64,000 bases of DNA from Octopus vulgaris. Lineage: Eukaryota. The DNA lies in contig OX597818.1 of NCBI GenBank assembly GCA_951406725.2, positions 37,882,001-37,946,000 of the forward strand. Direction: 5' to 3'. Both the position numbers and the translations under genes were made by a program. The notes beneath the pieces are model-generated. The model made no database searches. It worked only from the letters and a program-made list of their open reading frames with translations, and was not told the origin of the DNA. Positions 1 through 64,000 of the stretch are shown in pieces. The stretch's first letter is position 1. Each line of letters opens with the position of its first letter.

Positions 1-39
1 GATGATGAAGATGATTCAAAATTAAGAAAATAAATTCTG

Positions 40-312
40 TTGTGTCTGGGGAAAGTCATTTTCTTTTTGTGCCTTATAATTTAACACATTCACCGGTAAA
101 ATTTCCATTTATTTCTTATTTTTATTTTCCTAAAATTTTCGTAAATTTTGTAAATTTTATTTTCCTAAAATTTTCAATAGTCAAGATTATTGAAAAGGTT
201 GCAAGATGCAACGAAAATTTTAGGAAAATAAAAATAAGAAATAAGTGGAAATTTTACCGGTGAGTGTGTTACATTATAAGGCACAAAAAGAAAATGACTC
301 TCCCCATGCACA
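40..312. repeat. Long inverted repeat / MITE
   Basis: ~95-bp arms (48-142 vs 210-305) are near-perfect reverse complements. Confidence 0.8.
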
Positions 313-433
313 ACATAATATGCTTCAACACACGAACTCATATAAAGAATCTTGCAAACCAAATCCAAAAACGAAAATAAACAAAAAAAATAAAAACCTA
401 AAATAAAAGACAAAATTCAATATTCGCACTGAC

Positions 434-559
434 CTTTACGTCTAGTATTAGCTTTTGTTTGACTGTTAATAGATAATTTCGGATGAGTTCCTGAAGAAAT
501 CACAGATGGTATACTGCTCATAGTATTAACAACAGGAGACTGAGGTTTATACTTTGAAC
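434..559 (-). CDS. FoxM1: FoxM1-like gene, probable downstream exon (GSKYKPQSPVVNTMSSIPSVISSGTHPKLSINSQTKANTRRK)
   Basis: Acceptor tgtttcag|GT matches phase 1. The frame is open (ORF 417-608). Candidate donor G|gtcagt at 434, or read-through to the stop at 417. Confidence 0.65.
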
Positions 560-1559
560 CTGAAACATTTGAATGAGGAGAAAATTGGTTAAGGAAAGCA
601 ATAAACATTTATAAATATTTTTATAATTAATTAACTGAATTGCCAAATATCCAAAATAGAAAATGCACCAAATTGTTAAAATTGAAAGGCAAACCTGAAA
701 GAAAGTTAAAGATTGCAATGATAAATATAGCAAACCAACTAGAAGAAAGTCCATTTTAATTCTTTGTTTGAGATGTCTAGGTATTGAATGTAAATGTTGT
801 TGCTTAAAGAATACAGTAGAGATTATGTATCAACTCACCTGGGAGATTAATTTATTTGTATTTATATCATATCTATCCAACATCTATGTTTATACGCAGT
901 TTACAGATACATAATCATTGAAAATTCCTCTATAATAATTGGTTAATAAATATTACTAATTAGTTATTTTTCATTCTTTTGTTTCTTGCAGGCATGGCCA
1001 TGTGGTATGATCTTTGCTTCCCAACCACATCTCAGGTTCAACCCCACTGCTTAGCACCTTGGGCAAGTATCTTCTATTATAGCCCCGGGCTGACCAATAC
1101 CTTGTGAGTGGATTTGGTAGACAGAAACTGAAAGAAGCTCATTTTGTATGTATATACACAGACACATGTACCATAGGCTTCTTTCTGTTTCCTTCTACCA
1201 AAACCACTCACAAAGTTTTGGTCAGCTTTGGCTATAGTGGAAGAAACTCGCCCAAAGTGCTACACGATGGGACTGAACCTGAAACCATGGGGCTTGGGAG
1301 CAAACGCCTAACTACACAACCACACCTGCACCTATATATATTTCTTATCACTTTGAGTTTTGCTGGCTCAAATGTCACCTTCCAGTCAATAACCTAAGCT
1401 TTTATCTTGGTTTAAACTGTTTACTGCAATTCACTGCATTTTGCAATTTACTGCATTTGGAATGTCAACAATGTCACATTTTAAACCCGAGAAACGTCTT
1501 GCCTAGTTTTACTGTCCCACTTATAGATTGTATTTGCAATGTTCGAATCAGTTGGTTGA

Positions 1560-2070
1560 TTTCTTTTTCTGAAAATCTAAGCTTATTCAGACTGACAGTT
1601 AGGCATTTACTTACAAAACCAAGTGCTCCAATTATTATTAGTATAAATGTAAATTTGTAGTCAGGATATAAAAGCTGGAGGTTTTAAAGCAGTTGTCCAT
1701 AGTTATCTTCTCTCTGTTTGATTTTCAAAGAGATATTCACATTAGCAGGACAGCTGACCTCTATGATGGTACATATTTTTTCTTGTCTGTCCCAAACAAC
1801 AATATCTAACCTTGTCATGCTTACACTTAACAGATGTTTTGATGGGAATATTCCACCTGTATTCCTTGTGCTTGTATATGTGTATATATTCAATAACGGG
1901 GATTTTCTACATTTATTCCAGGACAGTCTTTTTTCCAAATGGCATTATATATTGTTTTTGTAACATCATGTCACATAGGGAGGTAGTACTTTGATGACAT
2001 TTTTGGGCAGCTGCTAATCACGTGTGTGTTATGTCTTCCACAGAAATATGACATAATGTACATTTATGAT
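1560..2070 (-). mobile_element. Degenerate non-LTR retrotransposon fragment, restriction-like endonuclease region (R4/Dong-like)
   Basis: ORF 1684-1938 contains (P/L)DIVVWD...IIEVSCPA.VNI..K...EDNY, a PD-(D/E)xK-type REL motif. Confidence 0.6.
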
Positions 2071-3009
2071 TACCTCTTAGAACTCCAAGGGCTTCACTTT
2101 TGTTAATTAGGTATTTAGTAGCAATCTCCTGTCCTTAGATTGCCTCTGAAGTGTGATGTGATGTAGCAGCCACAAGTCCAAGAGAGGCTTCACTTCATGT
2201 CAGTTTTACTATCTTTTTCAAGTCTATGAGAAACATACCTAAACATAGTCATTTTTTTTTTTGGCATACTGAGATTTTCACCTCCAGGTCTTATTTGGGG
2301 TATGCTAACCTGGCTGATTTGGGGTTGAATGGGAGATCATCAAGAAGAGAATACTTTCTGAGATATTGTTTTCTTCACTTCTTGGCACTAAGTTAATGTT
2401 TTTTATTTTTGCTGCTGTTGTTTAGCAAGTGCTGTCTGAGAGAGACTGTGACATTCAAAGGCTGTCTGCAATGATCTCAACCCCCTATTTACTTTATTTC
2501 TTCTTAGGTAAAGCCAGTCGATATCATTATTTTAGTGGAGATTTGCAGTTTATGTTAGAATCTTATGGGCTTTAATGTCTATGGAGTGGATTTCTTCTAC
2601 AGGTTAGTTGAGTATGGAATCAGCACTGGAACTGTAACTGCACTGTGGAATATTGTCCAGTCGTAAGAGGAGAGTACAGACTGCCATATTTTTCTTAGTC
2701 TGGTGTAATATTCTAGGGTCATTCTATCTTTATTCAATGGCCCAGTGGTTAGGGCAGTGGACTCGTGGTCAGAGCATCACAGTTTCGATTCCCAGACTGG
2801 GTGTTGTGTGTGTTTATTGAGTGAAAACACCTAAAACTCCACGAGGCTCCGGCAAGGGTTGGTGGCAACCCCAATTGTACTCTTTCACCCCAACTTTCTC
2901 TCACTCTTTCTTCCTGTTTCTTGAATATGATGTGCGTGTGTGTGTGTATGTATATGTAAGTGTGTGAGAGAAAGAAATAAAGTGTGTATGTGTGAGAGAG
3001 AGAGAGAGA

Positions 3010-3044
<35 letters not shown>

Positions 3045-3136
3045 GAAACATCTAAGTAAATTGACATTTCTAAGACAGATTTCACAAATGACACAATCCA
3101 TATATTCAATTCTAAGTTGCTGAGAGAAAGACTTAC

Positions 3137-3380
3137 CTGTGGCAACAGATGATAATGAGGGTGATGAATATGATGTTAACACTGATGATGGTAATGACAA
3201 CGAAGTTGCTGTTGATAACGTTGATGATGAAGACGATGATGATGATGATGATGACAACAATGACGATGATGACGAAACCGTGTCTTTAGCAGTTGAAACC
3301 AATTTCCAGTGAGAACCATAGTAACGAGTTGGTTCTCGAACGAAACATTTGTTGGTAGATAAATCATGGCGAATTGAATT
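3137..3380 (-). CDS. FoxM1: FoxM1-like gene, forkhead second half plus poly-Ser region (NSIRHDLSTNKCFVREPTRYYGSHWKL...SSSS)
   Basis: ttttatag|AAT TCA ATT CGC CAT continues GWK-NSIRH in phase 0. FVRE and the W of the wing region are present. Donor G|gtaagt at 3137 (phase 1). Confidence 0.9.
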
Positions 3381-5124
3381 CTATAAAATTGAAAAATGAC
3401 AAAGTTAAATTAAAATAAATTGCTGAACAACAAATAGTTGAGTGTTCTGTTGACTCAAATTCAAATAAAATAGTTAAAGTATCATGATAATGAATATACA
3501 AAAACATACACAGAGAAACAAAATTTCAACTAATTGCAACTACAAAAATTTAGTTAAAGCATTGAAGAGAGGACTTAGCAGTACTTAGTTATGTCCCTTC
3601 ATACTGAAAATTTAAAAGCCTATCAACACCCACATTGTCTTCCATTCTTCCAGAGTTGATTATAGAAGCAAGAATGCTCCCCAACTATGCGTCCGTGTCA
3701 GTGGCACATAAAAAGCACCATGTGGCCGTTGCCAGCCTCCTCTGGCCCCTGTGCTGGTGGCACATAAAAAGCACCCACTACACTCATGATGGACTTCTTT
3801 CAGTTTTTGTCTATCAAAACCACTCACAGGGCTTTAGTCAGCTTGGAGCTAAAGAAGACAGTTGCCCAAGGTGTCACACAGTGAGACTGAACTTGAAACA
3901 ATGTGATTAGAAGCAAACTTCTTACACAGCACCTTTTTTTTTTTTTTTATGTGGTTGCTCCCCTAACTTTAGAACCTGGCTTCACTCCTGATGTAAACAT
4001 AGAGACGTATGTATTTTTGTAGTGTTTGCGTTTCCACCCCTTTGCTGTAAGCAAGCATTACTGTTATACAAGCGATGCCATTCATTTTAAGCCTTTCATG
4101 TAAACATGTCTACCCAAGGGGAAGCACTTTCTTACCTGGAAAAAACGAGAGTTGGTGACAGGAAGAGCTTCACTGAATTCCAGCTGACCCATGCAAGCAT
4201 GGAAAAGTGGACTTAAAATGATGATGTAATGTAAAAACAGATGTATACCTTATCTGTATAAAAAATATTTTCAAAGATAGAAAAGGTAGGACCAGCAGGA
4301 CTAGCTGGATTTTGTTTGTGACAGAGTATTATCTTCAACTGTGGAAATTGTAGTTGTGATACCCGTGCTGGTGGCACATAAAAAGCACCATCCAAACATG
4401 ACCGATGCCAGTGCCGCCATCACTGCCGTCCGTGCCAGTGGCACATAAAAAGCACCATGTGGCCATTGCTAGCCTCCTCTGGCCCCTGTGCTGGTGGCAC
4501 ATAAAAAGCACCCACTACACTCATGGAGTAGTTGGATTAGGAAGGGCATCCAGCTGTAGAAACTCTGCCAGATTAGACTGGAGCCTGGTGCAGCCTCCTG
4601 GCTTCCCAGACCCTGGTCGAACCATCCAACCCATGCTAGCATGGAAAACGGACGTTAAACAATGATGATGATGATGATGATGATGTCCATAGAGATACTG
4701 GTTATAAAACTACTCTTACTATGGGTTTGAGTAAATTGGAGAGACCAGTTTGTGCATATAATATATTCTTTGAATCTAACTTGCTGGTGCATTAGCAGTT
4801 AAAATTAAAAGTATTAATAAACCAGTAAAAGCATGGTTGCCCTCTCCAGCTGAGCATCATTAATCTTGCAGGCTCATAGTTGCCGGTGCATATAAAAAGC
4901 ATCCGTGCTGGTGCTGCATAAAGGCACCCAGTACATCCTATAAAGTGGCTGGCATTATGAAGGGCATCCAGCCATAGAAACCGTGCCAAAACAGAAATAG
5001 AGCCTGAACAGCCTTCAGCAGGTCAGCACCTGTCAAAGCATCCAACCCATGCCAGCATGGAAAACAGATGGTAAGTGATGATGATGATGATAATTTATTA
5101 ATGAAACTAGCTGCCAAGAATGCT

Positions 5125-5353
5125 TTAACCTTTTAGTGTTTAAACCAGCCATATCTGGCCCAGATACTCTACATGTTTTATATTCAAACTGACCATATCT
5201 AGCCTCTCACACCTAACCTACAGTGACATTCTAAGAATAAACTATCACACCATTGAAACATCAAAGCTATAAGATAATGTATGATTAATTCAAAACAATT
5301 TGAGTGAAAAAGTATTACATTTAACAGAGTAAATCTGAACACTAAAGGGTTAA
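5125..5353. mobile_element. TTAA-flanked MITE, family 2
   Basis: TTAACCTTTTAGTGTT...AACACTAAAGGGTTAA. Copies at ~42678-42906, ~58345-58553, ~40372-40870 and ~19125-19597. Confidence 0.75.
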
Positions 5354-5639
5354 ATATAATTTACTCAAGTCCAATGTGATAGTAGGTTTAAAAGAAGTGT
5401 CTCTGTGGATAGTTAAAGTGAATGCATATTTACTGATAACATCCCAACATAGGACAGAAACCAATTCAGCCAACTGCACGTTTTTCCATACACAAAGATA
5501 AACTGCATAAATACTCTATATACAGAAAAGGTGCTCACATCTGTCTATACATAGAATTTTAGTAAATAATCTAAGGATATACTCAACATAACAATATAGC
5601 CCAAAATATACAGTTTTCAAAGCGCAAAGGGGAGCTAAC

Positions 5640-5807
5640 CTTCCATCCAAGCTTTGTAGTGTTGCTGTAATAAGGATAGTTGGTTTCAATCCATCGGTAG
5701 ATTTCTTTTAAGGTCATGCGTTTATCATGACGACTGTTAAGTGCATTTTCTATTAACTTCACATAAGAGAATGGAGGTCGCTTGTTGAACTGGCTGCTAC
5801 CCAAAGT
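5640..5807 (-). CDS. FoxM1: FoxM1-like gene, forkhead domain first half (TLGSSQFNKRPPFSYVKLIENALNSRHDKRMTLKEIYRWIETNYPYYSNTTKLGWK)
   Basis: Clear forkhead signature (RPPFSY, KRMTLKEIY, GWK). Splice sites tttgtag|ACT and AAG|gttagc. KRMTLK and the KxGWK spacing resemble FOXM1. Confidence 0.92.
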
Positions 5808-5810
5808 CTA

Positions 5811-5812
5811 CA

Positions 5813-5866
<54 letters not shown>

Positions 5867-6043
5867 TAATAATAATTATAATAATAAATAATAATAATAA
5901 AAATAATAATAATAATAAATAATAATAATAATAATAAATAATAATAATAATAAATAATAATAATAATAATAAATAATAATGATAATAATAAATAATAATA
6001 AATAATAATAAATAATAATAAATAATAATAATAATAATAATAA
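5811..6043. repeat. (AAT)n microsatellite abutting the forkhead exon acceptor
   Basis: Seen directly in the sequence. Confidence 0.98.
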
Positions 6044-6754
6044 AGCAAATATTCAATAAAACATGTAGCAAAAACATTTGAGTCAAATGAAATTAAAAAT
6101 CTACATGGCTGTGTGGCTAAGAAGCTTGCTTTTCAACCTTGTGGTTTCAGGTTCATAACCTTTAGGACTGGCAGCTTTTCTTGAGTTGATAAACTAAATT
6201 AATGAAGGGATCCCTCAGTAATTTAGGGGTCCCTCATGTGGTCACTCACATTGCTAGAAATAGAAGCCAAATTTCCATTAACAACTTAAAAAAAGTGAGG
6301 GTACATTAGATAATGTAGTCATAAATAATTATGATCAAGTATAAAGATGGTGTGGTCATGGCTGACTAGAACATATTACATCAGAGGTTTTCTCAGTTCA
6401 GTTTTGACCTGTGGTTAAACAACAACTTCAGATAGAGAATTAAATATCATTTTGAAGTTTAACAGTTAGTTGTCATGCTAGAAATGGCAGCTAAATCTCC
6501 CTCAAGTTACACCCAACCTATTGATATGATGAACAATATATTTAGTAATGTAGTCTTACATAAACTATGTAAGAGATAAAAGACTTGTAGACACTACTGG
6601 AATACTGCTGATCATAAGTCTTCTCAATCAGGGCTGACCTGGAGTTAAACAACAAGGTCCATGCCACCCCTTCAAGTTATGGATTAAGGACTTCTTAGAT
6701 GGTAATCTTATACATCATTTTCATTCACATACAGAAGATAAACAAAGTACTTAC

Positions 6755-6801
6755 CTGTGGATTTGATGTCTTTTCAGTCTGGTTCAGTTTTTCTCCAGGT
6801 T
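6755..6801 (-). CDS. FoxM1: FoxM1-like gene, 47-nt exon (KPGEKLNQTEKTSNPQ)
   Basis: ttgatag|AACCTG...CCACAG|gtaagt. Phase 1 in and phase 0 out exactly bridge the flanking exons without a stop. Confidence 0.8.
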
Positions 6802-7021
6802 CTATCAAGTAAAGTTATATATATTATTTAGTAGAATGTAAGATGAAGATAATATTATAAGTTCTTTATCTGGATCTATTTCATTTTAGTTTCACATTTT
6901 TACATCCATTTTCCCATGCTAATATGAACTGAAAGTCTTATGATAAATCGTTTAAGTGGTTAATACATATTTTATGTTTTTAGTTTATTTTAGCACTATG
7001 TGTCTATATAATATAATATAA

Positions 7022-7270
7022 TGAAATTATTGTATACAGTGCTCAGGTGCACCACAACTTGTCAAAAGTGCATATAAAGCATATGCAGTAATGTACAAAT
7101 ATCTGGAAAGTGAACAGTGTATGAGTCAGATATATGCTTGTGTGTGTATGGAGGGGAGAAAATCAAGTATAGTGTTGGCGAATCTCAGGAAGCATGGAAG
7201 TTTTGAAGGATGCAGTGCTCCAACAACTAACAACTGATGCCGGCAGTTTGTTCCATGCTTCAGCAACTCT
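7022..7270 (-). mobile_element. 3' end of a related CR1/L2-group LINE
   Basis: Shares TGTAxACAGTGCTCAGGTGCAC and GGCAGTTTxTTCCATGCTTCAGCAACTCT with the element at 52 kb. Confidence 0.8.
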
Positions 7271-7392
7271 TATATATAATGTTATCAATTAATTAATACA
7301 ATCAATTTAATCTCAATAAAATCTATTTAATAATTCAACTTTAAATATTAATATAGTAAATTAAAACTGTTGAAAAATATCTATAAATATCT

Positions 7393-7809
7393 ATAGGCGC
7401 AGGAGTGGCTGTGTGGTAAGTAGCTTGCTAACCAACCACATGGTTCCAGGTTCAGTCCCACTGCGTGGCATCCTGTGCAAGTGTCTTCTGCTATAGCCCC
7501 GGGCCGACCAATGCCTTGTGAGTGGATTTGGTAGACGGAAACTGAAAGAAGCCTGTCGTATATATGTGTATATATATATATATATGTGTGTGTTTGTGTG
7601 TCTGTATTTGTCCCCCTAGCATCGCTTGACAACCGATGCTTGTGTGTTTACGTCCCCGTCACTTAGCGGTTCGGCAAAAAAGAGACCGATAGAATAAGTA
7701 CTGGGCTTACAAAGAATAAGTCCCGGGGTCGAGTTGCTCGATTAAAGGCGGTGCTCCAGCATGGCCGCAGTCAAATGACTGAAAACAAGTAAAAGAGTAA
7801 AGAGTAAAG
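7393..7809 (+). mobile_element. tRNA-derived SINE family A (young copy)
   Basis: A box TGGCTGTGTGG, B box GGTTCAGTCCC, internal (TA)/(TG) microsatellite and (GTAAAGA)n tail. More than 15 copies in the window. Confidence 0.9.
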
Positions 7810-7816
7810 TACTTAC

Positions 7817-8691
7817 TAGTCTGGATTTTAGGTTGGTTATTCAATGTAGCAGTCTGGAAAGATGAGGCTGTGGGAGCAAGTGGTGATATTTGAGCCTCAG
7901 AGAAGGAAACGGGTTTTAGAATTTCTATTACAAGTTCCTTCGGTTTGGAAAGTGACAGTCCAACAGAATTGGTTGTAGAAGTTGTAGAAGAGGACAACGA
8001 AGATAACTGGAAGCTTTGAGAATTTAAAATAAATTCCACATTGTTTGTTGAACAGCTTGTGACTGGAGGGGTTGCTAAGATTTTCAAGTTACGTGGTAAT
8101 AGGGGAGTTGAACATTGCATTGGAGTAGGGTCAGCCAATGGGACAACATTGTTCTTCCAGGAACTGGAATCGTTAAGTGAGAGTTCAATAAATGAAGTTG
8201 ACGGAGTCTTTGTAGTCCAAGAAGAGACATTTCCCTCTGGTGAAGCGAAATTAATATCAAGCTCCTGTTTTGGATATTGAGTGCTACCATTTATTGTTGA
8301 TTTGTGATAATCTTTTCTTTGAGAAGATGAAGTATGGTTTGAGGAGAGAGAGATGTCTGGAGAAAAAGATAATGATAAACACTCAATGGAAGGAGACTGG
8401 AAGCCAGAATCAATGCTGTTCGAAGGTGAAGAAAAAACAGGGTTGATATGAGCCAGTGGGTAGCTGTCATCATTAGAGTCATCGGTTATATTGCTGAGGT
8501 CACGTTTTATGTCATCTACATCAGAGAGACGAGAAATTCGACGAGAAAAATGAGGAGAATCGGGTGAGCCTGTGTAGATATTATTTCCTCCTTCCATAGG
8601 AAGTAAGTTTGGAGATGAACCAATGAAGGAGTAAGTGACTGAGTTGATCTGTTCAGATATCACCTTAATTCTCACAAAATACCGAAAATAT
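7817..8691 (-). CDS. FoxM1: FoxM1-like forkhead gene, large Ser/Thr/Pro-rich N-terminal exon (first in-exon ATG at 8597, MEGGNNIY...)
   Basis: Part of the 354-aa ORF 7707-8771. Acceptor tttgtttag|A at 8691 and donor A|GTAAGT at 7817 (phase 1) splice in frame to the downstream exons leading to the forkhead domain. Confidence 0.8.
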
Positions 8692-9015
8692 CTAAACAAA
8701 AAAAAAAAAAGAGCAAAAACACAAATGAGAGCCATTATTAATAGAAAAAAAATTTCTTTGGAATAAATCATAAAATTTAGTATTTGTTAAATCAAAACAA
8801 AATATATGAGCAGAATCATTTTAACCAAAAGTAATTAAAAAATTTAGGTACTTGAATTGTTGCAAATAGTTTTACCTAAATGCCACTTATCCTTACACAT
8901 ACAATAATATATAAGTGGTGAGGTGACAATTAATACCGTAAATCCTCGAGTATAGTCCACCCTTGAGTATAATACGCAGGGGATTTTTAGGGGGCTGTAC
9001 CTCTGAAAACCCTCA

Positions 9016-9712
9016 AATTTTTGTTTAAGTTTACTGATAATGGTTCTTTTAACATGCCAAACTACTTAGTAAAATTATTAATTATTAATTAATTAATTAA
9101 TTAATTTTACCCTTTATTATTATTGATAATATAATTCTCTCCCTGATAGTAAACTACAGTTTTTTTTTCTGTAGAATTTTTACTCAGTAACACACGTGGG
9201 TAGGTGAGGGAAAATACAAGATCTCATTCGTCTGTTTGAATTCGGAAGTACCAATCATTGGATGTAGTTTGTCTGATGTCGTTTGATCAGATAAGGTATG
9301 TTCAATTTCTTTTACAGTGCTCTCAAATTTAAAATCTTGAAATACTGTACTGAAGAGCAAGAATGATGGAGTGGAAATGTGGTTTTTGCATTTTTCACAT
9401 CTATCTAACTCCGAAACGCATCTACAGTTAATCGAAGCCAGGTGAATTCATTATTTTTTTCATCTTTGCCTACATGGGTTGTTGAGTATTGTTGTCTGGG
9501 AGATTTTCTTATGGTAGAGAAATAGCTAGTTTTGGCTGCTATTTCTAAATTTCGGTATGTGGTGAAGCAAATTTTTTGCTGAACCTTAATTATAATTATA
9601 CTCATAATTATAAAAATTTTTGTTTAAGTTTACCGATAATGGTTCTTTTAACATGCCGAACTACTTGGTAAAATTATTAATTAATTAATTAATTTTTACC
9701 CTTTATTATTAT

Positions 9713-9716
<4 letters not shown>
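9016..9716. mobile_element. Element with ~100-bp direct terminal repeats (9016-9128, 9616-9716), possible Penelope-type remnant
   Basis: Direct repeats are visible. A degenerate hammerhead-like motif lies at 9344-9428. Confidence 0.45.
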
Positions 9717-9747
<31 letters not shown>

Positions 9748-10991
9748 TATATATTCTCTAATAAGGTTGGTTAAAGCAAGCAAAGTAAGTGCATTGTTTA
9801 ATTAATAACAAAGTGTCATGGCTGAGACATGATTTGAACTACAAACCATTTAGCAGCACTTCAGTAATTACCCCCCTATTATTATGTAGACAATGACATA
9901 TGCTAAGTGTCACTTGAAACATTACTAGATTATAATAGATTAAAAAAAAAAAACAATCTGAAACCTGAGTGTAAGCTTTACTTGAAAGACATGTAACCCA
10001 GACAAGACATGCCTGGACAGCTACTCATATTTTTAGGGAAGAATGCAGATATACAATGCATGCATAAACATGCATGTAGACAGATATTTACAGACATGCA
10101 CAGTCTAGAATATTTCAAATAAAAGTTGTTCATTTAATAGGCTGCTTATAAATCTACATTCTTTCTGTCTCTTTTATGCAGTTACAATGGTCTCTGCTAC
10201 ATTAAACTAGCTGCTTGTAAATCTCAACCACCACAACAAAGCCCAATCAATACACCTCCCTCTCCCTTCTTCCACATCACTACTACTGTCATTCTTTCCC
10301 CAAGAAGTTAAGGTTGTGTTTGTTTTTTTTTTGGTGGTGGTGGTGGTGGTGGTGGGGTTACCATGATTTTCTACACTCGAAATAGGGTTTCTAATTTCGG
10401 CACGAGATTGGTAATTTTTAGAGTAAATGGGGGTTTAATCATCATCATCGTTTAATGTCCGCTTTCCATGCTAGCATGGGTTGGACGATTTTGACTGAGG
10501 GCTGGCAAACCAGATGGCTGCACCAGGCTCCAATCTTGATCTGGCAGAGTTTCTACAGCTGGATGCCCTTCCTAATGCCAACCACTCCAAGAGTGTAGTG
10601 GGTGCTTTTTACATGCCACCGGCACGGGGGCCAGTCAGGCGGTACTGGCAATGACCTCGCTCGAATGACCTTCACTTTTTACACGTGCCAGTGAAGCAAC
10701 GTTGGTAACGATCACGCTCGAATGGTGCCCTTTTACGTGCCATGGGTATGGAAGCCAGTTGGCTGCTTTGGCAACGATCACACTCGGATGGTGCTCTTGG
10801 CACTCTACTAGCACAAGCGTCCTGGGGTCGATTTGCTTGACTAAAGGCGGTGCTCCAGCATGGCCACAGTCAAATGACTGAAACAAATAAAAGAATAAAA
10901 ACCAAGCAAAAATATGACAAACATCTTATTTAATTTACCTAGAATTCCAGAAACCAGAACTAATAATCTTGTCTAACGAGTCATCTAAGTT

Positions 10992-11362
10992 TACTCTTTT
11001 ACTTGTTTCAGTCATTTGACTGTGGCCATGCTGGAGCACCGCCTTTAGTCAAGCAACTCGACCACAGGACTTATTCTTTGGAAGCCTAGTACTTATTCTA
11101 TCGGTCTCTTTTGCCGAACCGCTAAGTTACGGGGACGTAAACACACCAGCATCAGTTGTCAAGACTCACAAACATATACATATATATATACATATATACG
11201 ACAGGCTTCTTTCAGTTTCCGTCTACCAAATCCACTCACAAGGCTTTGGTCAGCCCGAGGCTATAGTAGTAGACACTTGCCCAAGTTGCCACGCAGTGGG
11301 ACTGAACCCAGAACCATGTGGTTGGTAAGCAAGCTACTTACCACACAGCCACTCCTACACCT
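10992..11362 (-). mobile_element. SINE family A
   Basis: Reverse-complement match to the copy at 7393-7809. Confidence 0.9.
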
Positions 11363-11961
11363 ATTCACAGAGCCAGTTTATGAAAGATTTTAGTCTAGAG
11401 CACTTATAGTTTCAGGTATAATTTATTACACACTACATTTTTTTATCTTTACTTTATAGCTACATGTTATTCTTTGATAAAGTAGTCTTTTCAATAACAG
11501 TAAAAATAATGTTGCCTTTTAATCTTTTTGCATTTATTAACTTCTTAATTTTCTTCTTTATTATGTATTGATTTTAAATGTAGTAGGGGTGTCCAAACAA
11601 ACACAAACAAAAAATGCCGAAGTTAATAAATGTAAGATAGTAAAAAAGCAAACTATTTTCATTGCTATATAAAAGAGTATCATATCAAAATATCAAATAG
11701 CCATAAATCTTGGCTTAAATTGGATCACCAATTGAAGGCAAGATTTTAACTCAAGTTTCCTAAGTGTAAGACAGACTGAGTAGTTAGTTAGATTGCCATT
11801 GTCTTTTATTTAAAACATTTAGATTGCTACTTGGTTTCCAGCTTAGTATTTCAGAGCATCAGAGCCCTATACCCTGTCCAGAGATATTAAAAACTATATT
11901 AAAAACTAAAATATTAAAAACTATATAGACATACGGATTCATTAGTATGCTGAGTGAGTGA

Positions 11962-11992
<31 letters not shown>

Positions 11993-12525
11993 GTGAAAAA
12001 TACAAGAAGGAAAATGTACAAAATGTATATATTTTTTTATGAGATAAAATGTTTGCATAGTCAACAGGTTTCACTTTTGCTAATCATGACTAAGAAATTA
12101 GTGAAAATATTACAATTTCAAAGTGTCATTAGAAGATTTCAGCCCATGTTAGATTGCTAAGGAAAGTTGTTTTGTAAATGACATGTAAATATATACATAC
12201 ATACACACTATTTACATGCATACGTACATACATACATACATACATACATACATTTAGTGTAATTCCAAGAATGGAGGTGTTAGTATTACATTTATTCCTT
12301 CACAAGTGTAATACAAACATCTCTATTCTTGGACTTACTGTATTATACTGTGGCTGGCTACTATGTAAGTTCAATTTGTCTGGAACAGTTCCCTTTAAGG
12401 AAAACAGTCTATTTTTATGCACTCGTGTTTCTAAGTCCATTTTAATCTGCTATATATATGTGTGTGTGTGTGTGTGTGTTGTGTGTGTGGAGAGAGGGGA
12501 GTGAGAGAGAGAGAGAGAGTCTTAC

Positions 12526-12554
12526 CTGTTCAACAAAGAACTGCGAATTTTTGT
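12526..12554 (-). other. Candidate 29-nt upstream exon (5'UTR or coding, TKIRSSLLNR) of the FoxM1-like gene
   Basis: ccttttag|ACAAAAATT...GAACAG|gtaagac. The frame stays open when spliced onto the exon starting at 8691. Confidence 0.45.
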
Positions 12555-12736
12555 CTAAAAGGTGTTATATTTATAATGCATAGAATAAGAATAAGGATAT
12601 CAGACAGATACTTGAGAGAAATATATGTACTAAGAGTATTAAATATGTAACTGGTCATGATACTGAATAGAATTATTAAATTTTTTAAGCATAAAACTAA
12701 TTGTTGGAAAAGGAGTGATACTATGGATATTTCCCT

Positions 12737-13205
12737 CATTGGACACTAAACTCTGCTTGCAAAGACCTGTTGAGACAAGTGAAATCAAAATCAAATTTGA
12801 TGTCTGGCATCTGTGTTAGTGGAGTGCTAAGAGCACCATCTGAGCGTGATCGTTGCCAGAGCAACAAACTGGCTTCCAGGCTGGTGGCACGTGAAAAAAC
12901 ATTCGAGCGAGGTCGTTGCCAGTGCTGCTGAACTGGCTCCTGTGCAGGTGGCACATAAAAGGCACCATTTGAGCATGGCCGTTGCCAGTACCGCCTGATT
13001 GGCCCTCATGCCGGTGGCACGTAAAAGCACCCACTACACTCACGGAGTTGTAGGTGTTAGGAAGGGCATTCAGCTGTAGAAACTCTGCCAGATCAGATTG
13101 GAGCCTGGTGCAGCCATCTGGTTTAATAGTCCTCAGTCAAATAGTCCAACCCATGCTAGCATAGAAAGCGGATGTTACACGATGATGATGATGATGATGA
13201 TGATG
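12737..13205 (+). mobile_element. Family C: RTE-3'-end-derived non-autonomous retroelement with (GAT)n tail
   Basis: Conserved TTAGGAAGGGCATxCAGCTGTAGAAACT...CATGCTAGCAT...(GAT)n. Other copies near 4360-4685, 10440-10820, 17331-17850, 18618-18940, 23207-23490, 29417-29672, 36065-36314, 40490-40770, 43638-43822 and 59760-60130. Confidence 0.85.
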
Positions 13206-14189
13206 AACATAATATAGTTTTGTATTTTATAACTATTCAGAAGGCTAAAAGACAATCAACACAGGTGAAATTTGAACTCAGATACACTGCAAGAGAAGGC
13301 ATCTATGATAAATGTAATATTTCTAATGAGTCTCAACTACCTTTACATTTACATTGTACACTTTAAAACAAAAAACGAATTTCCCTTCTTTAATAGCTTG
13401 AGTTACTCAATAGGGAGATAGCAAGACAAAGCCATAAGCTGAAAAACCACTTCATCTAGTGAGCACTAGTAGAAGCACTGAGAAACATCTATACCAACAC
13501 ATTCATTCCCCATCACACTATAATTACAAAATGAAAAGGTTCATTATTAAACATATTTCTACTCCTCTATCCAAGAATGAAAGTAATTCATATGGCAACA
13601 AAAGACCTGGGAAAGAAACCTAATCAATACTACAAGGATAAAACAAGGACAAATACCATTAGTGAAGTTTAAAACACAACCATTTTCAACAACTTTATAC
13701 TAGAATGGCTGACTATTTATTGGTGGAAGTGTGGATAAAGAAATCCACCAGAAGTAACACAATATAGTTGGGGTTTTTTCTCTCTTTCTTTTTTACAAAC
13801 AAATGAAGCCATTTCAGAAAGAAAGTACAAAAAAGGGTATTGTTACAGCTAATCAATGATTATTCATGATCAATAAGTTAGCCTAATGATTTTCTTATTT
13901 AATTGATCTATTACCACCATCAGCAATCAAAGACTGAAAACTGAATAAAATGGAAGATTCCTATTTCACATTAGTAATTGCTTATTAAACTATTATTATA
14001 GACATAGAAAAAAACAAAAAAAATTGTTGTCTCCAAAACAACCAAGTTTCTGATCAGGACACCATTGTCATTAGTCAGTGGATCCATTAAGAAAATGATA
14101 CAATGAAGAATAGCAAGAACACAGAAACTAAGAAGGTTAGCTCCAACTGTACACATTAATACAAGTGACCAATACTACACTGAAATATT

Positions 14190-14616
14190 ACCTATTTCTT
14201 TACTACCCTCAAGAGGCTAAACACAGAGAGGATAAACAAGGACAGACAAACGGATTAAGTCGATTATATTGACCCCAGTGCGTAACTGGTACTTATTAAA
14301 TCAACCCCGATAGAATGAAAGGCAAAGTTGACTTAGTCGGAATTTGAACTCAGAGTGTAAAGACAGACGAAATACCTATTTCGTTACTACCCACAAGGGG
14401 CTAAACACAGAGAGGACAAACAAGGACAGACAAATGGATTAAGTTGATTATATTGACCCCAGTGCATAACTGGTACTTATTTAATCAACCCCGATAGAAT
14501 GAAAGGCAAAGTCAACCTTGGTGGAATTTGAACTCAGAACTTAACGGCAGACGTAAGACGAAATACCGCTAAGCATTTTACCCGGTGTGCTAACGTTTCT
14601 GCCAGCTCACCACCTT
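14190..14616 (-). mobile_element. tRNA-derived SINE family B (Nin/Deu-like central domain), partial tandem dimer
   Basis: GCCTTTCATCCTTTCGGGGTCGAT..ATAAGTACCAG-type core. TSD CTACACT(G/A)AAATATTACC. Confidence 0.85.
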
Positions 14617-15516
14617 TACACTACACTAAAATATTACCATTTAATCATCAACTTTAGTCAGGAATATTGATTAAAACTTAATATAGTCTTCATTGAATAC
14701 TTACTAGATACATTTACTAAAATGTGTATTAAGAAAAATTAAAGCATAATCATTGACAAACATCTCTTACAAAGGTGTTATGTCATTCTAGATTTCTAAG
14801 ATCAACAATGTAGCTAATATTAATTAAGAATGATAAAGTAAATAGAGAAAGACTAAGTTACAAGGTAATTATTATTGTCAGAGATAATTAACAGCTATCA
14901 GTGGTATGACAACAACAAATCTGAGAAGGTTTATTAGCAGCAAGCAAATATCACCTGCTGTATGGTATAATGATCTTTCTCATTGCTACAATCTATAAGT
15001 TTGCAGTGAGACTGTGGAGTTGAACAAATCAACATAATACGCTCTAAGAAGATGGGTTTCAGTTGTTTGAGAATAAGGATTCAGTTGTTTCATCAACTGA
15101 ATAACTTGTTCCTGGATTAACAAGTGGCAGAACATTTCATAGACGTATGTATCCTAAATGTAATTCTCAGAGAGGATTAGTATGGTACAGTGTGTATGTA
15201 CAGGAATATACTTTTTAATTATAAGTATAATCCCCCTCCCCAACCAATGGGCTTCTATATAGTTCTGTCTACCCAATTTCACTCACAAGATATGGAGCAG
15301 TTCAAATCTATAGAAAATTACATTTGCCCAACATGCCATGGTGTGGGATCAAACCTAGGCTTTTGTGGTTGCAAAGCAAACTATTTAACTGTCTGCCTAT
15401 ACTATACCTACAAAAAAATTTGAATTAAATTTTCATACAGTTCTATATTTAAGAGATGAGGAATTATGTACATTATTTATATTTGACAGATATTTGTCCT
15501 CATCTTGTTTGTTGTA

Positions 15517-15562
15517 AACACAACATTTCGGCTGATATACTCTCCAGCTTTCATCAGGTGTC
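15517..15562 (-). ncRNA. Minimal type I hammerhead ribozyme, mirror arm of family D copy 1
   Basis: Reverse complement reads GACAC CTGATGA AAGCTG GAGAGTATAT CAGCC GAAA T GTT GTGTT. Confidence 0.6.
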
Positions 15563-16014
15563 ATATTTTAGTGTAGTGTAAAGGCGTCGAGCTGGCAGAA
15601 ACGTTAGCACGCCAGACAAAATGCTTAGCGGTATTTCGTCTTTCGTCTGCCGTTATGTTCTGAGTTCAAATTCCACCAAGGTCGACATTGCCTTTCATCC
15701 TTTCGGGGTCGATTAAATAAGTAAGGTATTTTTCAATGTTGTTATTATTATTATTACTTTTATTATTCAGGTCACGGCTTGGGATCGAACTTGGAATCTT
15801 GGGGTTAGTAGCCCGTGCTCTTAACCACTACGCCATATACCCATGGGCCCACGGGCATATGGCATAGTGATTAAGAGTGTGGGCTACTAACTCCAAGATT
15901 CAGAGTTCAATTCCAGGCAGTGACCTGAATAATAATAACAATAATAATAATAATAATAATAACACCATCGAAAAATACCTTAGGAATGAGAACCCAGGTT
16001 TGAAATTTCCCCAA

Positions 16015-16060
16015 GACACCTGATGAAGGCTGGAGAGTACATCAGCTGAAACGTTGTGTT
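16015..16060 (+). ncRNA. Minimal type I hammerhead ribozyme (Penelope-like)
   Basis: GACAC-CUGAUGA-A-GGCUG(loop)CAGCU-GAAA-C-GUU-GUGUU has both catalytic boxes, stem I, stem II and a vestigial stem III. Predicted cleavage after 16055. Confidence 0.75.
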
Positions 16061-16388
16061 AACAATAAAGAAGATGAGGACAAATATCCATCAAACGTAA
16101 ATAATGTTAAATTTTCATGTTATTCATTAGTCAGTTTTCCACATTCACATTTTACAGGTAAGTAGTTTCTCCGAGTAAAAACAATAATAACAATAATAAT
16201 GGTTTCAAGTTTCAGCACAGGGCCAGCAGCTTTTGAAAGAAGTGGGCAAGTCAATTACATTGACCCCAGTGTTACACTGGTACTTATTTTATCGACCCTG
16301 AAAGGATGAAAAGCAAAGTTGACCTCAGTGAAATTTGAACCCAAAATGTAAAGACAGGTGAAATGTCACTAAGCATTTTGTCTGATGT

Positions 16389-16550
16389 AGGCGTAGGAGT
16401 GGCTGTGTGGTAAGTAGCTTGCTTACAAACCACATGGTTCTGGGTTCAGTCCCACTGCATGGCACCTTGGGCAAGTGTCTTCTACTATAGCCTCAGGCTG
16501 ACCAAAGCCTTGTGAGTGGATTTGGTAAACGGAAACTGAAAGAAGCCCGT

Positions 16551-16611
<61 letters not shown>

Positions 16612-16817
16612 ATCTTTGTGTGTCTGTGTTTGTCCTCCCAACATCGCTTGACAACCGATGCTGGTGTGTTTACGTACCCGTAATTTAGCGGTTCGGCAAA
16701 AGAGACTGATAGAATAAGTACTAGACTTACAAAGAATAAGTCCTGGGGTCAATTTGCTCGACTAAAGACAGTGCTCCAGCATGGCCACAGTCACATGACT
16801 GAAACAAGTAAAAGAGT
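16389..16817 (+). mobile_element. SINE family A inserted in an older family-B-like SINE
   Basis: Full head-to-tail match to family A. Confidence 0.9.
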
Positions 16818-17330
16818 AATTCTGCCAGTTTGCTGCCTTAACAACAACAACAAGAATAATAGTGGTTTCAAATTTTGGCACAAGGCCAGTAACATTGGGA
16901 GAAGGGGTAAGTCAATTATGTTGACCCCAGTGTTCAACTGGTACTTATTTCATCAACCCCCAAAGCATGAAAGGCCAAGCAGACCATGGTATAATTTGAA
17001 TACAAAATGTAAAGATGGATGAAATGCCACAAAACATTCTTCCCAGCTTGCTGCGTTAACGACGACAATAATAAACTTTTACAATCTCAGGAAATCTACC
17101 TCCTGTGAATTTAAATGGTTCAAGGACACACTTATATAAAACTTTAAAAAGGAAGTGAAAAGAACACACACACACACACAAAAACTTATTAATCATTAGG
17201 TGCTTCAAGAAGAAGTTATAACATATAAGAAATGTATTTATCATATATTTGATTTCAGGCGAAAAAAACATTTTTGTGGAAAACATTCTAGAGACTGATT
17301 ACAGGATTAAGAGTTTGATGATAATGAATT

Positions 17331-17850
17331 CATCATCATCATCATCGTTTAACGTCCATTTTCCATGCTAGCATGGGTTGGACGATTTGACTGAGGACTA
17401 TTAAACCAGATAGCTGCACCAGACTCCAATCTGATCTGGCAGAGTTTCTACAGCTGGATGCCCTTCCTAACACCAACCACTCCGAGTGTAGTGGGTGCCT
17501 TTACGTGCCACCAGCACAAGGGCCAGTCAGGCGGTACTGGCAACGGCCACGCTCAAATGGTGCCTTTTATGTACCACCTGCACAGGAGCCAGTCCAGCGG
17601 CACTGGCAACGACCTCGCTCGAATGTTTTTTCATTTGCCACCTGCACAAGTGCCAGTAAGGCGACACAGGTAACGATCACGCTCGAATGGTGCCACCAGC
17701 ATGGAGGCCAGCTTGTTGCTCTGGCAACAATCACGCTTGTAAGGTACTCTTAGCGCTCCACTAGCACAGATGCCAATCGTCGAATTTGATTTCAATTTCA
17801 ATTCCGATTTCACTTGCCTCAACAGGTCTTCGCAAGCAGAGTTTAGTGTC
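17331..17850 (-). mobile_element. Family C, long copy
   Basis: Reverse match to 12737-13205, sharing the same 5' start GGACACTAAACTCTGCTTGC. Confidence 0.85.
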
Positions 17851-18214
17851 CCACAAAAAAATATACTTACCAATTAATGAAATAATTGGTGAGTATACCT
17901 ATGTTAATAATTCATTTTGAAAAACACTCAAACTTAATTTCTTTTATTATCATCATCATCATCATTTTACATCTGCTTTTCCATGCTTGCATGGGTCAGG
18001 CAGAATGTGCTAAGGCAGATCTTTTACTGCTTCATGCCCTTGCTGTCACCAAAATTTATTTGTTTCCAAGCAAGGTAGTATTTCCCATGGCCAGACACAT
18101 TTTTCATGGAAGACTAGAAACAATCAATCTCACTTGTATGACAATGGTGCTCCTCTACAACCATCATGCAATGTCTAGATATGGGTAAACGGAAAACATG
18201 CACAGACACATACT

Positions 18215-18510
18215 TGTATGTATGTGTGTATGTGTGTGTGTATGTGTGTGTATGTATGTATGTATGTATGTATGTATGTATGTATGTATGTATGTATGTA
18301 TGTATGTATGTATGTATGTATGTATGTATGTATGAATGTATGTATGCATGCATGAATGTATGTATGCATGCATGAATGTATGTATGCATGCATGAATGTA
18401 TGTATGTATGCATGAATGTATGTATGCGTGCATGCATGTATGTATATGTGTGTGTGTATGTATGTATGTATATGTGTGTGTGTATGTAAGTATGTATATA
18501 CATATACATA
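18215..18510. repeat. (ATGT)n / (ATGC) compound microsatellite
   Basis: Seen directly in the sequence. Confidence 0.98.
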
Positions 18511-19183
18511 CAGAAACTCACACATGCTCACTCAAAGATTTATAAATATGTGTATGTGTGTGCGTGTCTGTATATATGTATGTATATATGTCTATGCATG
18601 CATGCATGCATACATTCATCATCATCATCATCATCATTTAACATCCGCTTTCCATGCTAGCATGGGTTGGACGATATGACTGAGGGCTGGCGAACCAGAT
18701 GGCTGCACCAGGCTCCAATCTTGATCTGGCAGAGTTTCTACAGCTGGATGCCCTTCCTAACGCCAACCACTCCAAGAGTGTAGTGGGTGCTTTTAAGTGC
18801 CACCTGCATCAGGGCCAGTCAGGCAGTACTGGCAATGGCCACGCTCAAGTGGAGTCTTTTAGGTGCCACCTGCAGAGGGGCCAATCCAGCAGCACTGGCA
18901 ACGACCTCACTCAAATGTTTTTCACATGCCACCGGTACAATGGGTTTCTTTCAATTTCACTCTATAAAATCCATTCCTAAATCTTTGGTTGGTCCAGGGT
19001 CATAGAAGGAAAAACTTGTTCAGCATGCTGAGCAGTAGGATTGAACATAGGACCACATATTTGGGAAGCAAACTTCTTAACCATACAGTCTTGTCTGCAC
19101 CCAATAAAGTAATTTTGAATTTTAAACCCATTCACATTTAAACCAGCTATATTCAGCCAATATATTCTATTCAATATATTCTA

Positions 19184-19405
19184 GGCAGCGAGATGGCAGA
19201 AACGTTAGCACGCTGGGCGAAATGCGTAGCTGTATTTCGTCTGCCGTTACGTTCTGAGTTCAAATTCCGCCGAGGTCGACTTTGCCTTTCATCCTTTCGG
19301 GATCGATAAATTAAGTACCAGTTACGCACTAGGGTCGGCGTAATCCGTTTGTCTGTCCTTATTTGTCCCCTCTGTGTGTAGCCCCTTGTGGGTAGTAAAG
19401 AAATA
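19184..19405 (+). mobile_element. SINE family B inserted in a TTAA MITE
   Basis: GGCAGCGAGATGGCAGAA head and B box GAGTTCAAATTCC. TSD AATATATTCTA. Confidence 0.85.
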
Positions 19406-19767
19406 AATATATTCTATTTGTTTTATGTTTAAAATGGCCAGGTCTGACCTCTCACACCAACCCTATTATATCGTTCTAAAAATTAACAGGTATCTCATCA
19501 AAATCTCAAAGCTACAAAATAATGCATGATTAATTCAAAGCAATGTGAATAAATAAGTATTACATTTGACAGAGAAATCTGAAATCTAGAGGATTAAACT
19601 GTAATAAATGGTCAAGAATAGATCAAAATTTGACATGCTGAGGTTTAACTGGTTCATCATCATTAGCTCACAGACATGTCTTCATCTGTTCCTCTGAGCT
19701 TGTAAACTGTACACCACCTCATGCACCAGGCTTTCCTCTTCCCATCACTTCTATTGAATCACCCATA

Positions 19768-20000
19768 CCTATTTCTTTACTACCCACAAGAGGCTAAACA
19801 CAGAGAGGACAAACAAGGACAGACAAATGGATTAAGACAATTACATCGACCCCAGTGCGTAACTGGTACTTAATTTATCGGCCCCAAAAGGATGAAAGGC
19901 AAAGCCGACCTCGGTGGAATTTGAACTCAGAACGTAACGGCAGACGAAATACCAATAAGCATTTCACCCGGCGTGCTAACGATTCTGCCAGCTCAACGCC
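19768..20000 (-). mobile_element. SINE family B
   Basis: Reverse match to the copy at 19184. Confidence 0.85.
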
Positions 20001-20514
20001 TTAATTCGGAGTTAATACCACAGTCATTTTGAAACCATAGGATTAAAGCTGAAGAAGGACAGATCTGAAATGTTAGGTTTTTTACTCTTTACAGAGCATC
20101 AATTCATCATTAATTTATATTTTTCTATAGGCATGGTTATGTGGTTAAAAAGTTTGCTTTACAACCATGTGGTTTCAGGTTCAGCCCCACTTCACAGCAC
20201 CTTGGACAAGCATCTACTTTAGCTCCTGGCCAACCAATGTCTGATGAGTGAATATGATAAATGGAAACTGTGTGGAATCTTGTTGTGTATGTGTGAGTGA
20301 GTGTTTGTCCGCCACCACTTGACAACTAGTTTTGATTTATGTCTCTGTAACAGAGCAATTTAGCAAAAGGAATTGATAAAATAAGTACCAAACTTTAAAA
20401 AAACATAAGTATTGAAGCCAATTTACCCAACTAAAAACCCTTCAAGGCCATGCCCCAGCATGGCCACGGTCCAGTCACTGAAACAAGCAAAAGAATAAAA
20501 TGCCTAGTCAAAGG

Positions 20515-20715
20515 TAACTTGAAATACTTCTTTGTTAGGTGTCTGCTGCAGCAGAGCTAACTTGGAATATATCCAAGTTAGATATCAGCTCAAACATCTG
20601 ACTGGGAACACTTCCGTACCAAATGTCTACTAGAGCAGAGCAGACTTGGAATACTTTCAAGTTAGATGTTGATTTATGCAGAGCTGGCTTGAAATACTTC
20701 TATGCAATGTCTTTT
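20515..20715. repeat. Degenerate ~43-bp tandem repeat, about 5 units
   Basis: An ACTTG(G/A)AATACTTC-like motif recurs at ~20517, 20559, 20601, 20644 and 20687. Confidence 0.65.
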
Positions 20716-20754
20716 AGACCTGTGATATTGAGACTTTTACAGTGTTATTTGTCT

Positions 20755-20983
20755 TAACTCTTTCGTTAGCAACCCGGCTGAAACCGGGCTCTGGCTCTGT
20801 AGTACAAATGTCTTACTTTCAAAAGTTTTGAATTAAAATTTTCCACCAAACCTTAGTCACAATTTTGGTTCCTAACACTAACTGAATGATAACTAAGTTA
20901 TTTTACTAAATTCTTTGTTATATTTAAAGTAAATGAAAGAAACGCAGAGCATCTCCAAATAAATACAGTAACGAAAGGGTTAA
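20755..20983. mobile_element. TTAA-flanked MITE (piggyBac-like), family 1
   Basis: TTAAC(C/T)CTTTCGTTA...TAACGAAAGGGTTAA termini. Copies at ~40980-41118 and ~47457-47749. Confidence 0.75.
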
Positions 20984-21185
20984 TGAACAGTGCTACAATG
21001 ATGTCTGTTATACTAAATGTTTGATCAAGCGAAACAATGATAACAAGCAGAAACAATAACAGTTTTAAATTTTAGAAAATAAACTAAAATGTGAATGAAA
21101 TAGTCAGCTTTAAAAAATACAAGGTACTGTATTTAATCAAATCACCATGACTAGATACCAAGAACTGAAATGGTACTTAGAATAC

Positions 21186-21696
21186 AGTTCTATATTTAAG
21201 AGAGGAGGAATTCTGTACATTATTTACATTTGACGGCTATTTGTCTTCATCTTGTTTGTTGTTAACACAATGTTTCAGTTGATATACCCTCCAGCCTTCT
21301 TCAGGTGTCTTGGAGAAATTTCAAACTTGGGTTCTCATTCCTAAGGTATTTTTCGATGTTATTATTATTAATATTGTTATTATTATTTTTATTATTATTA
21401 TTAGTGTTCAGGTCACTGCTTGGAATCAAACTTAACCACTACACCATATGCCCGTGGGCATATGACGTAGTGGTTAAGAGTGCGGGCTACTAACCCCAAG
21501 ATTCCAAGTTCGATTCCAAGCAGTGACCTGAACACTAATAATAATAATAATAATAACAATATTAATAATAATAACATCGAAAAATACCTTAGGAACGAGA
21601 ACCCAGGTTTGAATTTCCCCAAGACACCTGAAGAAGGCTGGAGGGTATATCAACTGAAACGTGTTTACAACAAACAAGATGAGGACAAATATCTAA
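21186..21696. mobile_element. Palindromic tRNA-head/hammerhead-tail retroelement (family D), copy 2
   Basis: Same architecture, with centre CATATGCCCGTGGGCATATG. 14-bp TSD GGTACTTAGAATAC at 21172-21185 and 21697-21710. Confidence 0.85.
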
Positions 21697-22196
21697 GGTA
21701 CTTAGAATACTAATGTACAATCTGGTTTTTATTCTAATATATTAAAGCCATTATTCATGGTGGGAGCCTATTACATGATCGCTATACCTACCAGAAATAG
21801 CAGCCAAATCTCCCTATCATAGCCAGCTGTCCTGACAAGAGAGGGATATATTTGATAATGTAGTCCTAGATACACAATCACTTCAAGAAGAAAGGATAGG
21901 CATGGATGGAATGCTTGTAGTCATAAGACTATTCGGCCAGAGCAGAGTTGGTGCTAAGCAAAAACAACAACAATAATCATTACTCATGAATAGAACTTCG
22001 GTCAAAGAATAGCATATGAAATAATAAAATTAAAAAAATACCAAACTGCATCTGCTTTGTCCCACTTCAAAGTAAACTGACAGCAGTTCCCTCTAACAAG
22101 TCCTGAATATAAAAGAAAGGGGAGCAAAGAAAGAGGACAGCAGAAGCAAGTCTAAACACGGTTCTCATGCACTGAGTTAGGTGATGTTAACTACAG

Positions 22197-22507
22197 TTGT
22201 TGTTATGTTTGTTCCTTCACAAGCCATGCCTGGCTCATAAGAGCTGGTTTCCCGGTTTCCTTGGCATATAGGTTCCCCACCTGGACGGGACGCCAGTCCG
22301 TCGCAGGTGAGCTGCAAGATGCAGAAGGAAAAAGTGAGAGAAAGTTGTGGTGAAAGAGTCAGCAGAGGTTCGCCATTACCTTCTGCCGGAGCCGCGTGGA
22401 GCTTAAGTATTTCGCTCATAAACACACACATTGGCCAGCCTGAGATTCAAACCCGCGATTCCTCGACCATGAGTCCGCTGCTCTAACCACTAGGCCATGT
22501 GCCTCCA
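22197..22507 (-). mobile_element. tRNA-derived SINE family E (V/Meta-like domain) with ~50-bp TSD
   Basis: Head GGAGGCACATGGCCTAGTGGTTAG, domain GCGACGGACTGGCGTCCCGTCCAGG and (ACA)n tail. A related partial copy lies at 2738-2925 (+). Confidence 0.8.
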
Positions 22508-23697
22508 CAAGTCTAAGCATGGCTCTCATCCAGTGAGTTAGGTGACGTTAACTACAGATTGACTTAGGGGCAAGATAGTATCCAAAAATAAGTATTTTTA
22601 TATAGAAATTTAAATGGGGTTGTTCTGTTGGTCCTTATTGTTCATGTATCTGTGGATCTGTAAGGAAATACAAGACAAATAAAAGCCAATATTACATAAA
22701 AATGTGAGACAGCATAAACAACCATAACTTAATCCAGAGGGAAAATGATACAACAATCAATAGGGAAGCAAATGGCTACCAGTAAATGGAATAAAGAACA
22801 GAGATATTTCTATGCCTGCACAAAATGGGGCATTGATGTGAGTAATTAATGCTTGGTATTTTATATTTATAAATAAATACAGAGTCGATGAAGTAACAAA
22901 GACTGCAGGGAATGGGAAGTAGTATAATGTTGCAGTTAGTTTTGTCCTTCTAGGTTCTCAATTAAAAATCCTGATGGGATCAATACAATAAGTAGGAGCT
23001 CATTGTATTCATTACAGCTCACACCCTTATAAAAAAAAAAAATTTGCAGTGTATTTGGTCAAAGTAATCAATACTTACAAATATATTGAAGGTGTGCCAA
23101 AGAGATTAGGGGACTGGAGAAGGGATGAAAAAAGCAGGGATTACATATGACAATAGCTTTAACAATTATATCAGACAATTATTTAATATTCTAACCAGTC
23201 ATGTAATCATCATCATCATCGTTTAACGTCCGCTTTCCATGCTAGCATGGGTTGGACGGTTCAACTGGGGTCTGGGAAGCCAGAAGGCTGCACCAGGCTC
23301 AGTCTGATCTGGCAGTGTTTCTACAGCTGGATGCCCTTCCTAACGCCAACCACTCCATGAGTGTAGTGGGTGCTTTTTACGATCGGATGGTGCTTTTTAC
23401 ATGCCACCGGCACGGAGACCAGACAAAGCTGGCAACGGCCACGGTCGGATGGTGCCTTTTACGTGTCACCGGCACGGAAGCCAGTCAAACTCGATATGGC
23501 TGACAAAAGATTTCAGTCTAATCCATCACACCCACAGAGGACCAGGTTTGATTAAAGTGTGCAGCACTTTGGACAAGCATCTTCGGCTACAGTCTTGAGT
23601 GACCAATATTATTAGAGTAGAATTTTGGAAGATGAAAACAATAAAGAAACCAATGGCTGTGTGTATGTTTATAATTATCAGTGTAATAACTGGTGCC

Positions 23698-23929
23698 GAG
23701 GTGGCAAGCTGGCAGAATCGTTAGCACGCTGGATGAAATGCTTATCAGTATTTCGTTTGCCGTTACGTTCTGAGTTCAAATTCCGCCAAAGTCGACTTAG
23801 TCTTTCATCCTTCCGGGTTCGATTAAATAAGTACCAGTTACGCACTGGGGTCGATATAATCGTTTTAATCCGTTTGTCTGTCCTTGTTTGTCCCCTCTGT
23901 ATTTAGCCCCTTGTGGGTAGTTAAAAATA
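23698..23929 (+). mobile_element. SINE family B
   Basis: Forward match. TSD AATAACTGGTGCC. Confidence 0.85.
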
Positions 23930-26844
23930 AATAACTGGTGCCATGTATAAACTGTCACTTAGCCATTTGATAAATAGTGGTTGATAAAATAAGTATCAGA
24001 ATGAAATATATACTAGGGTCAATATGAGTGACTAAAACCCTTAAAAAAAACAGTATCCTAGAAAGGGCACAGTATAATGACTGAAAATGAGTAAAAATAA
24101 ATAAATAAAAGACTATAGCTGAAAGGGAAGGGATAGTAACATAGCTTATTAACAATTATAATTAGTCATTCATCTGCTTAAGCCAAAATTTTAATATCAG
24201 TATATTTTAAATCACCAAACTGCAGATCATTCACCCATTATTTTGATATCAACCCCAGCACTTGTTTTTTTAAATCTGGTACTTATTCCACTGCTCTCTT
24301 TTGCTGAACTTTCAAGTTACTGGGATGTAAACAAACCAACACCAGTTGTCAAGTGATGACGGCAGGAGGTGACAAATACAAATGCATATACACATTTATA
24401 CACATACCACACTCACACACACAACAAGCTCAAGTCAGTGAGTATAAGGATGACTGCTGAGGTACCACCAGAAGCTGCTTTTCTTGTAATACTTAAAATA
24501 CAAAGAATTAGCAATAATTGGGATTTTTTGGGGGAAGAGAGGAAAGTGCTTATTTCATTGTGCAATCAAGGGAGTGTTTTTTTACTGTTAGATTATGCAA
24601 GAGGAAAAGGCCAAACCTACTGTCTTTGTAGGCAGACCATTTCAGTCAGATGAAACTGACACAGTTAATGTCCCTTTAGAAACATGTACAGGGAGGGAAT
24701 TCCTGAAAGCCAACATTCTGGGAAGTGGAAGCTGAATGCAGTGGTTAGAATTGGACTGCAGGGTTGGAGTGGGGCAGGACACAACAGGGATGGTGATAAG
24801 AGGACAGATGTGTGACTGAGGAGGACTCGGAGTGTTGATGGCATGATAGCAACCAGTTGCAAAAGTAGGGATCAAGGGGAGATGGGGGTAAAGGAAGATG
24901 GAACCCAGTAGCTTTCTCTGTGTCATTATCCTGTAAGGCTTGACTGCTTAAGGCTTAAGCAAGGCTTGTTGTTTCTCCCAAATTATTTACTCTCTGAATG
25001 CAAACATAACCTTATGTTTAAGAAGTTCCAGGTTTGACATCTTCCGCCTTGTGGCCTTTTAGAAAGGTGTTATCTTCTATAACTTCAGGTTAGCCAGTAC
25101 CTGGTGAGTGGAATTTGAGAGAAACTGCATGGAAGCCTGTCGTATATAAGTGCATGTAAGTGTATACCTTTCACTGATGTATATTGGTGAAGTATATAAA
25201 CATCAGTGAGAAAACTGCTAAACCAGTGCTTTACAAATGAAATACCTTGAAATATTTGTGTTGCATCTAGTTACAGATATAGGCACAAGCATGGCTGTGT
25301 GGTTGAGAAACTTGCTTCCCAACCATGTGGTCTCAGGTTCAGTTCCACTGAATGGTATCTTGGGCAAGTGTCTTCTACTATAGTCCTGGGCTTTGTGAAT
25401 GGATTTGAGAGATGGAAACTGCAAGACACCTGTCATATGAATGTGTGTGTGTGTGTGTGTGTGTGTACCCTTGTCTTGAGATCACATGAAGATTGTAATC
25501 AAGCATCATCATCATGCAAGTAATGTTATTCATTTTCAGTCTAACATAGGAAACCTGTTTGGCTATGGGGAAATAGCTAGACACCTTACTTGGAAACAGG
25601 TGGGATTGGTAACAGAAAGAACATCTGGCCATAGAAAATCCACTTCAGTATCAGTCAGAATTCTGTTTAACCTATACCTGGTTAAAAACATAGACGTTGA
25701 ATGATGATGATGATGAATGCAGATACTCATGCCATCAGAAATGTAATGAATCAGAGACTGGTCCATTGGAAACCTGTAACCAACAGCAGCACTATTATTC
25801 ACTAATTGCAATATGAAAAAGAGTACCTGTCCATAGAACATTATCATTCATATCGCTTTATCATTAATATTACCTGCTGTATATACATTTGATACTGCCT
25901 TTGAAACCCAGTTGATTTACATGCACTCAATCTGACAATCACACTTACTGTCCATGTTTCAATGCAAATAAATCATCCCTTTTCTGATACATATCATTAC
26001 TATCATTATACTGTTAATGCATAGCAGCTTACTAAACTCTGCCTTTCAGTTAACTTGTATATACAAAACCCATTTCTCTTAAGTCTTTGCAGGTCCTCTA
26101 CATTCAATGCTCATGCCTCTTTGTTATCATTATCATCATTGTAGTTGTAATGTCCACATTTCCAAACTTGCATGGGTTGGATGGAGTTTACTGAAGTATA
26201 TTTTCTTATTTCTTTATTGCCCACAAGGGGCCCAATTATGAATAATGTCCATTTTTTCCATACCAACAAGGGCTCAGATGGGAAGTTTTTTTGATGTAGG
26301 ATTTTATACCAAAGGTTCTTCCTGTCAGCAATCTCTACTTTTATTTTTAACTTGATGTGTCTGAATGAAAGGGTAATGCCTATGAATTTTACAGGCCCTC
26401 CAAGACTGGTGAAGCTAATGCTATTAATGCTCCCTTTTAAATTGCTGCTGCTCAACACCTGCAGGAAAGAGATTCCAGAGAGCTAATGTCTGAGAAGAAC
26501 ATACAAATATAATTAACATAGGGACCAAGGAGGTTGGACATATTGTGACTGACTTGAGACAGAGATGCCTGAGTAGGGAAAATACAAGATCAACCATCTC
26601 CAGAGTGCTGAGGCCATAATAGTAGCAATAGAGAAGACAGAAAGAGGAAACAGCAGATATGGACCAGAAGCTGGAGCAACTGAATTTCTGTTAGTTCCTC
26701 TGGATCACATGCTAAGCAGGTAGCAAACAAGGAGGATTTCTCCATGAGTGTACTGTTTTACAGTTATCATTGTTTAAAAGAGGAGGAAAAAAGTTGTAGA
26801 TGCTTTTGGTAGGAGACCAAAGAGATTGGCTGTACTTTGTGTGA

Positions 26845-27243
26845 TACTCTTTACTCTCTTAGTTGTTTCAGTCATGTGACTGTGGTCATGCTGGAGCACC
26901 ACCTTTAGTCAAGCAAATCGACCCCAGGACTTATTCTTCGTAAGCCGAGTACTTATTCTATCGGTCTCTTTTGCTGAACCGCTAAGTTACGGGGACGTAA
27001 ACACACCAGCATCAGTTGTCAAGCGATGTTGGGGGGACAAACAGACACACAAACACACATATATATATATACATATATATGACGAACTTCTTTCAGTTTC
27101 CATCTACTAAATCCACTCATAAGGCTTTGGTTGGCCCGAGGCTATAGTAGAAGACATTTACCCAAGGTGCCACACAGTGGGACTGAACCTGGAAACATGT
27201 GGTTCATAAGCAAGCTACTTACCACACAGCCACTCCTACACCT
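26845..27243 (-). mobile_element. SINE family A
   Basis: Full-length reverse match. Confidence 0.9.
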
Positions 27244-28467
27244 ATGATGGGAAAAGCTTCAGGGTCATGTACATGAAGGCATCTTTTTCATACTGGACAG
27301 AGGTCTTGCCTGTTTTTCAAGGAAGAGATTTCTTCATACCACAAGTCTTTAAAAATGCAGTGCAACCAACCATAATATCAAAAGGAATATCAGCATCAAC
27401 TTCACTCAAGAAGTGATGTATGTGGAATATATAAACATTGGCACACATTTGATAGCTTCCTACAGTTTCCATCTACCTTACATGGCTTTGGTCAACCTGG
27501 AGCTATAAGATAAGGAACTTATCCAAGGCACTGCACAGAAGAACAAAGCCTGCAACCAAGTGGTTGCAAGAGACATTCATAACCACATAGCCATGCCTGC
27601 AGCTACAGATCTATGCCTGGTCTCAAGAAAAATATTAAATTTAACCAATTTGAAAAATTAGTAAATCTAGACATTTAAAATCTACAAGGATGGCCCAATT
27701 GACTATAAGTTCTATCACCAACAATGGAAAGCACTTTGTAACAGATGAGTTCTTTGTTCATTTGTAGTGATTAGATCAAATTATATAGTTGTTATAGTTT
27801 GGAAGGAGAGACACTGCTGAAACCAATAGGGCTAATCATAAGAAATTATTCAGTTGACTATTTATCCCAGTAGCATGAGATAAATATTGAATAATTGATT
27901 GACTGATTGATTGAAATGGTAGCCACTTCAAACAAAAGTCGATGAGTATGTAACGAAAACGATTTGCTGGTGCAAACACAAAGAGATGAAAACTTAAAGG
28001 GCTTTTATGAAATAATATTACGGAGATGTACTAGCATAACAAGTGACTTGATCTGAGATCGTGTGCTGGAACAAAAACAATTGCAGCGTGGAAGGTGTTT
28101 ATAAGCCATTTAAATGGCTTATAAACACCTTCCACACTGCAATTGTTTATGAAATGATATTTATCTATATATTTATGTCTATACACACACATACACCATA
28201 GCATGAGATGCAAAATTGATTATTCATATGAAAAAAATTCTTTCTTTTTTTCAGCTTTTACAACTTTGCTGCTATGCTGCAAATATTCAATTTCTATTAC
28301 ATTCATTCAAGTTTCGCAATAATACAGGACTGCAGAGCTTTAATGCCAGCTTCCAAAGTCTTTTCTTTTTTTTAGATAAACAACAATGTGTTCAATATAG
28401 TCTAGAGAATTTTCAAAATATAAGAAAATGTATGATAATCATATATTCCTCCTACTTTTCGATATAT

Positions 28468-29184
28468 AATGGTCGGCTGAAAAGTTCATAGGCTGATCAA
28501 GATATTCTCATGGAGTGCAAAATCACCTCCCTCCAACAAGTCATCCTAACGAGACGTCTGTGTTGGCTGGGTCATGCCCTCTGTCGTCAACCAGGGGAAT
28601 TCATCTACGAAGCAATTGCCCCAGCTCCCCTTCAGGGTTGTTGAAAGCAATGTGGTGGACAACGAAAAATCTGACTGATGACGGTCAATGCTGATCTGGA
28701 ACCCAACCTAGGCCCCCATATCTACGGCGTTCGTAGCTGGAATAAGGAGTGGTTGGAGATCACGCAGTAATTAGCCTCAAATCGCCAGGTCTGGTCAGTG
28801 TTTGCGAGAGATGCAGCATTGAGGATGAATGAAGCCAGCTCAACCCACCCCGGGTGAATGCTGTCTCAAGACAAGACAAAACTCTCATGGAATGTGATCA
28901 AATGAGTTTTATTTTTCAATATAGTCCCCCTTGCGGTCAATACACTTCTTTCATCATTGTTTTAGTGCTTGGATTCCATTGGTGAAGAAGCTTCCTGTTG
29001 GTCAAAAAAGTTATCAACAATGGATATGACGTCGTCCTCACTGCAATACTGGTTCCCAGCCAAGTACATTTGTTAGTTTACCTAACAATGCAGTTATTAA
29101 TAAGAAGTGTTGAAATTATTGCATACAAGATTTCACAGCACTAGCATCAATCCTTCATAGCCAGTATATAAACTTTTCAGCCCT

Positions 29185-29187
<3 letters not shown>
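28468..29187. mobile_element. Mariner/Tc1-like non-autonomous DNA element
   Basis: Terminal inverted repeats GGCTGAAAAGTTCATA ... TATAAACTTTTCAGCC. Confidence 0.55.
28518..28880 (+). mobile_element. RTE-clade LINE 3' fragment nested in a mariner-like element
   Basis: RRLCWLGH-like motif and (CAAGA)n tail. Duplication CTCATGGA(G/A)TG on both sides. Confidence 0.7.
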
Positions 29188-29416
<229 letters not shown>

Positions 29417-30186
29417 GTGCCGGCTGACTGGTCCCGTGCTGGTTACATGTAAAAAGCACCATTCGAGTGTGGTTGTTGCCAGTGCCGCCTGACTGGCACC
29501 ATTCAAGCGTGGCCGATGCCAGCACCCATTACACTCTCAGAGTGTAGTGCATCCAGCTGTAGAAACATTGCCAGATAGGATTGGATCCTGGTGCAGCCTT
29601 CTGGCTCGCTAGCCCTCAGTCAAACCGTCCAACCCATGCCAGCATGGAAAGCGGACGTTAAACGACAATGATGAGATAGAGATAGAGAGAGAGAAAGAGA
29701 GGTGCAGCCATGGCTGTGTGGTCAGAAGCTTGCTTCCCTACCACATGGTTCTGGGTTCAATTCTACTGCATGGCACCTCCATCTCAAGTCGATCAAAGGC
29801 TTGTGAGTGGATTTGGTAGGCTGAAACTGAAAGAAGCCCGTCGTGTGTGTGGGGGGGGGGGTGCCTGTGCCCTCCACATGACAATCGGTGTTGGTGTGTT
29901 TACATCCTCATAACTTGGAGGTTTGGAAAAAAACAGATAAAGTACCAAGCTTTAAAAAAATTACTGGGGTCTATCCATTTTACAAATTATTCAAGGTGGT
30001 GCCCCAGCATGACTGCAATCTTGAAACAAGTAAAAGATAAATTTTATAGTCTTTCATTTGTTTCAGTCATTTGACTGCAGCCATGCTGGAGCACCACCTC
30101 TTTTGCCGAACCGCTAAGTTACAGGGACGTAAACCCACCAACATTGGTGTCAAGCGATGAGGAGGGGGGGACGAACGCAGACACAA

Positions 30187-30234
<48 letters not shown>

Positions 30235-30421
30235 GAAAGGCTTCTTTCAGTTTCCGTCTACCAAATCCATTTACTTTGGTTGACCCGGGGCTATAGTAGA
30301 AGCCACTTGCCCAAGGTGCCATATATATATTGAATAGAAATTAAATATTAATTATATATATATATATATATTTCTCTCTAGTTTCAGCTCCGAGCTGCGG
30401 CTATGCTGATGCACCGCCGTT

Positions 30422-30474
<53 letters not shown>

Positions 30475-31759
30475 GTAAATTAAATCTAATTATATATAGG
30501 CTACAAAGGAGACATGTTTCCGCCCAGCCTCATTAATAAAACAAAAAGACCAGTTACAAGAATGAGTATATTTCTGGTATTGAGTGCTAGTCTTTCCGAT
30601 CTGAGTTTTCTGGAAAATTTTATTTCCGTCAGTTTTGGGATAAGTGAATAGTTTTATATAATACTTGCTGTGTTATAACCAGATATTTTTTTAAAAACTC
30701 ATTATGTGAACTGCTATTTTAATGGCACATCGCCTGTGAGATTAAAGTGCTAGACAGCTAACTAAAATATCAATCAATATGGGTTAAAACTCGAAATTTG
30801 AAAATTGAACAGCCTGTAGTTCGAAACTTCAGCTTTTGGGAGTGGGGAGTCATTTCTTTTTTCCTCTCTACGTAACAATCGAACTTGATAATCAGTTGTA
30901 TAATGGATACTAGCATATTTGGTGTAGTAAAAAAAAAGATAATTAACGCTATAATTTTAGTGATGGATGAATTATTGCTCACGTAAAGAAAAAAAAGGCA
31001 AGTAAAGAATTGTTATAGAAAAACTGTAGCTGATCTAAGCTTTAAGTATTCAACTTGATTTAGTGGTAACCCATATTTAAACACCTACTTTTTCGAAACG
31101 TGACCCCAATGTACTATAAAGTATTCCACGATCATTATTCAAATAACATAATTTAAGAGAGTAAAGAGTAAATCGAACTAAAATACGTCTAACATTCTTT
31201 TTCCACGGTAAAAAAAAATCAAGCCAGATGGTCAAACTTTAATATGTCGAAGTAACAAAATTATATAGAAATGCAGACATTCCTACACACGTAAACTTAA
31301 AAATCTGTACCAATCAAATGAAAAATAAAAGCTGTCATTTAATTCTAACGACGATTAATTTGACAACGTATCAGCTGATTTAGTTTAAATTCTTCTATCG
31401 CTCCTGAAATTCTCGTCAGTTAGATAATTATGGCATAAATAACTATTTCAGATGAAATTTTATTAATTCAGTTACCGATTATTAGAATCTAATCGTTTGA
31501 CATTCTGTTTTGTTATTGAAAGGAAACTGAAAAGTAAACATAAGATATATAAACAATGTATTATACACAGATATATATATAATTGTACTTTTAAAGTAGT
31601 AAGCAACAATTGGCCAACTTACGAATAATAAATAACTGCATTTGCATAGGGTAATATGACAATGTGCAGAATAAATGTTGACCACAGCAATAACGATGTA
31701 GTTTGTGGAACAAGTGCACCAGGAAGTCAGGTGGTGGTGCCAACTTTACTGACAACTCT

Positions 31760-31840
31760 GTCCACGTTCAAGTAAACGATTTTGAATTTCGAAGCAAGAA
31801 TCTATCAACCAATCAAAGAGCGATCTCGCGCGAACCTCGT
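31760..31840. promoter_or_regulatory. Candidate cell-cycle promoter core: CHR TTTGAA (31781), CCAAT box (~31809), E2F/CDE-like TTCGCGCG (minus, ~31827-31834)
   Basis: Three G2/M-type motifs cluster within ~55 bp in a CpG-retaining region. A minus-strand donor (C|GTAAGT, 31623/31622) just downstream fits a non-coding first exon of FoxM1. Confidence 0.5.
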
Positions 31841-31919
31841 TCATGTCTGAAATACATGTCATTTCCGAGAGAAAATGTATTTTCACTCCAATTTATTTTC
31901 GAGCTTTACTATTTTTTTT

Positions 31920-32320
31920 TTTTTACTTGTTTCAGTCATTTGACTGCGGCCATGCTGGAGCACCGCCTTTAATCGAGCAACTCGACCCCGGGACTTATTC
32001 TTTGTAAGCCCAGTACTTATTCTATCGGTCTCTTTTGCCGAACCGCTAAGTGACAGGGACATAAACACACCAGCATCGGTTGTCAAGCAATGCTAGGGGG
32101 GAGAAACTCAGACACACAAACATACACGCACATATATATATATATACATATATACATATATACGACGGGCTTCTTTCAGTTTCCGTCTACCAAATCCACT
32201 CACAAGGCTCTGGTCGGCCCGAGGCTATAGTAGAAGACACTTGCCCAAGGTGCTACGCAGTGGGACTGAACCAGGAACCATGTGGTTGGTTAGCAAGCTA
32301 CTTACCACACAGCCACTCCT
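31920..32320 (-). mobile_element. SINE family A, CpG-intact copy next to the candidate promoter
   Basis: Full-length reverse match. Confidence 0.9.
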
Positions 32321-33277
32321 AGCTAACCATACTTGTAGATTTCATTAAAAATTTTACAAATTATTTCACTTGTATTACTAATTCTTTAGTTAGTTTGGTT
32401 TTTTCCGGCTTATGTTAATAAATGTTTTCTAAGATTAGCACAAGGACACAAAATTTTGGGCGAGTATCCAGTAAATTGACTGGTACTTTATTTTATTGGC
32501 CCCTGGAATATGTACGGCAAAGTTGACCCCAGAGGGATTTAAAATTGTAAGGGACCGTAACTAAATACGTTCGCTGCTCAAGTAGAGCCGATATAACAGC
32601 ATTATAGGCTCCCTGGGCAAATCAATGCAATGGGCTCTACTGTAATTATTTATTGATGACAAGCCACAACATAAATAGATCATAATTGGGCCCCTAGACC
32701 CATGAAACCCCTGGACAACTGCCCAGTGTGCCCATACTTTGAGACGACACTGTGCTCTGGCGATTCTACTATCAATATGTTTCTTTCCTTTCTTTTTTTT
32801 AGTCAGGAAAGTAGGCAATGCTTACGACCGTCACAAAGTTACAAGGAAAGGGGGAGTTACCCTCAGATCGGAGACCTGGCCTGAATGCTTGTAACAGAAT
32901 GGACACTACTAAAGATACACTGGATACTAGGTAATGGTGTTAAACCGGACGATGAGTTAAGACAACCACTCGGTACTATTTAAAAGGAGTGGTCCCGGTG
33001 CGCGCACTCGCGTACTCGCGCATCCGTGCTACCTAGTCGTGACTAGTCGATCCTTACTTTGTGTTTTTGTATTATATTTACTTTATTTTAAAAAAAGTAT
33101 TTACTTTGTGTAAAAAAATTGGATTCCTTCGCTTTGGCCCCTCAGACGCTTTCGGAAATTCCCGATGTGAATTTTCCGAGGCCTCTCCCCACTCCCCTTT
33201 CGCGTGCGCGCATTTTTTTTTTCATATTCGTTTAGAGGAAGTTGTTTTACACCTATTACACAATTTTTTTTTGGCAA

Positions 33278-33690
33278 TCTTTCGTCTCTAGTAGACCTTT
33301 CCGTCGATTTCCGTAAAAAAATTTTTTTTATTTTACATATGGGCTTGCGGGAACTTTTGAAGTAATGAGAGCGAAAGAGACTAAGAGAAAGCGATTGTAT
33401 GACGAGGGAAGTTCTTTTGAAGTTACCGTGCATGGGAAGCATTGATGTACATGTGTGTGTGTGTGTTTGATGGGGTGTGGGAGACAGAAAGTATGTTGTG
33501 TAAGTGAAGTACTTCTGTTAGTGTGTGTGAAGAGACAGAGTAATGTGTGAAAGAAAGAGATAACTGAAATTTTTTACTCGGTGTATGTGTATATGTATGT
33601 ACATTACTTCAAAAGTTCCCGCAAGCCCATATGTAAAAAAAAAAAAAAAATTTACGGAAATCGACGGAAAGGTCTACTAGAGACGAAAGA
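33278..33690. repeat. Inverted repeat / MITE with ~90-bp arms
   Basis: ATCTTTCGTCTCTAGTAGACCTTTCCGTCGATTTCCGTAA...GAAGTAATG is mirrored at 33602-33690. Confidence 0.8.
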
Positions 33691-33894
33691 TCGCCTTTTT
33701 TTTTTGTTCTTTTGACCGGGTTTAGTTTAACCGGTACATTTTTATCAACTTCGAAAGGATGAATGGACACAGTTGATAACAGCGAGATTTGAACGCGGAA
33801 CACTGAGAATCGGCTCAAATACTACGAAGCTTAGCTTTCTACCTGACGTTCTAACCACACTGCCAAATTTGCTGCCGTACTCTGTACGAAAGGG

Positions 33895-34880
33895 AATTTT
33901 TGATTGGTCTAAATCACCTAACGACGTCTATTTCACACAGGTATATACATGGATATTGGATATTTACTGAAAGATTGAACATAACTTTGTGCAACCTTCT
34001 TATGCATCGGCAAACTTATACGATATGTTTGGACATGCTCGTACTTAGATCTGCAGGTCGGTGCTTGAATAAGTGTTTATTATTTGTATGTGTGTGTAAT
34101 ATTTTTCAGTTGGCGTTACTAGTCAAACTTAATGCCCTGATAACAACAACAATAGAAAATTATACATTTTGTTATTATATTATTACCTTCTTACATTTAA
34201 TAACTCTTACTTTTTTCACTTTACAACTATATTCGTTATTTAAATTTAGCATGTCATTTATTTTTTTCTGTTTAGTTGTTCGCCATTTGTAAGCTTAAAA
34301 CTATTTCCCGGCAAAATATTCTCAGCTTGTTCCAAGTTTCGGAATATATTTCCATGCATCCTTGTATGCTAATAAACTTTGTGTTGCTAGAATTCCTCTA
34401 AATAAACTATTTACTCCGAATAAAACAGTATTTGTTGCAATGCCATTGTTTTATATCCATTTTATTATAATAATAAGCGAACCCTCCCTTTTGGCATTTT
34501 TGATGGATATATATTTATCGATTAAAACAATTTGTTTATAAAGAAAAATGAGGTATATACCCCACTCACTCTCTGGCATTGTATATACTTTTGTTCTTGT
34601 TTATTTGTTTATCAGAACAATATTGGTATGGTCTTGGGGAATGGATGAGGGGGAAATTACCGAGCGAAAGCAAACTAGCAACCAGCTGAGAGAAGTATCT
34701 TGCACTACAGAGGAATTTGGACTTGTGTGCACGATAAATTTATGTTCAAAATATATACAGAGGGATACGTTTTTGTAAATTTGATAATTTATAAAATACA
34801 ATATATATATATATTTAGACACATAGAGTTTAGGACAGTTTTTGCACTTTTGTCACTTTGCATTTAGTTTGGCGGGTTAG
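33895..34880. promoter_or_regulatory. Second candidate promoter segment (GATTGG 33902, YY1-like CGCCATTT 34281, E2F-like TTTCCCGG ~34303 and TTTGGCGG ~34868), possibly the RHNO1 TSS
   Basis: Motif matches in non-repetitive, CpG-retaining sequence. No transcript evidence. Confidence 0.3.
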
Positions 34881-37800
34881 TAAAGAATTTTTTTTTCCAT
34901 TTTTTTTTTTTTTTCTGGAATCGTACGAGTTACTACTTTCTTAAAGGTTTAAAATATTTTGTTCTGTTCGTTTTTGTTGTCGTTTCTACGTACACCTACA
35001 AACCTGTATATATTAACAGGCATATATATTTATAAATACATATGCAAGCATATACACACCGGTAGATGTGTGTGTATATCTACATAAACGCACGTGTATC
35101 ATTTTTGTGTATGTATTTAGAAATGTCATTTTATTTCTGCTTGCTGGCATAGATTCGACAGGTTGTCTTTTCTTATTAAGAGCAATTGCGCTTATAGATT
35201 TGGCTTCTACGGAGGGACATTCTTCCTATCGTCATCCATTTAACAAAGTGTACAGAATGCATTTTCTCATACGTTAACACTAGATAGGTTTAATAGTTCT
35301 CTGTAAGTCAGGACCGAAAGGACCTTACAACCCTGTGCATTCTCAGTTTATTGCCAACCTGTGTAAGTGGGTGCTTTTCCATAGCAAAAGCACTAGAACT
35401 TGTCTCACACACTTATTGTTGAGGGAGCATGGTGGAGTCCTTCTTGGCATTAACACAGGATTTGAGTACTTCGTTCTCAATAATTGTAAAGAGTACTTAC
35501 TGACCTAAAATGTGTGGACTGACAAGGAAAATAGACATAGGCAGCAGAAATGGCTGTTTGCAATGTTAAGTTTTGTGTTAAAAAATAACTGATGGTAGTC
35601 AGTTTGTTGATCAAAAGTTTTCTTCATTTTCTGCTTATATATATATACTTAGAAAGTTGTTTGTTATTGCCAGTCAGAGAGTAATCATCAGTTTTGCACT
35701 TATGAATAATAATAGCTTGTCAGTCTCATTGGCTGGAGGTACATAACCTCTGTACAACTGGAGGAAGGAAGGGCAAGGTTCATCCAATTAAACAGTTCAG
35801 AGCTTTGTAGGTGTGAAACCAATGGTCAATCTCTGACCAGCCATAACAAACAACTGAAGTATTACAGTTCTAGCTTCTTTTTGGATACATGAGCTACTGA
35901 CTGATTTATATATACTAGCAGAAAGACTGCCCTCCAGACGGTTTTCTGCTAACCCCTTGATAGTATTTTCACATTTGATTCCCAATTCTAAAAATTTTTT
36001 TATATTTTACGTCTAATTATTTCTTTGTGTAATAGTGCTCACTTGCTTAGTAAATATTGCTTTCATTGCCAGTGCTGCCTGACTGATCCCATGCCGGTGG
36101 CACGTAAAAAGCACCATTCAAGCGTGGTCGATGCCAGTGGCATGTAAAAAGTACCCATCACACTCTCAGAATGATTGGCGTTAGGAAGGACATTCGGCTG
36201 TAGAAGCTTTGCCATATTGGATTGGAGCCTGGTACAGCCTTCTGGTTTGCCAGCCCTCAGTCAAACCATCCAACCCATGCCAGCACGGAAAGTGGACGTT
36301 AAATGATGATGATGAGTTATAATCTCTCTTTTTAAACAAACATCATGGTAGTCCAACAACAGAGGGAGAAGCAGTTTGTCAAGTTTTACCTTCCCCTCAA
36401 AGCAACACAGAGATTTCAATTCAGCAGCCTCTCTGTAAGCTTTGCAGTGTGTGTGTGTGAGAGAGAGAGAAGGGGAGAGTGAACATTGCAAACAATGAAT
36501 GAAATAACATCCAGAAAAAATGGATACTGTTTTAACAAAGTTTTCTACAAATTCCGCTTAGATGTTATGGCTTCAGAGTATATAAGGATTTATGGGAACG
36601 AATTTTTCCAACGGAGTGGAGAGAGGAGTTTCACATGATCTGACTTTTTTTCCCCACTAACTTTCAGGAAGATGGGTATTTTTCAATGAAAATTTATACA
36701 AATCCCTTCAAACAGCATAGATTATGATTATAAAGAAATTTGTAAGAAAAATTTTTTCGGGAATTCCTTTTTGTTTTTGTTGTTTTTTTTTTTTTTTTTG
36801 TTTTTTAAGCCACAACCTTTGAGATGATGGAGTGGGTGGGGGGCATCTTTGTATGAAAACATTTTGAACTCTTTCTACCCCACCCCCCTCCCTCATCATC
36901 CCACTCCAGACCTATTTTGGCATTTTTTTTTCTTTTGCACTTCAAAACCAAGGGAAAAGCATTTTTGGTTAAAAAAAACTGTTAATATTTTCAGAAGGAA
37001 AAGTGATCTAAGGGTGATTTAGTTGTTGTTTCTATCACATCCAAAGATAACCCTCCTTGTTTCTTTATCACGCTCACATGTATTGATGTTTTTCAATATT
37101 TCCCCCTCATAAATACATTTATATGCTATAAAAAAGAATATTTGAGAAATTAGGAATTTTTTGCAACCCCACTCCCTGCTCCTGATTGTTTCTGTTTAGA
37201 AATTAAAATATTGGAGAGCCTGAGAAGGTCATTGCTGGCATTTACCCACTGTGATTTTTAAAAATTACGGAGATGTACTTGCATAGCAAGTGACTTGATC
37301 TGAGATCATGTGCCAAAACAAAACCAATTGCAGCATAGATGTTTGTAAGCCATTCAAGAACACACAAAACTTAGTTTCATAGCACTACTTAAATACAAAG
37401 ATCCTGATGCATCTATGTAACTATATGAAGGGGTGGGTTAGTTTTTAGGGTTAGGGCTAGAGTGTCATTACATGTCCACACAGCATACATTTAAAATGTT
37501 TTGTACGTAACATCTGTATTTAAGTATTACCAGTTTCATTTCAATATTAAGATTTCATTTATGTCAAAATATTTGTTAGCCTGGTCACTTCACAAAAGTG
37601 ATACAACACACTGTTTTGTCAGTGAGCACACACATTCATTCATTCATTGCCTTTCATTTGTGTGTATGTGTGTGTCACTGTTGAAGTCGCTCATGCAACT
37701 TGTTTATGTATATATTGGCTCCCTCCGCTATATCTTGCAAACAAGTTTGGCACATGATTATTACTGTCAAACATTCAGCTATGGGTCAAATAGTTTCACT

Positions 37801-40800
37801 GTCTTGAGTGCTAGGGATAGAACAAGGCTAAAGGAAACTAGTCTGACAGAAAAATTGGAGTGAAGCCCTTTGAGCAATTTCTGTCAAATTTCTATCAGAC
37901 ACCTGCATCAAGTCTCATCTCCAACCATCTTAGCCAATATCTTGATACAGGATCTAGACAATCCAGAACAAGTAATGCATAAATTTCTCCTACTTAAACC
38001 TAGATCATGATGTTTGTCTCAAATGACAGGAGCTTCTGGGAACCACAGGCAGTAAACCTTTTCACTGTGGTAGCTGATACATTTGTAATAATGAGCCCCA
38101 TTTCTATAGTTTCCACACTTTTAAATGCACACAGAAGATGTATAGGTGGGAGCAGTTATGATTAGCTGGTCTTCTGCACAACTCTTCTCTTTGCTGAAGT
38201 ACCATATATCTGAAGTTATGGCCTTTGTTAACTACCAATGGACAAATACATGATTTTTGAGAAGCACAAGTTTTAAGGCTGAAATACTGGAAGGTCACAA
38301 ACTGAAATGCCTTTCAAAAGCTTTGTATCATTAGTTACATTCTTGCTAAGCAGTGGAGAATGTGGCTCTGAGTATATTCTTCATATATGAAGCATATTCT
38401 TCATATAATTTTTCTAGGCATGACTGGTAAGAAGCTTGCTTCCCAACCATATGGTTCTGGATTCAGTCCTGCTGCATGGTGCCTTGGGCAAGTGTCTTCT
38501 ACTATAGCTTATGAGTGAATCTGGTAGACAGAAACTGAAAGAAGCCCGTATTGTGTCTGTATTTGTCCACCCACCTCACCATCACTTGACAACTGATGTT
38601 GGTGTGTTTGTCCCCCATAACTTAGCAGTTCAGCAAAAGGGGCTGATAGAATAATTGCTAGGCTTACAAAGAATAAGTCTTGGGTTCCATTTGTTCAACT
38701 AAAGGCTGCAGTCAAATGACTGAAACAAGTAAAAGAATAAAAAATGGTTAAGTGTTTTCACTGCTTTTTTCCTATGGTGTGAAAGCATGTGTTTCCAATG
38801 ACTGTGAGATCTTGGTCCTTGACCAACTAACTGTGTAGTTATAAATTCAAACCATACCACATGCAGAGATGTATGTATGTATATACATATGTGTGTATAC
38901 GTGTAAATGCACACACATATGTCATGACCATTTAATGTGTTTTCCATGCTGGCATGGATTGTTGGATGGTTTGACAGAAGCTGGTGAACTAGAGAATTAC
39001 ACCTAGCTGTCTGATATATATATATATATATATATTGTCATGTCTAAGAGCCTATTGGTAAAAAATATCAATATGTTAAAATTGATGTCACTTTCTTCAT
39101 AAAGAAAATTATTTGCTTTGATAATAACTTACATATATTTTATTGACTAACTTCAAAGCTTCGCTGGCTGGCTTATTTGTTTTTAAGCATTTAAAAACTC
39201 TTAAATGTGTGTGTGTGTGTGTATGCATTTGCACAAATAAACACGTGTAGAAGTCATCATTTAACATCAATTACCCAATCTGACAGGATCCAATGGACTC
39301 AAGGACTGCATCATACTCCAGTGTCGGCTTTGGTCTGGCTTCCCTTCCTAATGCCAGCCACTTTAGAGCATCTGTGGGATGCTTTTTTCATACCATCAAT
39401 ACAGAGAGGTTGCTTTGCATCTTGCAAGAGTGTAAACTTTAAGAGGAGGGGACTATATGCTGAGAGAAGAAGTAAATGGCTAGAGCAGAACAGGTTTCTT
39501 ACATAGAGGAGATACGTAACTTCTCACATTTTAGAAGGGTGGGGGAGGCTAAAGGTGTAAGGTGATGTTACTTAACTGTGAAGTTATGTAATGTGCTTTG
39601 CAGCCCCATGGTCCTGAGTGCGATACCTTTGTAAGTACCTTGGATAAGTGTCTTGTACTGTAACAGCTGATTGACTAATGGCATGGGTGTGGAAATTGTT
39701 GAATGGCAACTGTGCTGAAGCCTGTCGTGTATATGTGTGTCTGTGATTGTTTAGTGGAGTAAGCAGGTGTTGAGTTGTATCCATTTTTATCAGAAAGAAA
39801 ACTAAATAATCTTCAGACTAGAATAAGTATTTGTAGCAGCTCTGTATTCAATATTGGCTTATATGCAAATATGTCTTTCTCCATTTCAAAGTTGGCTCAG
39901 TCGACTTTGTGTGGTTGCACCTTTTGTGTCGCTCTCTCTGATTGGTTAGAATGGAACGTTTCCATCTGCTTCCGGTTTGGTGTTTATATAAAGCATGACA
40001 GTCACCATTTCTCACTGGAGAGTTTTCCTTCCTTCGCTTTAGAACTCTCTCAGCACGTATTTCTTTCATTCACATCAGCACTGGCTGCTCAGCAAGTTCT
40101 TTTGATGAGCCAGCGGACTGAACAAACAATGTGGCCTTCTTGGAGGTATTCTCACACACACAACTAGCGCCGCCATCGCCTCCATGTTCTTTCGTTTTGG
40201 ACCAACCAACCATCCATACAGGAAGAAGATTTAATTTAGCCAAGCGTCACACACTCAACTACGAGACACACATACAGACTACTAAAAGTGGTGACCATTG
40301 AGTTAAATATTCAAGACAATATGATTAATGAAATCCTTGAAAGGTGGTGCTCCAGCATGCCTGAAACCAGTTAACCTTCTAACATTTAAACAACCCATAT
40401 TCGACCCAAATATTTTACTTGCTTTATGTTCAAATTGACTATATCCATCCTCTGACACCTACCCTACAATGTTATTCTGAAAATAAACAATCAGAGCAAC
40501 AAACTGGCTTCCGTGCTGGGGGCACATAAAAAGCACCATCCGAACGTGATCGTTACCAGCATTGACTTACTGGCCCTCGTGCTGGTGGCATGTAAAAGCA
40601 CTCACTACACTCTCGGAGTGGTTGGTGTTAGGAAGGGCATCCAGCTGTAGAAACTCTGCCAGATCAGATTGGAGCCTGGTGCAGCCATCTAGTTCGCCAG
40701 CCCTCAGTCAAATCATCCAACCATGCTAGTATGGAAAGCGGACGTTAAACGATGATGATGATGATGATGACATTAAAATCCCAAAGCCATATGATAATGC

Positions 40801-43800
40801 TGGATTAATTGAAAACAATACGAATAAATAAGCATTACGTTGGACAGTAATCTGAATGCTAAAGGGTTAAAGTCAGTACTCTAGCATGACTAAAACCAGT
40901 AAATATAGATAGATGGATAGATATGCATAACACAGGGATGACCATGTGGTTAAAAATTTGCTTTGATGCCCCACTCTGTTTAACCCTTTCATTACTGTAT
41001 TTCTGTTGAGATGCTCTGCGTTTCTTTCAATTACTTTAAATATAACAAAGAATTTAGTAAAATAACTTTGTACTCAGAGCCAGAGCCGGTTTCAGCTGGG
41101 TTGAAACGAAAGGGTTAAAATTCCTTCCCATTGAGTGGGCATTATCAGCTGATGTCTTCTACTATAGTTTAGGGCAGACTAATCCCTTGTGAATAAAATT
41201 TTCTAGATGGAAACTAGAAGCAGCATATGTGTGTCTGCACATGCATGCTTGTATGTGTGAGTGAGTGTTTACTATGTCTTGACATGTGTTAATTGAAAAC
41301 AACAGTCACTGTTACACAAATAATGTTGTTTGTCCACAATCCTTCATGAAATTGTGTCTGGATGTTAAGCTGTACATTGAAGGATGAGATGGAATATTAC
41401 TTTAATTGAAAACAAGTGTGAGCTGGCAACAGAAAATGCATCTGGCCATAGAAAAATCTGTCTCAGTACCTTTTTGCTTGACCCATGCAAATATGGAAAA
41501 TGGACATTTAAACAATGATATATATACACATTCATTGTATCCCGTAGACTATGAGATGAAATCCAACTCCTAATCTATTTGATACACAACACTTATACTA
41601 TATTATTCATAAGACTTGGAAATGAAATGTCTTGAATTGTGTATTATGTTACTGATATTTTTTTTATGTTAGAATCCATAATCACTTGGACAATCATTGT
41701 ATGTCATTCACTGGGTGTGTGGCTTGATGTCATACCCTATGTACTTTCCTCTGGTATGAAAATAAGGATATATAACAGTATACTAAGGTTTGCTAAAGAA
41801 TTACTAATGGAGTCATACTGTAGTACACTGATATTGACATGTTAACCACCATGGTCTGGTACTAGAACTCACCAGTGATACCACATATTTCATGTGATCC
41901 TGTTCAATTGCAAGGAAATGTAATTTTTTTTTCATTTTCACAATATCCCATAATTATCTAAATATCTTTGAAACCATGTCAAAGATACAGGATGAAATAT
42001 TTTCTCAGATTATAAAAATGTACTGCCAGTGGCACATATGGTAGTTGTGTGCAGTGGGCAATGACCTACCAGTGGTACATTTGGCAGTTAAAATGTCATT
42101 CAATTATTAAAATTAAAGCATTTACTTTAAATTTTCTTTCCTGATTGCTTCAGTACTGTCTGTTGACTTTTACAACTGCACATAAAGCTAAGAATCAAAT
42201 ACTTTAGAAAAATATCATTTCAAAAGAAATTCTATATTTAAAGATTTTCTATAAACTTCTAACAATTTTATAGTTTTCAAAGTAATTGGAATTTCCATGG
42301 GTACTGCTAGTAACAGAAAGAGTTTAAGCTCAATTGATTTGGCAGAGAATAAGCTTAGATAAGATGCAATTCCAGTTTTTATTAGGTTGGATTATTGCTG
42401 AGGTTTGTTTCATAGTGGAATAACTGTAAGAGAAGTTTTTAGCTTAGTGTAAGCCTCTGTTCCTAGAATTTGTTGATCTGGAGAATGCCTTTGAAAAAGT
42501 ATCAAAATCTCTAGTTTGGGTGTTCTTTGAGAAAACTAGAAGTAGATGGATACTTTAATATAGCATCGCAAGCCACATACAAAAGTGCAATTATTCATCA
42601 AGGTTTAATCATCAGTCCCCTTTTACAGTTCTCCAAGATATACCACCTAGGGAAATTTTAATATGCTGACAACCTAGTTAAGCCTTTAGTGTTTAAACTG
42701 GCCAAATCCGGCCCAATATATTCTACATGTTTTATATTCAAACTGGCAATATCTAACCTCTCACACCTAACCTACAATGCCATTCTAAAAATAAACAATC
42801 ACATCATTGAAACCTCAAAGCTGTAAGATAATCCAGGATTAATCCGAAACAATTTGAGTGAAAAAGTATTACATTTAACAGAGTAATCTGAACACTAAAG
42901 GGTTAAAGCAGAGTTTATGGAAAACTCAAAGTTAGACATGAAAACAACACTTAGAATTGAAGGTACTGGTGCTCCTTGGAAGAAAGCTTTTGTTACCAAG
43001 GTGATCTAATCACTTGAGGAGCAGGGTACACTGAAAGTATATAACCAGAATAAGAACAGGATTTAAATCCTCTAGCATTCACATTATTTTGTCAAATGTA
43101 ATGTTTATTTATTCATATTGATTTGAATTAATCATGCATTATCTTGTTGCTTAGCGATTTCAATGACATCATCATCATCATTTAACGAACAGTTTCCTTG
43201 ATGACCTGGGCTTGATGGTTTGACAGGAGCTGATCAGCTGAAAAGCTGTTCAAGCTCCATGTCTGTTTTAGTATAATTTCTGTGGCTGGTTGCCCATTTT
43301 AATGCCAACCACTTTACAGGGTGTAGTGGGTGCTTTTACACAGCACTGGTGCTAGTGCTTTTTATGTGGCACCACCACTTACGAACCCATAAGTTTAGGG
43401 ATGCTCAGCTTGCAGGGAACGAGCCTCTATACAAGGGCAACTACACTTTTATTTAGCTTGATGTGTCTTTTCAAGCACAGCAAGCTGCCAGGGGTCTCGG
43501 CCCTCTGTTATCCCCTTAGATCCTTTCTCACCACTTTGTCCTTATTATATATTTTTTACAATGACAATCTTATGTAGGGGTGAGAGGCCAGATCTGGACA
43601 GTTTGAATATAAAACAGGTAAAAAATTTTGGACAGGACATCATCATCATCATCATCGTTTAACATCCGTTCTCCATGCTAGCATGGATTGGACGGTTCGA
43701 CCGGGGGATCTGGGAAGCCAGATGGCTGCACCAGGCTCCAGTCTGATCTGGCAGTGTTTCTACAGCTGGATGCCCTTCCTAATGCCAACCACTCCGTGAG

Positions 43801-45264
43801 TGTAGTGGGTGCTTTTTACATGATCTGGTTTAAATGCTAAAGGATTAAAAAGTTTCAAAGAGATATTATCTTTGCTAGCAACAAGAGGAATATCTCTTCA
43901 AGCAAAGGGTAGAATACATTATTTGTGTACACAGCGTGATGGCTGGATGGAAATTAAGCAATTACGCTCTGCTTCATGTGTAATGTTATTGTGCGTGAGC
44001 AATGTGGAACAGATGAGCTGAGAGGAAAATTGGGAATAAAGGGGAATCAAGTATAGTGTACAAGAGACAATTATATTGATATGTGATAAATATGAAGTTA
44101 GGTGCATAAAGAAGTTTAAGGAAAACTGAAAGAGGAAGCCTTCGAAAGACCTAAATGATGAACGCTCATCCCAGGATGTTGTACCTCAAAATGGTGTCAA
44201 AGTAATGCAACAAATGATTAGATGCTGTGTAAGAAAGGACCCATCCAACCCATAGAAGCATGATGAAGCTGATCTAAATGTTGGTTGTATGGTTATCTCA
44301 TTTTGCAACCACACGGTTTCAGGTGCACAGCACTTTGGGCTAGTGTTTTCTATAATAGCTCCAAAATGACGAATTCCTTGTATGTGAATTTGGTAACGGA
44401 ATCTGTGTAGAAGTCCATCAAATACATGAATGTGTGTTTGTACCCACCACCACCAATTAACCATTGTTGGTTTGTTTACTTATATTCCCATAACTTAGCA
44501 GTTAAAAAAAAAAGACCGATAGAATAAGTACCAAACTTGAAAAGTGTTAGGATCAATTAATTCAGCTAAAATCATTTAAGGTGATGCTTAGCATGGCTGC
44601 AGTCCAATGACTAAAGCAAGTAAAAGATACAGATACATATATTCTTATGAAGTTCACTACTTCTTACTTTATGGTTTCTGTTTTGTTGTTTAACCCCAGG
44701 TCATCTCTATTCAAGTATACCTATGATCATCCTTTTAGCCATGATTTTTTTTTTCTTTAGATTGGGGTGAGACCACATTATCCAAAGTACCCTTCTCTTT
44801 TTATTTTCTTTTTAAAGTCTTATGTGATTGAATGAAATTTGGTTATTTATTGCAAGTAACCAATTAGAAGCTCCCTGTGATCATTTTGTTTGATCCCTGC
44901 CTCCCCCCTCATTCCATCATGCATTGGCACCTTAATTATTGGTAAGCACATAAAAATTTTTTATGATATTAAAAACATCTAAAGAATATATAAAAATAAT
45001 TACTACTACTTACCTTCACATTGTATTTTGACTTGGTTCTAAGTAGAGGTACTTTTCTTCCATTTGTTTTATTTTGCCCAACACCTTCTGTGCAATGTTG
45101 CTAATCTATAACAGTCAACATGTCCAAGTGATATCTTCTGGTCTTCCATTCATGTGTTCTACCTTTTCACAGCCTCGTGTAATAGTGCTCTAACTGAAAG
45201 TATTCATTGATTTACAAGTAATGTTTAGATGTATCAGTTGCCAGGGTGACATAAGTGGGAAGAC

Positions 45265-46275
45265 ATTCTCTCTCGCTCTCTCTCTTTCTCCCTTCCTTCA
45301 CTTCCTCCCTCTTTCTTGCTCTCTCGTTCATTTCTTTTTCTCTTCTTTCTCTCTCTCTCTCTGTCCTCTGTGACCTGAGCTGTCTGTCTCTTTTAGTCTG
45401 TCATTTTCTCTCTCTCTTCTCCTTCTCTCTCCCCTCTCCCCCTTCTCTTCTCCCCCTTCTCTTCTCCCCCTTCTCTTCTCTCCCTTCTCTTCTCCCCCTC
45501 TCTCTTCTTCCCTCTTCTCTTCTTCCCCTTCTCTCTCTTTTCTCCCTCTTCTTTCTCCTCAGTCCCCCCTCTCTCTCTCCTCCATCTCCTCTGTCCTCTC
45601 TTTCTCTTCTTCCCCCTCTCTTCTCTCTTTCCCTTCCCCTCTCTTCCCTCTCTCATCCCTTTTCTCTTCTCCCTCTCTCTTCTTCCCTCTTTCTCCCCCT
45701 CTCTTCACCTTCCTTTCTTCACCTTCCTCTCTCTCTTCACCTTCCTCTCTTCACCTTCCTCTCTCTCTTCACCTTCCTCTCTCTCTTCACCTTCCTCTCT
45801 CTCTCTTCACCTTCCTCTCTCTCTCTCTTCACCTTCTTCTCTCTCTCTTCACCTCTCTCTCTTCACCATCCTCTCTCTCTCCACCATCCTCTCTCTCTCC
45901 ACCATCCTCTCTCTCTCCACCATCCTCTCTCTCTCTCCACCATCCTCTCTCTCTCTCCACCATCCTCTCTCTCTCTCCACCATCCTCTCTCTCTCTCCAC
46001 CATCCTCTCTCTCTCTCTCCACCATCCTCTCTCTCTCTCCACCATCCTCTCTCTCCACCATCCTCTCTCTCCACCATCCTCTCTCTCTCTCTCCACCTTC
46101 CTCTCTCTCTCCACCTTCCTCTCTCTCTCCACCTTCCTCTCTCTCTCTCTCTCCACCTTCCTCTCTCTCTCTCTCCACCTTCCTCTCTCTCTCTCTCCAC
46201 CTTCCTCTCTCTCTCTCTCTCCACCTTCCTCTCTCTCTTTTCCCCTTCTCTCTCTTCTTCTTCTCTTTCTCTCTC
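45265..46275. repeat. ~1-kb polypyrimidine tract with CCACC(A/T)TCC(TC)n minisatellite
   Basis: Seen directly. Almost exclusively C/T on the plus strand. Confidence 0.98.
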
Positions 46276-46849
46276 AGACTGTATTTTTGCGTTGTTTCCA
46301 CCAGTTTTTCTTTGCTAAGCAGACATACTTTCAGCAACATTAAGTTTTAACTTTTCCTCTACTTCAAAACTAAACTCAATTATTACTGACTATAAATGTA
46401 TGATGGCAATGACATAGGTCGGCGAAGGAGATATGTTAACACAGAATATTCTCCTGACTCTTCATAATGTGGTTGTATGAGCTGCTGGTAACAGCAGCCA
46501 AATGTCCCTCTCCTTCTCCTTCCACACATCTTGTTGGGGTACTATATCTGAACTGCAAAAGATGTTATTATCATTTGTGGTATGTCTTCTTGACCAAGGC
46601 TAATTTGATGTTAAACAAGTAGGAGCACTGGGTTGTTTCTCAATTAGTCTTCCTTATTAACTAATCTTTAATTAATCATAGCTAACATGGTGATGATATT
46701 GATTACACTCATTAGTCAATACATCTGATTTAAACGAGGTGAGTTGCGATTGTCATGTTCATGCTATTGTCAAGAGTTTTAGAAATAAGACCGAAGTGAC
46801 ATTACAAATACCTGTGCTGGTTTGGGCATGTGATGCATGTGATGCATGT

Positions 46850-47450
46850 GAATGGCGCTTAAGGTGGTTCAGTCATGCGGCCCCGTGTCCAGAGGGTGAG
46901 CTGATTTGCGATGTCCTCCTCCTACCTCCATTTCCCAACTGCCGCAAACACACGGGCGGGCAACGACGACAAAGGAGGACCTCTCCAAACTCTCAGGTCC
47001 GCAGATGGAACCGCGAATGGCTCACTATCTCCAGTGACCTCGCACAGGCCCGTCAAGCATGGGCCGCCATGGTTCGTGATGCCGTCAGGACCAGAGAAAG
47101 AGTCGGACAGCTGCATAAAGAAGTGCTGAGCTCTAATTGTGGAGGGTATCTGTGGAAGGAGTGGACCCAGGAAGACATGGGATGAAGTGATGAGAAAAGA
47201 TCTCCGGACACTGGGCATCACTGAGCAAATGACAAGGGACTGGATGTGGCATCTTCCTCTCACACAGGCTTGTCCTTCAGGTGCTGGAGCTGTGTTAACA
47301 CATCCCTGTTGGTTCTGTGTTAATGCACCCACCACACCTTGCTAAGTGGTTGGCATTAGGAAGAGCATCCAGCCATAGAAACCATGCTACAACAGACAGT
47401 GTCTGGATAACTACATGTCAAACTGTTCGGCTCATGCCAGTATGGAAAGA
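46850..47450 (+). mobile_element. RTE-clade LINE 3' fragments (RLRWFSH..., GPRKTWDEVMRKDL) running into a family-C-like 3'UTR
   Basis: Typical RTE C-terminal motifs, followed by TTAGGAAGAGCATCCAGCCATAGAAAC. Confidence 0.7.
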
Positions 47451-48507
47451 AAGCATTAACCCTTTCGTTACTGTATTTATTTTGAGATGCTCTGTGTTTC
47501 TTTCAATTACTTTAAATATAACAAAGAATTTAGTAAAATAGCTTAGTTATCATTCAGCTAAAGTTAGGAACATAAATTGTGACTAAGGTTTGGTGGAAGA
47601 TTTTAATTTAGTTATCATTCAGCTAATGTTAGGAACATAAATTGTGACTAAGGTTTGGTGGAAGATTTTAATTCAAAACTTATGGAAATAAGAAATTTAT
47701 ATGATGGAGCCCGGGCCGGTTTCAGCTGGGTTGGCAACGAAAGGGTTAAACAATGATGATGATGTATAAAAAAATACGTTGTGTTTGCTTCACAAAGAAA
47801 AATTTAATAAAAAAAATGGGGTTAGCAATTGTTATAAAACTTGTATTTAATTCTTATTTCAAGAAAGACTAAATGCTTCTTTAAGCAGAAGGTCAATATT
47901 TTCTCAGTGGGAATTAAAGTGTAGCTCCTGCCTTGTGGATTAGCAGGTGAAAGGGTTTGTCAGCTCGATATCATTGGCTTGCCTTGTGTGTGTGTGTGTG
48001 TACACACACACATATATAATGCGAAATATTTCTAAACTGTTTAAGGTATTTGATGAAGCATTTCAAGTCTTAACATGTGGCTCTGTAATCTACTCCCAGT
48101 GTCAGGGCGCAAGCAGTGTAAATTAATAGGATATCTTTCAAAATTTTGAGACTGCATGACAGCTGTACATTTGTCTGGGCTTTTCAGGTAATGTCTTGTG
48201 AAGTACAATAGGGTACAAAACACTCTTCATAAACCTAATTGTTATATTTACCTGTCAGTTGTTGGATTACCAGTGTTAGCCTTATATAATAAGAAATAAA
48301 GAGTATATATATTTTTTTTAATGTATTAGAGGTACTGGCATGACTGTGTGGTTAAGAAGTTAGCTTTGCAATCATGGGATTTTAGGTTCAGTCCTATTGT
48401 GTGGCACTTTAGACAAGTGTTTTTAATATAGTCTCAGGCCAGTCAATGCTCTGTGAGTGTCATTTCATAGCTGGAAAATGTGAAGAAGCTTCTGTGATAT
48501 ATATATC

Positions 48508-48547
<40 letters not shown>

Positions 48548-48786
48548 AATATATTAAAATATACACACTCCATGTGACTTTTTTCAGCCAATCGCAGACT
48601 AACATCCAGTAGAAAACATTGACTGTCTTCAATTAAACTCTCATTCAGGCCCAGTAACCAAAGACTAGCCGCAGGCTTGAAACTCAGAGTACCAATGAGT
48701 CTGCATCAAACTGTTTCATCTATACATGTAACTCCCAATAAATGTGTTGAGTGCCCTTCTTTTGTTTGTCTACTCACCTGCATGTA

Positions 48787-48823
<37 letters not shown>

Positions 48824-49369
48824 GTATATAATAATAATAATATGAGGGAATATTATTCCAAACTTACAGGGAAAAATTCAATATAGAAATACTAAATCAA
48901 ATTTCACAAAATATAATATATATATAAATTAGAAAAAAAACACCTTTTATCAATTCAATAATGAAAAATTAAATTATACCATTTAGAAAAATTACATATA
49001 GAAAGATTAAATATATGATAAAACAAATAACAATGATTAAGTAATGTGCAAAATAATAAATTATTATTTTGCAGTCAAATGACTGAAGCAAATATAAAAA
49101 AAAAAAAAGAATAGGAACAGGCATAGATCTGTAGTTAAGAGGTTTGCTTCCAACTATGTGGTTTTTTGTTCAGTCCCACTGCACAGCACCTTGGGCAGAT
49201 GTCTCCTATGATAACCCTGGGTAACCAAAGCAGATTTATGGAACAAAAACTTATATCTATTCTATACTTTATATATTCATGTGTGTGTGTGTATTTACAT
49301 TTATGTTTGCTTCTGCAAAAGTTATAATCTAAAGCAGTGATGTCTTTGTCACTTCTGTAAATCAACCTT

Positions 49370-49884
49370 TCAATGGATGTCTTCCAGCTTTTATATGTCA
49401 CTCTAGTTCGACCCATCCTCGAATATTGCATCCAGGCCTCAAACCCATATCTCCAGAAAGACATTCATCACCTGGAATGGGTTCAGCACTTAGCCATCCG
49501 AATGGTCACAGGCTTGTCTAAGCTTACGTATGAGGAACGTCTTCAACGATTGGCATTACATTCACTCAAACGACGAAGGATGCAGGGAGATCTCATCCTG
49601 GCTTTCAACATCTTCAACGGGAATGTAAACCTATCATTTGCGGAGTCTTCATGGGCATGATTACAAACTCTATCCCCAACACTTTTGACTCAACAGGCAG
49701 AAGGCCACATTCTCCATCCGTATCACAGCCCCATGAAATAAGCTGCCACAAGATGTCATTCAACTTCCCACCACTCCCCTGCTCAAAGAGTCTCTGGACA
49801 ACTGTGGCGGCTATGTATAAAACTGTAGATACATGGCTTAAGCACATTGCATTCTTCTCCGGCCAATAAATTTGATTTGATTTG
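49370..49884 (+). mobile_element. CR1-like LINE 3' fragment
   Basis: LYVTLVRPILEY...YEERLQRLALHSLKRRR..GDLI motif. Ends AATAAA(TTTGA)n. Confidence 0.85.
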
Positions 49885-51225
49885 AATCATCTGCTTTGTT
49901 TTCGTAATTGTAAGCAATAAGATATCCCTTACTTGAAAAATAGGTAAGGGTTAGTGAAAGGAAGAGGATCCAACTGTAAGCCCATTCCTTTATAGCATAA
50001 TTATCTAACCCATGCTAGCATGGAAAAACGGATGTAAAACTGGAGTATTATTATTATTATTTGCATTTATGGATTGCTTCAAAGTAACATATGTCTTCTA
50101 TCTGCTGATACTGATCTTCTCTAATGCCATCTTCTAGTACTTTTTTTTTCTTTTTTATCTTGCTGGTGTTCAGACTCCTAAACCATTGAGCATTATGATG
50201 TGTTTGATAATAGTTGAAAAAAAAATGCTTCATTGTATCAGGCATTACTCATTAATATCTGTTCAATAATGACTTTATCTTGTTATATGTGGTTACTTTT
50301 CTTTGTCTTTTTTTTTTTTTTTTTGCTTATTACAAAATGTTTGAAGCATGTTCAGAAACATCAATTAAGTGTAAGTCTATATTCATGCACATGTACACCA
50401 AACTATATAATCTCCCTTTATCATACAGTTTCTCTTTCTCTTTCATATATATGCAGGAGTGGCTGTGTGATAAGTAGCTTGCTTACAAGCCACATGGTTC
50501 CGGGTTCAGTCCCACTCCGTGGCACCTTGCTCAAGTGGATTTGGCAGACAGAAACTGAAAGAAGCCTGTCATATGTGTGTATGTTTTTACATCACCGTAA
50601 CTTAGCAGTTCAGCAAAAAGTGTCCGATTGAATAAGTACTAGGCTTACAAAGAATGTCATGGGGGTCGATCTGTTCAACTAAAAGCGGTGCTCCAGCACA
50701 GCCACAGTCAAATGACTGAAACAAATAAAAAAAAAAATGCATATAATATCTCTATTCTTTTCTTTCTTAGTTATGCCAAGGGTGTAGTCAAACAAATCAA
50801 CCCCATTACTTTTTATGTCTGCTAATTATTTTCTTTTGTTGAAATAATTGGGGCAGGCCCCATGATTAAAAAATTTCTCAACTAAGTAGTTTCTGGTTCT
50901 ACCTCACTGTACAATACCTTGGGTGTCTTCTACATTAGCCCCAGCTGATCAATGCCCTATGAGTTAATGTGGTAGTCAGAAGTTGTATCGGGTCCGGTTG
51001 TGTGTGTGTGTGTGTGTGTATTTACTTTCTGCACTTTGTATGAGAAAGTGCTGATCTATAAACAGTGATGTTTAACATTTCCTCTCAACAAAATCACTAC
51101 AAGTACTGTGGAATAAAAAAAACACTTATTTAGGCAAGTGCCTTCTATAGCCTTCGGCCAACCAAGGATTTATGAGTGGATCTGGTAGATGGAAACTGAA
51201 AGAAATCCATCATATATGTATGTGC

Positions 51226-51259
<34 letters not shown>

Positions 51260-51989
51260 CTTTGTGTCTGTGTTTGTCCCACCCCTACTATTGCTTGACA
51301 ACTGATGTTGGTGCATTTACTTCCCCTGTAATTTAGCAGTTCAACAAAAGAAACCGATAAAATAAGTACCAGGCTTACAAAGAATAAGTCCTGGGGTCAA
51401 TTTCTTCAGCTAAAAGGTGGTGCTCCAGCATGGCTGCAGTCAAATGACCGAAAGAAGTAGAATATATATACATACATACATACGCACACACACACACACA
51501 CACACTCATACATACACACACAAATACATGCATGCAACCATACTGTATGTGTCATTCTAACTAAACCTTGTCACGCTCTTATTGAAATCAATTATTTTAC
51601 GTTAATTACATTTGACTGAAACATAGAGGATTTGGGGTTGTTTTTCATATTTACTAAGCAGTGCCAGGTTTATTAAGCATTAATGTCAGGACAGTTAGTT
51701 GTTTAACTACTTCAAAATGCAGTTTTCTGTTTGCAATAGAGACCACTTAGTTATGTCAACCAAACTGTAAAGTAACTGGCAAATATGTTCACTTCATATC
51801 TTTCTGTTACCGAGTTCTGTTTCATGAACAACAAAGTAAACGTAACGTTTTCTGCTGCTTCTTATCAATACTGTACCTTTATCGTTAACTATGCTACTTA
51901 AATGCATAGTTTGCTTACATTTCACCTGTGACTTTAAGCTTTAAATGAATCCCAATCTGAAATCAGATTCACGCTTACAGACTTTTAAA

Positions 51990-53360
51990 ATAATAATAAT
52001 AATAATAATTGTGTACAGTGCTCAGGTGCACTACAACTCATCTAAAGTGTATATATAATCAGGTGTAGTTTCGGCGGATTTCGGAAAGCATGAGGGCCTT
52101 AAAAGATGCAGTGTCATGGCAGTCAACAACTGACGCAGGCAGTTTATTCCATGCTTCAGCAACTCTGAGCGTGAAAAAATGTTTCCAAAAGTCATGGGAG
52201 CTGTATTGTTTTCTGACTTTGTAGGCATGTCCACGTGTGTTAGACACATGGAGATCAAAAAGGTGTTCAGTGTTGTTGTTGGTGAGGTGGTTGATAACTT
52301 TGTGGGTGTTTACCAAGTCCGTCGCCAAACGCCGGAGCTTCAGTGAATCCATGCCCAGGGAAACAAGGCGCTCAGAATATGGTAGGTGTCTGATGGAGGG
52401 TATGCGTTTGGTTGCACGTCTCTGGACAGATTCCAGGAGGTCAATTTTCTGTGCAAGATAGGGGTTCCAAACTGATGATGCGAATTCCAAGTGTGGTCGT
52501 ACCATAGCTGTATACAGTTTTAAATAGATGGCTGGAGAGCGGCTAACAAAAGACCTGCTGAGTGATGCCAAGACACCCTCGGCCTTCCTGACAATCTTAG
52601 AGATATGCTTTGACCAACGCAAATCACTGCTGACAGTGATGCCTAGGTCACGCTCGCAAGAGGATTTCTTGATATCAGTGTTGTGGAGGGAGTAAGTGAA
52701 CGCAGGGTTTTTTCTCCCAAAATGCATGGTGGTACACTTGTCCACAGCCAGTTTCAGTTGCCAGTCTGTGATCCATTGCTGCATTGTGTCTAGGTCTGAT
52801 TGCAGGAAAGAGTTGTAGACATCAGGATCTGTCCTCTTGATTTCAAGGTACAGCTTGATGTCATCTGCATATTTCAATACTGTGGCATTCTTTAAATTGG
52901 CATCTATGTCGTTAATGTATGCCACAAACAAGAGGGGACCAAGGACAGATCCCTGTGGTACACCCGATGACATCTCATATGGTGTAGAGTGCTGTCCTAG
53001 AACTGTGACTACCTCCTTTCGGCTGAGGATGAAGGATTTCAACCAGTTAAAAAGGTCATCCCCCACACCCATTGCAGAGAGTTTCACCATAAGCCTTTTG
53101 TGTGGCACAGAGTTGAAAGCCTTAGCAAAGTCAAGGTAGACAACATCCACCCATGAGCCACTGTCAGTAATCTGAGTAATGTCCTCAAGGAACTCGACAA
53201 GCTGGTCACTGCAGCTGGAGTTAGGGACAAATCCATATTGTGAGGGTCGGATGAGACTGTGAGAGCTCCAGAAGTTCCAGAGTGTTTCTCTGACACACGA
53301 TTCCATCAGTTTTGCAATACAGCTAGTGAGACTGACTGGGCGATAGTTGACAGGTGATGT
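51990..53360 (-). mobile_element. 5'-truncated CR1/L2-group LINE with an uninterrupted RT ORF segment (52059-53363) and (ATT)n tail
   Basis: Motifs NYRPVSLTS, YLDFAKAF, GVPQGSVLGPLLF, YADD, LY..MVRPHLE. Short 3'UTR ending in a trinucleotide tail. Confidence 0.95.
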
Positions 53361-54809
53361 CAAACAATATCATCAGATGTTTGGTTTTTAAAAATTCTGT
53401 GGGTTGTTAATCATGTTTTCCAGCTCAGAGACCTTGTAAATTTATATAAAATGCACTGTTGATCTATATTCAGTGGAAAGTACCCAAGTTGTGTGCATTA
53501 CTCAGTTCAAAGCATTGAGACACCATCAAAGATGTCAATTTTTTTTACAATATATCAAGAACTAATCAGCTTTACAGAGATCTTCTTTCCAAACTTCTAA
53601 ATACAGAAATCACAAATACTTCAATAAATACTAATATCAGTCACACCTTTTTTAATTTCTATACAAACATAAGCTTTGTTCACCTGCAACTGTAACACCA
53701 CCTGATATGAATGCTCATCAATATCTATAAAGCTGAAATGCGAAAAAGTTGTTTGATTTCTTGGTTGTCTCATTTTGAGATGGGAATAGTTTAAGGGGTG
53801 GTAGATGGGGTTGGATTGGTGCCAAAATATATACTGGAGGGTAAAATGGGGTGAGGAGGGTTGCAAGTCGCTCGGGGCTACCGTTTGGTTGCCATGGTGA
53901 GGAATATGGAAAAAATTGAGTTTTATGGGATAGACAGGTTGTGCTGTTTGAATAATGGTGGCTTTTCGTGTTGCTGCAGAGGCTAGAGGTGGGTTATCTT
54001 TAATTGTGAGTGTAAGAATTTGGTGGATTTTGGAAAGTGGGGTAAAGAAGAGGGCAATAAAAAGAACCAGGCAAAGAAGAAAGGGAAAAGGAGACAACAC
54101 ACACAAAACAACACCAACACCAAAACCTGAGGGAAGCACGGGGTGGGGGGTCAAAATAGCTAGCCTTCCTTAAACATTCATTTAAAACCCATCAATTGTG
54201 TATCTTAAGTTTCTGTACTAAATGTATAACTCAATTCAGAGGTCTTGTATTAAATACATTCTGTACAGTATCTAAGAAATAGATAAAAACTGGACAAAAG
54301 CAAAAAACTATTTAGAAAATGCTACTTTTGATTTCACAATAAATTACTATTCATTATATTGTAATAACTGACTTGTTAATGCAGTTTTTCATGTCACAGC
54401 TATGATGGTATATATCTACCTTTATTTTGTCTGAGATAGTTTAATATCTTTATTTTATCTCAGGAAGGTCGTTATGCCAATAAACACATACACACACTCA
54501 CACACACACACACTGGTTCGGTTTCACTTTTTTTATTCATCAGCTGGTTAAATGAAGAAATGAAATAGAACTAGTGTTTATTATTGGCATAATGACCCTC
54601 CCTAGATGCAACAAAATCCATTTCAACACACAAGTTCACATCAAGAATCTTACAAACCAAATGCAAAAACTTATGTTTACTTTCTTTTGAAATCACTTAC
54701 AAGGCAAGGTTTAATTTAAAATATAAATGATTAATTTTTATTGATGCAGGGTTTTTTTTTTTCTGTGTGTATTGTAAATTTTTTTTTCCTTGTCTGTTAT
54801 ATTTCAGTT

Positions 54810-54968
54810 ATGCCGCCTAGAAAACGTAATCTGTCAATCAAACATAAATGTCAGCTTCATTTTGTTGAAAGCCCCAAAGAAATTCCACATGGGTTGTTAA
54901 CTCCTATTCCTTGCAGTAATTTCCAAGCAGCTGCCAGATTAACAGAAATAAAAGACAGCCCTTCATGG
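54810..54968 (+). CDS. RHNO1: RHNO1/RHINO-like (RAD9-HUS1-RAD1 interacting) coding exon 1 (MPPRKRNLSIKHKCQLHFVESP...DSPSW)
   Basis: Acceptor tttcag| at 54807, ATG at 54810, donor TGG|gtaagt. The MPPRK start, LxF..P motif and SW half of the SWV motif match RHINO as recalled. Confidence 0.85.
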
Positions 54969-55282
54969 GTAAGTTGCTTTTTGTTGCATTTGCTTTACTG
55001 TAGGAGGAGCCTTAGGTTATCCTTCATTATCAGACCTAATTGATAGTTTATCTAGGAATACATTATCCAATGTATTCTTAAAGATCTCGGGGGTGTATTT
55101 TGAGGGAGATTTGGTTATGATGTTTGGTTGAGTATCTGCACAGACGTTTTCTTGGTTGATTGTCTACATAAGTTTATATGCCACAGCTGACACCAGAATC
55201 CTAACTCTTTTTGCACAGAGCCTTTTACTTTTAATCAGTATAAGATTGATTTTAAAGATATGTTAAGCCCCTTACTGTATAT

Positions 55283-55688
55283 ACTCTTTACTCTTTTACT
55301 TGTTTCAGACATTTGACTGTGGCCATGCTGGAGCACCGCCTTTAATCGAGCAACTCGACCCCGGGACTTATTCTGTGTAAGCCTAGTACTTATTCTATCG
55401 GTCTCTTTTGCCGAACCGCTAAGTGACGGGGACATAAACACACCAGCTTCGGTTGTGAAGCGATGTTGGGGGTACAAACACAAACACTCACACATATATA
55501 TATACATATATATATACATATATACGACAGGCTCCTTTCAGTTTCCGTCTACCAAATCCACTCACAAGGCTTTGGTCGGCCCGAGGCTATAGCAGAAGAC
55601 ACTTGCCCAAGGTGCCACGCAGTGGGACTGAACCCGGAACCATGTGGTTGGTAAGCAAGCTACATACCACACAGCCACTCCTGCGCCT
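55283..55688 (-). mobile_element. SINE family A in the RHNO1 intron
   Basis: Full-length reverse match. Confidence 0.9.
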
Positions 55689-55780
55689 ATACTTATATAT
55701 TCCTAAATAATTTTCATTAGTCATTAATTACTTCACACTCTACTAATGCTGGTCTTAATGTGAAATAGATGTCAAAGTAT

Positions 55781-55936
55781 ACAGTTTTATATTTAAGAGA
55801 TGAGGAATTATGTACATTATTTACATTTGCCGGATATTTGTCCTCGTCTGATGTTGGCTGGAGGGTATATCAGCCGAAACATTGTGTTAACAACAAACAA
55901 AATGAGGGCAAATATCCGTCAAATGTAAATAATGTA
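55781..55936. mobile_element. Family D, internally collapsed copy (only the arm ends remain)
   Basis: Same left terminus ACAGTT(T)TATATTTAAGAGATGAGG, joined directly to the hammerhead-bearing right arm. Confidence 0.75.
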
Positions 55937-55944
55937 TGTTGCTT

Positions 55945-56101
55945 CTGTGGGCTATGTGGTAAGTAGCTTGCTTAACAACCTCATGGTTCTGGGTTTAGTC
56001 CCACTGCTTGGCATCTTGGGCAAGTGTCTTCTACTATAGCCTTGGGCCGGCCAAAGCCTTGTGGGTGGATTTGGTGGATGGAAACTCAAGGAGGCCCATC
56101 G

Positions 56102-56138
<37 letters not shown>

Positions 56139-56350
56139 ATATGTTTGTGCTTGTCCCCCTAGCATTGCTTGACAACCGATGCTGGTGTGTTTGTGTCCTC
56201 ATCACTTGACGGTTCGGCGGAAAAGACCAATAGAATAGGTACTGGGCTTACAAAGAATGGGTCCCGGGGTCTATTTGCTAGACTAAAGGCGGTGCTCCAG
56301 CATGGCCGCAGTCAAATGACTGAAACAAGTAAAAGTGTGAAAAAGAGTAA
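55945..56350 (+). mobile_element. SINE family A in the RHNO1 intron
   Basis: Near full-length forward match. Confidence 0.85.
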
Positions 56351-56423
56351 ACCTTATATTTCCTTTGACTTTTTTTTACTTTCCCTTAACTCATTTTAAC
56401 AATATGTTCATTTATTTATGTAG

Positions 56424-56795
56424 GTGTCACCCCAATTCACTGACATTAAAGACCTACCAACCAAACAACAAAGAAAAAGAAACGCTAAAGCTAATGTTGA
56501 AAATGACTGTCCCAAAGAACACAACAAGAGATATGGTTCTCTGCAGTTTTTGAAACCAAGATCTCTTCACAAACCTTTTCAAGATTGCCAGTCATTATCA
56601 AACATAGAAAACATTGTGATTAGTCCAAAGTTTACAAATTCTGAAGACTCATTGAAACCAACATGTCCTTGGAACCTCTTTCAAAATTCTCCTTTGGAAC
56701 AAAAAGACTTTGGCAAAATACTAGTTCCTGATACACCTGAAAGGGAATATGGCTTATCAGTGCGGCACAAACAGTTGAGGAAAATCAAAAAATAA
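56424..56795 (+). CDS. RHNO1: RHNO1/RHINO-like coding exon 2 (VSPQF...KRYGSLQF...ILVPDTPEREYGLSVRHKQLRKIKK*)
   Basis: Acceptor tatgtag|GTG in phase 0 rebuilds SWVSPQF (human SWVSPDF). C-terminal LVPDTPEREYG resembles human LVKDTPEDKYG. TAA stop at 56793-56795. Confidence 0.88.
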   Translation: MSPQFTDIKDLPTKQQRKRNAKANVENDCPKEHNKRYGSLQFLKPRSLHKPFQDCQSLSNIENIVISPKFTNSEDSLKPTCPWNLFQNSPLEQKDFGKILVPDTPEREYGLSVRHKQLRKIKK

Positions 56796-56840
56796 TTGAG
56801 TTTTATATGTTGGGTCTTTTATTTATGTGTTATTTATTGC

Positions 56841-56846
56841 AATAAA
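56841..56846 (+). terminator. Candidate polyadenylation signal AATAAA for the RHNO1-like gene
   Basis: AATAAA about 45 nt after the stop codon, followed by T-rich sequence. Confidence 0.5.
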
Positions 56847-58687
56847 GCATTTTATTTATTTAACCTTTCTTTATTTCATGAATATCATGATCAAAAACTT
56901 TCTTTCATTTTATTCCATGATACTTCCATTTCACTTCTTAACTCATGTTTGTTTACCTATTTCTCTGCTACACTCAGCATTATCATTATTGTTTCCCTAT
57001 TTTTAAAATCCCCACCATCTGTTTCTTGAAACAAAACTGGGGGTGTTATTGGGGATGATATGGCTGTTATTCTGTCAGGTTGAACAAATATTTAAAGACT
57101 CCTTCATTGTCTCTTAGATTTATATTTCAGGCTTTAATGTGCAAGAAGTTAATGCAGATAACATTCAGTTTGATATGTTGTATATTTACTGTTGGAGAGA
57201 AAATATTAGTAGGCGGTGGAGTTAAAGTAAGCTAAGCAGTTCTGGTAGAGAAATTGAAGATAAAGTATTGACTAGGTATAGGCATAGTTGTGTGGTTAAG
57301 AAGCTCACTTTGCTACTATGTTGTATCAGATTCAGTCCCACTGCACAGCACCTTGGGCAAGTGTCTTCTAATATAGCCCCAGGCCAATCAATGTGTTTTG
57401 TAAGTGAATTTAATAAATGGAAACTAAGTTGAAAGTATGTTTATATATAATTATATATGTGTGGGTATTTGTGCTTGTGTCCCCACTGTTTGATATCTGG
57501 TGTGGGTTTGTTTATGTCCCCTTAATTTAGTGGTTTAACAAAAGAGGCTGAAAGAATAAGAGACAGAATTTTTTAAAAAATATATACTGGAGCCAATTTG
57601 CTTGGCTAAAACCCTTGAAGTTTGTGCCCCAGCATGGCTGCAATTCAGTAACTGAATAAAGTAAAAGACAGGATATGATTTGAGAGCTTTTGGACAGTGG
57701 TGGTGGCAAGTGGGTTTAGATGGTGGCAGTGCTATAGAATCAGAAGTGCAGTTACCATTTACCAAAGTGGTTGATGAAATGCATGTAAACAGAACTTATT
57801 TTTTTATCGGTGGTGCTCGTGATTTTTTATAGGACTCCAGAAGGAAAGAATATGAAGATTGCATGGGTTAGGGTATTTGGATCATGTTTGATTCCCAGCA
57901 GTGTCTTTGAGCAAGATGCTTAATTTCACATTGCTTCAGTCCACTCATCTAGCAAAATTTAATCAAAGGGCCAGTTTTGCAACACTGTATCACACTGAAT
58001 CTCCCTGAAAACTATACATGAAGTGTATTTGTGGAGTGCTTAGCCACTTGCACATTAACTTCACGAGCAAGCTGTTCCGTCGATCATATCAACTGGAACC
58101 CTCATCGTGTTAACCAACAAAGTGCCAGAGGGAAGAAGAGCAGACGGAATCCTTAAACCAAAGACCTGCCTGGCTTCAATGCTTGCAGCAAAGCAAACTT
58201 TACTGAAGGCACCCAAGGACTAGCTGGTGGAGCTGGACTATGCAACATAAAGTTTAAGCAGACCACAACAGGATTTGAACTTTGAATGCAAAGAGACCAA
58301 GCAAATACTGCATGGAATTGATCTTGTCGTCTTTAATTTGCAGCTTAACCCTTTAGCATTCAGATTTCTTTGTCAAATTTATTGCTTATTGTGTATTCAC
58401 ATTGTTTTGAATTAATCACACATTGTGTAGCTTCAAAATTTCAATGGTGTATTTGTATATTTCTAGAATGATATTGTAGGGTAGGTGTGAAAGGTTGGAT
58501 CTGGTCAGTTTTGATATAAAACAGAATACTTGGATCAGATATGGCTAGATTAAATATCGAACTTAAATTAGATGAAAAACTGTGAAAAGTAGAGTTTATA
58601 GAGGGGTTTTTTTTTGGGGGGGGGGGGTTATTTTAGTTTTTCTACAAAAATGCTATATTTATTGTTCACTCATGTTGTGCTTTTAGT

Positions 58688-59367
58688 TACTCTTTTACTT
58701 GTTTCAGTCATTTGGTTATGGCCATGCTGGAGCACTGCCTTTAGTTGAGCAAATCGACCCCAGGACTTATTCTTTGTAAGCCTAGTACTTATTCTATCGG
58801 TCTCTTTTGCCAAACCGATAAGTTACGGGGATGTAGACACACCAGCATCAGTTGTCAAGCGATGTTGGGGGGGGACAAACACGGGCATATAAACATATAC
58901 ACACACATGCATATATATATATAGATATATACATATACGCACACATGCATATATATATATATATATATATAGATAGATACATATACGCACACATGCATAT
59001 ACATATATATATATATACATAGATACATACATATATGCACACATGCATATACATATATATATACATAGATACATACATATACGCACACATGCATATACAT
59101 ATATATATACATAGATACATACATATACGCACACATGCATATACATATATATACATAGATACATACATATACACACACACACACACACACATACATATAT
59201 ACGACAGGCTTCTTTCAGTTTCCATCTACCAAATCCACTCACAAGGCTTTTGTCTCAGCCTGAGGCTATAGTAGAAGACAGTTGCCCAAAGTACCATGCA
59301 ATAGGACTGAACCCGGAACCATGTGGTTCATAAGCAAGCTACTTACCACACAGCCACTCCTACGCCT
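58688..59367 (-). mobile_element. SINE family A with expanded internal minisatellite (~58885-59195)
   Basis: Family A ends flank tandem ACACATGCATATACATATAT...AGATACAT units. Confidence 0.9.
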
Positions 59368-61117
59368 AGGGTAAAAAAAAAAATGAGTACCAGAGGGAAG
59401 TTAGAGTAAAAAAAAAAGCTTTTGTCTTATAATAGCATCATCCTTTTTCTGTATTGTGTGAGTTGAAAGAGAAGGATGCATAATGACACAACTGATACCA
59501 ACTGGGCAGAAGTGACTGACACAGATGATTCTCTAGAAGAGATCTATTACAGAAAATGTTTTCTAGGTTTTGATTGATATTTTTTCATGAATAACTGGGT
59601 ATTTTAATGTTGTTCAGCTGCTGGCTGGTAATTTTGATTTCCTGTGGAATATCCCTCAGTGTCTGAAAGTGGGCTAGAAAGAGAAGTTGAATTAGACCAA
59701 TTTACTTTAACAAGATTTTGCAATAGGATTGCAACATTTACAGTCAGTTGTAACAAAGTTTCATCATCATTATCATCATTGTTTAACATTTGCTTTCCAT
59801 GCTAGCATGGGTTGGACGATTTGACTGAGGGCTGGCGAACCAGATGGCTGCACCAGGCTCCAATCTTGATCTGGCAGAGTTTCTACAGCTTGATGCACTT
59901 CCTAACGCCTACCACTCCGAGAATGTAGTGGGTGCTTTTATGTGCCACTGGCACGAGGGCCAGTCAGGCAGTACTGGCAACGACCTCGCTCGAATCTTTT
60001 TACACATGCCACCGGCACAGATACCAGTAAGGCGATGCTGGAAACGATCACACTCGAGTGGTGCTTTTTACGTGCCACCAGCAAAGAAGCCAGTTAGCCG
60101 CTCTGGCTGCCACCAGCACAGAAGCCAGTTAGTTTCTCTAAAAGTTTGGAAAACGATAATGGAAAGCTTTAGAATTAGTAAATTTCTTAATAAGCAACAA
60201 ACTCTTTCTAAATATTTGTGTTAGTTTGAGAATGTTGTTGACAATTCCAGCTACAGTGTTATCAAAAGAAAGATCTTTTAGCAAACACTAACATATCTCC
60301 AAGCCACTTTGTTGATATAGCAAGACTAAATATTCAATTAAGTTTTACCTGAGAAATTGATTTCGATAGTGTTAGGAATTTAGCAGATGAAAGACCCAGG
60401 AAAGCTTTGAAGTATATATATTATCAGGTCATTCTGGTGCACAGAAAATAATTTACAAGAGTTTACCTGTTGACATGATCATATCTAGATAGCTTGATAT
60501 TAAACCTCAATTTCAATTATGCCTACATATACCAAAAGCTATCTTTGTTCATACATATATATATATACATACACATACATACAGGGTTGACCAAAATTAC
60601 CTGACTGTAAATCAAAATTCTATAAATACTTAATATTATTTATTTATTTAATAATTGAATGCTGTGAGTTAAAATCTCCAATTTTTTCTTTTTTTTTTTC
60701 AACATTTGTCTATTAGCAAAGTCTCTTATGAAATAATTTTTTTGTTTTAATCTTGGAATTAAATGGGTTTTAATTTACTGTTAGGTGACTTTTGGCCAAC
60801 CTTGTATATATATTATAAAGAAGAGGTTTCATGCTATTTTGTTGTCTTTTATGGGGGGGGGGGAGTAAAAAAATTAAGGATTTAAGCTTTATTTGAACCT
60901 TAAATCCTCGATTTTGAGCAGAGGCTCCCCACCTTATTCCACCCTGCAATATTTCTCTCTGAACCTCTTGATTGCAAATGTCAAAAACATTTAGTTTTAT
61001 ATCTATGAGATCATGTCAACTGTTTACTAAAATGCTAAGCTGTGTAAGCATAAAAATTCCACACTGCAATAAAACAATGTATGTTAACTATGGAGTGATT
61101 TTGAATAGTATTCTGCA

Positions 61118-61157
<40 letters not shown>

Positions 61158-62736
61158 TCTGTCACTGTGAGTAGTATGTGAAGTATTTTTTTGTTTTTCT
61201 TTGTGATTGTTTTAGTAAGAAACAGGAGTAGTAGTTGTAAGGAGGCATAGCACTAGCTAAATAAATACCAGCTACCAAACTATAAAATGATCTGATATAA
61301 AGCCTGATGTATTAACTTTTTTGATCCTGTTCTCCCAAGAAGGCTAAAAGGGTGTTAACTTTGACTAATTGAACTTAGAATTTGGCTACTATATCCTTAA
61401 ACCAACAGTTCTTAAATTATATAAAATAGATAAATAAAGCTGAGTGTAGCTTATTTGGTGCAATTGATTCTAAATAGCTCAGTCCACCTAGCTGTGGGTA
61501 GATTTTTGTTGGTAGAGCACATTTCTTTGAGATAAGCAAGCAAAACATTGTAAATTTGTTAAGTGATTTATTGACTTGCACTGCTAAGTTATGTATGCTG
61601 ACTGGTGAATTTATTTGCTATAGAATGATGTCCTGTTCCAGAGAATCTTTCTCTCTTACTTAGTTCTTTAACATTTAAACTGGCCCATATCTAGCCAAAA
61701 TATTCTACATGTTTTATGTTCAAACTGGCTACACCTGGCCTCTCACGCCAACCTTACAATAACCTAAAAGTTAAGTTACCTCATCAAAATCTCAAAGCTT
61801 CAAGATAATGCGGGATTAATTCAAAACAAAGTGAACAAGAATACTTAGTGCAAACCTCCACCAAGGCAACACCAATGTCCTCTCGACAATTAGCCAGAGA
61901 TGATTTTTAAAATGAGAATATCTGAAATAAACTTGACTGCTCACACAAACGGAAATACTAAAAATGAACCCGACCGCTCTCGAAAATAAATAAAAAAAGA
62001 ACAGGAAAAATAATCCAGAATCCTTGTCTGGTACCAGATAGATCCCAAAATTTAATCAGTTCATGCCAGTCACGAGGCCAAACAACCCTGAAAATTTCAT
62101 TTGAATTCATCCAGCAGTTCTTGAGAAATCCTGTCCGTAGACAAACAAGCAAACGCAACCATAAATAATACCTCTGCCTTTGCTAAGGCGGAGGTGTTAA
62201 ATAAGCATTACTGTTTGAATGGATTATGTGAATGCTAAAAGGTGAAGGTATGTGGCTTAGATTGTAAGGTCGTGAGTTCAATTCTCACTGATGCGTTGTA
62301 CCCTTGAGCATGACACTTTATTTCATGTTACTCCAGTCCACTCAGCTGGCAAAAATGAGTAGTACTTGTAATTCAAAAGGGCCAGCCTTTTCACACTCTG
62401 TGTCACATTGAATTTCCCCGAGAACTACATTAAGGATACATTGTGGTGTGCTCAGCCCCTTACACATTAATTTCATGAGCGAGCTGTTCTGTTGATCAAA
62501 TCAACTGGAACCTTTGTTGTCATAAGTGACAGTGCCAGTCAAAGAGTTAAACACTAGCTCAGTGAACCATGAAAGTTTATGAAAGGAATGTTTAGTTAGA
62601 TAATTATGAATGACTGAACCTTGTTGATGGTAGTTTAATACCTAAAGAGTTCATGGTTAAGATTCTGACACCAATACTATAACATTGAAGAGCCAAAACA
62701 TCTCTTATATTGCTAAAATCTCTTTAGTTTTAAATG

Positions 62737-63061
62737 GAGGAGGAGACCCCCTTCGGTCATGAATGACCATGGGATTGCACCTAGAAAGTTACCCTCAAAG
62801 GCACAAGTCCAGACGAGATTGTTTGTGGAAGGCCAGCAGTCGCCCATGCATACCAGCCTCTCTTCTCCACACCAAAGGAAATGCAAAGGCCGATACAGCT
62901 TGGCACCAGTGATGTCACAACTCATTTCTACAGCTGAGTGAACTGAAGCAACATGAAAATAAAGTGTCTTGCTCAAAAACACAACAAGCAGCCCGGTCCA
63001 GGAATCAAACTCACAATCTCACAATCATAAGCTCGACGTTCCAACCACTAAGCCATGCGCC
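62737..63061 (-). mobile_element. tRNA-derived CORE-like SINE
   Basis: GGCGCATGGCTTAGTGG head and TTGAGCAAGACACTTT core. TSD TAGTTTTAAAT. Related copies at ~62225-62540 and ~57860-58130 (+). Confidence 0.75.
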
Positions 63062-64000
63062 TAGTTTTAAATAGCTACCACTTAATAGTATAGTGGATGG
63101 TGTATATAAGCACTGTAACTTAATGCTTCATTAACTAACTCCACCACCATGAGCATAGTTTGGTGAGCGTGAGCTCAGGTTGAATTCTCCTTTTATCTTA
63201 TACTTATTTCACTCATCGAACTACAGCCAGGCTGGGTCAATGCCTTGAAGTGGTTAGTCAAACAAATCACCCCAGTGCTTGTTTTAAAGTCTGGTACTTA
63301 TCCTATTGGTCGCTTTTGCTGAACTGCTAAGTTATAAGGATATAAGCAACCAGCATCAACTGTCAAGCAGTGATCAGGCAGGAGAGAAAGCACAAAATCA
63401 CACATATATATATACAACAGGCTTCCACGACAGTTTCTGTCTACCAAACTCACTCACAAGGCATTGGTCAACCTGGGGCTATAGTAGAAGACACTTGCCC
63501 AAGGTACTGTGCAGTAGGACCAAACCTGAAACCATGTGGATGGAAAGTGAGTTTCTTAACCACACAGCCATACCTGCACCCCTGTACATCTTGTCAAGAT
63601 AAAATGTTTAAGTGGTGCTCCTAACACCCAATGGCCTTACTTTATCTTTTAGCTTGTTGTTATTAATATTAAGGGAGCATGTTGATGAGAACATTCAAAA
63701 GTAGTTACTAAGCAATTTTAGAAATTATAATTCCCAATGTCACTTCATGGCCATTAATTCAGGGAATGAGAGTACATGAAATTTTTGCTTTTATAAAGCT
63801 GGGTTCACCTTAGAATGAAATTGGATCATGGACCCAGATGACTAGAATTTATATCTGCTTCTCAGAAATTATATTAGCAAGCAAAGTGACTTACATCAAA
63901 GCTCCCAAGTAGGCTAATGATCAAATATTGTGTTGCTTAGCAACTAACTTAGAGAAACTAGTTCAAATAACAATGATTAACAGTCTTATCTTTTACTTGT

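Follow-up and report, generated by a model that had tools for sequence, protein, structure and literature searches.

The window, a 64-kb stretch of DNA, contains three palindromic copies of one repeat (15437-16106, 21186-21696 and 55781-55936), located with a BLAST self-comparison of the window and by direct reading of the letters. Both approaches bore out what a sequence-only reading of this DNA had reported, namely three copies, a head-to-head layout and a GACAC-CTGAnGA...GAAA motif. Copy 1 lies between identical 12-bp target site duplications (TSDs; 15425-15436 and 16107-16118). Its left side carries, on the minus strand, the 'tail' of a Penelope-like element (PLE) as the long end (15437-15470), which runs on into the ORF in full-length elements, and an inverted arm made up of a post-hammerhead segment and a degenerate minimal hammerhead (15471-15562; hammerhead at 15515-15562) that fails our strict descriptor. 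A piece of another abundant repeat, matching seven other sites in the window, takes the place of the body (about 15580-15723, plus strand), and is followed by an inverted (AAT)n and tRNA-like head (15724-15848, minus strand, equivalent to reference 86-197). The sense arm, on the plus strand, comprises a head resembling tRNA-Arg, with motifs similar to A and B boxes, that forms the 5' part of the pLTR (15852-15927), an (AAT)n spacer (15928-15962), a 'body' with a probable ORF start codon at 15986 (15963-16014), a minimal type I hammerhead motif within the ORF frame, with a mutated stem II closing pair and a predicted cut after 16055 (16015-16060), and a post-hammerhead segment up to the short fixed end (16061-16106).

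Copy 2 is flanked by 14-bp TSDs (21172-21185 and 21697-21710), the left one consisting of 12 bp plus 2 bases common with the element end; its last two bases are the element's first two, and the element starts at 21184. The inverted arm (21184-21445, minus strand) holds the tail, a degenerate hammerhead (21262-21309), the body, (AAT)n and an internally deleted head, the palindrome centre (21444-21464) is a natural GCCC-NN-GGGC hairpin, and the sense arm (21456-21696, plus strand) runs from the head through (AAT)n and body to a degenerate hammerhead (21623-21668), stopping about 20 bases short of the usual short end. As had been claimed, the TSDs of copies 1 and 2 flank the whole palindrome and not single arms. 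The hammerhead motif is present in 4/4 arms of these two copies (16015+, 21623+, 21309- and 15562-), but the order head-(AAT)n-body-hammerhead, ascribed earlier to all arms, is broken by the replaced body in the left arm of copy 1. Copy 3 (55781-55936) is a short stump in which inverted tail and post-hammerhead segment are fused to a sense arm that starts inside the hammerhead, and its right end adjoins another repeat. No head, complete hammerhead or TSD was seen in it, which corrects the earlier description.

The same structure recurs across the genome, where a 22-nt tail word and a 20-nt head word have 5,740 and 5,148 exact matches, respectively, against none for either reversed control. Head-to-head layout prevails, with an inverted arm in 60 of 90 tail-anchored loci, and the outer ends favour two positions, separated by about 30 bases. 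The end that had been described as variably truncated is mostly a second fixed one, since the short end of the inverted arm falls within a single 10-base interval (reference 320-329) in 40/60 copies. TSDs were found in 40/60 inverted copies versus 29/200 flank-swapped controls, and vary from 7 to 15 bp in length, with one of 23. The family is decayed (~6%). Palindromes consisting of the pLTR only number in the thousands and short copies far outnumber coding ones, head-anchored loci showing an endonuclease (EN) junction in 3/30 cases and an inverted arm in 21/30; such short copies may descend from master loci that were themselves short, and not from full-length elements.

The genome harbours an autonomous element of Penelope/Poseidon type with the order head-(AAT)n-[ATG body-hammerhead-post-tail-N-terminus-RT-EN stop]-head, and the arm, from head and (AAT)n to body, hammerhead and tail, is its pLTR. 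The head comes after the 3' end of the endonuclease in 38/40 cases, pLTRs flank the ORF on both sides at three loci (L152, L153 and L145), and many of 19 loci have the 5' part of the ORF directly after the pLTR. A single reading frame runs from the body ATG through the hammerhead into the tail and matches the N-terminus of an 847-aa homologue (P0009; 49% identity over 87 aa, E 1e-22); body, hammerhead and tail are coding sequence, the start of the element's ORF. Coding copies of up to several kb have the identical inverted layout, for example L062, a 2.2-kb palindrome, and L346-L349. The majority ORF contains one stop in 764 codons and holds the RT in a single ORF (Pfam RVT_1, E 1.4e-10), and a partner with the same tail and with RT and EN in its ORF upholds the Penelope link proposed earlier. 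The RT-EN stretch is 37% identical over 569 aa to a PLE-type protein of Anolis carolinensis (P0087), compared with 24-29% to other PLE-type families of the same genome; the closest protein homologues (P0001-P0016) reach 54-68%. Pfam called no GIY-YIG domain on the element's protein, and the domain was assigned by alignment of the C-terminal region (E 2e-15) to the VYxIPCxC..Y.G.T..R..EH..H region of P0087, which we take to be the GIY-YIG endonuclease motif. Domain order, a collinear RT-EN linker and the higher identity to P0087 than to the genome's other PLE-type families point to the Penelope/Poseidon clade. The link to the enzyme depends on copies that have decayed, because the 59 genome matches include no intact full ORF (longest stop-free stretch, 569 aa) and no young or intact partner; young intact PLE-type families are present in the genome, but they lack the pLTR of the palindrome element.

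We consider it highly probable that the palindromes are head-to-head, 5'-truncated pLTR copies of this decayed element, each probably formed afresh during insertion by the element's RT/GIY-YIG. Judging from published PLE biochemistry, the target would receive a staggered double nick, 10-13 bases apart, and two internal RT start sites would bound the tail; the enzyme likely primes reverse transcription from both nicked strands. Copying would mostly halt at the 5' edge of the tRNA-derived segment, the probable transcription start, and the inner ends may be joined through a GCCC-AC-GGGC hairpin or chance microhomology. The two arms of a palindrome were discordant in 7/67 copies at one subfamily site and in 9/40 at a second, against 40% and 47% expected, and no marker distinguishing long from short arms was found (best p 0.004 of 206 tests). 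Because the two arms at an insertion carry matching subfamily alleles in the absence of such a marker, formation anew at each insertion is likely; fold-back copying of one cDNA accounts for arm concordance equally well. Perfect hairpin centres occur at 510 exact genome sites, versus 491 EN-head junctions. The centre dinucleotide was AC in six palindromes, GT in two and ambiguous in six, a split that does not separate fold-back from two primers. Only 13/60 copies are near symmetric, so independent truncation of two cDNAs is not separable from later deletions within the palindrome.

The one unusual feature of the element is the tRNA-derived segment inside the pLTR, which probably marks the transcription start. 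Among 27 distinct genome tRNAs of six amino-acid types, the head best matches tRNA-Arg (about 72% over 53 nt, z 10-12 versus shuffles), in agreement with the tRNA-like A/B-box head recognized earlier. ARAGORN called no tRNA on the window or on locus L129, and the head's cloverleaf is lost. The majority sequence retains the A/B-box spacing, and arms preferentially begin immediately before position +1 of the tRNA: 42/150 arm starts fall at reference 61-100 and only 13 extend further upstream. No TTTT run is present on the sense strand of the pLTR or the ORF (P about 0.05 for the ORF), versus 3-10 runs in 11/11 ORFs of other PLE-type families in the same genome. An A/B-box module where arms begin, combined with an ORF free of TTTT, suggests Pol III transcription, and use by Pol III of the tRNA-Arg-like head at the 5' edge of the pLTR is plausible.

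These observations also bear on a reading of the same element that contests the Pol III step only and that we judge to have an even chance of being correct. It holds that the head boundary reflects RT stalling or fold-back at an RNA/cDNA hairpin immediately upstream, that the tRNA segment is what is left of a SINE and no longer functions, and that Pol II transcribes the element, either from an internal promoter or by read-through from the host. Pol III transcripts lack a cap and are ill-suited as mRNA, a 35-nt hairpin (-11.6 kcal/mol) lies at the boundary just upstream of the head, and the cloverleaf is gone, all of which agree with it; the box spacing, the position of the boundary relative to the tRNA +1 and the missing TTTT runs argue against it. 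A LINE-like internal promoter reported in D. virilis Penelope (PMC2377424), and palindromes described at the pLTR 5' end of A. vaga PLEs that have no tRNA heads (PMC3846280), likewise favour it. PLE promoters are of Pol II type in the accounts accessible to us (PMC2377424, PMC3846280). The fuller Pol III scenario we hold to be less likely than not: in it, an autonomous PLE took an internal Pol III promoter, derived from tRNA-Arg, into the front of its pLTR and lost TTTT terminators from its 2.5-kb ORF, giving a Pol III-transcribed coding retroelement, every solo pLTR of which would act as a SINE-like template seeding thousands of palindromes.

No tRNA-headed PLE was found in the openly accessible literature, and Repbase or Dfam may file the family as Penelope. 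Among 78 metagenome PLE loci, most on contigs too short to count, two had tRNA-like boxes near the ORF, neither in a pLTR. Another host carries an unrelated tRNA-headed palindrome with a TSD and a one-sided tail (L325), which hints at recurrence of such a possible PLE-to-SINE route.

The sequence-only reading had proposed a separate non-coding palindromic SINE/retrozyme with its own architecture, inherited as a unit, sharing only its 3' tail with Penelope and released by its hammerhead. The dominance of short copies, the tRNA-related head and the precedent of Sm-alpha, as described, for Pol III combined with a hammerhead are in its favour, but we hold it to be improbable and already largely refuted. 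The arm belongs in its entirety to the partner's pLTR, and so does the head (38/40), whereas a tRNA-SINE would share the tail only. Arm-specific alleles are absent, and coding-linked arms match palindrome arms in subfamily haplotypes and age (5.2% vs 4.5% non-CpG). The cut site, moreover, is situated 50-90 bases upstream of the outer ends and defines neither end of the element. The strict minimal-hammerhead descriptor (core CUGAnGA / GAAA / UH plus stems I and II) was passed by the family majority sequence (stem I 4/4, stem II 6 bp) and by 32/117 sampled arms but by 0/4 window arms; the earlier recognition of a minimal type I hammerhead motif was right. Rfam, suggested earlier as a check, called no hammerhead on the window or L129, and MFE folds of the four window hammerheads gave uninformative z from -1.25 to +1.24. 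A comparison of copies showed no greater conservation in the core than in the flanking positions, which is uninformative where copies decay neutrally, and the core's only common variant is at the free position 7. The same architecture with different stems is found in 18/78 PLE loci from other hosts. We regard the hammerhead as an ordinary PLE pLTR motif that is carried along.

In three raw fragmented RNA-seq runs (one study, possibly of another species) compared with L109, with the head uncovered, depth was equal on both strands, at ~2,000x over the pLTR and <15x over the ORF, and reads exited the element at both tail boundaries. The depth pattern is what read-through of many copies, or a library without strand information, would give, and is silent on Pol III. 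Mapping of read ends at the cut site had been suggested as a check; these runs, a weak test, showed no pile-up of read beginnings or ends there. A tandem-retrozyme reading was rejected, the layout being head-to-head in 60/90 loci rather than head-to-tail and the ends lying away from the cut site. Long inverted arms and TSDs would also be expected of a DNA transposon of fold-back or MITE type bounded by long terminal inverted repeats, but given the unequal termini, the variable TSD length and a 5'-truncation series continuous with the RT-EN ORF this reading has next to no chance of being correct and was rejected.

Most of the finding is ordinary, because a palindrome, a tail, a TSD and a hammerhead are all traces that textbooks would lead one to expect of a PLE. 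If true, a tRNA-derived promoter within a coding PLE would tie SINE origin to PLEs by a direct PLE-to-SINE route, and how an RNA lacking a cap and carrying a ribozyme within its ORF gets translated would become a testable question. Independently, the copies, which number in the thousands and have both ends fixed and the inner boundary sharp, constitute a large natural data set on PLE inverted structures, with respect to two primers versus fold-back.

As far as published descriptions go, inverted arms, a one-sided tail of ~30 nt and TSDs of ~8-13 bp are features of EN+ PLEs of the Penelope/Poseidon clade such as A. vaga Pen2a (PMC3846280) and Anolis PAc (PMC11167929; see also PMC8557442), which also have a single ORF with RT and C-terminal EN. 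In Pen2a and PAc the pLTR likewise holds the first codons, with the hammerhead overlapping the ORF start, a 5'-truncated copy is inverted head-to-head, and a palindrome lies at the pLTR 5' end; hammerhead cleavage in PAc is assisted by protein. Unlike these elements as described, the octopus pLTR opens with a tRNA-Arg-like A/B-box module and (AAT)n, forms pLTR-only palindromes in thousands and has a sense strand without TTTT. The minimal type I hammerheads of metazoan PLEs (Cervera and de la Pena, 2014; PMC4209133), for which opposite-strand pairs 100-700 bp apart were noted, have in common with the octopus motif a 4-5-bp stem I, a long stem II, an extra base before G10.1, the G10.1-C11.1 pair and a palindromic CG replacing stem III; the octopus motif differs in its GUU site and mutated window copies. 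Schistosoma Sm-alpha and Sj-alpha (PMC2770079, PMC6765202) are likewise high-copy repeats in which a hammerhead comes after a tRNA-related promoter of Pol III type, but are reported as non-coding and tandem, with a canonical active hammerhead freeing monomers, whereas the octopus unit is part of a coding PLE, is arranged head-to-head and does not end at its cut site. Animal non-LTR retrozymes (bioRxiv 10.64898/2026.07.22.740005) and Chlamys non-autonomous elements (PMC8557442) are similarly non-coding, hammerhead- or pLTR-derived PLE passengers; they differ from the octopus palindromes in consisting of tandem head-to-tail units, with no tRNA head mentioned in the accessible descriptions.

Direct reading and self-comparison of the window uphold the positions claimed by the sequence-only reading for three head-to-head copies (15437-16106, 21186-21696 and 55781-55936), and the hammerhead-like motif that it described is found in 4/4 window arms. 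The TSD is 12 bp in copy 1 and 14 bp in copy 2, where its final two bases double as the element end; copy 3 is a headless stump at which no TSD was visible on direct reading. A foreign fragment (~15580-15723), which replaces the body in the left arm of copy 1, is a member of another abundant short repeat family with relatives at 14290-14637, 16281-16384, 16942-17000, 19183-19317, 19867-20002 and 23699-23833. Other abundant repeats, too, form head-to-head hairpins at 1033-1281 and 10811-11080, where Rfam miRNA-family matches are spurious. Word searches of the genome (2.8 Gb, 227 contigs) returned at least 5,740 exact matches to a 22-nt tail word and at least 5,148 to a 20-nt head word, both counts being floors, and 0 for controls.

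Of the 30 tail-anchored loci taken first, two (L050 and L052) have coding sequence immediately 5′ of the head, and outward walking gave an element ordered as head, (AAT)n, body, hammerhead, post-hammerhead segment, tail, 5′ part of the ORF, RT, C-terminal GIY-YIG endonuclease (EN) and again head; the arrangement pLTR-ORF-pLTR, the pLTR being the terminal repeat of a Penelope-like element (PLE), is present in loci L152, L153 and L145. Among the coding loci fetched, the head lies at most 120 bases from the EN 3′ end in 38/40 distinct ends, and in the remaining two it is deleted down to the microsatellite. A single reading frame runs from an ATG in the body through the hammerhead and tail, and because the N-terminus of a homologue of 847 aa (P0009) shares 49% identity with this frame over 87 aa, the body that had been read as non-coding is counted as ORF. 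The RT matches Pfam RVT_1, and a stop-free RT-EN stretch of 569 aa shares 37% identity with a PLE-type protein of Anolis; intact coding copies numbered 0 among 59 matches. The family also includes palindromic stumps within or beside coding copies (L084, L089), three coding copies, nearly identical and no more than 1.1 Mb apart on contig 1, that resemble segmental duplicates (L061-L063), and a tandem array of six EN-head junctions at 150-bp spacing (G000:C2:16238320-16239089). This genome also has dozens of copies of several young PLE-type families whose frames of 760-820 aa are intact (L380, L383, L385-L393); they are 24-29% identical to the head-bearing family and do not share its pLTR.

The insertion pattern of the palindromes is the published PLE footprint. 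In a structure-blind sample requiring the exact tail word (the first 90 of 100 listed tail matches, contig 1), an inverted arm is present at 60/90 loci. The short end falls at 320-329 of the family arm (reference) coordinates in 40 of these 60, ~30 bases short of a long end that is mostly at 354-360, and a TSD with a mode of 11-13 bp accompanies 40/60 inverted copies, compared with 5/30 loci lacking the inverted arm and 29/200 flank-swapped controls. Coding copies also show the inverted layout (L062, L346-L349). The short end coincides with a 9-bp repeat (reference 309-327, window about 16095-16106) that varies in copy number without disturbing the ORF frame (Asn-Val-Asn). In published accounts, A. 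vaga PLEs have an inverted pLTR, a 9-10-bp TSD, a 31-bp tail, first codons within the pLTR and head-to-head palindromic junctions (PMC3846280); the PLE tail is 30-40 bp and on one side only (PMC8557442), and is bounded by two internal RT start sites, both target strands being cut and extended (PMC11167929); and minimal hammerheads form pairs on opposite strands, 100-700 bp apart (PMC4209133). In another host, metagenome contig Ga0126336_10068130 (L325:1614-1941) holds a head-to-head palindrome with a different tRNA-like head, arms 95-98% complementary, a TSD of 12-17 bp and, at one end alone, an extension of ~30 nt; a hammerhead was not found in it, and it sits 300 bases beyond a PLE ORF end. 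Here an unrelated tRNA-headed element bears a footprint of PLE type.

Arms were compared in 105 head-to-head copies, of which 75 offered 60 or more shared sites; the set contains 30 loci chosen as best BLAST matches, a group biased towards palindromes. Arms diverge by 6.4% from the majority and by 10.2% within a copy (11.1% for shuffled pairs), and most change therefore postdates insertion. Derived alleles are shared more within a copy (0.185) than between copies (0.096), arms are discordant at two subfamily sites in 7/67 (expected 40%) and 9/40 (47%) cases, and no site marks long against short arms (best p 0.004 of 206); we therefore conclude that both arms of each event derive from one source lineage, a diverged palindromic master being absent. 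At four further common sites the arms agree little or not at all, and these positions resemble mutation hot spots. Near-symmetric forms make up 13/60 inverted copies, and junctions overlap in 29/60. Fold-back and two-primer models of palindrome formation are both compatible with the data; the two-primer model gains some weight from the pair of fixed ends and from the asymmetry, but asymmetry could also stem from later deletions.

Of the 27 distinct tRNAs of the genome, tRNA-Arg gives the best alignment to the head (z 10-12), which no longer adopts a tRNA fold. Arm starts cluster at the 5′ edge of the head (42/150 at reference 61-100, only 13 beyond), and a hairpin of -11.6 kcal/mol occupies the head boundary; the arm-start boundary reflects either the RNA start or RT stalling at this hairpin. 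Head-anchored loci (n=30) lead to an inverted arm in 21 cases, an EN junction in 3 and neither in 6, and the genome holds 510 perfect hairpin centres versus 491 natural EN-head junctions. In a post hoc test, TTTT occurs 0 times on the sense strand of the majority ORF (2,295 nt, built from 22 copies) plus pLTR, with P(0) of 0.051, 0.016 or 0.004 under three nulls, of which about 0.05 is the fair figure because control ORFs likewise drop below the strictest null. At least 3 TTTT runs are present in 16/17 PLE ORFs from other hosts, and 3-10 in 11/11 ORFs of other PLE-type families of this genome; GGGG, too, is missing from the majority ORF, as from 6/11 control ORFs. As a pointer on the Pol III question, the absence of TTTT is suggestive only.

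A strict minimal hammerhead descriptor, with 0 matches in 30 window shuffles, is passed by the majority sequence, by 32/117 sampled arms and by 0/4 window arms, and the same architecture with different stems occurs in 18/78 PLE loci of other hosts. Among family copies, the core decays equally with neighbouring positions. In three runs of fragmented RNA-seq from one study, possibly of another species, no RNA ends lie at the predicted cut site, which reads cross, and reads exit the element at both tail boundaries. As an ancestral PLE feature the hammerhead motif is genuine, its ribozyme activity in this family being putative; in PMC11167929 the hammerhead is reported to be assisted by protein and not to be needed for insertion in vitro.

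The proposed tRNA-derived SINE does not fit, as more than the tail is common to the partner element, and neither does a retrozyme, as the family does not show tandem units cut at the ribozyme. On the features tested, the palindrome family acts like EN+ PLEs and belongs to them, its probable clade (Penelope/Poseidon) being assigned from domain order, the collinear RT-EN linker and sequence similarity. Within the literature searched (including PMC2377424, PMC4758252 and PMC6962438), no tRNA-headed PLE was found, Dfam/Repbase entries lying outside that search. PLE-derived passenger elements are on record (bioRxiv 10.64898/2026.07.22.740005), and Sm-alpha offers a precedent for combining a Pol III head with a hammerhead (PMC2770079, PMC6765202).
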